A stretch of DNA of 64,000 bases from Escherichia coli O157:H7. GTDB lineage: Bacteria > Pseudomonadota > Gammaproteobacteria > Enterobacterales > Enterobacteriaceae. Within the stretch, counting starts at the first letter, position 1; the number at the start of each line of letters is the position of its first letter. Both the position numbers and the translations under genes were made by a program. Under the pieces are notes generated by a model. It was not told where the DNA came from and did no database searches. It saw only the letters and a program-made list of their open reading frames with translations. Location of the stretch: NCBI RefSeq assembly GCF_013167455.1, contig NZ_CP038328.1. One strand, written 5' to 3'. Below, in pieces: positions 1 through 64,000 of the stretch.

Positions 1-1
1 C

Positions 2-2062
2 GTCAGCGAGTTGATTACCGATGTGCCTGACAAAGAGATGCTCGGGCTGAACATTGTGGAATTTGCTGGTGATGATGAGGCGCTGATTGACGAGCGGGTA
101 AATGCACTCTGTGCGCGGTTGGATGAGCTGATCGCCAGTCATCAAGCAGGTGTCATCGGCTGGCAGATGTGCCGTGAGCTGGCGGGGGTTGAACGTATCT
201 ATGCAATGCGCAAAAAAGCCGTTGGTCTGCTTGGCAATGCCAAAGGTGCCGCTAAGCCAATTCCGTTTGCTGAGGATACCTGCGTACCGCCGGAACATCT
301 GGCCGATTATATTGCTGAATTTCGCGCGCTGCTCGACAGCCACGGCTTAAGCTACGGTATGTTCGGTCACGTCGACGCAGGTGTCTTGCATGTCCGTCCG
401 GCACTGGATATGTGCGATCCGCAACAAGAGATTTTGATGAAGCAAATCTCTGATGACGTGGTGGCGCTGACTGCGAAATACGGTGGTTTGTTGTGGGGCG
501 AGCACGGCAAAGGTTTTCGCGCTGAATACAGCCCGGCGTTTTTCGGTGAGGAACTTTTTGCAGAACTGCGCAAAGTGAAAGCGGCATTTGACCCGCATAA
601 CCGACTCAACCCAGGGAAGATTTGCCCGCCAGAAGGTCTCGATGCGCCGATGATGAAAGTGGACGCGGTGAAGCGCGGTACATTCGATCGGCAGATCCCC
701 ATTGCGGTACGCCAGCAGTGGCGCGGTGCGATGGAGTGTAACGGCAACGGTTTATGCTTCAACTTTGATGCCCGTAGTCCGATGTGTCCGTCGATGAAGA
801 TCACCCAGAACCGGATTCATTCACCGAAAGGGCGCGCAACGCTGGTGCGTGAATGGCTGCGTTTGTTGGCGGATCGCGGCGTTGATCCACTCAAACTGGA
901 ACAAGAACTGCCTGAATCCGGCGTCAGCTTGCGGACGTTAATTGCCCGCACGCGCAATAGCTGGCATGCGAATAAAGGCGAATATGACTTCTCACACGAA
1001 GTCAAAGAGGCGATGTCGGGCTGTCTGGCCTGTAAAGCTTGTTCGACCCAGTGCCCCATCAAAATTGATGTGCCGGAGTTTCGCTCTCGTTTTCTGCAGC
1101 TCTATCACACCCGTTATTTACGCCCGCTGCGCGACCACCTCGTCGCTACGGTCGAGAGCTACGCGCCGCTGATGGCACGCGCGCCGAAAACCTTTAACTT
1201 CTTCATTAACCAGCCGCTGGTGCGCAAACTCTCGGAAAAACATATCGGCATGGTTGATTTGCCGCTGCTGTCGGTCCCCTCGCTACAACAACAAATGGTG
1301 GGGCATCGCTCGGCAAACATGACGCTGGAACAGCTTGAATCTCTCAATGCAGAGCAGAAAGCGCGCACAGTGTTGGTGGTGCAGGACCCCTTTACCAGCT
1401 ATTACGATGCGCAAGTGGTGGCGGATTTTGTCCGTCTGGTCGAAAAATTAGGTTTCCAGCCTGTGTTACTGCCATTTTCGCCAAATGGCAAAGCCCAGCA
1501 TATTAAAGGTTTTCTTAATCGTTTTGCGAAGACGGCGAAAAAGACGGCGGATTTCCTCAACCGTATGGCGAAGCTGGGTATGCCAATGGTGGGCGTCGAT
1601 CCGGCGCTGGTACTTTGTTATCGCGATGAATATAAACTGGCGCTGGGCGAGGAGCGTGGCGAGTTTAACGTCTTACTGGCGAATGAATGGCTGGCAAGCG
1701 CACTTGAGTCACAGCCAGTGGCTACAGTCAGCGGTGAATCATGGTATTTCTTTGGTCACTGTACCGAAGTTACCGCCTTGCCGGGTGCGCCAGCACAATG
1801 GGCCGCGATATTTGCCCGTTTTGGCGCGAAACTGGAAAATGTCAGCGTGGGTTGCTGCGGCATGGCAGGGACTTACGGACATGAAGCGAAAAACCATAAA
1901 AATTCGCTCGGGATCTATGAGTTATCCTGGCATCAGGCTATGCAGCGACTGCCGCGTAACCGCTGTCTGGCGACCGGATATTCCTGCCGTAGTCAGGTCA
2001 AACGGGTTGAAGGCACGGGGGTACGCCATCCTGTGCAGGCTTTACTGGAGATTATTAAATGA
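2..2062 (+). CDS. ydiJ: FAD-linked oxidoreductase YdiJ, C-terminal part (5' end lies upstream of the window)
   Basis: Open frame from window edge to TAA at 2060-2062; Cys-rich 4Fe-4S-like motifs in translation (CxxCxxC...CP); lies upstream of menI/ydiH/suf as in K-12. Confidence 0.8.
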   Translation, partial: VSELITDVPDKEMLGLNIVEFAGDDEALIDERVNALCARLDELIASHQAGVIGWQMCRELAGVERIYAMRKKAVGLLGNAKGAAKPIPFAEDTCVPPEHLADYIAEFRALLDSHGLSYGMFGHVDAGVLHVRPALDMCDPQQEILMKQISDDVVALTAKYGGLLWGEHGKGFRAEYSPAFFGEELFAELRKVKAAFDPHNRLNPGKICPPEGLDAPMMKVDAVKRGTFDRQIPIAVRQQWRGAMECNGNGLCFNFDARSPMCPSMKITQNRIHSPKGRATLVREWLRLLADRGVDPLKLEQELPESGVSLRTLIARTRNSWHANKGEYDFSHEVKEAMSGCLACKACSTQCPIKIDVPEFRSRFLQLYHTRYLRPLRDHLVATVESYAPLMARAPKTFNFFINQPLVRKLSEKHIGMVDLPLLSVPSLQQQMVGHRSANMTLEQLESLNAEQKARTVLVVQDPFTSYYDAQVVADFVRLVEKLGFQPVLLPFSPNGKAQHIKGFLNRFAKTAKKTADFLNRMAKLGMPMVGVDPALVLCYRDEYKLALGEERGEFNVLLANEWLASALESQPVATVSGESWYFFGHCTEVTALPGAPAQWAAIFARFGAKLENVSVGCCGMAGTYGHEAKNHKNSLGIYELSWHQAMQRLPRNRCLATGYSCRSQVKRVEGTGVRHPVQALLEIIK

Positions 2063-2469
2063 TATGGAAACGAAAAATCCCCCTGGAAGCACTGAATGCC
2101 ATGGGTGAAGGAAACATGGTGGGGTTACTGGATATTCGCTTTGAACATATTGGTGATGACGCCCTTGAAGCGACAATGCCAGTAGACTCGCGGACAAAGC
2201 AGCCTTTCGGGTTGCTACATGGAGGTGCATCCGTGGTACTGGCCGAAAGTATCGGTTCCGTTGCCGGTTATTTATGTACCGAAGGTGAGCAAAAAGTGGT
2301 TGGTCTGGAAATCAATGCTAACCACGTCCGCTCGGCACGAGAAGGGCGGGTGCGCGGCGTATGCAAACCGTTGCATCTCGGTTCGCGTCACCAGGTCTGG
2401 CAGATTGAAATCTCCGATGAGAAAGGGCGTTTGTGCTGTTCGTCACGATTGACGACCGCCATTTTGTGA
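2059..2469 (+). CDS. menI: 1,4-dihydroxy-2-naphthoyl-CoA thioesterase (hotdog fold), 136 aa
   Basis: 136-aa ORF; start overlaps ydiJ stop by 4 nt (ATGA); translation matches remembered YdiI/MenI; synteny. Confidence 0.85.
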   Translation: MIWKRKIPLEALNAMGEGNMVGLLDIRFEHIGDDALEATMPVDSRTKQPFGLLHGGASVVLAESIGSVAGYLCTEGEQKVVGLEINANHVRSAREGRVRGVCKPLHLGSRHQVWQIEISDEKGRLCCSSRLTTAIL

Positions 2470-2568
2470 CGTTGTCACCAGAAAAGTGTGACGCATATTG
2501 CTTTTGGTCATTATCTGCACAGTAAACGGTGGTATACTGTGCAGGTCTTGTCTAAAAGCGAGGATGCT

Positions 2569-2757
2569 ATGTCTACTCAACTTGATCCCACCCAGCTGGC
2601 CATTGAATTTTTACGCCGTGACCAGAGCAATCTTTCACCTGCCCAATATCTTAAACGTCTGAAACAACTAGAACTTGAATTTGCTGACCTGCTTACTCTC
2701 TCTTCTGCTGAATTAAAAGAAGAAATCTACTTTGCCTGGCGTCTGGGCGTGCATTGA
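2569..2757 (+). CDS. ydiH: Small uncharacterised protein YdiH (62 aa)
   Basis: ATG at 2569 preceded by aggatg; 62 codons to TGA; 89-aa track ORF is an upstream extension; synteny. Confidence 0.55.
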   Translation: MSTQLDPTQLAIEFLRRDQSNLSPAQYLKRLKQLELEFADLLTLSSAELKEEIYFAWRLGVH

Positions 2758-2982
2758 TCCTGACTTAATGCCGCAAGTTCGCCAAATCGACCTGGATTAA
2801 CCTCCGTCCAGGTTCGATGACCTTCTTAATACTGCTTATCTACCCGCCTGATATTGTTCAAAAATAATACTAATCGCAGTTTGTGTTAAAACGGCGGCTT
2901 AGCTTTATGAGATTATTCTTATCGTCCCTTCAAGAGCTAAGCCACTGAGAGTGCCGGAGATAAGCGCCGGATGGGGTAGAAA

Positions 2983-3020
2983 CCCTTAAGCCTGTGTCGC
3001 ACAGACTTAAGGGTTTTCTT
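2983..3020 (+). terminator. Rho-independent terminator hairpin (possibly 3' end of sRNA RydB)
   Basis: Near-perfect inverted repeat cccttaagcctgtg / cacagacttaaggg followed by ttttcttatttc on + strand, about 225 nt past ydiH stop. Confidence 0.5.
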
Positions 3021-3099
3021 ATTTCTGAACGCTGCACTTTTTTACCTATCTCTTAAATAGTCATTTTCAATACAACTTTTTCTTTTTCATCACAGCCTT

Positions 3100-3305
3100 A
3101 ATGCTCCTTAGATAATAATCATTATCTAACAATGAGATACCTAATTCTTAGCGTGCCTGTTAACCCACACATCAGGGTCTATGCTTATTAAAAGCAGGCA
3201 AAAAGCATGTTTTACGGTAAAGCCCCTGCCTTTGCTGGGTTGAACTGATAATCATTATCACTAACATGCTGTTATACGCTGAAAGCGATGAAGTGAGGTA
3301 AATCG
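3100..3305 (+). promoter_or_regulatory. sufA promoter/operator region with two Fur-box-like motifs
   Basis: gataataatcattatct at 3111-3127 and gataatcattatcactaac at 3247-3265, both resembling Fur consensus GATAATGATAATCATTATC; the second lies about 45-60 nt upstream of sufA ATG. Confidence 0.5.
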
Positions 3306-3674
3306 ATGGACATGCATTCAGGAACCTTTAATCCACAGGATTTCGCCTGGCAAGGCTTAACGCTGACACCCGCAGCCGCTGTCCACATCCGCGAGCTGGT
3401 GGCAAAGCAGCCGGGTATGGTCGGCGTGCGCTTAGGTGTGAAGCAAACGGGCTGCGCGGGCTTTGGCTATGTGCTCGACAGTGTTAGCGAGCCGGACAAA
3501 GACGATCTGCTGTTTGAACACGACGGCGCGAAGCTGTTTGTCCCGCTGCAAGCGATGCCGTTTATTGATGGCACGGAAGTCGATTTCGTTCGTGAAGGAC
3601 TTAATCAGATATTCAAATTTCACAACCCTAAAGCCCAGAATGAATGTGGCTGTGGCGAAAGCTTTGGGGTATAG
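3306..3674 (+). CDS. sufA: Fe-S cluster A-type carrier SufA
   Basis: 122-aa ORF with C-terminal CGCGESF motif; first gene of suf operon. Confidence 0.9.
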
Positions 3675-3682
3675 GCGGTACT

Positions 3683-5170
3683 ATGTCTCGTAATACTGAA
3701 GCAACTGACGATGTCAAAACCTGGACCGGCGGCCCGCTGAATTATAAAGAAGGATTCTTCACCCAGTTAGCCACCGATGAGCTGGCAAAGGGGATAAACG
3801 AAGAGGTGGTGCGCGCAATTTCGGCGAAGCGTAATGAGCCGGAGTGGATGCTGGAGTTTCGTCTAAACGCCTATCGCGCATGGCTGGAGATGGAAGAACC
3901 GCACTGGTTGAAAGCGCACTACGACAAGCTGAATTATCAGGATTACAGCTACTACTCGGCACCATCGTGCGGTAATTGTGACGACACTTGCGCGTCTGAA
4001 CCTGGCGCGGTGCAGCAAACTGGCGCGAACGCCTTTTTAAGTAAAGAGGTGGAGGCGGCGTTTGAGCAGTTGGGTGTTCCCGTGCGGGAAGGCAAAGAGG
4101 TGGCGGTGGATGCCATTTTCGACTCAGTTTCGGTTGCCACTACTTATCGCGAAAAACTGGCGGAGCAGGGAATTATTTTCTGTTCCTTTGGTGAGGCGAT
4201 CCACGATCACCCGGAACTGGTGCGTAAATATCTCGGCACCGTGGTGCCGGGGAATGACAACTTCTTTGCCGCGCTTAATGCGGCGGTAGTCTCTGACGGT
4301 ACGTTTATTTATGTGCCTAAAGGCGTGCGCTGCCCGATGGAACTTTCCACCTATTTTCGCATTAACGCGGAAAAAACCGGACAGTTTGAGCGCACCATTC
4401 TGGTGGCCGACGAAGACAGCTACGTCAGCTACATTGAAGGCTGTTCCGCTCCGGTGCGTGACAGCTATCAGTTGCACGCGGCAGTGGTGGAAGTCATCAT
4501 CCATAAAAACGCCGAGGTGAAATATTCCACGGTACAAAACTGGTTCCCTGGCGATAACAACACCGGCGGTATTCTCAACTTCGTCACCAAGCGTGCTTTG
4601 TGCGAAGGCGAAAACAGCAAAATGTCATGGACGCAATCAGAAACCGGGTCAGCGATTACGTGGAAATATCCCAGCTGCATTTTGCGCGGCGATAACTCCA
4701 TTGGTGAGTTTTACTCAGTGGCGCTGACCAGCGGTCATCAGCAAGCGGATACCGGCACCAAGATGATCCACATCGGTAAAAACACCAAATCGACCATTAT
4801 CTCGAAAGGGATCTCTGCCGGACATAGCCAGAACAGTTATCGCGGCTTAGTGAAAATCATGCCGACGGCAACCAATGCGCGCAATTTCACTCAGTGCGAC
4901 TCAATGCTGATTGGCGCTAATTGTGGGGCGCATACCTTCCCGTATGTCGAATGTCGCAATAACAGCGCACAACTGGAGCACGAGGCAACGACATCACGTA
5001 TTGGTGAAGATCAACTGTTTTACTGCCTGCAACGCGGGATCAGCGAAGAAGACGCCATCTCGATGATTGTTAACGGTTTCTGCAAAGACGTGTTCTCAGA
5101 ACTGCCGCTGGAATTTGCCGTTGAAGCACAAAAACTCCTCGCCATCAGTCTTGAACACAGCGTCGGATAA
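3683..5170 (+). CDS. sufB: Fe-S cluster assembly scaffold SufB (495 aa)
   Basis: Start chosen at ATG 3683 ([14 protein letters not shown]), not track start 3644 which overlaps sufA; translation matches SufB. Confidence 0.9.
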
Positions 5171-5179
5171 GGAATAAAC

Positions 5180-5926
5180 ATGTTAAGTATTAAAGATTTA
5201 CACGTCAGCGTGGAAGATAAAGCTATCCTGCGTGGATTAAGCCTCGACGTTCGTCCCGGCGAAGTTCACGCCATTATGGGGCCAAACGGTTCGGGCAAAA
5301 GTACCTTATCGGCAACGCTTGCCGGGCGAGAAGATTATGAAGTGACGGGCGGCACGGTTGAGTTCAAAGGCAAAGATTTGCTTGCACTGTCGCCGGAAGA
5401 TCGTGCAGGCGAAGGCATCTTTATGGCCTTCCAGTATCCGGTGGAGATTCCAGGTGTCAGTAACCAGTTTTTCCTGCAAACGGCACTTAATGCGGTGCGC
5501 AGCTATCGCGGCCAGGAAACGCTCGACCGCTTTGATTTTCAGGATTTGATGGAAGAGAAAATCGCTCTCCTGAAGATGCCGGAAGATTTATTAACCCGTT
5601 CGGTAAACGTTGGTTTTTCCGGCGGCGAGAAAAAGCGCAACGATATTTTGCAAATGGCGGTGCTGGAACCGGAGTTATGCATTCTTGATGAATCGGACTC
5701 CGGGCTGGATATCGACGCATTAAAAGTGGTCGCCGATGGCGTGAACTCGCTGCGTGATGGCAAGCGCTCATTCATCATTGTTACGCACTACCAACGCATT
5801 CTCGACTACATCAAGCCTGATTACGTTCATGTGCTATATCAGGGACGAATTGTGAAATCCGGCGATTTCACGTTGGTCAAACAACTGGAGGAGCAGGGTT
5901 ATGGCTGGCTTACCGAACAGCAGTAA
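5180..5926 (+). CDS. sufC: Fe-S cluster assembly ATPase SufC
   Basis: 248 aa; Walker A GPNGSGKST; ABC signature SGGEKKR. Confidence 0.92.
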   Translation: MLSIKDLHVSVEDKAILRGLSLDVRPGEVHAIMGPNGSGKSTLSATLAGREDYEVTGGTVEFKGKDLLALSPEDRAGEGIFMAFQYPVEIPGVSNQFFLQTALNAVRSYRGQETLDRFDFQDLMEEKIALLKMPEDLLTRSVNVGFSGGEKKRNDILQMAVLEPELCILDESDSGLDIDALKVVADGVNSLRDGKRSFIIVTHYQRILDYIKPDYVHVLYQGRIVKSGDFTLVKQLEEQGYGWLTEQQ

Positions 5927-7172
5927 CGCGCTGCAACAGTGGCATCACTTGTTTGAAGCTGAAGGGACAAAACGCTCCCCGCAAGCACAGCAGCATTTAC
6001 AACAATTGCTGCGTACCGGACTGCCGACACGTAAACATGAAAACTGGAAATATACGCCGCTGGAAGGGCTGACCAATAGTCAGTTTGTCAGCATTGCGGG
6101 AGAGATATCCCCACAGCAGCGAGATGCCTTAGCGTTAACGTTAGACGCTGTGCGGCTGGTATTTGTCGATGGACGTTACGTGCCTGCGCTGAGCGATGCG
6201 ACTGAAGGCAGCGGGTATGAAGTGAGCATTAACGACGACCGTCAGGGGTTACCCGATGCTATTCAGGCGGAAGTGTTTCTGCATTTGACGGAAAGCCTGG
6301 CACAAAGCGTGACGCATATCGCCGTGAAGCGCGGTCAACGGCCGGCAAAGCCATTGCTGTTAATGCATATCACCCAGGGCGTGGCAGGTGAAGAGGTGAA
6401 CACTGCCCATTACCGACATCATCTGGAGCTGGCGGAAGGTGCCGAAGCAACGGTGATCGAACATTTTGTCAGCCTTAATGATGCTCGTCATTTTACCGGG
6501 GCACGGTTCTCTATCAACGTCGCAGCGAATGCCCACTTGCAGCATATCAAGCTGGCGTTTGAAAACCCGCTCAGTCACCACTTTGCCCATAACGATTTGT
6601 TGCTGGCTGACGATGCCACCGCATTTAGCCACAGTTTCCTGCTGGGTGGCGCAGTGTTACGACACAACACCAGTACGCAACTCAATGGCGAAAACTGCAC
6701 GCTGCGGATCAATAGCCTGGCGATGCCGGTGAAAAACGAGGTGTGTGATACCCGTACCTGGCTGGAACACAATAAAGGTTTTTGTAACAGCCGACAGTTG
6801 CACAAAACTATCGTCAGCGACAAAGGCCGCGCGGTATTTAACGGTTTGATCAACGTCGCGCAGCACGCCATCAAAACGGATGGTCAGATGACCAACAATA
6901 ATCTGCTGATGGGCAAACTGGCGGAAGTGGATACGAAACCGCAGCTGGAAATCTATGCAGATGATGTGAAATGCAGCCACGGCGCGACGGTGGGGCGTAT
7001 TGATGATGAACAGATGTTCTATCTGCGCTCGCGCGGGATCAATCAGCAGGATGCCCAGCAGATGATCATTTACGCCTTTGCTGCCGAACTGACGGAAGCA
7101 CTGCGTGATGAGGGGCTTAAACAGCAGGTGCTGACCCGAATCGGTCAACGGCTGCCAGGAGGTGCAAGATGA
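5901..7172 (+). CDS. sufD: Fe-S cluster assembly protein SufD
   Basis: 423 aa; overlaps sufC by 26 nt; synteny. Confidence 0.9.
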
Positions 7173-8389
7173 CTTTTTCCGTCGACAAAGTGCGGGCCGA
7201 CTTTCCGGTGCTTTCGCGTGAGGTAAACGGTTTGCCGCTGGCTTATCTCGACAGCGCCGCCAGTGCGCAGAAACCGAGCCAGGTGATTGACGCCGAGGCC
7301 GAGTTTTATCGTCATGGCTACGCGGCGGTGCATCGCGGTATTCATACCTTAAGCGCCCAGGCGACCGAGAAAATGGAGAACGTGCGCAAGCGGGCATCGC
7401 TGTTTATTAATGCCCGTTCGGCGGAAGAGCTGGTGTTCGTCCGCGGCACGACGGAAGGGATCAATCTGGTCGCCAATAGCTGGGGCAACAGCAACGTGCG
7501 GGCGGGCGATAACATCATCATAAGTCAGATGGAGCACCACGCTAACATTGTTCCCTGGCAGATGCTTTGCGCACGCGTTGGCGCAGAGCTGCGTGTGATC
7601 CCGCTCAATCCCGACGGTACGTTGCAACTGGAGACGCTGCCTACGCTGTTTGATGAGAAAACTCGCCTGCTGGCAATTACTCATGTCTCCAACGTGCTTG
7701 GCACAGAAAATCCACTGGCGGAAATGATCACGCTTGCGCACCAGCATGGCGCAAAAGTGCTGGTGGATGGCGCTCAGGCGGTGATGCATCATCCGGTGGA
7801 TGTTCAGGCGCTGGATTGCGATTTTTACGTGTTTTCCGGGCATAAACTGTATGGCCCCACCGGGATTGGCATTCTTTATGTCAAAGAAGCCTTGCTACAG
7901 GAGATGCCGCCGTGGGAAGGGGGCGGTTCTATGATCGCCACCGTCAGCCTGAGTGAAGGCACTACCTGGACCAAAGCACCGTGGCGGTTTGAAGCCGGTA
8001 CACCCAATACCGGGGGCATCATTGGTCTTGGCGCGGCGCTGGAGTATGTTTCGGCGCAGGGGCTTAATAACATAGCCGAGTATGAACAGAATCTGATGCA
8101 TTACGCGCTATCACAGCTGGAATCTGTACCGGATCTCACTCTCTATGGCCCACAAAACAGGCTTGGCGTTATTGCTTTTAATCTCGGTAAACACCACGCC
8201 TATGATGTTGGCAGTTTTCTCGATAATTACGGCATTGCTGTGCGTACCGGACATCACTGCGCTATGCCATTAATGGCCTATTATAACGTCCCTGCTATGT
8301 GTCGGGCGTCGCTGGCCATGTATAACACCCATGAAGAAGTGGATCGTCTGGTGACCGGACTGCAACGTATTCACCGTCTGCTGGGATAA
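7169..8389 (+). CDS. sufS: Cysteine desulfurase SufS (PLP-dependent)
   Basis: 406 aa; 4-nt overlap with sufD; aminotransferase class V motifs (e.g. [12 protein letters not shown]). Confidence 0.92.
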
Positions 8390-8401
8390 CAGGGAGGCAC
8401 T

Positions 8402-8818
8402 ATGGCTTTATTGCCGGATAAAGAAAAGTTGCTGCGTAATTTTTTACGCTGCGCCAACTGGGAAGAGAAATATCTCTACATTATTGAGCTGGGCCAGCGT
8501 CTGCCAGAATTACGCGACGAAGACAGAAGCCCACAAAATAGCATTCAGGGCTGCCAGAGTCAGGTGTGGATTGTCATGCGTCAGAATGCGCAGGGAATTA
8601 TTGAATTGCAGGGCGACAGCGATGCGGCGATTGTGAAAGGGCTTATTGCGGTCGTCTTTATTCTCTACGATCAGATGACGCCGCAGGATGTTGTCAATTT
8701 CGATGTGCGTCCGTGGTTTGAAAAAATGGCACTCACCCAACATCTCACCCCATCTCGTTCACAAGGTCTGGAAGCGATGATTCGCGCAATTCGCGCCAAA
8801 GCCGCTGCACTTAGCTAA
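8402..8818 (+). CDS. sufE: Sulfur acceptor SufE
   Basis: 138 aa; follows sufS. Confidence 0.9.
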
Positions 8819-8966
8819 ACTAAAGGGACAGCTTTCATCCGGTTGGCTCACATTGCCGGATGGTCAATGTTTACACTGACCTGCACAGGAGTGTTTCGGT
8901 TTCAGGTGAACATAAGCGCCATCCGACGTTTCAGCGTGAGTCTCCGGCAAATACAGGAGGTTTACA

Positions 8967-9971
8967 ATGAAACGCGCGTCTTTGCTTACACTCACGCTTA
9001 TCGGCGCTTTTAGTGCCATCCAGGCTGCCTGGGCGGTTGATTATCCGCTACCACCAACCGGAAGCCGACTGGTTGGGCAAAATCAAACGTATACGGTGCA
9101 GGAAGGGGATAAAAACCTTCAGGCCATCGCCCGACGTTTTGATACTGCGGCAATGTTGATCCTTGAAGCCAATAACACTATCGCCCCGGTGCCAAAACCC
9201 GGTACGACGATAACTATTCCTTCGCAACTGTTATTACCTGATGCGCCGCGTCAGGGGATTATCGTTAACCTTGCAGAGCTGCGCCTTTATTATTATCCGC
9301 CGGGAGAAAATATCGTGCAGGTTTATCCGATAGGTATTGGCTTGCAGGGGCTGGAAACGCCAGTGATGGAAACGCGTGTGGGGCAGAAAATCCCTAACCC
9401 AACCTGGACGCCTACGGCAGGCATTCGTCAACGTTCGCTGGAGCGTGGCATTAAATTACCGCCAGTCGTTCCTGCCGGACCAAATAACCCGCTAGGACGT
9501 TACGCACTGCGCCTCGCGCATGGTAATGGCGAATACCTCATTCATGGCACCAGTGCGCCGGACAGCGTCGGTTTGCGCGTCAGTTCAGGGTGTATTCGCA
9601 TGAATGCACCGGATATTAAAGCCTTGTTCTCCAGCGTGCGGACGGGAACGCCGGTGAAAGTGATCAACGAACCAGTGAAATATTCCGTGGAGCCTAACGG
9701 GATGCGTTATGTTGAAGTACATCGACCACTATCGGCAGAAGAACAGCAGAACGTTCAGACAATGCCATACACACTGCCAGCAGGCTTTACGCAATTTAAA
9801 GACAATAAGGCTGTAGATCAGAAGTTAGTCGATAAAGCGTTGTATCGTCGGGCAGGGTATCCGGTTGCGGTGAGCAGTGGAGCAACTCCCACAGCCAGCA
9901 ATGCGCCTTCAGTAGAGTCAGCGCAGAATGGTGAACCAGAGCAAGGGAATATGTTACGCGCGACGCAGTAG
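8967..9971 (+). CDS. ldtE: L,D-transpeptidase LdtE (YnhG), LysM + YkuD domains
   Basis: 334 aa; signal peptide; catalytic HGTS...SSGCIRM motif. Confidence 0.85.
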
Positions 9972-9985
9972 TGGTAAATAGCAGA

Positions 9986-10018
9986 CAAAAAAATGGCGCA
10001 CAATGTGCGCCATTTTTC
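9986..10018. terminator. Bidirectional terminator between ldtE (+) and lpp (-)
   Basis: aaaaaaatggcgcacaatgtgcgccattttt: perfect hairpin flanked by A-run and T-run. Confidence 0.75.
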
Positions 10019-10033
10019 ACTTCACAGGTACTA

Positions 10034-10282
<249 letters not shown>

Positions 10283-10523
10283 CTAGATTGAGTTAATCTC
10301 CATGTAGCGTTACAAGTATTACACAAAGTTTTTTATGTTGAGAATATTTTTTTGATGGGAAGGCACTTATTTTTGATCGTTCGCTCAAAGAAGCATCGAA
10401 CGCTGGGTTTTAGATAAAAAAATTGAGAGAAAACAGGATGCTTCCATCGGATTCATCTTAGATAAAGTGAGATTATATAGTGAAATCCGATTTGATTTTT
10501 TATTGCTTCTGGTTATCGATTAA

Positions 10524-10550
10524 ATAAAAAAAGCGCCCATCAGGGCGCTT
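10524..10550 (-). terminator. pykF rho-independent terminator
   Basis: + strand aaaaaaagcgcccatcagggcgctt; on minus strand a GC hairpin followed by a U-run, just past pykF stop. Confidence 0.7.
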
Positions 10551-10580
10551 CGATATACAAATTAATTCACAAAAGCAATA

Positions 10581-11993
10581 TTACAGGACGTGAACAGATG
10601 CGGTGTTAGTAGTGCCGCTCGGTACCAGTGCACCAGAAACCATAACTACAACGTCACCTTTGTGTGCCAGACCGCTCTGCAGAGCCAGTTCTTTACCCAG
10701 ACGGTAGAAATCATCAGTAGAAGTGATCTCTTTAACCAGCTGCGGCACAACGCCTTTGCTCAGTACCAACTGATGAGCCGTTTTTTCGTTGGTGGTCAGT
10801 GCCAGGATGGTGGCATCCGGGAAGTATTTACGTACTGCGCGAGCAGATTTACCGCCCTGGGTAGCAACCACGATCAGCGGAGCATCCAGTTTTTCAGCAG
10901 TTTCAACGGCACCACGGCATACCGCTTCGGTAATGCGCAGTTTACGGTTGTCATTGTTGAACTCGAGACGGCTGTTCATCACGCGGTCGGTACGTTCGCA
11001 GATGGTCGCCATGATAGAAACCGCTTCCAGCGGGTATTTACCTTTTGCGGATTCACCAGACAGCATCACTGCGTCAGTACCGTCGAGGATGGCGTTTGCA
11101 ACGTCACCGGCTTCTGCGCGAGTCGGGCGTGGGTTTTTGATCATGGAATCCAGCATCTGGGTCGCAGTGATAACGACTTTACGTGCACGGATACATTTTT
11201 CGATCATCATCTTCTGGGCGAAGATAACTTCTTCTACCGGGATTTCTACACCCAGGTCGCCACGCGCAACCATGATGCCGTCAGAGGCTTCGAGGATTTC
11301 GTCGAAGTTGTTGAGGCCTTCCTGGTTTTCGATTTTGGAGATGATGTGGATGTTTTCGCCGCCGTGCGCTTTCAGGTGCTCACGGATTTCGATAACGTCA
11401 GAACGCTTACGAATAAAGGAAGCAGCGACAAAGTCTACGCCTTGTTCGCAACCAAAGATCAGGTCCTGTTTGTCTTTTTCAGCCAGTGCTGGCAGGGCAA
11501 TGGAAACGCCAGGCAGGTTCACACCTTTGTTTTCACCCAGGTCGCCGTTGTTCAGCACTTTACAGATAACTTTGTTACCTTCAATGGCAGTAACTTCCAT
11601 ACCGATCAGACCATCGTCAACCAGTACGGTGTTGCCAACAGACAGGTCAGTTGTGAAACCTTCATACGTTACCGCAACCATTTCGCTGTTGCCGATAACA
11701 GATTTATCAGTAGTGAAAGTAAAGGTCTGACCAGCTTTCAGAGAAACGTCGTTACCGCCTTCCAGTTTCATGGTGCGGATTTCCGGACCTTTGGTATCAA
11801 GCAGGATAGCGGCGGTTTTACCAGTTTTGCTCATCACGTTGCGCAGATTCTGAATGCGCTGACCGTGTTCTGCATAGTCACCATGAGAGAAGTTCAGACG
11901 CATAACGTTCATGCCAGCGTCCAGCATTTTAGCTAACATCTCTTCAGATTCGGTTTTCGGTCCGATGGTGCAAACAATTTTGGTCTTTTTCAT
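10581..11993 (-). CDS. pykF: Pyruvate kinase I (470 aa)
   Basis: Start at [12 protein letters not shown] (ATG revcomp at 11991-11993); track ORF 10581..12209 is an N-terminal over-extension. Confidence 0.95.
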
Positions 11994-12549
11994 GACAGTC
12001 TTAGTCTTTAAGTTGAGAAGGATGGGAGAAACTTGCTTTCTGGGCGCACTGCCGGAAAGCGAATCCGGTATTACGAAAGTGGTGGTGCCTCGCTCTAAGG
12101 ATAGGTGACATCGAAAAAGCGTGCAGAGGAATGTGTGCTTGTGTCTCAGCCCAACGTGAGTGCCTGTTTTTGAGTCGTTGAGTTCTACAGTCCAAAGTGC
12201 TGAAACCATTCAAGAGTCAATTGGCGCGCATTATACGCTGAAATTAATCCAAAAGGAAAACAAAAACAGCGTTTCAAAAAATATACAACTTGTTAGACAA
12301 TAAATTGTTATCAAAGATTTAACGTTCCAGGGAAAAGGTTACGCAAAAACTTCGCTGTTTGCGCAACGTCTGGTGCCGGGGTTGTCACTGTGAAGATAAG
12401 TGAAAGTTCATCCGGTGTATAAATACATCATCGCTCAATTGCTACAGTTAAAATAATTTATCGCGTTATTTGTCTGATTTTGTTTGATTTTTGTTTAATT
12501 GGTTAGATTGATATATGCTGATAGTTGGCATGATAAATAGGTATAAAGA

Positions 12550-12759
12550 ATGGGAAATCGGACAAAAGAGGATGAACTGTACCGAGAAATGTGCAGAGTT
12601 GTCGGTAAAGTTGTGCTGGAAATGCGCGATCTGGGGCAGGAACCAAAGCATATTGTTATCGCAGGCGTATTACGTACAGCATTAGCCAATAAACGCATTC
12701 AGCGCAGTGAGCTGGAAAAGCAGGCGATGGAAACCGTCATTAACGCACTGGTAAAATGA
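12550..12759 (+). CDS. fumD: Fumarase D (YdhZ), 69 aa
   Basis: 69-aa ORF; position between pykF and ydhY matches K-12. Confidence 0.7.
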   Translation: MGNRTKEDELYREMCRVVGKVVLEMRDLGQEPKHIVIAGVLRTALANKRIQRSELEKQAMETVINALVK

Positions 12760-12999
12760 CCATTCAGGATGAGGCGATAAGCTTCATCCTGATATTCTTG
12801 CTTCAGTTGCGGTCCAGTTAATCATTCTAAATAACAACTGCTGAAATTATACGAATTTCGATATGTGTTTTAATTTGTAACGATAATATTATTTTTATTT
12901 TCTGCAATGACCGTCACAAATAATTGTCGCTTAAGTTAAATTCATTTCAAATGATAATAAATATCAGTTCACTTATAATTTCTTGCTTTGTAATTTTAA

Positions 13000-13013
13000 T
13001 TGATAATGATCAA
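13000..13013. promoter_or_regulatory. FNR-box (TTGAT-N4-ATCAA) upstream of ydhY
   Basis: ttgataatgatcaa, a perfect match to the FNR/CRP-family half-sites with FNR spacing, in the AT-rich region before ydhY. Confidence 0.5.
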
Positions 13014-13214
13014 TGTTAAGAGCCCAGAATAACCACATTATTTTTTCTCCTAACCATAAAGGATTGGTTTATCGGCGTTAAATATTTTCTCATACACTAT
13101 CGGGTTAGGGAAAATATCTGGTGTTGGGGACAGAGTCAGCAGCGTATTAGCTGAATGCTTAATATCAGGCTGCTGAATTGTCAGCACTGTGTTTGCGAAG
13201 AGGATGCGAAATAA

Positions 13215-15964
<2,750 letters not shown>

Positions 15965-15967
15965 GGA

Positions 15968-16615
15968 ATGGGTAAGATGAACCATCAGGATGAATTGCCG
16001 TTAGCGAAAGTCAGCGAAGTTGACGAGGCGAAGCGGCAATGGTTGCAGGGGATGCGTCACCCCGTTGATACGGTAACCGAACCAGAACCGGCTGAAATCC
16101 TGGCAGAGTTCATTCGCCAGCATTCTGTGGCTGGGCAGCTGGTGGCGCGCGCCGTGTTTCTCTCGCCACCCTATTCAGTTGCAGAAGAGGAACTGTCAGT
16201 TTTGCTGGAAAACATCAAGCAGAACGGAGACTACGCGGATATCGCTTGTATGACGGGAAGTCAGGATGATTACTATTACTCAACGCAGGCCATGAGTGAA
16301 AACTACGCGGCGATGTCTTTGCAAGTTGTGGAGCAGGACATTTGTCGCGCCATTGCACACGCCGTTCGTTTTGAGTGCCAGACGTATCCTCGTCCTTACA
16401 AAGTCGCCATGCTGATGCAAGCGCCATATTACTTCCAGGAAGCGCAGATTGAAGCCGCGATCGCCGCAATGGATGTTGCACCTGAATATGCCGATATACG
16501 GCAGGTAGAGTCATCGACGGCGGTGTTGTACTTGTTTAGCGAGCGATTTATGACCTATGGCAAGGCTTATGGCTTATGCGAATGGTTCGAGGTAGAGCAG
16601 TTTCAGAACCCCTGA
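15968..16615 (+). CDS. ydhW: Uncharacterised protein YdhW
   Basis: 215 aa; operon position. Confidence 0.75.
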   Translation: MGKMNHQDELPLAKVSEVDEAKRQWLQGMRHPVDTVTEPEPAEILAEFIRQHSVAGQLVARAVFLSPPYSVAEEELSVLLENIKQNGDYADIACMTGSQDDYYYSTQAMSENYAAMSLQVVEQDICRAIAHAVRFECQTYPRPYKVAMLMQAPYYFQEAQIEAAIAAMDVAPEYADIRQVESSTAVLYLFSERFMTYGKAYGLCEWFEVEQFQNP

Positions 16616-16678
16616 AATTTCAGGGAGATGTCATGGATAGGGTGGACAGTTGCAGCCACTGCATTAGGGGATAATCAG

Positions 16679-17347
16679 ATGTCCTTCACTCGACGCAAAT
16701 TTGTTCTGGGGATGGGAACAGTAATCTTTTTTACTGGTTCTGCGTCTTCTCTGTTAGCGAACACGAGGCAAGAAAAGGAAGTTCGGTATGCCATGATTCA
16801 TGACGAGTCACGGTGCAATGGCTGTAATATTTGCGCCCGCGCATGCCGTAAAACTAACCACGCCCCCGCTCAGGGAAGCCGTTTATCGATAGCACACATT
16901 CCAGTCACCGATAACGACAACGAAACGCAGTATCACTTTTTTCGCCAGTCATGTCAGCACTGCGAAGATGCTCCGTGCATCGACGTATGCCCGACAGGGG
17001 CGTCGTGGCGTGATGAGCAGGGGATCGTGCGGGTAGAAAAATCGCAGTGCATCGGCTGCAGTTATTGCATTGGCGCTTGTCCGTACCAGGTTCGCTACCT
17101 TAACCCTGTCACTAAAGTGGCAGATAAATGTGATTTCTGCGCTGAGTCCCGACTGGCAAAAGGCTTTCCGCCCATTTGCGTCAGCGCTTGCCCGGAACAC
17201 GCATTGATCTTTGGTCGCGAAGATAGCCCTGAAATTCAGGCGTGGTTGCAGGATAATAAATACTATCAATATCAGCTACCTGGTGCCGGGAAACCGCATC
17301 TGTATCGCCGGTTCGGTCAACATTTGATTAAAAAGGAAAATGTATGA
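16679..17347 (+). CDS. ydhX: Tat-exported 4Fe-4S ferredoxin-like protein YdhX (222 aa)
   Basis: Start MSFTRRKFVLGMG with twin-arginine motif; four Cys clusters. Confidence 0.8.
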   Translation: MSFTRRKFVLGMGTVIFFTGSASSLLANTRQEKEVRYAMIHDESRCNGCNICARACRKTNHAPAQGSRLSIAHIPVTDNDNETQYHFFRQSCQHCEDAPCIDVCPTGASWRDEQGIVRVEKSQCIGCSYCIGACPYQVRYLNPVTKVADKCDFCAESRLAKGFPPICVSACPEHALIFGREDSPEIQAWLQDNKYYQYQLPGAGKPHLYRRFGQHLIKKENV

Positions 17348-18129
17348 ACCCGTCGCAACATGCTGAACAGTTTCAGAGCCAGTTAGCGAACTATGTGCCA
17401 CAGTTCACTCCCGAATTTTGGCCGGTGTGGTTGATCATTGCCGGAGTATTGCTGGTTGGGATGTGGTTGGTGCTGGGGCTGCACGCCTTGCTTCGTGCTC
17501 GTGGCGTGAAGAAATCAGCCACCGATCATGGTGAGAGGATTTATCTTTACAGCAAAGCGGTCAGATTATGGCACTGGTCGAATGCGTTACTCTTTGTATT
17601 GTTGCTGGCAAGTGGGCTGATAAATCACTTTGCGCTGGTGGGCGCAACTGCGGTTAAAAGTCTGGTTGCGGTGCATGAAGTTTGCGGATTTTTGTTACTG
17701 GCATGCTGGCTCGGCTTTGTTCTGATCAATGGCGTTGGGGGTAATGGCCACCACTATCGCATTCGTCGTCAGGGTTGGCTGGAGCGGGCGGCAAAACAAA
17801 CGCGATTTTATTTGTTTGGCATTATGCAGGGGGAAGAACATCCTTTCCCGGCAACAACCCAGTCTAAATTTAATCCCTTACAGCAGGTTGCCTATGTTGG
17901 TGTCATGTATGGATTGCTGCCGTTGTTACTATTGACGGGGCTGCTGTGTCTCTATCCGCAAGCCGTGGGAGATGTGTTTCCTGGCGTAAGATACTGGTTA
18001 TTGCAGGCGCATTTTGCTCTGGCATTTATAAGCCTCTTTTTTATCTTCGGTCATCTTTATCTTTGCACCACGGGGCGTACGCCACACGAAACCTTTAAAA
18101 GCATGGTCGATGGCTATCACCGGCACTAA
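17344..18129 (+). CDS. ydhU: Membrane cytochrome b / PhsC-like quinol anchor YdhU
   Basis: 261 aa; hydrophobic; 4-nt overlap with ydhX. Confidence 0.8.
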   Translation: MNPSQHAEQFQSQLANYVPQFTPEFWPVWLIIAGVLLVGMWLVLGLHALLRARGVKKSATDHGERIYLYSKAVRLWHWSNALLFVLLLASGLINHFALVGATAVKSLVAVHEVCGFLLLACWLGFVLINGVGGNGHHYRIRRQGWLERAAKQTRFYLFGIMQGEEHPFPATTQSKFNPLQQVAYVGVMYGLLPLLLLTGLLCLYPQAVGDVFPGVRYWLLQAHFALAFISLFFIFGHLYLCTTGRTPHETFKSMVDGYHRH

Positions 18130-18132
18130 CGA

Positions 18133-18945
18133 ATGATCATTACACGAGCAGACCTGCGAGAATGGCGTATCGGAGCGGTGATGTATCGCTGGTTCCTGCG
18201 CCATTTCCCACGCGGCGGTAGTTATGCCGATATTCATCATGCACTGATTGAGGAAGGATATACGGACTGGGCGGAGAGTCTGGTTGAGTATGCGTGGAAA
18301 AAATGGCTGGCGGATGAAAACTTCGCGCATCAGGAAGTTTCCTCTATGCAAAAACTGGCCACAGACCCCGGAGAGAGAGCATTTTGCAGTCAGTTTGCCC
18401 GCAGCGACGATCATGCTCGCATCGGCTGTTGTGAGGATAACGCCAGAATCGCAACCGCTGGGTATGCTGCACAAATTGCCAGTATGGGTTATAGCGTGCG
18501 GATTGGAAGTGTCGGCTTTAACAGTCACATTGGCAGCTCCGGTGAGCGCGCACGGGTTGCTGTAACCGGCAATTCTTCGCGGATAAGCAGCGCTGGAGAT
18601 AGCAGTCGGATTGCGAATACCGGAATGCGAGTACGCGTTTGTACATTGGGTAAACGGTGTCATGTCGCCAGTAATGGTGACCTGGTGCAAATCGCCAGCT
18701 TTGGCGCAAACGCCAGAATTGCCAACAGCGGCGACAATGTACACATCATTGCCAGCGGTGAAAATTCAACGGTAGTGAGCACGGGCGTGGTCGACTCAAT
18801 TATTCTCGGGCCAGGGGGCAGCGCCGCACTGGCATATCATGACGGCGAAAGAGTTCGCTTCGCCGTCGCCATTGAAGGTGAAAACAATATTCGAGCCGGA
18901 GTCCGCTATCGTCTTAATGAACAGCATCAGTTTGTTGAGTGCTGA
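18133..18945 (+). CDS. ydhT: Uncharacterised protein YdhT with nonapeptide repeats
   Basis: 270 aa; about 13 consecutive 9-residue units xxx[RQH][IV]xxxG. Confidence 0.8.
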   Translation: MIITRADLREWRIGAVMYRWFLRHFPRGGSYADIHHALIEEGYTDWAESLVEYAWKKWLADENFAHQEVSSMQKLATDPGERAFCSQFARSDDHARIGCCEDNARIATAGYAAQIASMGYSVRIGSVGFNSHIGSSGERARVAVTGNSSRISSAGDSSRIANTGMRVRVCTLGKRCHVASNGDLVQIASFGANARIANSGDNVHIIASGENSTVVSTGVVDSIILGPGGSAALAYHDGERVRFAVAIEGENNIRAGVRYRLNEQHQFVEC

Positions 18946-18956
18946 TAGCTTTACCT

Positions 18957-20561
18957 TTAATCAAACGAAAGACGCCGACGAGCACGGGATGCAGGCTTTA
19001 CGACCGCCCGAGCCATCGCCTCACCAATTTCTGCACATGCCGTAAGTCCCTGAACGAAAGGCTGGTCGTGCATCAACCAGGGCAACGCGCCGAACGCTAC
19101 GCGCCCACGAATATCTTCGGGTTGCTGTAACGTATAATCTTCACCAACATCAGGGATTTCATCCCCTGTTTTCTGTAATTGTTCGCGTAGTCCAGGGAAA
19201 GGAATATCTTTCACTTTAAGCGGACGCTGCCCGCGGGCATCAATAAAAACGTCAAACGAGTAGCTGTTGTCTTCCGTTTTCAGGACGGTGCGCGACTCGT
19301 TAATTTCCATTTTGTAGTCTTCACCGAGAGCGAGAATATGAATGATTCCCGCTTCACGTAAGGCAAGTAGGCGACGAATAGACTCTGAAGGGATTGCCGC
19401 ATAATTATCGATGAAAACCCGGGCAAGGCCTTTACTGAACCGTTTATGGTCGTGTTCATTCAGATGTGGAACAATTTCCTGTACGGCTTCATGCAGGCGC
19501 AGAATGACATAACGCCAGGGAACAGTATGTTTTTCTCGTTTATTGCGTTCGACTTCCTGGAGATTTTTTTCTGCCCAGTCAAATTGGTCGCGTTGTTTGC
19601 GCTCGGCAAACCAGGCTTGAGCAAAGGAATCGACATTCAGGCTCTCTAAGGCTATGCGTTGACTCCAGTCTGGATCAGCAAACTTGATTTCCTCTACTAT
19701 CAATCTAAATACCCGATCCAAAAGGCCATATTCGCCTTTTTGAATCTCAGCATTTAATGCCTGATCAGTGACGATGTGTAAGGGCTCGTAGGGAATAGGG
19801 CAATAGAAATCGGCTTCGGGTAAAATACCCGTGCGCGACATTAACGTAATATTTAGCTTTTCACTTGCGTTATCGCGGTGAAAAACGACGTGTTGTTTAT
19901 CATCTTCAATGAACGAACCATGCTGAATAGCCACTGCCATTGCCGCATCCAGTCCGCTCAAGGATGTTCCCATAATACCCACGTTACACGCATCGACCTT
20001 TGCTTCCATCAAGCCTGACCACGGGCTTGGAAAATACGTTCGGGTTGCTTCTTCTTCATCAGGCCAGACGTGACCCGTGGCGATCACCGCTAAATCAAAC
20101 GTCTCGCTGGGTAAATCCTGATTTGTAGCGAGCATGACGCCAGCATTTGTAATTTGCAGATCGGTAACCTGGCATGATTCATAAACAGCCACTGCAAATT
20201 TTTGCTTTCGTGCCTGGTCTACTAATCGTAAAAATTGATCGCGGAAATATTCGCCCAGCAGAATTCGCGGTAAAAACTGACGATCGTGCAAGGTTTCTTT
20301 TTTAACGCCATAACGCTGGAGATGACTGGCTTCTTGCTTTTGTAGCCATTCGAGATACGTACAATAAATCGGCGGTATTTCATTACTGGCAATATTTGCC
20401 AGCATCATTTTTGAGTTTTCCTCATCACTGTATGGCATCCCGACACCGGCCTCGTCAGCCTGCTCGAAGATAGAAATAGAAAGTGGAGTTTGTTGCTGTA
20501 GAAGCGAGAATAAGGTGTAGATCCCCGTAGGCCCGGCACCCACAATTGCAATTTTTTTCAT
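18957..20561 (-). CDS. ydhS: FAD/NAD(P)-binding protein YdhS, function unknown
   Basis: 534 aa; N-terminal MKKIAIVGAGPTG dinucleotide-binding motif. Confidence 0.8.
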   Translation of the reverse strand: MKKIAIVGAGPTGIYTLFSLLQQQTPLSISIFEQADEAGVGMPYSDEENSKMMLANIASNEIPPIYCTYLEWLQKQEASHLQRYGVKKETLHDRQFLPRILLGEYFRDQFLRLVDQARKQKFAVAVYESCQVTDLQITNAGVMLATNQDLPSETFDLAVIATGHVWPDEEEATRTYFPSPWSGLMEAKVDACNVGIMGTSLSGLDAAMAVAIQHGSFIEDDKQHVVFHRDNASEKLNITLMSRTGILPEADFYCPIPYEPLHIVTDQALNAEIQKGEYGLLDRVFRLIVEEIKFADPDWSQRIALESLNVDSFAQAWFAERKQRDQFDWAEKNLQEVERNKREKHTVPWRYVILRLHEAVQEIVPHLNEHDHKRFSKGLARVFIDNYAAIPSESIRRLLALREAGIIHILALGEDYKMEINESRTVLKTEDNSYSFDVFIDARGQRPLKVKDIPFPGLREQLQKTGDEIPDVGEDYTLQQPEDIRGRVAFGALPWLMHDQPFVQGLTACAEIGEAMARAVVKPASRARRRLSFD

Positions 20562-20656
20562 TGTTACTTACCTGTACGCATTCTTTCGAATTTAGTGTTA
20601 TCAGATAAGTTTGGTTGAGATTTTTAGAATTTGAGAAATTTCAGACAGGGATGAAA

Positions 20657-20674
20657 AGGGCGCTAACCGCCCTT
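20657..20674 (-). terminator. Putative ydhR terminator hairpin
   Basis: gggcgctaaccgccc inverted repeat just downstream of ydhR stop; on minus strand followed by ttttcat. Confidence 0.45.
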
Positions 20675-20686
20675 GATTAAATTCTG

Positions 20687-20992
20687 TCAGGCGAGTTTTG
20701 CCTGATTGATTTGACTCAGTGGCTCATTGACATCGAAAACTTTGGCGACAACTTCCTCAACGCCGAGTTTTTTCAGTTGGGCAGTGTGTTTTTCCAGATA
20801 GGCAAGGGCGCTTTTTTCATCAGTGAAAAGGTAGATCCCACCGGCTTCGTGGTTCTTTTCACTTTCTGTCCATACCTTCCACAGAAAACCAGGTTCCTGA
20901 TTAATCGACTCTGCAAGTGGTTTAAGCTGCTCAGCCATTGCGTCGCCAAATGGGCCATTAAAAGCAAAATGAAGTTGTAACAAAGTTGCCAT
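20687..20992 (-). CDS. ydhR: Small uncharacterised protein YdhR (101 aa)
   Basis: 101-aa ORF; synteny. Confidence 0.7.
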
Positions 20993-21099
20993 AGCGATTC
21001 TCCTTCTGATAACGCATACGAAGACAGTGTAAATCTTTTAACGTATTGGATACAGAGAAGAAGCAGAGGGAAAAAGGAGAAGACCAGATTAACAAAATC

Positions 21100-21176
21100 T
21101 GGTGCGTCCGAGTGGACTCGAACCACCGACCCCCACCATGTCAAGGTGGTGCTCTAACCAACTGAGCTACGGACGC
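21100..21176 (-). tRNA. valV: tRNA-Val (GAC)
   Basis: Reverse complement reads GCGTCCGTAGCTCAGTTGGTTAGAGCACCACCTTGACATGGTGGGGGTCGGTGGTTCGAGTCCACTCGGACGCACCA; anticodon GAC; encoded CCA. Confidence 0.9.
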
Positions 21177-21180
21177 AGGA

Positions 21181-21257
21181 TGGTGCGTTCAATTGGACTC
21201 GAACCAACGACCCCCACCATGTCAAGGTGGTGCTCTAACCAACTGAGCTATGAACGC
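21181..21257 (-). tRNA. valW: tRNA-Val (GAC), second tandem copy
   Basis: Reverse complement reads GCGTTCATAGCTCAGTTGGTTAGAGCACCACCTTGACATGGTGGGGGTCGTTGGTTCGAGTCCAATTGAACGCACCA; 4-nt spacer from first copy. Confidence 0.9.
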
Positions 21258-21564
21258 AACGTTGTAGGTGACAACGGGGACGAATATTAGCGGCAGAGTG
21301 GGAAGGTGGCAAGAGGCAAAACGTAATTTTCTGCGCTATTTCGACCGTTTGCAGAGCTTTTAAGCAAATTGGCTATATTTTGTTGATTTGCAAGGGCGAT
21401 TTTTATTCAGGATCGCATTTACATCTGATACAACCCAATAATTCGTGTATCAGAGTTTAAACAGAGTTGTTTGCCACCATCTCAAATCTGTCGTGGATAA
21501 ATCCTCCGTAGCCTTTACACTTAGGTAGCAATAAAGGCACACAGATGCAGCAAAGGAATAAATC

Positions 21565-22821
21565 ATGGGATCTGATGCGAAAAACTTGATGAGCGACGGG
21601 AATGTGCAAATTGTTAAGACCGGCGAGGTCATTGGCGCGACGCAACTTACTGAAGGCGAGTTGATTGTTGAAGCTGGCGGAAGAGCCGAAAATACCGTGG
21701 TCACGGGGGCTGGCTGGTTGAAAGTGGCAACCGGTGGGATCGCCAAATGCACACAGTACGGTAACAATGGCACGCTATCGGTCAGCGACGGTGCCATTGC
21801 CACAGATATTGTTCAGTCCGAGGGAGGCGCAATTAGTCTCTCTACGCTCGCTACGGTTAATGGCCGCCATCCCGAAGGTGAATTCAGCGTTGATCAGGGT
21901 TATGCCTGCGGTTTGTTGCTGGAAAATGGCGGTAACCTGCGTGTACTGGAAGGACATCGCGCGGAAAAAATCATTCTCGATCAAGAGGGCGGCCTGTTGG
22001 TTAATGGGACAACCTCAGCGGTCGTGGTAGATGAAGGTGGTGAATTGTTGGTGTATCCAGGTGGGGAAGCCAGCAATTGTGAGATTAATCAGGGCGGCGT
22101 TTTTATGCTGGCGGGGAAAGCCAATGATACGTTGCTTGCTGATGGCACCATGAATAATCTCGGTGGTGAAGACTCTGACACTATTGTTGAGAATGGAGCC
22201 ATCTATCGTCTGGGGACGGATGGTCTTCAGCTCTACAGTTCCGGTAAGACGCAAAACCTGTCCGTTAATGTGGGTGGTCGGGCTGAAGTGCATGCCGGTA
22301 CGCTGGAAAATGCGGTAATACAAGGTGGAACAGTGATCCTGTTGTCACCCACCAGCGCGGACGAAAATTTTGTCGTAGAGGAAGATCGCGCACCGGTTGA
22401 ACTGACCGGGAGTGTTGCATTACTGGACGGCGCTTCAATGATTATTGGCTATGGCGCAGATCTGCAACAATCAACGATTACTGTACAGCAGGGCGGTGTA
22501 TTGATTCTCGACGGCAGTACGGTAAAAGGTGACAGTGTCACTTTCAGTATTGGTAACATCAATCTGAATGGCGGAAAACTGTGGCTGATCACTGGTGCGG
22601 CAACGCATGTGCAGCTGAAAGTGAAACGCCTGCGCGGAGAGGGAGCGATTTGCCTGCAAACCAGTGCGAAAGAAATTTCACCTGACTTCATCAATGTGAA
22701 AGGGGAAGTTAACGGGGATATACGCGTTCAGATAACAGATGCCAGTCGGCAAACTCTGTGTAACGCACTGAAACTACAGCCAGACGAAGACGGGATTGGC
22801 GCAACGCTCCAGCCTGCGTAA
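21565..22821 (+). CDS. ydhQ: Autotransporter-passenger-like (beta-helical adhesin-like) protein YdhQ, no beta-barrel domain
   Basis: 418 aa; degenerate Gly-rich repeats (..GGxxxxxV..NGG..) typical of AIDA/pertactin-type passengers. Confidence 0.75.
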   Translation: MGSDAKNLMSDGNVQIVKTGEVIGATQLTEGELIVEAGGRAENTVVTGAGWLKVATGGIAKCTQYGNNGTLSVSDGAIATDIVQSEGGAISLSTLATVNGRHPEGEFSVDQGYACGLLLENGGNLRVLEGHRAEKIILDQEGGLLVNGTTSAVVVDEGGELLVYPGGEASNCEINQGGVFMLAGKANDTLLADGTMNNLGGEDSDTIVENGAIYRLGTDGLQLYSSGKTQNLSVNVGGRAEVHAGTLENAVIQGGTVILLSPTSADENFVVEEDRAPVELTGSVALLDGASMIIGYGADLQQSTITVQQGGVLILDGSTVKGDSVTFSIGNINLNGGKLWLITGAATHVQLKVKRLRGEGAICLQTSAKEISPDFINVKGEVNGDIRVQITDASRQTLCNALKLQPDEDGIGATLQPA

Positions 22822-22827
22822 AAACAC

Positions 22828-22860
22828 AGGCGCACCCCGTGAAGGTTGCGCCTTGTCTTT
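22828..22860. terminator. Hairpin between convergent ydhQ and mdtK
   Basis: aggcgcacc ccgtgaa ggttgcgcct followed by tgtcttt. Confidence 0.4.
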
Positions 22861-22861
22861 A

Positions 22862-24256
<1,395 letters not shown>

Positions 24257-24449
24257 TTATATGAGAGACTAAAAAGCCGCCTGAATAGGCAGCAAAAAGA
24301 AGAAGCAGGGGAAATTCAGTCTATTGTAGCGAGGATTTATTAATTCTCCAGTGAAAAAATAGCCATTCTTACCCCTTCACTGGTAAGGGCGTTTTCCACC
24401 TGCTATTGTGCTGAACAGAATGTCTTAACTGATTTCAGGAGTTGTAAGT

Positions 24450-25091
24450 ATGTTTACGGGGATTGTACAGGGCACCGCAAAACTGGTGTCGATTGACGAG
24501 AAACCAAATTTTCGCACACATGTGGTGGAGTTACCCGACCACATGCTGGACGGTCTGGAAACCGGTGCCTCCGTGGCGCATAACGGTTGCTGCCTGACCG
24601 TGACGGAAATTAACGGCAACCATGTCAGTTTTGACCTGATGAAAGAAACGTTGCGCATTACCAATCTTGGCGATTTAAAAGTGGGGGATTGGGTAAACGT
24701 TGAGCGTGCGGCGAAATTCAGTGATGAAATTGGCGGACACTTAATGTCAGGTCATATTATGACCACCGCTGAAGTGGCGAAAATATTAACCTCGGAAAAT
24801 AATCGCCAGATCTGGTTTAAAGTCCAGGATAGTCAGTTGATGAAATATATCCTGTACAAAGGATTTATTGGCATCGACGGTATTAGCCTGACCGTCGGCG
24901 AAGTCACGCCAACGCGTTTTTGCGTCCATTTAATTCCGGAAACTCTGGAACGCACGACTCTTGGGAAGAAAAAACTTGGCGCACGCGTCAACATTGAAAT
25001 CGATCCACAAACTCAGGCAGTGGTAGATACGGTAGAACGTGTGCTGGCGGCACGAGAAAATGCCATGAATCAATCAGGTACAGAAGCCTGA
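24450..25091 (+). CDS. ribC: Riboflavin synthase (alpha subunit)
   Basis: 213 aa; [16 protein letters not shown]-terminus and internal duplication typical of riboflavin synthase. Confidence 0.9.
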
Positions 25092-25097
25092 TCTGAA

Positions 25098-25120
25098 ATC
25101 GCCCCCGGAGAGGGGGCGAT
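25098..25120. terminator. Bidirectional terminator between ribC and cfa
   Basis: atcgcccccggagagggggcgat: perfect 9-bp stem. Confidence 0.65.
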
Positions 25121-25130
25121 AGAATAGCCT

Positions 25131-26279
25131 TTAGCGAGCGACTCGAAGGCCGTTTTCAACACCGCGTGAGAACACCACCTGCCAGAGCTGAATATCACGG
25201 GCGCGGAAAGCACCTGCGCAGGCATTCAGATAATAGGTAAACATCCGTTTAAAGCGTTCACTGTAGTTATCCGCAATTTCTGGCCATGCGGCGACGAATC
25301 GTTCATACCACGCCATCAACGTAGTATCGTAATCAGCACCGAAGTTATGCCAGTCTTCCATCACAAAGTGGGGTTCGCTGGACTGAGCAATCTGGCGTAC
25401 AGAGGGCAGGCAACCGTTCGGGAAAATATATTTATTAATCCAGGGATCAACATTCAGATCGGTTTTTTTCGAACCGATAGTATGGAGCAGGAATATGCCT
25501 TCCGGTTTCAAATTACGATCCACCACCGTAAAATAGGTATCGTAATTTTTCGGTCCGACGTGCTCGAACATCCCCACAGAAACAATACGATCAAACTGGT
25601 CGTTCAGGTCACGATAATCTTGCAGCAAAATGGTGACATCCAGGCCTTCACAGCGTTCCTGAGCCATTTTTTGCTGTTCGGCAGAAATGGTGACGCCCAC
25701 CACGCTTACGTCATAATTAGATGCCATGTAGTGTGCCAGTCCGCCCCAGCCGCAGCCAATATCCAGTACGCGCATCCCAGGTTTTAACTGCAATTTTTCA
25801 CAAATCATTTTGAGCTTCGCCTGCTGGGCAGATTCCAGATTATCGGCATCTTTCCAGTAAGCGCAGGAATATTGCATGAAGGGATCAAGCATGCGGCTGA
25901 ACAAGTCATTACCCAAATCGTAATGCTCTTTGCCGACTATCCAGGCACGTTTTTTACTCTGCAGATTGAAGAGACGGGCGCCGGCAATACGCAGCGTGTC
26001 TTTGAAATGATGGGGGAGTTGGTTCTCGAGACCTGCGCGTAAGACTTTGCTAAAAAACATATCCAGTCGGTCACATTCCCACCAGCCATCCATATAACTT
26101 TCGCCTAACCCCAAAGAGCCTTCTTGCAGAACGCGTTTAAAAAAATCGGGGTTTTTCACACGAATATCCGCCGGGGCAGAACCGTTAATGGCTATACCGG
26201 CACGGCTAAGTAATTCGTTGGCGATACGGTACCAGTTGTCATCCGGTACACTGACTTCTTCTATACACGATGAACTCAT
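25131..26279 (-). CDS. cfa: Cyclopropane-fatty-acyl-phospholipid synthase
   Basis: 382 aa; SAM-binding motif VLDIGCGWGG. Confidence 0.92.
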   Translation of the reverse strand: MSSSCIEEVSVPDDNWYRIANELLSRAGIAINGSAPADIRVKNPDFFKRVLQEGSLGLGESYMDGWWECDRLDMFFSKVLRAGLENQLPHHFKDTLRIAGARLFNLQSKKRAWIVGKEHYDLGNDLFSRMLDPFMQYSCAYWKDADNLESAQQAKLKMICEKLQLKPGMRVLDIGCGWGGLAHYMASNYDVSVVGVTISAEQQKMAQERCEGLDVTILLQDYRDLNDQFDRIVSVGMFEHVGPKNYDTYFTVVDRNLKPEGIFLLHTIGSKKTDLNVDPWINKYIFPNGCLPSVRQIAQSSEPHFVMEDWHNFGADYDTTLMAWYERFVAAWPEIADNYSERFKRMFTYYLNACAGAFRARDIQLWQVVFSRGVENGLRVAR

Positions 26280-26569
26280 AGTTTCTCCATCACTGGTCGG
26301 TGATCAGAACCTTAAAACAGCGTAGACGCTTTTTGGGCTTTGTGAGAAATCTCGCAGAAAAAACCGCGAGTCTATAATCCGACGTAGAACAGAGGGAAAG
26401 GAGGAACCCTTGCCGAAATGACCATCCATAGTGAGTCGGGAACGATCCTGTCCCCGTAAAAACATAATATTTATCGTAGCTTTAACAACTCGAAATTAGT
26501 ATAGGCCGCTAATTTCAATCATACAACAAAATTTTGTTAGCAGCCTAAGTATAAGTATATCGATATAGA

Positions 26570-27781
26570 TCAGTGTGATTCGCTATGAGCGACTTCGGCA
26601 TTGCCATGATTCTGGCAGCCAACTTCTTCACAACGTTGCATCATGTAACCCAGCGCGACCAGCACTACTGTTGATAACATCACGCTGGTGGTGGTGAGCA
26701 ATGGCGTGCTGATACTGATCAGCCAGGAAACTACCAGACTTGCGAGGAAGCACAGACCCAGTTGCAGAGTGTTCTGCAACGCTGCGGCGCGACCAGTTGC
26801 GTGTGGGAAGGGACGCAGAGCCTGGGCGACAACAATAGGGTAGATCGCGCCATTAGCAATCGCCATCACACAGAATGGGATCAGGATTTCGACCAGCGAC
26901 ACATGGCTAATGAAGCCCGCAGCCCAGGTCGCAATGACGCTGACAGCAAACAGCACCAGCAACCACGGTAATAACTGCTTGCCTTGCCATTTCTGCAGCG
27001 CGGCGCGACAGCCATAACCACCAATCAGAAACGCGATAGTTTGCGGGACATAACTTAAACCAATAACTGCCGGGCTGTAGCCCATTTCACTAAGGATGAA
27101 CGGTGAACCGGTCAGCCATGCAAAAAAACTGGCTGAACAGGCCGCGTATATCAGCACATTGCCGCGATAGGTTTTAGAACGTAGCAGGTCGGTAAAGGTC
27201 AGACCATCCTGACTATTGTTACGGGCCTTCGTCGTGGGTTTGAGCCAGAAAATAGGCAGAATCAGCACCACGGTAATGGCAAAAAGGGTGGCGAAAATCG
27301 CCTGCCAGGAAAAATGGACCAGCAGCCAGCTTCCTAACAGAGGAGCCAGGGCCGGAGATAGACCCACCAGCGGCATGATGGTCGCAAAAATTCGGTTAAC
27401 TTTCTGTGAAGGATAATAATCCGTCACTAACGCTTGCCAGATAACCGCCGCGGCGCAGACACCCACAGCCTGTACAAAACGCAATACCAGCAGCATAGCG
27501 GCGTTTTCTACCCACAGCATCCCCAGACTACCTAACGCAAAAATTGTCAGGCCGATTAATAATACCGGTTTACGACCATAACGATCGGAGAGCGGCCCCC
27601 ACAGAAGCTGGGCTGCGGCAAAACCGGCAAGGAACAGACTAAGGCTGGCACTGACAGCAGACGCAGGCGTTTGCAGGTCGGCCTGTATGGCGGCGAAAGC
27701 AGGCAGATACATATCGGTTGCCAGAAAACCGAGTACGCTCAAACCCGCCAGCCAGACTAAAAATCTTTTCCCAGGTTGCAT
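26570..27781 (-). CDS. ydhC: MFS transporter YdhC (PunC, purine nucleoside exporter)
   Basis: 403 aa; 12-TM MFS profile; divergent from LysR regulator ydhB. Confidence 0.8.
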
Positions 27782-27893
27782 GTATATTCTCTAAATCTCT
27801 CAATTAAACACCGCCGCAAAGTGTAGGGAGTGAAATTAGTGTTGTGAAACGGTAATATTTGATGACTGGTTTCAAAAATTTTGCAGGCAGACT

Positions 27894-28826
27894 ATGTGGT
27901 CAGAATATTCACTCGAAGTTGTTGATGCGGTAGCGCGTAATGGTAGTTTTAGCGCTGCGGCACAGGAGCTGCATCGCGTTCCTTCTGCGGTCAGCTATAC
28001 CGTGCGTCAGCTGGAAGAGTGGCTGGCGGTGCCGCTGTTTGAACGACGGCACCGTGATGTGGAGCTGACCGCTGCCGGAGCGTGGTTTCTCAAAGAAGGG
28101 CGCTCTGTTGTCAAAAAAATGCAGATCACCCGCCAGCAATGTCAGCAGATAGCGAACGGCTGGCGCGGTCAGTTAGCTATCGCAGTGGATAATATTGTCA
28201 GGCCAGAACGTACACGGCAGATGATCGTTGATTTTTATCGCCATTTTGATGATGTCGAACTTCTTGTCTTTCAGGAAGTGTTCAACGGTGTCTGGGATGC
28301 GCTTTCCGACGGGCGCGTGGAACTGGCGATTGGCGCAACACGCGCGATTCCGGTAGGCGGTCGTTATGCCTTCCGGGATATGGGGATGCTAAGCTGGAGT
28401 TGCGTTGTTGCCAGCCATCACCCGCTGGCGTTGATGGATGGCCCGTTCAGCGATGATACGTTGCGCAACTGGCCGTCGTTGGTGCGCGAAGACACCTCGC
28501 GAACGCTACCTAAGCGTATTACCTGGTTGCTGGATAACCAAAAAAGAGTTGTCGTGCCTGACTGGGAATCATCGGCAACCTGTATCTCGGCAGGATTATG
28601 CATAGGGATGGTGCCAACACATTTCGCCAAACCGTGGCTTAATGAGGGGAAGTGGGTAGCATTAGAACTGGAAAACCCCTTTCCGGATTCGGCATGTTGT
28701 CTGACATGGCAGCAAAATGATATGTCGCCTGCGTTAACCTGGTTGCTTGAGTATCTCGGCGATAGTGAGACGCTGAATAAGGAGTGGCTGCGGGAGCCGG
28801 AAGAGACTCCCGCAACGGGTGATTAA
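27894..28826 (+). CDS. ydhB: LysR-family transcriptional regulator YdhB (PunR)
   Basis: 310 aa; N-terminal HTH ([23 protein letters not shown]); 4-nt convergent overlap with purR. Confidence 0.8.
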
Positions 28827-29848
28827 CGACGATAGTCGCGGAACGGGCCGTCAGCCACGGAGCGGCGTTCAATCAAGCGCGGATGCACTTCAATGGACTG
28901 CGGTTCTTCACGTTTGTTGACTATACGATCCAACAACATGTTGAACGCTGTTTCACCCAACGAATCTTTTGGCTGATGGATTGTTGTCAGCGCCGGCGTA
29001 AAATAGCGGGCGTTGCGCACGTTATCATAACCGATCAGCGAAACATCCTGCGGGACGCGCAGCCCCATTTCATCAGCAGCACAAAGTGCGCCCATTGCCA
29101 TGATATCGCCACCACAGAAGACGGCAGTAGGGCGATGCGGCTGCGACAGGATTTGCTGCATGGCGCGATAACCGGATTCAGGTTCAAAGTCACCCTGCAC
29201 AATCCAGCTTTCCGGCACCTTGATCATTGCTTCTTCCATCGCCTTCATAAAACCGGCAAGGCGGCCTGCGCCAGTGTTACGTTCCAGCGGGCCGGGGATA
29301 ACGCCGATTTCGCGGTGACCGCGTTCAATCAGATAACGCCCGGCCATGTAGCCGCCTTCGAACGCGTTATCAATGACCGCATCGGTGAAGTCAGCTTTTG
29401 CTTCACCCCAGTCCATCACCACCATTGGGATATGGCGATACTCTTCCAGCATCGCCAGCAACGGCTCTGGGTACTCAGAACACATCACCAGCAGACCATC
29501 GACGCGTTTTTGCGCCATCATCGACAGATAAGCCCGCTGTTTCTCAAGATTGTTCCACGCATTACCCAGAATCAGGGTGTAACCTTTCTGGAAGCAATTT
29601 TTTTCAACTGCTTCAATGATCTCGGCAAAATAGGCCGCTTCGCTGCTGGTCGCTAGCAAACCGATAGACTTGGTGTGGTTAACCTTCAGGCTACGCGCCA
29701 CCGCGCTAGGGGAGTAGTGTAATTCTTTGATCGCTGCCCACACGGCGTTGCGCGTTTCTTCAGCGACGAAACGTGTTTTGTTGATCACGTGTGACACAGT
29801 TGTAGTGGAAACGTTTGCTCGTTTCGCTACATCTTTTATTGTTGCCAT
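28823..29848 (-). CDS. purR: Purine repressor PurR (LacI family)
   Basis: 341 aa; [33 protein letters not shown]. Confidence 0.95.
29807..29820. promoter_or_regulatory. PUR-box-like operator inside purR coding region
   Basis: ggaaacgtttgctc contains the AAACGTTTGC core of the PurR operator; about codons 10-14 of purR. Confidence 0.4.
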
Positions 29849-29894
29849 TCCATTTCACTCCAGACCCTAACTTCAGCTCCTGCAAAATCGCAAG

Positions 29895-29907
29895 GTAAAC
29901 GTTTGCC
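29895..29907. promoter_or_regulatory. PUR-box-like operator in purR leader
   Basis: gtaaacgtttgcc with AAACGTTTGC core, about 50 nt upstream of purR start. Confidence 0.4.
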
Positions 29908-30146
29908 TTTACACACCTTACGCACAACAAAAGTGTTGCGGTACGCCGGAAAAACGACACGGAGCGTCAGGAAGGGGTCAATGGCCAGTACGCAAATAGT
30001 GTAAGCGTGGAATTTTGGCCGATCTTGACGAAAAGGGGAAGTGGTAAAAACACTTATCATTATAAATGACGGGAGATTTTTTCATCACAGTGTGTAAAAA
30101 TGCGTAATATCACTTTTTGTGTGGTAATAAAAAAGGAGAAAACTTG

Positions 30147-30236
30147 ATGAGCACCGACCTTAAATTTTCACTGGTAACAACGATTATCGTCCTCGGTTTG
30201 ATCGTGGCCGTGGGTTTGACTGCCGCGCTGCACTGA
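30147..30236 (+). CDS. ynhF: Small hydrophobic protein YnhF (29 aa, single TM)
   Basis: ATG 30147 preceded by aaaaggagaa; encodes MSTDLKFSLVTTIIVLGLIVAVGLTAALH; below ORF-track length cut-off. Confidence 0.7.
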   Translation: MSTDLKFSLVTTIIVLGLIVAVGLTAALH

Positions 30237-30401
30237 TTTCCTCTCGAGGGAGCGCGTTCTCCCTCGCATCTCCTTCCTGTTTGTTAGCAAAATGGCAAAA
30301 GTGTTTTCTCTTTTTGTTATTTTCATTTTTTTGTGATTGCTGTCATGCTTTCGCCACTTTAATGAATATCGCGTAATGACGCGAAGAGGTGGAGATAAGG
30401 C

Positions 30402-31571
30402 ATGAAAATTAACTATCCGTTGCTGGCGCTGGCGATTGGCGCGTTTGGTATCGGGACAACGGAGTTCTCGCCAATGGGCTTGTTGCCCGTCATTGCGCGC
30501 GGTGTGGATGTCTCGATTCCCGCTGCCGGAATGTTAATCAGTGCCTATGCAGTTGGCGTAATGGTTGGCGCGCCGCTGATGACGCTTCTACTTTCTCATC
30601 GTGCCCGCCGCAGTGCGTTGATTTTCCTGATGGCAATTTTCACGCTCGGCAACGTACTTTCCGCCATCGCGCCGGATTATATGACCCTGATGCTTTCACG
30701 CATTTTGACCAGCCTGAATCACGGAGCATTTTTTGGTTTGGGTTCAGTCGTGGCCGCAAGCGTGGTGCCAAAACATAAACAGGCCAGCGCAGTTGCCACT
30801 ATGTTTATGGGGTTAACCCTGGCAAATATCGGTGGCGTGCCGGCGGCGACCTGGTTGGGTGAAACCATCGGCTGGCGGATGTCATTTCTGGCAACGGCGG
30901 GGCTGGGAGTGATTTCAATGGTAAGTCTGTTCTTCTCATTACCTAAAGGTGGTGCAGGGGCACGACCTGAAGTGAAAAAAGAGCTGGCGGTATTAATGCG
31001 TCCGCAGGTGCTGTCTGCATTGCTGACGACGGTACTGGGAGCTGGTGCAATGTTTACTCTCTACACCTATATCTCTCCGGTACTGCAAAGTATTACCCAC
31101 GCAACACCGGTGTTCGTCACGGCAATGCTGGTGCTGATTGGTGTCGGATTCTCTATCGGTAACTATCTCGGCGGCAAACTGGCAGATCGTTCAGTTAACG
31201 GCACGTTGAAAGGCTTTTTGTTGCTGCTGATGGTGATTATGCTGGCAATCCCGTTCCTGGCCCGCAATAAGTTCGGCGCAGCTATTAGCATGGCGGTGTG
31301 GGGCGCTGCAACCTTTGCGGTCGTACCGCCGTTACAGATGCGCGTGATGCGTGTCGCCAGTGAAGCGCCAGGTCTGTCTTCATCAGTCAATATTGGTGCC
31401 TTTAATCTTGGAAATGCGCTGGGAGCAGCTGCTGGTGGTGCGGTAATTTCCGCTGGGCTGGGATACAGCTTTGTGCCGGTGATGGGGGCGATTGTCGCGG
31501 GACTGGCATTATTGCTGGTGTTTATGTCAGCCAGAAAACAACCTGAAACAGTTTGCGTTGCTAACAGCTAA
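30402..31571 (+). CDS. ydhP: MFS transporter YdhP
   Basis: 389 aa; 12-TM profile. Confidence 0.8.
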   Translation: MKINYPLLALAIGAFGIGTTEFSPMGLLPVIARGVDVSIPAAGMLISAYAVGVMVGAPLMTLLLSHRARRSALIFLMAIFTLGNVLSAIAPDYMTLMLSRILTSLNHGAFFGLGSVVAASVVPKHKQASAVATMFMGLTLANIGGVPAATWLGETIGWRMSFLATAGLGVISMVSLFFSLPKGGAGARPEVKKELAVLMRPQVLSALLTTVLGAGAMFTLYTYISPVLQSITHATPVFVTAMLVLIGVGFSIGNYLGGKLADRSVNGTLKGFLLLLMVIMLAIPFLARNKFGAAISMAVWGAATFAVVPPLQMRVMRVASEAPGLSSSVNIGAFNLGNALGAAAGGAVISAGLGYSFVPVMGAIVAGLALLLVFMSARKQPETVCVANS

Positions 31572-31649
31572 TTAAACAAAAACGCAGAAGGATAACCTTC
31601 TGCGTTACAGTTGCTGACAACGTGCGATTTATCTTGCCGAATGCGCTGT

Positions 31650-31700
31650 TAACGCCTCATCCGCGTTGGCATGGTAAGCGAAGCGCATCAGGCAATACTG
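31650..31700. repeat. REP-like palindromic element between convergent ydhP and sodB
   Basis: cgcatcaggca (revcomp GCCTGATGCG) plus aacgcctcatccgcgttggcatgg palindromic unit, resembling REP consensus. Confidence 0.35.
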
Positions 31701-31716
31701 CATTTGCCATCAGTTA

Positions 31717-32298
31717 TTATGCAGCGAGATTTTTCGCTACGAATTCCCAGTTCACCAGCGCCCAGAAGTGCTCAAGATAGCCAGGACGTGCATTGCGATA
31801 GTCGATGTAATATGCGTGTTCCCAGACATCAACGGTTAGCAGCGGAGTCGCATCGGTGGTCAGCGGAGTACCCGCGTTAGAGGTTGAAACGATAGCCAGT
31901 TTGCCATCGCTGTTTTTCACCAGCCAGGTCCAGCCAGAACCAAAGTTTTTGATCGCTGCATCAGTAAACTGAGCTTTGAAATCGGCAAAGCTGCCAAAAG
32001 ATGCGGCGATAGCTTCAGCGACTTTTCCAGTCGGTTCGCCACCGGCGTTCGGTGCCAGGCAGTTCCAGTAGAAAGTATGGTTCCAGACCTGAGCTGCGTT
32101 GTTGAATACGCCACCTTCAGAGCTGCGAATAATCTCTTCCAGTGATTTACCTTCAAACGCGGTACCTTTAATCAGGTTGTTCAGGTTAGTGACATAAGTC
32201 TGATGATGCTTGCCGTAGTGATACTCGATAGTTTCCGCAGAAATGTGCGGTGCCAGAGCATCTTTAGCATATGGTAGTGCAGGTAATTCGAATGACAT
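31717..32298 (-). CDS. sodB: Fe superoxide dismutase
   Basis: 193 aa; [32 protein letters not shown]. Confidence 0.97.
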
Positions 32299-32425
32299 TG
32301 CTACTCTCCTTTATTATTAATTTGCATACGTACAATAGCCTTATTGTGCGTATGGATAGGGTAGCAAATTAAAAGGTGAGACAAAAGATGAACTTACCCT
32401 GTTGCCGTAACAACAGGGTAAAGTT

Positions 32426-33241
32426 TTAGCGAAGTGTTTTTGGGGTCATTACCCGGCGAGCGCCAACATAGTGGCGCTGCCAGTAGTCTTCACTGAGAGA
32501 AGTGATTTGAATTTCCTGACCTGTGCGCGGTGACTGAATAAATTTGCCGTTGCCGACATACACGCCGACATGATCGGCTGTACCGCGTCCCTGAGTACGG
32601 AAAAAGACCAGGTCGCCGTTTTTCAGTTCACTACGTTCGATTGGCGCTGCATCGCGCAGGTGATACATTTCATTCGCCGTACGCGGAATACGAATTTTCA
32701 CCAAATCTTTATAAGCGTAATAAACCAGGCCGCTGCAATCAAAACCGGTACGCGGTGAGCTGCCACCCCAACGATATGGCTTACCAATTTGCTGCATCAG
32801 TTTATTCATTGCCACTTTTGTGGCTTTTTGCACCTTCGCTTTGTGTGCGTCGGCAAGGGTTCCTGACGCTGCATTTTTGACTTTCACACAATGCGATTTA
32901 TAGCCCTTACGTTTGGTACACTTTTCGGTAAAGCTGGCTGAGGCCGTTTTATTGACGGTATGTTTGCTGCGAGTTTTGGCGTTTTTAGAAGCGGTAATGG
33001 AAGATTTTTTAACGGAAGAAGCGGTTTTGCTTTTGGTCGTACTTTTACTGGCGGCTTTTTTCGCTGTTTTCTGGGTCTTTTTGGTGGTTGCCGTGCTTTT
33101 CTTTTTATCTGCTTTTTTGGTGATATGAGTGGTAGCAGAACTCTCCCTGGCTTGCTTTGAAGCATGGGCCATAGGCGTTAAAGGCAGGGTGGTAAAAAGT
33201 AAAGCACAGAGCGTGATCGAAATACGGTTTATCCGCGCCAC
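32426..33241 (-). CDS. mepH: NlpC/P60 peptidoglycan endopeptidase MepH (YdhO)
   Basis: 271 aa; signal peptide, K/S/T-rich linker, C-terminal NlpC/P60 motif FDCSGLV...H. Confidence 0.8.
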   Translation of the reverse strand: MARINRISITLCALLFTTLPLTPMAHASKQARESSATTHITKKADKKKSTATTKKTQKTAKKAASKSTTKSKTASSVKKSSITASKNAKTRSKHTVNKTASASFTEKCTKRKGYKSHCVKVKNAASGTLADAHKAKVQKATKVAMNKLMQQIGKPYRWGGSSPRTGFDCSGLVYYAYKDLVKIRIPRTANEMYHLRDAAPIERSELKNGDLVFFRTQGRGTADHVGVYVGNGKFIQSPRTGQEIQITSLSEDYWQRHYVGARRVMTPKTLR

Positions 33242-33575
33242 TGAGCGTCCCTCTGTTAAGGCAGGTCTATCATGCCTGCGTCTGATTTACAAAACTTGAT
33301 GATTCTAATGCATAGAAGAAGAGAAAGTTAATAGCTTTTATTGTTAAAAAATACGTTTCGTTGGCGAGCGCAAAAAAATGCAGCAGTGAAAGCTAAAAAT
33401 GGTCATAAATACGCCAGTTTGCCGTGCATCAGGGAAGAAACGAATATTTGAAATGCAACAAATAGAGCAAAGGGATAAAATAGCAAAAGCGTGATGAAAA
33501 TGTTATTTTCCGATGCCGCACTGACCCGCTACAATGTCAGATTACTGCCGTAAAGAAGTTTGAGGAAGCAAGACA

Positions 33576-33923
33576 ATGAGCACCACTATCGAAAAAATCC
33601 AACGCCAGATTGCTGAAAACCCGATCCTGCTGTACATGAAAGGTTCACCGAAACTGCCGAGCTGCGGTTTCTCTGCCCAGGCAGTCCAGGCGCTTGCCGC
33701 ATGTGGCGAACGTTTTGCCTATGTTGATATTCTGCAGAATCCGGACATTCGTGCGGAGCTGCCGAAATATGCTAACTGGCCGACCTTCCCGCAACTGTGG
33801 GTTGACGGCGAGCTGGTAGGCGGTTGTGATATCGTGATCGAAATGTATCAGCGTGGCGAACTGCAGCAGCTGATCAAAGAAACTGCCGCTAAATACAAGT
33901 CTGAAGAGCCGGACGCGGAATAA
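33576..33923 (+). CDS. grxD: Monothiol glutaredoxin Grx4
   Basis: 115 aa; CGFS active-site motif. Confidence 0.93.
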   Translation: MSTTIEKIQRQIAENPILLYMKGSPKLPSCGFSAQAVQALAACGERFAYVDILQNPDIRAELPKYANWPTFPQLWVDGELVGGCDIVIEMYQRGELQQLIKETAAKYKSEEPDAE

Positions 33924-33973
33924 TCCGTCCTGCAATACTGACGGATGCGAACGGGCATCCGTCAGTCCTTTCT

Positions 33974-45556: not shown

Positions 45557-46413
45557 TATTGACCTACGGCAATGCTACAGGTGGTGCCCGACACCAGCGT
45601 GACATCGCCTGGAACTTTATCCAGCGCAAAGCGGACGGGAACGCGTTGGGCGAGACGAACCCAGGGGACGTTAGGTTTCACATCCGGAATAAGGCTTGAG
45701 TCACTTTCAACGCTCTGATCATAAATCGCCCGACCGATACTGGAAACGTGACCCTGTAACGTTTTGTTATCACTATAGAGGGTAATTTGTGCTGGTGCAC
45801 CTTCGCGGATATGGCGCAACTTGGTTTCTTCAAAATAACCAATGACGTAAAACGAGTGGCTGTCGACAAGGGCAAACAGCGGTTTCCCGGTGTCAGCGTA
45901 ATCGCCGATGCGGGTAGTGAGATTAGTCACCCATCCACTCACCGGGGCGCGAATTTCCGTTTGCGCCAGTTGCCATTGTGTCTGTTTCAGCGTCGCCTGT
46001 GCGGCATCAACACTGGCCTGCATCGCTTTAACATTGAGGTTAGCGGTATCGAGTTCTTCGGCAGAAATAAAATTTTGTGAGAGATGACGACGACGATTCG
46101 CTTCGTTATTGGCTTTTGCGAGGTCAGATTGCGCTTTCGCCAGCTGAGCCTGTGCATTCAGCTCGGCGATCTGAAAGGGCGTTTTATCGATCGTGAGCAG
46201 AAGATCCCCCGCGTTAACCAGCTGGTTGTCTTTTATATTCAGCTCAACAATACGTCCCGACACCTGTGGGGTGATAGAAACCTGTTCTGCGCGTATTTTC
46301 CCGTCGCGTGTCCACGGAGATTGCATGTAATAATTCCACAGCCACCATCCGGCAAGAACCGCAACTACCGCTACAATGATTGTTGAGAAATACTTAATTG
46401 TTTTAATTGACAT
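45556..46413 (-). CDS. ydhJ: Membrane fusion protein (HlyD/AaeA-like) YdhJ, 285 aa
   Basis: Start at [18 protein letters not shown]-terminal TM then coiled-coil; 1-nt overlap with ydhK. Confidence 0.8.
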
Positions 46414-46415
46414 AG

Positions 46416-46652
46416 TTACCACGCAATCAGTATTGCCAGAGCAAGGCAAACGCAAATCGCAAACAGCGATAAATCCATTAACAAGGGATGCCAGATGTCA
46501 CCGGCGTAGATCCAGCCACGAAGCAGGCGGTGTACGACAAGCCAGATGACGAATCCAAACGCGAAGGCTTTGAAAAACGGAGGAAAGTAGACGGACGCAC
46601 CGAACACCAGATCTTGTAAGGGCAATCCTGTTGCATTGAGCATAAACTTCAC
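46416..46652 (-). CDS. ydhI: DUF1656 small membrane protein YdhI
   Basis: 78 aa; two TM segments; first gene of ydhIJK. Confidence 0.75.
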
Positions 46653-46846
46653 AAAGTAGATTCCTTTACGACCGAATATATTGCGTTAGATTAATAAATA
46701 TTCTTTAACTGCGAAAAATTTACGCGCAATTTCTGAAAAATATGTCTGACGGTAACCAAATGCAGCAATACATTTGTTTTAGCAATACAATTGCTGCACA
46801 CTATTCTAAAAGCCGCATAATATCTTAGCAAGCTAATTATAAGGAG

Positions 46847-47287
46847 ATGAAATTGGAATCGCCACTAGGTTCTGATCTGGCACGGTTGGTGCGCATATGG
46901 CGTGCTCTGATAGACCATCGCCTGAAACCGCTGGAGTTAACACAAACCCATTGGGTTACGTTACACAATATCCATCAGTTACCTCCAGACCAGTCGCAAA
47001 TTCAACTGGCAAAAGCGATTGGCATCGAGCAGCCATCACTGGTCCGTACTCTGGACCAACTGGAAGAAAAAGGGTTAATTTCGCGTCAAACTTGTGCCAG
47101 CGATCGTCGGGCTAAACGTATTAAACTGACGGAAAAGGCAGAGCCGCTGATCAGCGAAATGGAAGCTGTTATTAACAAAACCCGCGCGGAAATTTTACAT
47201 GGCATCTCCGCAGAGGAACTGGAACAACTGATTACGCTCATCGCAAAACTTGAGCATAATATCATTGAGTTACAGGCCAAAGGGTGA
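46847..47287 (+). CDS. slyA: MarR-family transcriptional regulator SlyA
   Basis: Translation matches SlyA; reference protein (144 aa) is usually annotated from the in-frame TTG at 46853, the ATG at 46847 adds 2 residues. Confidence 0.9.
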
Positions 47288-47333
47288 AATGAAGGGGGCG
47301 TGTGGTCAGTAACCTGACCACACGCAAACTTAT

Positions 47334-47801
47334 TTAGCGCGGAGAAACGGTCACCTGACTGCCATTGCTGGCCAGTACGACACGTTGGCCCGGAGAGAAA
47401 CGAGTGTTGCCTTGTTTCTGTACCACCATGATGGTATTACCATCGTCTTTACGAATTTCCAGCTCGACACCTTGCGTTTTGTTCATTGCACTCTGTACGC
47501 CCTGACCAGCTACGCCACCTGCAACAGCGCCTGCTGCAGTAGCCAGAGAACGCCCGGTTCCGCCACCAACAGTATTTCCCAGGAAACCACCAAGAACAGC
47601 ACCGCCAATTGCACCGATAACGTTGGAATCATCACCGCCCTGAATCTGTACCGGACGTACGTTAACGATGGTTCCATAGCTGACATTCTGTACTTGTTTC
47701 GCTTCAGAAGCGGTATAAACATCCCCTGACAGGGTGTCGTTATTAACACAACCGACAAGAGACAGACCTACCATTGAAACAACCAATACGCGTTTAATCA
47801 T
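47334..47801 (-). CDS. slyB: Outer membrane lipoprotein SlyB
   Basis: 155 aa; lipobox LVGC; Gly-rich region. Confidence 0.9.
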   Translation of the reverse strand: MIKRVLVVSMVGLSLVGCVNNDTLSGDVYTASEAKQVQNVSYGTIVNVRPVQIQGGDDSNVIGAIGGAVLGGFLGNTVGGGTGRSLATAAGAVAGGVAGQGVQSAMNKTQGVELEIRKDDGNTIMVVQKQGNTRFSPGQRVVLASNGSQVTVSPR

Positions 47802-48073
47802 TGAAAAATCTCCTGTTCACCATGAAACGCCACGCAAGCATCCCTCATGGTCAAAGTATATGGCATATGTGAATCCATGGTTACATGTTCTACCAAATAT
47901 GAGCAAATCATAATGAAAGTAGGATCAACCAATTATAAACAAAACATTCATGATGATTATTGATTTGAAGATAATGTTTTACTACCAACGGTAAAAATCG
48001 GTCATTCCGCATGGTATTCACGAAAAGTTTATGTTTGAGTGTGCGCAAACGTCAGATTGAAAAAGGATGAACT

Positions 48074-49183
48074 ATGAAATCGGGCCGCTTTATTGGCGTT
48101 ATGTCAGGCACCAGCCTTGATGGTGTTGATGTTGTGTTGGCGACAATTGATGAACACCGGGTCGCACAGCTGGCAAGTTTGAGCTGGCCGATCCCGGTGT
48201 CTCTGAAACAGGCTGTACTGGATATTTGCCAGGGCCAGCAGCTTACACTTTCGCAGTTTGGACAGCTTGATACTCAACTCGGGCGACTTTTTGCTGATGC
48301 GGTCAAGGCCTTGCTTAAGGAACAAAACCTGCAGGCGAGAGATATAGTTGCGATCGGCTGTCACGGTCAAACCGTCTGGCATGAACCGACGGGCGTGGCA
48401 CCACACACTTTACAGATTGGCGATAACAATCAAATTGTGGCACGCACCGGAATTACGGTTGTCGGTGATTTTCGCCGTCGCGATATTGCCTTGGGAGGAC
48501 AAGGCGCACCGCTGGTACCTGCGTTCCATCATGCCTTGCTGGCTCACCCAACCGAGCGACGAATGGTGCTCAATATTGGCGGCATCGCCAATCTGTCACT
48601 GCTCATTCCTGGGCAGCCGGTTGGCGGCTACGATACCGGTCCTGGTAACATGCTGATGGATGCCTGGATCTGGCGTCAGGCCGGTAAACCTTACGATAAA
48701 GATGCCGAGTGGGCACGGGCGGGTAAAGTTATTCTCCCACTGCTGCAAAATATGCTCAGCGACCCATATTTCTCGCAACCTGCACCGAAAAGCACCGGAC
48801 GCGAATACTTTAACTACGGCTGGCTGGAGCGCCATTTACGCCATTTTCCGGGTGTTGATCCCCGTGATGTTCAGGCCACACTGGCAGAACTCACCGCCGT
48901 GACCATTTCTGAACAAGTTTTGTTGAGCGGTGGCTGCGAACGATTGATGGTATGTGGTGGAGGTAGTCGTAATCCGCTACTCATGGCGCGTCTGGCGGCA
49001 TTACTGCCAGGCACAGAAGTCACCACCACCGATGCCGTTGGCATTAGTGGCGATGACATGGAAGCATTGGCTTTCGCTTGGCTTGCCTGGCGGACGCTGG
49101 CGGGATTACCAGGAAATCTGCCTTCCGTCACTGGCGCAAGCCAGGAGACGGTTCTGGGGGCTATTTTCCCCGCCAACTCGTGA
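48074..49183 (+). CDS. anmK: Anhydro-N-acetylmuramic acid kinase
   Basis: 369 aa; [22 protein letters not shown]. Confidence 0.9.
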
Positions 49184-49280
49184 TATCAGAATTAACTGAA
49201 TTTTTTCTTATCGTGTCTGCCGTTACACTTGGAAGATTAAGGAGGATATTTGCCCTCCGGACCAGGAAAGTCTTCGGGAT

Positions 49281-49610
49281 ATGACTATGAAAAAACTGTT
49301 AATTATCATTTTGCCGGTCCTTCTCTCCGGCTGTAGCGCCTTTAATCAACTGGTTGAGCGAATGCAAACCGATACGCTGGAATACCAGTGTGATGAAAAA
49401 CCGTTGACGGTCAAACTGAATAATCCGCGCCAGGAAGTCAGTTTTGTTTACGATAATCAACTACTGCATCTCAAACAGGGCCTTTCAGCCTCTGGCGCGC
49501 GTTACTCCGACGGGATCTATGTTTTCTGGTCGAAAGGTGAGGAAGCGACTGTCTATAAACGCGACCGCATCGTCTTGAATAACTGTCAGTTACAAAATCC
49601 ACAGCGTTGA
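49281..49610 (+). CDS. mliC: Membrane-bound lysozyme inhibitor of C-type lysozyme
   Basis: 109 aa; lipobox LSGC. Confidence 0.85.
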
Positions 49611-49668
49611 GATTTTTCCAGGGGCGGCGCACAATAGCGTCACCCACAGACAATCCGTAAAGAAAACC

Positions 49669-50325
49669 ATGTCTGATAACGACGAATTGCAGCAAATCGC
49701 GCATCTGCGCCGTGAATACACCAAAGGCGGGTTACGCCGCCGCGATCTTCCCGCCGATCCATTAACCCTTTTTGAACGTTGGCTCTCTCAGGCTTGTGAA
49801 GCCAAACTGGCGGACCCTACCGCGATGGTGGTCGCTACCGTGGATGAACATGGTCAGCCTTATCAGCGCATCGTTTTACTCAAACATTACGACGAAAAAG
49901 GCATGGTGTTTTACACCAACCTCGGTAGCCGTAAAGCACATCAAATTGAAAATAATCCGCGCGTTAGCCTGCTGTTCCCGTGGCATACCCTTGAACGCCA
50001 GGTGATGGTGATCGGTAAAGCAGAACGACTTTCGACTCTCGAAGTGATGAAATATTTTCATAGCCGCCCGCGTGATAGCCAGATTGGTTCATGGGTTTCG
50101 AAGCAGTCCAGTCGCATTTCTGCCCGCGGTATCCTTGAAAGTAAATTCCTGGAGCTGAAGCAGAAGTTTCAACAAGGCGAAGTGCCATTGCCGAGCTTTT
50201 GGGGCGGTTTTCGCGTCAGCCTTGAACAGATTGAGTTCTGGCAGGGCGGTGAGCATCGCCTGCATGACCGCTTTTTGTACCAGCGTGAAAATGATGCGTG
50301 GAAGATTGATCGTCTTGCACCCTGA
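49669..50325 (+). CDS. pdxH: Pyridoxine/pyridoxamine 5'-phosphate oxidase
   Basis: 218 aa; matches PdxH. Confidence 0.93.
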
Positions 50326-50453
50326 AAAGATGCAAAAATCTTGCTTTAATCGCTGGTACTCCTGATTCTGGCACTTTATTCTATGTCTCTTTCGCATCTG
50401 GCGAAAAGTCGTGTACCGGCAAAGGTGCAGTCGTTATATACATGGAGATTTTG

Positions 50454-51728
50454 ATGGCAAGCAGTAACTTGATTAAACAATTGCAAGAGCGGGGGCTGGT
50501 AGCCCAGGTGACGGACGAGGAAGCGTTAGCAGAGCGACTGGCGCAAGGCCCGATCGCGCTCTATTGCGGCTTCGATCCTACCGCTGACAGCTTGCATTTG
50601 GGGCATCTTGTTCCATTGTTATGCCTGAAACGCTTCCAGCAGGCGGGCCACAAGCCGGTTGCGCTGGTAGGCGGCGCGACGGGTCTGATTGGCGACCCGA
50701 GCTTCAAAGCTGCCGAGCGTAAGCTGAACACCGAAGAAACTGTTCAGGAGTGGGTGGACAAAATCCGCAAGCAGGTTGCCCCGTTCCTCGATTTCGACTG
50801 TGGAGAAAACTCTGCTATCGCGGCGAACAACTATGACTGGTTCGGCAATATGAATGTGCTGACCTTCCTGCGCGATATTGGCAAACACTTCTCCGTTAAC
50901 CAGATGATCAACAAAGAAGCGGTTAAGCAGCGTCTCAACCGTGAAGATCAGGGGATTTCGTTCACTGAGTTTTCCTACAACCTGTTGCAGGGTTATGACT
51001 TCGCCTGTCTGAACAAACAGTACGGTGTGGTGCTGCAAATTGGTGGTTCTGATCAGTGGGGTAACATCACTTCTGGTATCGACCTGACCCGTCGTCTGCA
51101 TCAGAATCAGGTGTTTGGCCTGACCGTTCCGCTGATCACCAAAGCAGATGGCACCAAATTTGGTAAAACTGAAGGCGGCGCAGTCTGGTTGGATCCGAAG
51201 AAAACCAGCCCGTACAAATTCTACCAGTTCTGGATCAACACTGCGGATGCCGACGTTTACCGCTTCCTGAAGTTCTTCACCTTTATGAGCATTGAAGAGA
51301 TCAACGCCCTGGAAGAAGAAGATAAAAACAGCGGTAAAGCACCGCGCGCCCAGTATGTACTGGCGGAGCAGGTGACTCGTCTGGTTCACGGTGAAGAAGG
51401 TTTACAGGCGGCAAAACGTATTACCGAATGCCTGTTCAGCGGTTCTTTGAGTGCGCTGAGTGAAGCGGACTTCGAACAGCTGGCGCAGGACGGCGTACCG
51501 ATGGTTGAGATGGAAAAGGGCGCAGACCTGATGCAGGCGCTGGTCGATTCTGAACTGCAACCTTCCCGTGGTCAGGCGCGTAAAACTATCGCCTCCAATG
51601 CCATCACCATTAACGGTGAAAAACAGTCCGATCCTGAATACTTCTTTAAAGAAGAAGATCGTCTGTTTGGTCGTTTTACCTTACTGCGTCGCGGCAAAAA
51701 GAATTACTGTCTGATTTGCTGGAAATAA
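50454..51728 (+). CDS. tyrS: Tyrosyl-tRNA synthetase (424 aa)
   Basis: Start at [19 protein letters not shown] (HLGH) and KMSKS-like (KFGKT) motifs. Confidence 0.95.
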
Positions 51729-51743
51729 TGCATTAAGTGGAAA

Positions 51744-51776
51744 GGGGGAGTGAGAAATCACTCCCCCTGGTTTTTA
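51744..51776 (+). terminator. tyrS rho-independent terminator
   Basis: gggggagtga-gaaa-tcactccccc perfect 10-bp stem, followed by tggtttttata. Confidence 0.8.
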
Positions 51777-51786
51777 TACAGGGAAC

Positions 51787-52650
51787 ATGATGAAAAATAT
51801 TCTCGCTATCCAGTCTCACGTTGTTTATGGTCATGCGGGTAACAGTGCGGCAGAGTTTCCGATGCGCCGCCTGGGCGCGAACGTCTGGCCGCTGAACACC
51901 GTTCAATTTTCTAATCACACCCAATACGGCAAATGGACTGGCTGCGTGATGCCGCCCAGCCATTTAACCGAAATTGTGCAAGGCATTGCCGCCATTGATA
52001 AATTACACACCTGTGATGCCGTATTAAGTGGCTATCTGGGATCGGCGGAGCAGGGTGAACATATCCTCGGTATCGTCCGTCAGGTGAAAGCAGCGAATCC
52101 GCAGGCGAAATATTTTTGCGATCCGGTAATGGGTCATCCAGAAAAAGGCTGTATCGTTGCACCGGGTGTCGCAGAGTTTCATGTGCGGCACGGTTTGCCT
52201 GCCAGCGATATCATTGCGCCGAATCTTGTTGAGCTGGAAATACTCTGTGAGCATCCGGTAAATAACGTCGAAGAAGCGGTTCTGGCAGCGCGCGAACTCA
52301 TTGCGCAAGGGCCACAAATTGTATTGGTTAAACACCTGGCGCGAGCTGGCTACAGCCGTGACCGTTTTGAAATGTTGCTGGTCACCGCCGATGAAGCCTG
52401 GCATATCAGCCGTCCACTGGTGGATTTTGGTATGCGCCAGCCGGTAGGTGTTGGTGATGTGACGAGCGGTTTACTGCTGGTGAAACTGCTTCAGGGGGCA
52501 ACGCTGCAGGAGGCCCTGGAACATGTGACCGCTGCAGTCTACGAAATCATGGTGACCACCAAAGCAATGCAGGAATATGAGTTGCAAGTGGTTGCTGCTC
52601 AGGATCGTATTGCCAAACCAGAACATTACTTCAGCGCAACAAAGCTCTGA
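51787..52650 (+). CDS. pdxY: Pyridoxal kinase 2
   Basis: 287 aa; ribokinase-family fold. Confidence 0.9.
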
Positions 52651-52662
52651 AATATCTCATTT

Positions 52663-52686
52663 CGGCCCACAACGAACTGTGGGCCG
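52663..52686. terminator. Hairpin between convergent pdxY and gstA
   Basis: cggcccac aacgaact gtgggccg. Confidence 0.35.
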
Positions 52687-52693
52687 ACGGCTA

Positions 52694-53299
52694 TTACTTT
52701 AAGCCTTCCGCTGACAGCGCGTCTTGTACTTCCGGACGTTCAGCCATACGTTGCATAAATGCCGCAATGTGCTCTAACCCTTCCAGATTCAGTTTCACCG
52801 CGTATGCCCAGCGCAGTACCGTAAACAGATAGGCATCAGCAATTGTAAATCTTTGCCCGCAGATCCAGTGCTCATCCTTCAGTGCCTCGTTCACATATTG
52901 CAGTTTCTTCTCCAGCTGCGCGCGAACTGTCGGTTTGTACTCTTCCGGTGTATCAGGGCGAAACAGAGGTGTGAAACCTTTATGCAGCTCGGTGGCGATG
53001 TAATTCAGCCATTCGATGGTTTTATAGCGGGAAATACTGTTTACCGGTGCCAGCAACTGGCGGTCGGGGACGCTGTCGGCAAGATACTGCATAATCGCTA
53101 CACCTTCCGTCAGCAAAGTACCGTCATCCAGCAGCAATGCAGGTACCTGTCCCTTAGGGTTAACGGCAAAGTAATCGTCACCGTTTTCGAGACGTTTTTT
53201 CATTAAATCCACACTGACGAGCGTAAAATCCTTTCCGCTCTCACGCAGGGTGATATGGGAAGCGAGAGAGCAGGCGCCCGGTTTGTAGAACAATTTCAT
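52694..53299 (-). CDS. gstA: Glutathione S-transferase
   Basis: 201 aa; [22 protein letters not shown]. Confidence 0.93.
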
Positions 53300-53349
53300 C
53301 GGTAACTCCTTTTGTCTGTGGTTTAAAGTATGGTAGTGCGTTGCTGAAC

Positions 53350-53382
53350 AAAAAAAAAGCCGCTAACGAAAAGTTAGCGGCT
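53350..53382 (-). terminator. dtpA rho-independent terminator
   Basis: On minus strand: aagccgctaac ttttc gttagcggct followed by tttttttt. Confidence 0.7.
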
Positions 53383-53404
53383 TGTAAAAGAGTTTCCCTG
53401 AATT

Positions 53405-54907
53405 TTACGCTACGGCTGCTTTCGCCGCTTTGTCTGCAGCGTCATCCTGCGTCATGCGGTGCAGTTTCGGCGCGGTCAGCAGCATCAGTACTGCAATAAC
53501 GGCAGTAGCGACACCAATCTGCAAGAATACGCGACCATAGACTTCCAGTGACATCAGCGGATCGGTAACGTTATCCGGCACAGCCATCATACCCGCAACA
53601 TAACCACCAATCAGGTTTGCACCGGCAGTGGTCAGGAACCAGCTACCCATAATGAAGCCCATCAGACGCTGCGGAACGAGTTGTGCAACCATTGCCAGAC
53701 CCAGACCAGAGATCATCAGTTCCCCGATACTCTGCAGGCCATAGCTCGCGACCAGCCAGCTTACAGACACGATACCTGCGTCAGACGCGAATTTCGCACC
53801 CAGCGGCAGAATCAGGAACGCACCAGAACACATCACCATACCGATTGCAAACTTGGTTGGCATCGGCAGGGTATCGCCCATCTTGTTATAGATAGCGGCC
53901 AGAATCGGGCTACCAATGATGATCCAGAACGGGTTCAGTGCCTGATACTGCTCAGGTTCTACGGCCAGGCCCAGAATGGTATGTTCAACGTTACGAATCG
54001 CAAAGAAGTTCAGTGACGTTGGCATCTGGCTGTACAGCACGAAGAAGATAATGGCTTCGAGCATCAGGATGAAGGCAACGATCATTTTACGACGCGCAGC
54101 ACCTTTCATCGCGAAGGCTTCTTTACCGAAGATAACCACGATACCGAAGGCAACAACGCCCAGCGCCATACGCGCAACTTCCTGATTGTGCAGCAGCCAG
54201 GTGGCGATAGCGATCAGTGCCACAACACCAATAATGGTCAGCAGCAGGTTACGGTAGTTGATAGGCTCGAAGTCTGGTTTTGAACCGTACTGTTTAACCC
54301 AGCGTTGGCAGAAGGCGAAGTTAACGATAGTGATCAGCAGGCCTACAACGCTCAACGCAAACGCAACACTCCAGCCGTATTTCGCGGCCAGCCACGGGGT
54401 GGCGATCATAGAGAAGAAAGAGCCGATGTTGACGGACATGTAGTACATGGTGAATGCACCGTCCAGACGCGGGTCGTTTTTCTCATAGCATGTAGAAAGC
54501 AGAGAAGACGGGTTAGCTTTAAACAGGCCGTTACCGACCGCAATAGCCGCCATACCCATATAAACGATACCGGCGTCGTGACCAGACCAGGCAACCAGAG
54601 CATAACCAATCGCCAGCACAATAGCGCCGAGCATAATTACGCGTTTAGTACCCAGTACCTTGTCACCTAACCAGCCGCCGATAGCGACCAGACCATAAAC
54701 CAGGGCACTAAAGGAAGAGAAAAGGGTGATTGAATCCGCTTCAGACATACCCAGTTGTTTAACCAGGTAAACAGCCATAATTCCTTGTAGGCCGTAATAA
54801 CCAAAACGTTCCCATAACTCAATCGAGAAGATGAGATAGAACGCCTTCGGTTGTTTGAAAGCGTTCAAACTGACGCTTTCAGTTGGTTTTTGGTTTGCAG
54901 TGGACAC
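53405..54907 (-). CDS. dtpA: Proton-dependent di/tripeptide permease DtpA (TppB)
   Basis: 500 aa; POT/PTR2 family motifs. Confidence 0.92.
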
Positions 54908-55517
54908 TTTTACCTCTTTTTTTACATCCCATATTAACGGGGGTGCTTTCTCGCGTTATGTCTAAAAAACATACGCGCAATTGTTATAGTGGGAGGGGAA
55001 ACGGCAGGTAATGTTCACTATCTTGCACTTTCAGACAAGTCCTTTGTAATAATCTGTTACATATAACTGAGGCGGGGAATTCAACCATTCCGGGAAATGT
55101 TATCCAGCGTTAAATTTTTCAAAAAACGTAACGGCAGATTTTTTCACTGCATTGAGAGGGGGATGATGGCTTGACGGCGATATGTTCTGCTATTTAGCGT
55201 TTTTCCTAGTGAGATAGTCCAGTTTCTTAAAAATAGCCAGTGTAATGTTTTGCAGGTCAATATTTGTTGCGTGTGTAAATTTAAATGATTTTAACCTGAT
55301 TCTTGCAATGTTTTTACATTGCCACAGCATCGTGATCTTGATCACTAATGAATAGAAAATTTCGCTATTAAAAAAACAATTAACCTGCATTTTTGGTTAT
55401 CCGCAAACGGATTACCTGATGATAACGCTAAGCAATGGCATCATTGACGTTAAAAAGATGTTTTAAAAGAGGATAAAGAAAGGTTATCAATGGGGTAATC
55501 GGTGTTACCCCTTTTCT

Positions 55518-56153
55518 TCAGATGTCAACTTTCTCTTTGTATTCACAAAGATCTTCAATAATACAAGAGCCACAGCGGGGCTTGCGGGCAATGCAGGTAT
55601 AACGCCCGTGCAGGATCAACCAATGGTGGCAGTCGACTTTAAACTCTGCCGGAACCACTTTCAGTAGCTTTTCTTCTACCTGTTCGACGTTTTTCCCCGG
55701 CGCAAATTGAGTACGATTACAAACGCGGAAAATGTGCGTGTCGACAGCAATAGTCGGCCAGCCGAATGCAGTGTTTAATACGACGTTGGCTGTTTTACGA
55801 CCTACGCCGGGCAGGGCTTCAAGCGCAGCACGATCTTCCGGAACCTCGCTATTATGCTGCTCCAGTAAGATACGGCAGGTTTTGATGATATTTTCTGCTT
55901 TGCTGTTATAAAGCCCAATCGTTTTGATATAGGTTTTCACCCCTTCAACGCCCAGTTCAAGCATCGCTGCAGGCGTATTCGCCACCGGGTAGAGTTTCGC
56001 CGTCGCCTTATTAACACTGACATCGGTTGCCTGAGCGGAAAGCAGTACGGCAATCAGCAATTCAAAAGGCGAACTGAAATTAAGCTCAGTGGTGGGATGA
56101 GGATTGTTCTCACGCAGGCGAGTGAGGATCTCCAGGCGTTTTGCTTTGTTCAT
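55518..56153 (-). CDS. nth: Endonuclease III (DNA glycosylase/AP lyase)
   Basis: 211 aa; HhH-GPD; C-terminal 4Fe-4S Cys cluster CxxxxxxCxxCxxxxxC. Confidence 0.93.
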   Translation of the reverse strand: MNKAKRLEILTRLRENNPHPTTELNFSSPFELLIAVLLSAQATDVSVNKATAKLYPVANTPAAMLELGVEGVKTYIKTIGLYNSKAENIIKTCRILLEQHNSEVPEDRAALEALPGVGRKTANVVLNTAFGWPTIAVDTHIFRVCNRTQFAPGKNVEQVEEKLLKVVPAEFKVDCHHWLILHGRYTCIARKPRCGSCIIEDLCEYKEKVDI

Positions 56154-56848
56154 CAGACATTCCCTGTTTCACCGTTTGGCAATGCACGTTCGGCAGCTGC
56201 TTCAGTACGGCGCTTTTTCATTCTTTCATCAATCAGGTATTTTCCTGCCAGCATCAGTCCCAGGCCAATAAATGCACCTGGTGGCAGCATCGCCAGCAGG
56301 AAAGGGGAGTCGGTGTGGAAAATCTCCACGCGTAATACTTTTGCCCAGCTACCTAACAGCGCATCTGCACCGTCAAACAATGTGCCATTGCCGATAATTT
56401 CGCGTAGTGAACCCAGCACGAACATGGCGCAGGTTGCGCCCATACCAATTGAAAAGCCGTCCAGTGCCGAAAGCGCCGGACCTTTTTTGGCAGCGAAGGC
56501 TTCAGCGCGGCCCACAACGATACAGTTAGTGACAATCAGCGGAATAAAAATCCCTAATGATTGATACAGGCCAAAGGCGTAGGCGTTGATCAGCATCTGT
56601 ACAGCGCTGACCACCGAGGCGATGATCATCACGTAAATGGGAATGCGGATCTCGGCTGGCGTCCAGTGACGCAGCGTCGAAATGGTCAGGTTGGTCAGCG
56701 TCAGTACCAGCGTAGTCGCAAGTCCTAAACCCAGAGCGTTAGTGGCAGTAGACGTGACAGCCAACAGAGGACAAAGGCCGAGCAACTGGACCAGCGCAGA
56801 GTTGTTTTTCCACAACCCCTGAACAATAACGTCTTTAATTTCGCTCAC
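56153..56848 (-). CDS. rsxE: Rsx/Rnf electron transport complex subunit E
   Basis: 231 aa; 1-nt overlap with nth. Confidence 0.9.
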
Positions 56849-56851
56849 GCT

Positions 56852-57472
56852 TTATTCTCCACAGGCAGGAAGTTGAGAAAGTTGTTCCGGTAACGTCTGA
56901 GCGTACAATCCGGCGCGTTTTACCGCATTAACCACCGCGCGGGGAGTAATCGTCGCGCCGGTGAACTGGTCGAAATTACCACCATCTTTCTTCACCGCCC
57001 AGTGCGCATCATCCGCACCACTGATTTTTTTACCCGCAAAATGGGTGATCCAGTCAGAAAGGCGCAGTTCGATTTTATCGCCAAGCCCTGGCGTTTCGTG
57101 GTGCTCTGTCACGCGCGTGCCAAGTACCGTGCCGTTAAAATCGGCTCCCACCAGCAGCTGAATCGCACCGGAATAGCCATCTGGCGCGGTTGCTTCCAGA
57201 ACGGCGGCTACCGGTTTGTCATCCTGTTTGGCGATGTAAACCCGATGCTCACCTTTACCTAACTCTGGCGCAGTTACCAGATAGCAACTCTGTGCCAGCG
57301 CATTGTTATAGCGTTCGGCTGGCAGCACCTGATCAAATAAAGCCTTTTGTTGCAGACTGGCCTGTTCAGCAATCGTCGTTTTGGTCATCTGGTTGATGGC
57401 CGCAGTTAACCCTGTTGAACCCGCTGCAAATAGCGCCAACGTAATGCCGTGTTTTCGGATAGTTTTCAGCAT
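56852..57472 (-). CDS. rsxG: Rsx/Rnf complex subunit G
   Basis: 206 aa; FMN-binding family. Confidence 0.9.
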
Positions 57473-57475
57473 GGT

Positions 57476-58534
57476 TTACCCTTTGCGATGGCCGTAGACG
57501 CGCGGACGCGTGTAGTAATCGATCAGAGGAACCGTGATGTTCGCCAGCAGGACGGCAAAAGCCACGCCGTCAGGATAGCCGCCGAAACTGCGGATCAACC
57601 AGACTAATAAGCCCGCAAGCGCGCCGAAAATAAGACGACCACGATTGGTCGTAGAAGCGGTAACCGGGTCAGTCAAAATAAAGAATGCGCCGAGCATGGT
57701 CGCTCCAGACAGCAGATGAATTTGCGGTGCTGCCAGTGTTTCTGGTGAGAACAACCAGCCCAACGTTGCGCATAACGCCAGCGTTACTAAGAAGCTGAGG
57801 GGAATATGCCAGCGAATCGCTTTCTGCCATAGCAACCATACGCCGCCAGCCAGCCAGGCGAGATTTACCCATTGCCAACCAGCGCCCGCCAGAATACCGC
57901 TGTAGATCGGATATTGCATAATCTGTTCAACCGAATGACCGGCACGGACAGAGGTTTTAAATGTATCCAGCGGTGTCGCCTGACTAATGCCATCAATACC
58001 TAAGCGTAGTGTGTTCATATCACCACCACTGGCGGTATGCCCGCTGAAAATAACCTGTATGGCGTCGATAAAACCAGGGATGTTGACCGCAATTTCATGT
58101 GGCGGTAACCAGCTGGTCATCTGCACCGGGAAGGAGATCAGTAAGACCACATAACCAATCATTGCCGGATTAAACGGGTTTTGCCCCAGACCGCCATACA
58201 ACTGTTTAGCGATGATAACCGCAAACACCGTACCCAGCACGACCATCCACCATGGCGCGAGGGGGGGAATACTTACCGCCAGCAATAAGCCTGTCAGCAA
58301 TGCTGAGTTATCTTTCAACGTGGCGGCTACCGACTGCTTGCGTAGTTTGAGTACGAGAGCTTCGGCTAACAGAGCACTAACCGATGCCAACAGGATCTGA
58401 ACGAGAGTACCCCAACCAAAAAACCACAGTTGCGCTGCGATTCCTGGCACGGCTGCGAGCAACACCAACAGCATAATGCGCGATGTCTGGCGCTGGTTAT
58501 GGGTATAAGGGGAGCTAGCTATTCTGAATACCAT
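57476..58534 (-). CDS. rsxD: Rsx/Rnf complex subunit D
   Basis: 352 aa; polytopic membrane protein. Confidence 0.9.
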
Positions 58535-61423
<2,889 letters not shown>

Positions 61424-61424
<1 letters not shown>

Positions 61425-62005
61425 TACAACTTCACCAAACCACTAAAGCCCATAAAGGCCAGAGACATAAGACCTGCGGTAATTAACGCAATGGCATTAC
61501 CGCGAAAAGGTGCCGGGACATCAGCCACAGCAAGGCGTTCGCGGATGGCTGCGAAGAGAACCATCACCAGCGAAAAACCGACAGCGGCGGAAAAACCGTA
61601 CAGCGCCGACTGCAAGAAATTGTGCCCGAGATTGATATTCAGCAACGCCACGCCGAGCACGGCACAGTTGGTGGTGATAAGCGGCAAAAAAATCCCCAGC
61701 AAACGGTAAAGCACCGGGCTGGTTTTGCGCACCACCATCTCGGTGAACTGCACGACCACAGCAATCACCAGAATAAATGCCAGGGTGCGCAGGTAAATCA
61801 GATTAAGTGGGATCAAAATCCACGTATCGATAAGCCAGGCGCAAATAGACGCCAGCGTCATCACAAACGTTGTTGCCAGCCCCATGCCCATCGCGGTTTC
61901 CAGCTTTTTGGAAACCCCCATAAACGGACAGAGACCGAGAAACTTGACCAGTACAAAGTTATTGACCAGTACAGTTCCGACAAACAGTAACAGGTAGTCA
62001 GTCAT
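61424..62005 (-). CDS. rsxA: Rsx/Rnf complex subunit A
   Basis: 193 aa; membrane protein; 1-nt overlap with rsxB. Confidence 0.9.
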
Positions 62006-62081
62006 TTTTCGGCCTGAAATAAAAAAGCCGCCTATTATCCGTTAATCCAGAGCAGGCGACAACAGGTTAACTGTAAGGTTA

Positions 62082-62522
62082 TTACGGATTCACAAACGTC
62101 GCTTTCACCCGCGACGAGCGTTTGAAATAGGGGACGATCAATGCGGTTGCCAACAAAGTAAACAGCAACTGGCGAACGGCTATGCCATCTTCCACGGGTG
62201 AAAAAGCGAACGCTTTTACCGCCAGCAATACGGAAATAAGCAGCCAGATAATATAGTGTTTAGGAACACAACGCCGACGTTTAAAGAAAGCGATGGTCAA
62301 CCACAGTGTGTAATACCACATGGCGATAGCGGTAATAAAAGAAACGCCCCATAAGATTTGTGTCGTCAGTGCTTGTGCGCCGAGCGTTTGAAATGTTTGC
62401 GGAGAAGATAACGCAGCGGTATACAGCAACAACGCCAGCGTCGTACTTAACAGAGCGACTAAAAGCCAGGCCAACGGGCCAAGCAACCAGCCTCCAATAC
62501 GTTGTGGCGTTGTGGTGGTCAT
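62082..62522 (-). CDS. ydgK: Inner membrane protein YdgK (146 aa)
   Basis: Start at second Met (MTTTTPQRIGGW); hydrophobic. Confidence 0.65.
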   Translation of the reverse strand: MTTTTPQRIGGWLLGPLAWLLVALLSTTLALLLYTAALSSPQTFQTLGAQALTTQILWGVSFITAIAMWYYTLWLTIAFFKRRRCVPKHYIIWLLISVLLAVKAFAFSPVEDGIAVRQLLFTLLATALIVPYFKRSSRVKATFVNP

Positions 62523-62607
62523 AGGTTCTCCAGAATAGCGACGCAAACAGGCAAATCTAATTTTAGGGGCGTTATTATAAGGCTTTTATAACCGATCGCT
62601 ACTTTCT

Positions 62608-62823
62608 TTATTGAACATAGTGCCAGACGGACTTCGGTACCTGGCCGAGGTCAAACAAACGCCCGCCAGAAACCAGCTCTGCGCGACGGTGATCGGCAGC
62701 ACGATACATATTGATCAGTTCCTGATCGTCCGTCAGGGTGTAATTAAGATGGTCGTAGAGTTTTTCCAGACTTTCGAGTGAACTGATTTTGCGAAATTTT
62801 AATAAGTAGTCCTGAACAGTCAT
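62608..62823 (-). CDS. cnu: OriC-binding nucleoid-associated protein Cnu (YdgT), Hha paralogue
   Basis: 71 aa; [50 protein letters not shown]. Confidence 0.9.
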
Positions 62824-63095
62824 AAAAGGTCCATAAAATAATTAATACCAAAGGGGTAGGTATTATTAGTGATGATAAAATTTCACCAAAAGTGAACGCT
62901 TGTGTTATTACAATAATAAGAATGCGCTGATGGCAAATATTCAGGGATGAAAAACTGCTATGAAAAGAGTAACGCGCTTTACTATCCCTGACAATCACCA
63001 ACAACACCGAACAAGATAATAAATTCCTGGTTTAATATCCGACAAGTGAAAACATGCACCCTGACGGGCAGCATGTCGCTCTACAAGCGCAGGGC

Positions 63096-63221
63096 TTACT
63101 TGTGTTGTACCGTAGTACTCTGTTCAGGTGGCTGATAGTTGTCAATGTGACTCGCCACGCCAAGAAGAATGACTGAAACGACAAGAACGATCCAACCTGT
63201 TAATTCAATAAGACGATTCAT
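63096..63221 (-). CDS. blr: Small membrane protein Blr (41 aa)
   Basis: Hand translation of minus strand: MNRLIELTGWIVLVVSVILLGVASHIDNYQPPEQSTTVQHK; not in ORF track. Confidence 0.7.
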   Translation of the reverse strand: MNRLIELTGWIVLVVSVILLGVASHIDNYQPPEQSTTVQHK

Positions 63222-63463
63222 TACAACTCACATCTCTGTTGATTGATCCATTAACTTCAGGGGGTAAATGTTACTTAGCAATAATAGCTCCAGCAAGATT
63301 TTTACTGAGGTTTTTGCGATATTTAGCTTTTGTCGTTGGAAAAATCGCTATTTTTTTGACTTAAGTTAAACAACATCCCTTATTGCTGGCAGGTTATTAA
63401 ACTGTTGAGCGAGGGTAAAGGATAGTGTCAAATAGCCATCATACTTCAATGAGAGGCAATGAC

Positions 63464-64000
63464 ATGAGCGACAACATCCGTGTTGGGTTGATTGGGTATG
63501 GTTATGCGAGCAAAACCTTCCATGCGCCCCTGATTGCGGGCACACCCGGGCTGGAACTGGCGGTAATCTCCAGCAGTGATGAAACAAAAGTAAAAGCCGA
63601 CTGGCCAACGGTTACGGTTGTCTCTGAGCCGAAGCATCTGTTTAACGATCCCAACATAGACCTGATTGTCATTCCTACACCCAACGATACCCATTTCCCG
63701 TTAGCCAAAGCAGCGCTTGAGGCGGGTAAACATGTGGTCGTTGATAAACCCTTTACCGTGACACTGTCACAAGCGCGAGAGCTGGATGCGCTGGCAAAAA
63801 GCCTGGGGCGTGTTCTGTCTGTATTCCATAACCGTCGTTGGGATAGCGATTTCTTGACGCTAAAAGGTTTGCTCGCGGAAGGCGTGCTGGGTGAAGTTGC
63901 TTACTTTGAGTCTCATTTTGACCGCTTCCGTCCGCAGGTGCGCGATCGTTGGCGTGAACAGGGCGGCCCAGGCAGCGGTATCTGGTACGATTTAGCACCA
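63464..64000 (+). CDS. ydgJ: Gfo/Idh/MocA-family oxidoreductase YdgJ, N-terminal part (3' end beyond window)
   Basis: ATG 63464 (MSDNIRVGLIGYGYASKTFHAPLI); Rossmann GxGxxS motif; open to window end. Confidence 0.8.
   Translation, partial: MSDNIRVGLIGYGYASKTFHAPLIAGTPGLELAVISSSDETKVKADWPTVTVVSEPKHLFNDPNIDLIVIPTPNDTHFPLAKAALEAGKHVVVDKPFTVTLSQARELDALAKSLGRVLSVFHNRRWDSDFLTLKGLLAEGVLGEVAYFESHFDRFRPQVRDRWREQGGPGSGIWYDLAP

Follow-up and report, generated by a model that had tools for sequence, protein, structure and literature searches.

The segment at 32850-33170 of the window (the whole 64,000-nucleotide stretch of Escherichia coli O157:H7 DNA analyzed here) lies within mepH (ydhO), the gene for one of three redundantly essential cell-wall-expanding endopeptidases in E. 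coli, and is overlapped by three further open reading frames (ORFs), one in another frame of the same strand and two on the opposite strand. The segment raises the question whether any of these ORFs is a gene and, if none is, what in the MepH protein leaves the other frames open. The N-terminal region of MepH is uncharacterized in the literature searched: searches on MepH/YdhO returned no description of a linker or of overlapping genes. Coordinates of the features discussed are collected in Table 1.

Table 1. Features of the mepH locus; positions are those of the window, residue numbers those of MepH.
Feature	Position	Strand	Description
mepH (ydhO) coding sequence	32426..33241	minus	GTG start, 271 aa plus stop; periplasmic peptidoglycan DD-endopeptidase MepH
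Putative signal peptide, residues 1-27 (MARINRISITLCALLFTTLPLTPMAHA)	33161..33241	minus	By inspection of the sequence
Semi-conserved mature N-terminus, residues 28-48	33098..33160	minus	Per-column conservation
Hypervariable Lys/Ser/Thr/Ala-rich core linker, residues 49-103	32933..33097	minus	Entropy, indels, low pLDDT
Cys-X9-Cys element, residues 104-122 (FTEKCTKRKGYKSHCVKVK)	32876..32932	minus	Predicted beta-hairpin
Catalytic region, residues 128-271	32429..32860	minus	Leading helix 129-150, then NlpC/P60 domain
Surviving 7-bp direct repeat CCAGAAA	33068..33074	minus	Long allele: CCAGAAA-GCCAG-CCAGAAA
93-aa shadow ORF	32884-33165	minus	ATG; +1 frame of mepH; Pro/Lys-rich product; overlaps MepH residues 26-120
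71-aa shadow ORF	32913-33128	plus	TTG; antisense to mepH; overlaps MepH residues 38-110
66-aa shadow ORF	32960-33160	plus	ATG; antisense, codon-aligned with mepH; overlaps MepH residues 28-94
Sigma-70-like promoter match upstream of mepH	33302..33331	minus	TTAACT, 18 nt, TAGAAT; consensus match only
Intrinsic-terminator-like hairpin	32393..32422	minus	13-bp stem, then T run; directly 3' of the mepH stop

The host gene of the three ORFs matches the RefSeq-annotated mepH of E. coli 2017C-4109 with 100% identity, and pairwise alignment of its product with K-12 b1655 shows equal length, no gaps, and 270 of 271 identical residues, the sole substitution being T95 in the window for A95 in K-12. The gene order at the locus, lhr-grxD-mepH-sodB, is conserved, including in K-12, and mepH is present in 5425 of 5426 complete E. 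coli genomes. Because MepH passes no NCBIfam model (the best, the MepS equivalog, scores 85.7 bits against a cut-off of 186), its orthology is judged from full-length near-identity to b1655 and from synteny, which together indicate that the window gene is the MepH/YdhO orthologue. Sigma-70-like consensus sites near mepH, among them the match upstream of the gene, are no more numerous than in shuffled sequence, and Rfam finds no RNA family within mepH or the mepH-grxD spacer. Peptidoglycan endopeptidase activity of K-12 MepH is documented by literature reports cited in PMC11211486 and PMC6301998.

The C-terminal part of the protein matches the Pfam profile NLPC_P60 (PF00877, peptidase family C40) with 125.8 bits against a cut-off of 23 (E = 8e-37), the match spanning residues 153-263 and the full profile, 1-105. 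In a 37-species MepH alignment C169 (in DCSG), H224, and Q236 are invariant, Q236 being the polar third catalytic position, aligned with a His of 7cfl_A. Profile score and conserved catalytic residues thus argue for membership of the NlpC/P60 family. A conserved helix, residues 128-152, leads into the domain. Thirty-nine NlpC/P60 chains in the PDB match MepH (best E = 2e-23) in alignments that start at about residues 132-151; no PDB homologue covers the N-terminal region, except the LytE chain 8i2e_B, whose alignment covers residues 51-263.

At the N-terminus, inspection of the sequence finds Arg3 and Arg6, a hydrophobic core, and an Ala-His-Ala cleavage motif before Ser28, and the residue preceding C12 is Leu, so that no lipobox fits. 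Across 80 species A27 never varies, and conservation of S28 is 99%. These features are consistent with a putative cleavable Sec-type signal peptide on a protein that would not be a lipoprotein. In residues 28-48, directly after it, per-column conservation gives a mean commonest-residue share of 0.63, as compared to 0.42 in the core linker, with conserved positions at S28, Q30, A31, R32, H39, K42, K47, and K48, of which K42 is invariant; to judge from this pattern, the stretch may be a short linear motif. Between core linker and catalytic region lies the Cys-X9-Cys element, in which C108 and C118 are invariant in 80 of 80 species and R111, K112, G113, and K115 are at least 96% conserved, and to which AlphaFold2 assigns strands, at residues 104-109 and 117-122, with the highest pLDDT of the model.

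The initial annotation had described about residues 40-130 of MepH as a basic, low-complexity spacer between signal peptide and NlpC/P60 domain, and quoted its peptide correctly. The spacer is real, and an outlier in sequence entropy. In 20-aa windows over residues 36-90 entropy is 2.0-2.5 bits, and a 40-aa window in the linker reaches 2.26 bits, the lowest value among the 70 segments of the window that run for at least 150 codons without a stop (median 3.37). The low-entropy stretch, however, covers approximately residues 36-103; residues 104-130 are conserved and not of low complexity, comprising the Cys-X9-Cys element and the start of the helix, and do not belong to the linker. The basic character is as described: in the O157:H7 strain, over 78 residues, the linker is 81% K/S/T/A and 6% hydrophobic, with a net charge of +20. 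A tandem-repeat array was considered and rejected, Tandem Repeats Finder returning 0 rows at score >=30 on 32400-33300. No repeated peptide of at least 5 residues was found in the linker. The linker is compositionally biased, not repetitive.

Two predictions bear on its structure. With a pI of 11.2, a mean hydropathy of 0.357, and a mean net charge of 0.263, the linker falls far into the disordered side of the charge-hydropathy plot, a rule that discriminates only weakly for MepH because the catalytic domain likewise falls marginally on that side. AlphaFold2, run on a 37-sequence enterobacterial alignment, leaves residues 1-103 free of helix and strand and assigns a pLDDT below 50 to residues 6-102, as expected of the disorder that the initial annotation proposed to confirm by structure prediction. 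Since the alignment is shallow, the model is poor overall (mean pLDDT 50.5; catalytic domain just 50-67), and with confidence low throughout, linker and domain differ only modestly. Taken together, the predictions indicate that the polycationic MepH linker is probably intrinsically disordered.

Gene finding has long been known to produce shadow ORFs as an artefact wherever coding sequence is biased in composition: alternative frames are left free of stops purely by the codon content of the real gene, and show no conservation or selection of their own. All three ORFs listed in the initial annotation are present in the ORF list exactly where it placed them, and the same three are present in K-12, where the 66-aa ORF starts with GTG, as compared to ATG in the window. 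Their origin can be read from the codons of the linker. Codons for K, S, T, and A seldom have T at position 2, and codons for Leu, Tyr, His, and Gln are scarce in the linker; owing to this content, the sense +1 frame and the two antisense frames are nearly free of stops, and ORF finders therefore report long shadow ORFs there. The +1 frame has no stop over MepH residues 28-105, a consequence of T standing at position 2 in just 6% of the codons there, and stops in this frame number 0 per 100 codons inside the linker vs. 4.6 outside. For the frame of the 71-aa ORF the figures are 1.3 inside, corresponding to a single stop within the linker, vs. 6.7 outside. For the frame of the 66-aa ORF they are 2.6 inside and outside alike, and the ORF fills the gap between the only two linker stops of its frame, which are TCA codons in mepH, one for Ser101 and one for Ser28, the latter serving as the stop of the ORF. 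To determine whether the ORFs are longer than the protein requires, we compared their lengths with two synonymous-codon nulls in which the MepH protein sequence was held fixed. The probability that the null equals or exceeds the observed length is 0.17 and 0.18 for the 93-aa ORF, 0.86 and 0.90 for the 71-aa ORF, and 0.51 and 0.30 for the 66-aa ORF. The lengths are ordinary given the MepH protein. The rule follows from the genetic code and extends beyond mepH: wherever coding sequence has few codons for hydrophobic residues, Tyr, His/Gln, and Leu, the +1 and antisense frames will be open.

Substitutions between Escherichia species were counted in each frame of the linker. In the mepH frame, the three ratios of synonymous to non-synonymous changes are 14:5, 15:7, and 18:10; in the 93-aa frame they are 1:18, 1:21, and 3:25; in the 66-aa frame, 1:11, 0:10, and 2:13; and in the 71-aa frame, 9:6, 10:8, and 12:10. 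The counts show no purifying selection in the alternative frames. The synonymous share in the 71-aa frame carries no independent signal, because the third codon positions of that ORF coincide with those of mepH (coordinates modulo 3), so that the two share their wobble positions.

The 93-aa ORF has an ATG start on a transcribed strand, and it is unbroken, at 93-98 aa, in all seven Escherichia alleles that were examined, those of E. albertii and E. whittamii among them; these observations favor a genuine overlapping gene of Escherichia that would yield a Pro/Lys-rich small protein from the mepH mRNA. Against this, nearly all substitutions are non-synonymous in its own frame and mostly synonymous in the mepH frame, and its length is no greater than the nulls produce. 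Outside the genus it is not kept: the ORF is absent from Salmonella arizonae and from Citrobacter, where it is reduced to 32 aa, the frame is about 30 aa in many other genera, and other starts take the place of the ATG. Sequence inspection finds no purine-rich Shine-Dalgarno sequence upstream. Combined with the database results given below, these observations make a gene at this ORF very improbable.

Real antisense overlapping genes at one or both of the plus-strand ORFs are equally improbable. Their presence in K-12 and the fairly high synonymous share of the 71-aa ORF could be cited in favor, but the latter arises without selection on the ORF, the third positions being those of mepH; the 66-aa frame has accumulated almost exclusively non-synonymous changes, and its start is ATG or GTG depending on strain. 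Null probabilities of 0.3-0.9 mark both lengths as ordinary, a consensus scan finds no promoter-like site on the plus strand, and in Citrobacter and Salmonella the sizes and ends of the antisense ORFs are altered. More broadly, starts, ends, and lengths of the alternative ORFs vary freely among 80 species.

Database searches give a similar result for all three ORFs. No alternative-frame product has a match in Pfam or NCBIfam. Among about 15 billion predicted proteins the 93-aa and 71-aa products are absent and the 66-aa product was called once, which might be counted in favor of an antisense gene but for its location on a 950-bp contig, too short for a neighboring mepH to be judged in context; the exact MepH protein, by comparison, is on at least 1000 contigs of the same collection. 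Gene callers essentially never call the shadow ORFs. In the PIRT-Seq supplementary table mepH is entered just as the annotated gene, detected by Ribo-RET. We conclude that the ORFs are by-products of the MepH coding sequence and not genes. Their dismissal as artefacts by the initial annotation is upheld by lengths typical of the null, lack of purifying selection, lack of conservation beyond Escherichia, lack of a family match, and near-absence from gene calls, and the result is a clean negative that allows the three listed ORFs to be set aside on quantitative grounds. Nothing essential distinguishes them from the known artefact, the cause here being amino-acid bias rather than high genomic G+C; a linker with shadow ORFs is a feature of a known and ordinary kind.

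The linker itself varies, as the initial annotation had anticipated for its length between strains. Across 79 distinct enterobacterial orthologues (Enterobacteriaceae) it measures 61-98 aa, with many indels, and across genera its identity to the O157:H7 sequence is about 29%, vs. 87% for the catalytic part. Within E. coli, two length alleles were found, of 271 and 275 aa, carried by about 64% and 36% of genomes, respectively (frequencies estimated from evenly spaced rows of full-gene searches; 59 + 29 genomes sampled). The short allele, which is that of the window, differs from the long allele by a 12-nt deletion (four codons, QKAS) between 7-bp direct repeats. The deletion occurs on two haplotype backgrounds and may have arisen more than once. 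Composition, in contrast, is maintained. Richness in Lys, Ser, Thr, and Ala is kept in every one of the 79 orthologues, with 18-25 K+R, 1-6 D+E, a net charge of +15 to +22, and a charge density of 0.19-0.28. Net charge scales with length (r = 0.63), a relation also expected from an unselected, compositionally biased spacer. Among Escherichia alleles the variable sites of the linker fall 5/9/21 on mepH codon positions 1/2/3, and the relative share of non-synonymous changes is higher in the linker than in the rest of mepH. We conclude that the sequence of the linker evolves fast, by substitution and in-frame slippage indels, and that its composition and charge density are kept.

A possibly recurrent 12-nt indel between direct repeats is also what might be seen at a tandem-repeat contingency locus, at which slippage would switch MepH on and off or vary it in many steps. 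This explanation is hardly credible here, given that the linker holds neither a repeat array nor repeated peptides, that only two length classes, both in frame, occur among the sampled genomes, and that all 79 intact orthologues differ in length by multiples of three.

A less extreme alternative is that the linker is a functionally neutral spacer whose richness in K, S, T, and A would stem solely from mutational bias and slippage, and whose charge and length would serve no purpose. Very low sequence identity, frequent indels, the high frequency of the four-residue deletion on two backgrounds, the relative excess of non-synonymous changes, and a net charge that simply tracks length are all as this explanation predicts. 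We nevertheless regard it as unlikely, though not strongly so: the linker is lost in none of 80 species and never falls below 61 aa; all species keep to 1-6 acidic residues and a charge density of 0.19-0.28; the predominance of third-position changes implies some purifying selection on the protein frame; and the first 20 mature residues hold conserved positions.

The results favor, with a probability of roughly 0.9, the interpretation that 32850-33170 is the part of mepH encoding a disordered N-terminal linker, that the shadow ORFs are not genes, and that the bulk properties of the linker are conserved. According to this interpretation, MepH would consist of a signal peptide (residues 1-27), a disordered linker of about 75 residues (28-103) that is rich in Lys, Ser, Thr, and Ala, nearly free of hydrophobic and acidic residues, and of net charge about +20, a Cys-X9-Cys hairpin (104-122), and the NlpC/P60 domain. 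The linker would act through its bulk properties: a flexible polycationic tail would hold soluble MepH near the anionic polymers of the envelope (peptidoglycan carboxylates, membranes), and it may also serve the NlpI/Prc system, a known degrader of MepH, as an unstructured handle. It is conceivable, but in our view doubtful, that the tail, the semi-conserved first 20 residues, and the Cys-X9-Cys hairpin form a dedicated module for targeting or regulation rather than a passive spacer. Such a module would bind peptidoglycan or anionic membranes electrostatically, or dock NlpI for Prc-mediated turnover, in which case the common four-residue deletion would adjust the level or activity of MepH from one lineage to another.

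The closest comparison is with MepS (Spr), a paralogous NlpC/P60 DD-endopeptidase that also has a disordered segment before its catalytic domain (PMC11211486) and that, like MepH, is degraded by Prc/NlpI (PMC8996183 for MepH). The disordered N-terminus of MepS binds NlpI, with L24, F31, L34, V35, and V38 of the segment folding onto NlpI (PMC11211486). MepS differs from MepH in being a lipoprotein and in the length of its disordered segment, about 36 residues, whereas MepH has a putative cleavable signal peptide without a lipobox, a polycationic linker of about 75 residues that is 6% hydrophobic, and an additional Cys-X9-Cys hairpin. The MepS-NlpI contact thus uses hydrophobic residues of a kind that the core linker of MepH does not have, an observation that counts against the linker as a handle for NlpI.

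The anatomy of the MepH N-terminus, its conserved composition and charge, and the two natural alleles suggest constructs for studies of targeting or degradation. A second point of comparison is LpoB, which likewise places a long, flexible, low-complexity N-terminal segment before a small periplasmic domain that functions in peptidoglycan metabolism. The linker of LpoB, a protein anchored to the outer membrane, allows the domain to extend through the sacculus; for MepH, which lacks an anchor, a reach role of this simple sort falls away, and the MepH linker is also much more basic.

The window is E. coli chromosomal DNA, and the minus-strand ORF that carries the low-complexity segment is mepH (ydhO), as established from the ORF listing and a search of 5,426 complete E. 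coli genomes. A 100% identical sequence is annotated 'peptidoglycan DD-endopeptidase MepH' in RefSeq, and a single residue separates the protein from K-12 b1655. Residues 153-263 match the NlpC/P60 family in Pfam (125.8 bits; cut-off 23), and solved NlpC/P60 structures, including MepS/Spr, align with MepH from residue ~132-151 to the C-terminus. The sole promoter-like site is 5' of mepH on the mepH strand, a strong terminator-like hairpin lies 3' of the mepH stop, and no comparable promoter-like or terminator-like signal was found on the opposite strand at mepH. In the sodB leader, just 3' of the mepH terminator, Rfam gives a match to the SodB 5' UTR thermometer that stays below threshold (31 bits; gathering score 98).

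The results indicate that the MepH linker is extreme in composition. Shannon entropy in 20-residue windows is 2.0-2.5 bits over residues ~36-90 and exceeds 3 bits again by residue ~91-96; MepH reaches a 40-residue minimum of 2.26 bits, and no other of the 70 stop-free segments of 150 or more codons in the 64-kb window goes as low (median 3.37). Residues 28-105 are 81% Lys/Ser/Thr/Ala and 6% hydrophobic, with a net charge of +20, and residues 28-103 have a pI of 11.2. Tandem Repeats Finder detected no repeat array in the linker, nor does any peptide of five residues or longer occur in it more than once; its bias is thus one of composition and not of repetition. Structure prediction was the check on disorder that the initial annotation had proposed: AlphaFold2, run with a 37-species alignment, places no secondary structure in residues 1-103 (pLDDT <50 at residues 6-102), a beta-hairpin at 104-109/117-122 that has the top confidence within the model, and a helix at 129-150 followed by the catalytic domain. 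With a mean pLDDT of 50.5, the model as a whole is weak and backs linker disorder only modestly; composition and evolutionary behaviour argue for disorder more strongly.

To the linker the initial annotation had assigned three alternative-frame ORFs, called artefacts; the ORF listing contains all three at exactly those positions. In codon nulls that keep the MepH protein, with synonymous codons redrawn from window usage or the gene's own permuted (2,000 trials), an ORF of at least the observed length arose in 17-18% (93-aa ORF), 86-90% (71-aa ORF) and 30-51% (66-aa ORF) of trials. The linker sites that vary among seven Escherichia alleles number 5, 9 and 21 at mepH codon positions 1, 2 and 3. 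In comparisons with E. albertii, E. whittamii and a divergent Escherichia lineage, respectively, synonymous:non-synonymous counts over the span of the 93-aa ORF were 14:5, 15:7 and 18:10 in the mepH frame and 1:18, 1:21 and 3:25 in the 93-aa frame; the 66-aa frame gave 1:11, 0:10 and 2:13. The 71-aa ORF gave 9:6, 10:8 and 12:10, ratios that reflect selection on mepH only, since the ORF and mepH share their third codon positions. Outside Escherichia, the start, end and length of the alternative ORFs vary freely between genera (the Citrobacter +1 ORF is 32 aa; in Salmonella arizonae all are short). None of the three products matches a Pfam or NCBIfam family. A 15-billion-protein collection records the exact MepH protein on 1,000 contigs or more, lacks both the 93-aa and the 71-aa product, and has a single entry for the 66-aa product, from a 950-bp contig. 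A ribosome-profiling-related supplementary table lists mepH, in an entry that concerns the annotated gene. With lengths within the codon nulls, substitution ratios that reveal no own-frame selection, non-conservation, no family match and database rarity, the three ORFs are rejected as genes. We conclude that they are artefacts.

The frames in which they arise can be traced to individual codons. A stop in the +1 frame requires T at mepH codon position 2, that is, a hydrophobic residue; T occupies this position in 6% of codons 28-105 vs. 22% in the remaining gene, and the scarcity leaves the +1 frame stop-free in the linker (0 stops vs. 4.6 per 100 codons elsewhere in mepH). In the codon-aligned antisense frame, stops require sense TTA, CTA or TCA codons; the linker has only two such codons, both TCA (S28 and S101), and these bound the 66-aa ORF, the S28 codon being its stop. 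Stops in the 71-aa frame require a T- or C-ending codon before Tyr, or a T-ending codon before His or Gln, and the single such pair in the linker, T38-H39, is the stop of the 71-aa ORF. For the two remaining frames, T-ending codons before Lys or Thr suffice; these frames have 6.4 and 9.0 stops per 100 linker codons and no long ORF.

Alignment of orthologues from 80 enterobacterial loci, taken from one scan of species-representative genomes (mepH intact in 79, 252-293 aa), splits MepH into five parts (table). The invariance of A27 and 99% conservation of S28 fit cleavage after Ala-His-Ala. Between linker and catalytic domain lies a Cys-X9-Cys element in which C108 and C118 are invariant in 80/80 species, R111-K112-G113 and K115 are at least 96% conserved, and RKG-x-K is nearly invariant; we found no description of it in the literature searched. 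It is modelled as a hairpin and, in the periplasm, could carry a disulfide. The initial annotation had extended the spacer over residues 40-130: the spacer part stands, and the C-terminal end was too wide, residues 104-130 being conserved. We conclude that the observation is confirmed and its interpretation supported with this corrected range, and that a known gene, mepH, has here a low-complexity linker of an ordinary kind. What is mildly new is descriptive only, namely how the linker is organised, its conserved charge, the Cys-X9-Cys element with its invariant Cys residues and the two mepH lengths in E. coli.

Features of the mepH region and of other sites in the window
Feature	Window position	Strand	MepH residues	Remarks
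mepH (ydhO)	32426-33241	-	1-271	GTG start, 271 aa
sodB	31717-32298	-		flanks mepH
grxD	33576-33923	+		flanks mepH on other side; lhr further out
SodB thermometer match	32269-32373	-		sub-threshold
93-aa ORF	32884-33165	-	26-120	ATG; +1 frame of mepH
71-aa ORF	32913-33128	+	38-110	TTG; antisense
66-aa ORF	32960-33160	+	28-94	ATG; antisense
Signal peptide			1-27	conserved; A27 invariant
Mature N-terminus			28-48	semi-conserved; K42 invariant; S28, R32, H39 >=90%
K/S/T/A core			49-103	hypervariable, many indels
Cys-X9-Cys element	32876-32932		104-122	conserved; FTEKCTKRKGYKSHCVKVK
Catalytic region			128-271	
STnc550 match	30000-30239	+		5' end is start of region searched, not element end
Gly-rich frame	47337-47816	-		160 codons
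Long frame	58538-60889	-		Glu/Lys/Ala/Arg-rich stretch at 59426-59545
Ala-rich frame	58581-59402	+		274 codons, stop-free

The expectation that spacer length varies between strains was borne out. E. coli has two mepH alleles, 816 and 828 nt (271 and 275 aa), the longer having an additional QKAS after residue 56. Two samples drawn at even intervals from the ranked E. coli matches contain the long allele in 10/29 and 21/59 full-length genes (~36%) and no third length. Where the long allele has CCAGAAA-GCCAG-CCAGAAA, the short allele has one CCAGAAA (33068-33074). Other species of Escherichia also carry the long form, though not the perfect repeat, so the short allele is derived, through loss of 12 nt between 7-bp direct repeats as slippage would be expected to cause. 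The short allele occurs on two mepH haplotype backgrounds (comparison loci L002, L003 and L006), each nearer a long allele: the window's short allele has 4 differences to one long allele vs. 10 to the short K-12 allele, which has 6 to another long allele. These numbers, which are small, suggest recurrent deletion by slippage between the CCAGAAA repeats, or intragenic recombination. In E. coli TUM2805 (NZ_CP128950.1; locus L004, 2503-2616; 4.09-Mb genome), among the few of the 5,426 complete genomes that lack a near-full-length mepH, the gene is a 114-nt C-terminal remnant, annotated as an incomplete pseudogene and abutting grxD.

Outside Escherichia, identity to this MepH is 29% in the linker vs. 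87% in the catalytic part. The linker is retained in every orthologue; the 79 distinct linkers span 61-98 aa, with 18-25 K+R, 1-6 D+E, a net charge of +15 to +22 and a charge density of 0.19-0.28. Linker sequence is free to change, while composition, acidic-residue scarcity and charge density are kept, and the mepH protein frame in the linker is under some purifying selection. A neutral spacer, to which the freedom of sequence and length would be congenial and the retained charge less so, we consider possible but less likely. Most likely, the MepH tail acts through bulk properties: a flexible polycation would hold soluble MepH near anionic peptidoglycan or membranes. MepH is described in PMC11211486 as one of three redundantly essential DD-endopeptidases, its level is held low by Prc/NlpI proteolysis (PMC8996183), and its paralogue MepS binds NlpI through a disordered N-terminus (PMC11211486); the tail might also serve NlpI/Prc as an unstructured segment for docking or entry. 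However, the MepS-NlpI contact uses hydrophobic residues, which the core linker of MepH lacks, and residues 28-48 or the Cys hairpin would therefore be better candidates for any NlpI docking. The GTG start codon (33239-33241), common to all 80 orthologous loci, may have a bearing on the low level of MepH that PMC8996183 notes.

The only interrupted mepH among the 80 loci, in Citrobacter amalonaticus AUH_CA_2023_1 (locus L065, 1501-2332), has a frameshift and a stop within the linker (match 832 nt, not a multiple of three); it may be a genuine pseudogene, or the homopolymers of the A-rich linker may have caused a sequencing error.

Elsewhere in the window, a second case of low complexity opposite a long frame involves a minus-strand reading frame, possibly rsxC; the 274-codon plus-strand frame opposite it is probably a shadow ORF. 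The enterobacterial sRNA STnc550 is strongly matched in Rfam, at 234 bits against a gathering score of 48. The Gly-rich stretch GAIGGAVLGGFLGNTVGGGTGRSLATAAGAVAGGVAGQGV, with the fourth-lowest entropy in the window, lies in a frame whose predicted product resembles a glycine-zipper membrane protein.

Follow-up and report, generated by a model that had tools for sequence, protein, structure and literature searches.

Translation of slyA, the gene of a virulence and counter-silencing regulator, has been described as starting at a near-cognate codon. Curran et al. 2017 (PMC5797941) state that slyA has an 'unusual UUG start codon', and McVicker 2011 (PMC3173223) cites Kawakami 1999 as the source for this start; in the title of the latter paper (Kawakami et al. 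1999, Microbiol Immunol 43:351), TTG and not ATG is named as the start of Salmonella slyA. When UUG is replaced by AUG, SlyA rises more than 5-fold on Western blots and fimB expression also goes up, and the level of SlyA is about 1000 dimers per cell (McVicker 2011, PMC3173223). For Escherichia coli K-12, the N-terminus has been recorded by N-terminomics in the TRAINSPOTTER dataset (PMC13245402), where row 352 of Table S1 lists slyA (b1642) with a TTG near-cognate codon as a database start site. This row carries 'Ribo-RET, INRI' and REPARATION support, and its peptide is Met-initiated and covers residues 1-11 of the 144-aa protein P0A8W2. The TTG start of slyA is thus already established by published experiments and by current reference annotation.

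Related loci show the same arrangement or informative departures from it. In Salmonella enterica slyA, two loci carry the same TAAGGAG ATG AAA TTG GAA TCG CCA and encode the same 144-aa form; compared with E. coli, the coding sequences diverge mostly in the C-terminal third. The slyA orthologue of Klebsiella pneumoniae, kvrA, has the same AAGGAG-ATG-AAA-TTG in three loci. There, AUG is the annotated start, and the kvrA authors call the true start unknown. The orthologous regulator gene rovA of Yersinia also begins with TTG at the homologous codon (AAGGAG GGG CAA TTG GAA TCG), with GGG in place of the upstream ATG; it is therefore without ambiguity and serves as a natural control for E. coli. 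Outside this family, E. coli rpsT (S20) likewise has a near-cognate UUG at a normal Shine-Dalgarno spacing, with the initiator Met seen by N-terminomics. It differs from slyA in that protein and regulation are unrelated, and no competing in-frame AUG abuts its Shine-Dalgarno.

Here, the slyA start was analysed in a stretch of 64,000 nucleotides (the window) of an O157:H7-like E. coli chromosome. The 60-nt context given for K-12 slyA in TRAINSPOTTER is identical to 46824-46883 of the window, so that the two do not differ at the start site. In our reading, to which we assign a probability of about 95%, slyA translation starts at UUG 46853-46855 and yields a 144-aa SlyA (MESPLGS...). The geometry, the conservation and the annotation behind this reading come from the present analysis, and the Met-initiated peptide and the effect of the UUG codon come from the literature. 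The gene can be placed among the near-cognate UUG genes on the same grounds, with a conserved start position and functional spacing found here and a Met N-terminus and AUG effect taken from published data. We found no evidence pointing away from the UUG start. The importance of the question is modest overall, although the correct start does settle which SlyA N-terminus (MESPLGS..., 144 aa) to assume in expression constructs, in operator numbering and in proteomics searches.

The slyA locus and its recorded forms

The gene and its neighbours lie in the window as follows.

46853..47287, plus strand: slyA coding sequence, 144 codons and stop, MarR-family winged-helix transcription factor (NF002926, PDB 3Q5F)
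43544-46652, minus strand: ydhK, ydhJ and ydhI, divergent from slyA
47334-47801, minus strand: slyB, convergent with slyA

This order, with divergent ydhIJK upstream and convergent slyB downstream, is that of the Enterobacteriaceae slyA locus. The 691 bases around slyA match E. coli O157:H7 chromosomes with 100% identity. Of 5426 complete E. coli genomes, 5423 contain the region, annotated as slyA and flanked by ydhI and slyB. Around the start itself (46822-46881, 60 bases), identity is at least 99% in 5398 of these 5423 genomes, leaving at most 25 with a mismatch in the core.

The identity of the protein is equally clear. It scores 278.7 bits with the NCBIfam equivalog NF002926, 'transcriptional regulator SlyA' (cut-off 120 bits), and the 144-aa form aligns over its residues 1-143 with positions 1-143 of the 144 in the profile. 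For the 146-aa form the alignment begins at residue 3, which leaves its two extra residues outside the family profile. Among MarR/SlyA structures, those of Salmonella SlyA (3Q5F/3QPT and 3DEU) are matched with E values of about 2e-79 to 3e-79, and the RovA structure 4AIH with E = 2e-65.

Two N-termini circulate in public records. The two in-frame codons, ATG 46847-46849 and TTG 46853-46855, lie two codons apart. Read from the ATG, the mechanical open reading frame (46847..47287) encodes 146 aa (MKLESPLGS...), and read from the TTG it encodes 144 aa. The frame is shut upstream by an in-frame TAG (46826-46828), which makes the ATG the first possible start. The first-pass annotation had described this pair of codons at the same positions, and had named the TTG as the customary annotated start of SlyA, with 144 aa; the sequence and the reference records agree with both statements. 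RefSeq/PGAP gives the coding sequence as 46853..47287 (WP_001296943.1), that is, with a TTG start and 144 aa, and UniProt P0A8W2 (SLYA_ECOLI) is also 144 aa long. The 144-aa form occurs on at least 1000 contigs (RefSeq MULTISPECIES, UniProt SLYA_ECOLI), and the 146-aa form on 513 contigs (e.g. AAG56631.1) and in a recent RefSeq record from Citrobacter portucalensis.

The longer form would be the real one if ATG 46847 were the true start and TTG an internal leucine codon, giving a SlyA of 146 aa. This reading can appeal to the canonical nature of ATG, to its position as the first start codon of the frame, to the many genomes for which the 146-aa form has been deposited, to the annotated AUG of Klebsiella kvrA and to one crystal construct, 3DEU, in which the 146-aa form was used and LESPLGS follows a 22-residue leader. 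Other crystal constructs begin differently: 3Q5F/3QPT start with MESPLGS behind a short (3-residue) tag, and RovA 4AIH starts with MESTLGS. The 146-aa deposits and the 3DEU construct are annotation and cloning choices, not evidence that the ATG is used; what speaks against the ATG is given in the sections below.

Some E. coli genomes carry a SlyA of 154 aa, which was considered as a third option for the start and rejected. These entries (47285-47317; P0012 and P0014) are C-terminal, not N-terminal, variants that arise by loss of the stop codon. The stop is replaced by C or L, and translation runs through NEGGVWSVT to the next stop, adding 10 aa at the C-terminus and extending into the terminator hairpin described below.

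Geometry of the initiation region

As the ambiguity concerns one codon pair, no chance statistic applies to it. It can be tested by asking which codon has normal initiation geometry and which is conserved, and both tests side with TTG. The sequence around the start reads TTAGCAAGCTAA TTA TAAGGAG ATG AAA TTG GAA TCG CCA, preceded by ATATC, and contains the following elements.

46840..46846, plus strand: Shine-Dalgarno UAAGGAG, 7 bp with the 3' tail of 16S rRNA, duplex energy -9.3 kcal/mol
46847..46849, plus strand: in-frame ATG abutting the Shine-Dalgarno (gap 0 nt), opening the mechanical 146-aa reading frame
46847..46852, plus strand: A-rich spacer AUGAAA between Shine-Dalgarno and start codon, 6 nt, aligned spacing 5
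46853..46855, plus strand: UUG (TTG) initiation codon of slyA, read as fMet, as indicated by RefSeq, conservation and the published peptide

The AAGGAG core occupies 46841-46846, leaving a gap of 0 nt to the ATG and of 6 nt to the TTG. The first-pass annotation had already favoured TTG because the Shine-Dalgarno lies too near the ATG, a judgement borne out by geometry, by 115 species, by annotation and by published experiments; it had been mistaken in placing the end of aaggag 3 nt before the ATG, and the correct value of 0 nt makes the argument for TTG stronger. When the mRNA is folded against the 16S tail, pairing continues over one mismatch to UGA 46848-46850, with an energy of -11.4 kcal/mol, and the U and G of the AUG itself would then sit inside the Shine-Dalgarno helix. 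No second Shine-Dalgarno that could serve the ATG was found upstream of 46847, either in the sequence or by pairing with the 16S tail. In the reading with a 146-aa protein, initiation would thus have to proceed with a gap of 0 nt and no alternative Shine-Dalgarno, which counts against it.

The spacing was compared with that of the 63 annotated coding sequences of the window, with the annotation taken from O157:H7 strain 4276 and its coordinates corrected (the window differs from this strain by 20 substitutions and two 1-nt indels). A Shine-Dalgarno with a dG of -4 kcal/mol or lower is present in 45 window genes at a gap to the start of 3-13 nt, and none of these 45 annotated genes with a detectable Shine-Dalgarno has a gap below 3 nt, in a baseline that is partly circular because PGAP start calls themselves use Shine-Dalgarno geometry. 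With a gap of 6 nt and an aligned spacing of 5, slyA read from TTG falls in the modal class of the window genes, and its Shine-Dalgarno ranks 6th strongest among all 63. The start codons of these genes are AUG in 55 cases, GUG in 6 and UUG in 2. The sole other annotated UUG-initiated gene among them is ynhH (12001-12195, minus strand), which encodes a small protein directly upstream of pykF and is almost without a Shine-Dalgarno (dG -2.2).

The initiation region also appears to be open. In the predicted mRNA fold, 46836-46851 is unpaired, and the 101 nt around the initiation region fold worse than shuffled sequences (z = +1.79). A fold of 46800-46900 does pair 46852-46860 with 46868-46876 in a 9-bp stem that encloses the UUG, and this hairpin was considered as a possible RNA thermometer that sequesters the start codon. 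The candidate was rejected: just 9 of the 69 unique orthologous sequences retain all nine pairs, several of which are disrupted at synonymous sites, and the region has the weak folding just described.

These observations suggest how the UUG could be selected. The strong Shine-Dalgarno UAAGGAG would recruit the 30S subunit, and once its helix with the 16S tail had formed, the P site would lie over the UUG, about 5-6 nt further downstream. The AUG at 46847 could not be placed in the P site, as it sits immediately against the Shine-Dalgarno helix, with a U and a G that are themselves able to pair with the 16S tail. We infer that this steric exclusion is the reason why the AUG stays unused. As a near-cognate codon, UUG would make initiation inefficient despite the strong Shine-Dalgarno, so that SlyA levels are kept low; the weak UUG would in this way be part of how the cell holds down a regulator of virulence and counter-silencing.

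The start position across Enterobacterales and the use of the upstream AUG

The conservation of both codons was followed with one degenerate DNA pattern for the peptide THWVTLHN, taking one genome per species. The scan returned 120 loci, and 115 of them were kept as slyA/rovA orthologues with enough upstream sequence. In every one of the 115 species, the codon equivalent to TTG is the start codon, be it TTG (82 species), ATG (29) or GTG (4), and an AGGAG lies 5-7 nt before it. The lineages with a TTG start include Enterobacteriaceae, Yersinia, Rahnella, Erwinia and Providencia; those with ATG at this position include Pantoea, Pectobacterium, Dickeya, Brenneria and Lonsdalea, and GTG is found in 4 Serratia. 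Such lineage switching between TTG, GTG and ATG may relate to differences in the expression level of SlyA/RovA.

The upstream codon is far less constant. It is an in-frame ATG in just 61 of the 115 species and is absent as such from the other 54, with GGG, GGA, GGT, GAG, GAT, TGG, AGA, AGG or GTG in its place. An in-frame TAA separates the two positions in 8 species (four Rahnella, Hafnia, Serratia bockelmannii, Candidatus Pantoea persica and one Enterobacterales MAG), and nothing upstream can therefore be the start in these 8. Another 13 loci, of Pantoea type, read TAAGGAGATGAAATGG: here, the ATG abutting the Shine-Dalgarno persists outside the reading frame, and another ATG, formed one base closer, is the real start. 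Thus, the start position is fixed across the order, the identity of the codon varies by lineage, and the upstream ATG is dispensable as a codon. For a true start at ATG 46847, the species that lack an in-frame ATG, have a TAA in between or carry the ATG out of frame all count as contrary evidence.

The same pattern, in which all 115 start positions are conserved and the upstream ATG is often lost, separated by a stop or out of frame, speaks for moving the start in records with the 146-aa form to the codon equivalent to TTG. This is a matter of annotation hygiene, as the longer form persists in records that include the RefSeq Citrobacter entry and Klebsiella kvrA with its annotated AUG. For kvrA too, the comparative pattern argues for a UUG start.

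Some loci in the scan show further variation at the start. In Pectobacterium, Dickeya, Brenneria and Lonsdalea (four loci and others), the start of slyA reads TAAGGAGAGGTGATGGAA, in which a second Shine-Dalgarno-like element, GGTGAT, precedes the ATG start and agrees with the remainder of the 16S-complementary consensus; a tandem ATG ATG occurs in Pectobacterium versatile. In Enterobacter sp. Ag1 and Cedecea davisae, a 6-nt duplication (TCGCCA-TCGCCA) just past the start gives MESPSPLGS..., with the layout of Shine-Dalgarno, ATG, AAA and TTG unchanged.

Direct evidence on the N-terminus comes from the published experiments. The first-pass annotation had proposed mass spectrometry of the N-terminus and profiling of initiation sites as checks on the TTG, and had set an N-terminus beginning MKLESP as the finding that would speak for the ATG. 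The E. coli K-12 peptide listed in TRAINSPOTTER (PMC13245402) begins at the TTG-encoded Met, the Ribo-RET support in the same row favours the TTG, and an MKLESP N-terminus was looked for and is absent from the rows examined. As an internal TTG would give Leu, a Met before ESPLGS is possible only by initiation at the TTG, and a published peptide that opens with Met and not Leu goes against the ATG as the true start. The 5-fold effect of the mutation goes the same way, as changing an internal UUG codon to AUG would not be expected to lift SlyA to this extent. The published peptide effectively refutes the reading in which ATG 46847 is the true start and TTG encodes leucine, and we consider that reading to have almost no probability left. 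ATG 46847 is most likely not used as a start.

A different possibility is that both codons are used, with UUG giving the main 144-aa protein and AUG a minor 146-aa proteoform by initiation independent of the Shine-Dalgarno. Such a dual use would suit three observations: as a start codon, AUG is intrinsically much superior to UUG; the A/U-rich region is predicted to be unstructured; and ATG-AAA-TTG is invariant across 61 species. The lysines in the TRAINSPOTTER workflow are uncleaved (e.g. MANIKSAKKR), so that a SlyA initiated at ATG would give a peptide of the MKLESPLGS type. Neither such a peptide nor a row for an alternative slyA start is present among the rows of this single dataset that were examined, although extensions of one codon and longer appear there for other genes. 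Genes with dual starts yield two N-termini from one gene, and the rows examined hold one row for slyA. The supplement files examined from a Salmonella riboproteogenomics study (PMC11005335) list no SlyA N-terminal peptide. The absence of MKLESPLGS from one dataset leaves room for a rare 146-aa form. Nevertheless, constraints on the initiation region account just as well for the conservation of ATGAAA, given that the same string stands out of frame in 13 species, and two residues added to a disordered N-terminus have no obvious function. Use of both codons is judged highly improbable, and initiation at the UUG, with the 144-aa protein as its product, is retained as the explanation.

What the upstream AUG contributes to initiation at the UUG can be considered from its conservation as a string. 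The 61 species with ATG-AAA-TTG all share an unchanged AUGAAA, and 74 of the 115 species preserve TAAGGAG-AUGAAA as a nucleotide string, with the AUG in frame in 61 and out of frame in 13. Perhaps the abutting AUG acts in cis to adjust initiation at the weak UUG, either through a longer Shine-Dalgarno helix, as in the extended pairing with UGA 46848-46850, or as a decoy that draws the initiator tRNA, and maybe with a trace of the 146-aa proteoform under some conditions; we regard this as a speculative and rather unlikely addition to the UUG start.

Flanking elements and other features of the window

Two elements flank the coding sequence closely.

46825..46836, plus strand: SlyA operator-like palindrome TTAGCAAGCTAA, matching the published SlyA consensus, 3 nt upstream of the Shine-Dalgarno
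47298..47325, plus strand: terminator-like hairpin in the convergent gap between slyA and slyB, with a 12-bp stem of which 8 pairs are G-C, a 4-nt loop and then AAACTTATTT

Curran et al. 2017 (PMC5797941) place a SlyA site TTAGCAAGCTAA '22 bp upstream of slyA'. From the centre of the palindrome (46830.5) to 46853, the distance is about 22 bp, which agrees with a count from the TTG but not with one from the ATG. Among the Enterobacteriaceae loci compared, this site hardly varies. The hairpin is a putative terminator, proposed from its match to the consensus form.

The sole sigma-70-like match within 46600-47400 lies on the minus strand at 46803-46831 (TTGCTA-17-TAGAAT) and overlaps the operator palindrome. 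With 1 match found against 1.3 expected in shuffled sequence, it is probably due to chance.

Several neighbouring genes show differences between records. The gene ydhK (43544-45556, minus strand) is an intact 670-aa reading frame in the window and is annotated as 'frameshifted' in the otherwise near-identical O157:H7 strain 4276. The two ydhK sequences differ by a single A at 44600, which reflects either polymorphism between strains or, in one of the two records, a sequencing error in a homopolymer. The aldo/keto reductase gene ydhF (42045-42941, plus strand) is annotated in the O157:H7 reference as a pseudogene with an internal stop, and its reading frame in the window stops early, giving 262 aa (42045..42833). 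The start of ydhJ (minus strand) is also ambiguous: the mechanical reading frame runs from a TTG over 45556..46455 (299 aa), and RefSeq chooses an ATG at 46413, which gives 285 aa and is preceded by just a weak Shine-Dalgarno (dG -2.8). If read in its longer form, ydhJ would overlap ydhI, annotated at 46416-46652.

Further away, a 96-nt tandem repeat lies inside rsxC (minus strand) at 58582-59197, with 6.4 copies and 92% matches. It is in frame, with units of 32 aa, and is probably a variable-length repeat region of RsxC. Three Rfam matches in the window reach the gathering score.

29849-30239, plus strand: STnc550 (396 bits), spanning the purR-cydH intergenic region and overlapping the small gene cydH
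2924-2984, plus strand: rydB sRNA (78 bits), upstream of sufA
20976-21138, plus strand: HPnc0260 'antisense RNA' (107 bits), opposite ydhR and one of two tRNA-Val genes

Follow-up and report, generated by a model that had tools for sequence, protein, structure and literature searches.

A 41-codon reading frame between cnu and ydgJ of Escherichia coli O157:H7 is the known small membrane protein gene blr

The window analyzed in this work is a stretch of 64,000 nucleotides from Escherichia coli O157:H7 (contig NZ_CP038328.1), in which a short minus-strand reading frame occupies the intergenic region between two longer genes. The coding elements of the locus are the following:

62608..62823, minus strand: cnu (ydgT), downstream of blr and on the same strand
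63096..63221, minus strand: blr coding sequence, 41 codons, with an ATG start and a TAA stop at 63096..63098
from 63464, plus strand: start of ydgJ, divergent from blr

Read on the minus strand, positions 63096-63221 translate as MNRLIELTGWIVLVVSVILLGVASHIDNYQPPEQSTTVQHK followed by a stop (ATG AAT CGT ... CAC AAG TAA). This is exactly the peptide quoted in an earlier sequence-only reading of the window, which had placed a 41-codon gene in this interval, between cnu and ydgJ, and had named it as the gene for the small inner-membrane protein Blr. The RefSeq annotation agrees on all of these points. In the O157:H7 strain PV15-279 the identical interval is annotated as blr, with the product name "division septum protein Blr" (WP_001296096.1), and its neighbours are the divergent ydgJ upstream and ydgT (= cnu), ydgK and rsxABC downstream. 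A 601-nt query spanning blr shows 100% identity to O157:H7 chromosomes and matches 5424 of the 5426 complete E. coli genomes searched; among the matches listed, blr is annotated under the match wherever the gene is present. One of the matches to the blr region sits on a record classed as a plasmid, not a chromosome.

The same reading had described the gene as missed by automated 60-aa cut-offs. This stands for the mechanical ORF list, in which the default cut-off of 60 aa skips blr and a cut-off of 20 aa recovers it, but not for the genome annotation, which lists the gene. At the lower cut-off the surrounding 2.5 kb yield 35 ORFs of at least 20 aa, several of them of about 40 aa and in other frames. 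Since ORFs of similar length abound around blr, length by itself provides no evidence for a gene. The mechanical list also gives a longer product for ydgK (62082..62546, minus strand), with 154 aa from a TTG codon against 146 aa (441 nt) in RefSeq, a discrepancy that is an ordinary difference in the choice of start codon.

Profile comparisons assign the peptide to a single family. It scores 91.3 bits against the NCBIfam equivalog model NF033231 (small_Blr; cut-off 40, E = 1.8e-26, profile positions 1-40 of 40) and 87.9 bits against Pfam PF24673 (Blr_divisome; gathering threshold 27, model positions 1-41 of 41), and these Blr models are the only ones that match it above cut-off. Among 5.8 billion clustered proteins the search recovered 97 homologues, nearly all of them named Blr, from Escherichia, Shigella, Salmonella, Citrobacter, Enterobacter, Lelliottia, Leclercia and Intestinirhabdus. 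Aligning 30 members leaves 13 columns invariant (R3, E6, L7, G9, S16, L20, A23, H25, D27, N28, Y29, Q30 and P31), all of which are present in the O157 protein, and positions 34-40 are variable. The identity of the 41-codon frame as blr, a known and already annotated gene, is thus essentially certain.

When compared with the annotated K-12 protein (b4409, named for beta-lactam resistance or as division septum protein), which has the same ydgJ/cnu locus and the same length of 41 aa, O157 Blr is identical at 39 of 41 residues, including the whole of the transmembrane helix and the SHIDNYQPPE motif that follows it; the two proteins differ at residues 36-37, which are A36 S37 in K-12 and T36 T37 in O157. 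At the nucleotide level, 2252 of the 5400 matching E. coli genomes carry the ORF at an identity of at least 99%, ST131 and avian strains among them, and the remaining 3148 fall in the 95-99% band, where the K-12 allele lies at 98.4%. T36 T37 is therefore a common E. coli allele, located within the variable tail. Further afield, the 41-residue core of the Salmonella, Citrobacter, Enterobacter and Lelliottia proteins is 71-88% identical to that of O157, with the invariant motif and the same synteny, although these proteins are annotated at lengths of 41-53 aa and differ in their start site.

Curated models and annotation leave the question of whether the locus itself behaves as a coding sequence, and this was addressed by aligning the whole ydgJ-cnu intergenic region from 10 sequences spanning six or more genera. 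Besides the O157 window, the set comprises loci from Salmonella, C. koseri, C. farmeri, Enterobacter, Lelliottia, E. fergusonii, Enterobacter sp. ENT03, a metagenome contig and K-12-like E. coli; it excludes Intestinirhabdus P0042, whose protein has no contig on record. The gene order add-ydgJ / blr-cnu-ydgK-rsxA is kept in 8 of the 9 loci from other genomes, and the order of blr, ydgJ and cnu is the same in Salmonella, Citrobacter, Enterobacter, Lelliottia and E. fergusonii. In Enterobacter sp. ENT03 (Logan SRR20722477, 1761-3138) a glycosyl hydrolase family 1 gene follows blr instead of cnu-ydgK-rsxA.

Within this alignment the blr ORF stands out as an alignable island, flanked by intergenic DNA that barely aligns between genera. 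Its 126 nt contain no gaps across the 10 orthologues, and the numbers of variable columns at first, second and third codon positions are 19, 12 and 37 of 41. Relative to the O157 sequence, pN ranges from 0.09 to 0.20 and pS from 0.66 to 0.86, the latter being saturated, and dN/dS has a median of 0.09 for those pairs in which it could be computed. The blr frame is also the only one of the six without a stop in any of the ten sequences. These results bear on the alternative that the ORF arose by chance and that the conserved element is non-coding, for instance a regulatory RNA or a leader of cnu. Such a reading could draw on the many ORFs of like length in the same 2.5 kb and on the weak Shine-Dalgarno pairing ahead of the blr ATG (-2.9 kcal/mol in O157 and -4.7 in the K-12 type). 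It is contradicted by the match of the peptide to curated protein models and by the lack of any Rfam match at or near the gathering score, and the codon-position pattern, the low dN/dS and the lack of indels effectively refute it, leaving it a vanishingly small probability. The pattern of substitution instead identifies blr as a real translated gene under purifying selection, conserved across genera of Enterobacteriaceae, a check that the earlier reading had proposed, and codon-level conservation cleanly separates it from the equally long chance ORFs nearby.

The Rfam scan covered positions 62500-64000 on both strands at E <= 1 and found no known RNA family; its single match, to a nematode snoRNA, reached 19.6 bits against a gathering score of 45 bits and is attributed to chance. 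Two plus-strand ORFs that overlap blr (63054..63176 and 63169..63246) were considered as real features and rejected, as they are interrupted by 1-4 stops in the orthologues.

The point at which translation begins varies more than the protein core. At the place of the E. coli blr ATG, Escherichia, Salmonella and C. koseri share this codon; Enterobacter, Lelliottia, C. farmeri, ENT03 and the metagenome contig have ATT, ATC or TTC there. Nine of the 10 loci have an ATG four codons further upstream, and wherever the aligned codon is ATT, ATC or TTC this ATG is the only possible canonical start. In the O157 window this upstream ATG belongs to a short frame of its own:

63228..63251, minus strand: upstream frame MDQSTEM followed by a stop (ATG GAT CAA TCA ACA GAG ATG TGA), in frame with blr

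This 7-codon upstream ORF (uORF) is separated from the blr ATG by 6 nt, the two sense codons GTT GTA. Its internal in-frame ATG (63231..63233) corresponds to the start codon of Enterobacter, Lelliottia and C. farmeri, and in O157 that ATG (63233..63231 in the direction of reading) is directly followed by the TGA at 63230..63228, so that the sequence reads ATG TGA GTT GTA ATG. At 63228..63230, where O157 has TGA, most E. coli have TGG, among them four further strains in the alignment. Three codons ahead of the blr start, K-12 thus has TGG and an open upstream frame, whereas O157 has TGA and a closed one; K-12-type strains and MRY15-117, the latter with the same Blr protein as O157, carry TGG GCT in place of TGA GTT. 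An exact copy of the 71-nt O157 haplotype is carried by 397 of 5397 complete E. coli genomes. In E. fergusonii three in-frame stops precede the blr ATG.

This arrangement decides between the annotated product and an N-terminally longer one, which would have 45 aa if begun at the ATG four codons upstream and about 52 aa if begun at the ATG that opens MD. A longer product is suggested by orthologues annotated at 51 aa in Salmonella and Citrobacter and at 45-53 aa in some Enterobacter, by the presence of the upstream ATG in 9 of 10 orthologues, where it is the sole start option if the E. coli ATG is replaced by TTC, ATT or ATC, and by a stronger Shine-Dalgarno-like GGAG or AAGGA that precedes the upstream ATG in three loci. 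Yet the O157 upstream ATG runs straight into TGA, which makes a longer form impossible there, and in-frame stops lie upstream in E. fergusonii too. We accordingly consider the longer product very improbable for this gene. Because of the upstream TGA, the annotated ATG is the only start that yields the whole conserved protein in O157, and the same holds for E. fergusonii with its in-frame stops; use of this ATG is obligatory in both. The O157 haplotype is in this respect a natural experiment, which shows that the 41-aa form suffices to be maintained and is the one kept by selection in Escherichia. A longer form of Blr may nonetheless be made in K-12-type E. coli, Salmonella and Enterobacter.

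Some of the existing annotation may need revision on the same grounds. The annotated 41-aa Blr of an Enterobacter genome starts at ATT and that of C. farmeri at ATC (positions 1501-1503 of the locus in both cases), and an in-frame ATG lies 12 nt upstream (1489). These starts seem to have been fitted to the E. coli model, and the true products are probably of 45 aa, beginning MTSI in Enterobacter and MSSV in C. farmeri. We also considered, as an unlikely proposition, that the start has shifted within Enterobacteriaceae and that the uORF created by the TGG-to-TGA change in O157 could alter the translation of Blr through coupling or reinitiation, and hence its dosage. The heterogeneity of start sites and the O157 upstream stop are minor curiosities, fit for an annotation note.

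The intergenic region also contains candidate signals for transcription on either side of the gene:

63268..63296, minus strand: candidate sigma-70-type promoter, proposed from cross-genus conservation only
63296..63291, minus strand: candidate -35 element TTGCTG, matching 3 of 6 consensus positions
63273..63268, minus strand: candidate -10 element TAACAT, separated from the -35 by a 17-nt spacer
63047..63077, minus strand: terminator-like hairpin, ACAUGCUGCCCGUCAGGGUGCAUGU followed by UUUUCAC, 19 nt past the stop codon

Upstream of blr, the intergenic alignment shows conservation between genera only in the blocks CTTGC and GTAACAT, which lie 17 nt apart; at the place of the -10 element E. fergusonii has TAATAT and Enterobacter sp. 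ENT03 has TACTAT. These two blocks would be the weak -35 and -10 of a blr promoter, which would give a 5′ UTR of about 40 nt. A consensus promoter scan found nothing upstream of blr above shuffle expectation (3 sites found, 2.6 expected), and the candidate goes uncalled in that scan because its -35 matches the consensus at just 3 of 6 positions. Past the stop codon, the stem-loop of the hairpin (63077..63051) is followed by UUUU; the pattern scan found 2 such sites against 0.3 expected in shuffles, and the minimum free energy fold of 63040-63100 on the minus strand has -21.7 kcal/mol (z = -2.08). Since the intergenic alignment shows no conservation of the hairpin from one genus to another, it and its UUUU tract are best described as a putative intrinsic terminator.

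Presence and loss of the gene were surveyed in complete E. coli genomes. The blr ORF is found in 5400 of 5426, with 26 genomes lacking a match and a further 10 in which the match covers less than 80% of the ORF in one place. Disruption of the frame in close relatives was named by the sequence-only reading as evidence that would count against the gene; disruption or loss is confined to about 0.7% of complete E. coli genomes and does not refute it. Two cases illustrate how the gene is lost. In CAVP776 (NZ_CM176338.1, locus 1159-2575) an IS3-family insertion after about codon 17 splits blr, both halves of which RefSeq marks as pseudogene fragments, showing that blr can be lost in a clinical isolate. 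In a K-12 MC1000 assembly (NZ_CM170063.1), about 390 bp are cleanly deleted between ydgJ and cnu, and blr is absent. The deletion spans the equivalent of about 63033..63422, taking with it the candidate promoter, blr and the putative terminator, and its junction (locus 3070-3085) joins TTGACACTA to AACCAGG and shows microhomology of 1-2 nt; the deletion may have been engineered, may have arisen spontaneously or may be an assembly artefact. The gene is thus dispensable, and its losses fit a non-essential accessory division factor.

The hydropathy of the peptide outlines a simple architecture. Kyte-Doolittle means are 2.3-2.7 over residues 4-26, with the maximum of 2.7 at residues 9-23, and in 15-residue windows hydropathy is below zero from residue 19 onward, leaving a hydrophilic tail. 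This profile delimits an N-terminus of six residues, one transmembrane helix (approximately L7-S24) and a hydrophilic tail of 17 residues. The start of the tail, from S24 through H-I-D-N-Y-Q-P-P to E33, is the most conserved segment of Blr, and residues 34-41 are variable. We infer a Nin-Cout topology, with a cytoplasmic N-terminus and a periplasmic tail. The S2P protease RseP is reported to cleave Blr, handled in tagged form as a membrane substrate, in all four assays of one study, which makes it a class I substrate, and the substrates of RseP are generally Nin-Cout, in agreement with the topology proposed here. We further infer that the SHIDNYQPPE motif and a helix face of small residues (G9, S16 and G21) form an interaction surface. 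No PDB sequence matched a profile of the Blr alignment at E <= 1, so that no solved structure includes a relative of Blr.

Septal localisation of Blr has been reported with GFP-Blr. The protein was described in 2000 in a report whose title refers to a "41-residue membrane protein" (Wong et al. 2000, Mol Microbiol 37:364, as cited in PMC12350097 and PMC10470546), and the title of a later report names it as a component of the E. coli division machinery (Karimova, Davi and Ladant 2012, J Bacteriol 194:5576, cited in the same two articles), a designation that later reviews also use. According to this literature, Blr is recruited to the division septum, where it associates with late divisome membrane proteins, and helps to maintain divisome function during envelope stress; cells that lack it are more susceptible to some peptidoglycan-synthesis inhibitors, the beta-lactam phenotype. 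The plasmid pDSW207-blr is likewise cited.

Applied to the O157 gene, this background suggests a mechanism in which translation from the ATG at 63221 would yield a 41-residue bitopic inner-membrane protein with one helix and a periplasmic tail. The protein would be recruited to the septum, would join the late divisome membrane proteins and would sustain the divisome under envelope stress, with the helix and the juxtamembrane motif as its interaction surface. It is likely, but not proven, that Blr is in this sense a specific divisome stabiliser acting via its transmembrane helix and juxtamembrane motif.

A less specific role has to be weighed against this one, namely that Blr is a small membrane protein of general function, with envelope phenotypes that arise indirectly, for example through the membrane or RseP-linked quality control, and with two-hybrid partners that are artefacts. 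In favour of this role are the efficient cleavage of Blr by RseP, which other unrelated small membrane proteins share, and a gene that is dispensable and occasionally lost. The strictly conserved periplasmic juxtamembrane motif, on the other hand, suggests a specific partner over a generic effect, and localisation of the GFP fusion to the septum speaks in the same direction. As to the partners themselves, PMC7648144 doubts their implausibly high number in the bacterial two-hybrid assay (BACTH), in which 7 of 12 divisome proteins scored as Blr partners and false positives may be included, and reports little or no interaction between Blr and DrpB; the title of Karimova et al. (2012) and the later reviews nevertheless place Blr in the division machinery. 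We regard the indirect role as unlikely, while granting it some weight.

Our overall reading of the locus, which we hold with high confidence, is that the frame is the known gene blr, which is translated from the ATG at 63221 and encodes a 41-residue bitopic inner-membrane protein; its membrane location and divisome role are those given in the literature. With a description in 2000, a link to the divisome in 2012, curated NCBIfam and Pfam models and an annotation in nearly all E. coli RefSeq genomes, blr is not novel, and the present result carries little weight as a discovery, its minor by-products being notes on annotation quality. It serves better as a positive control, in which a reader of sequence recovers a real small gene hidden by a 60-codon filter. 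The E. coli inner-membrane proteins YmgF, MgrB, AcrZ and CydX, which modulate larger membrane complexes and bear no sequence relationship to Blr, resemble it in having fewer than 75 aa and one transmembrane helix and in binding larger membrane proteins, and they are just as easily skipped by ORF-length cut-offs.
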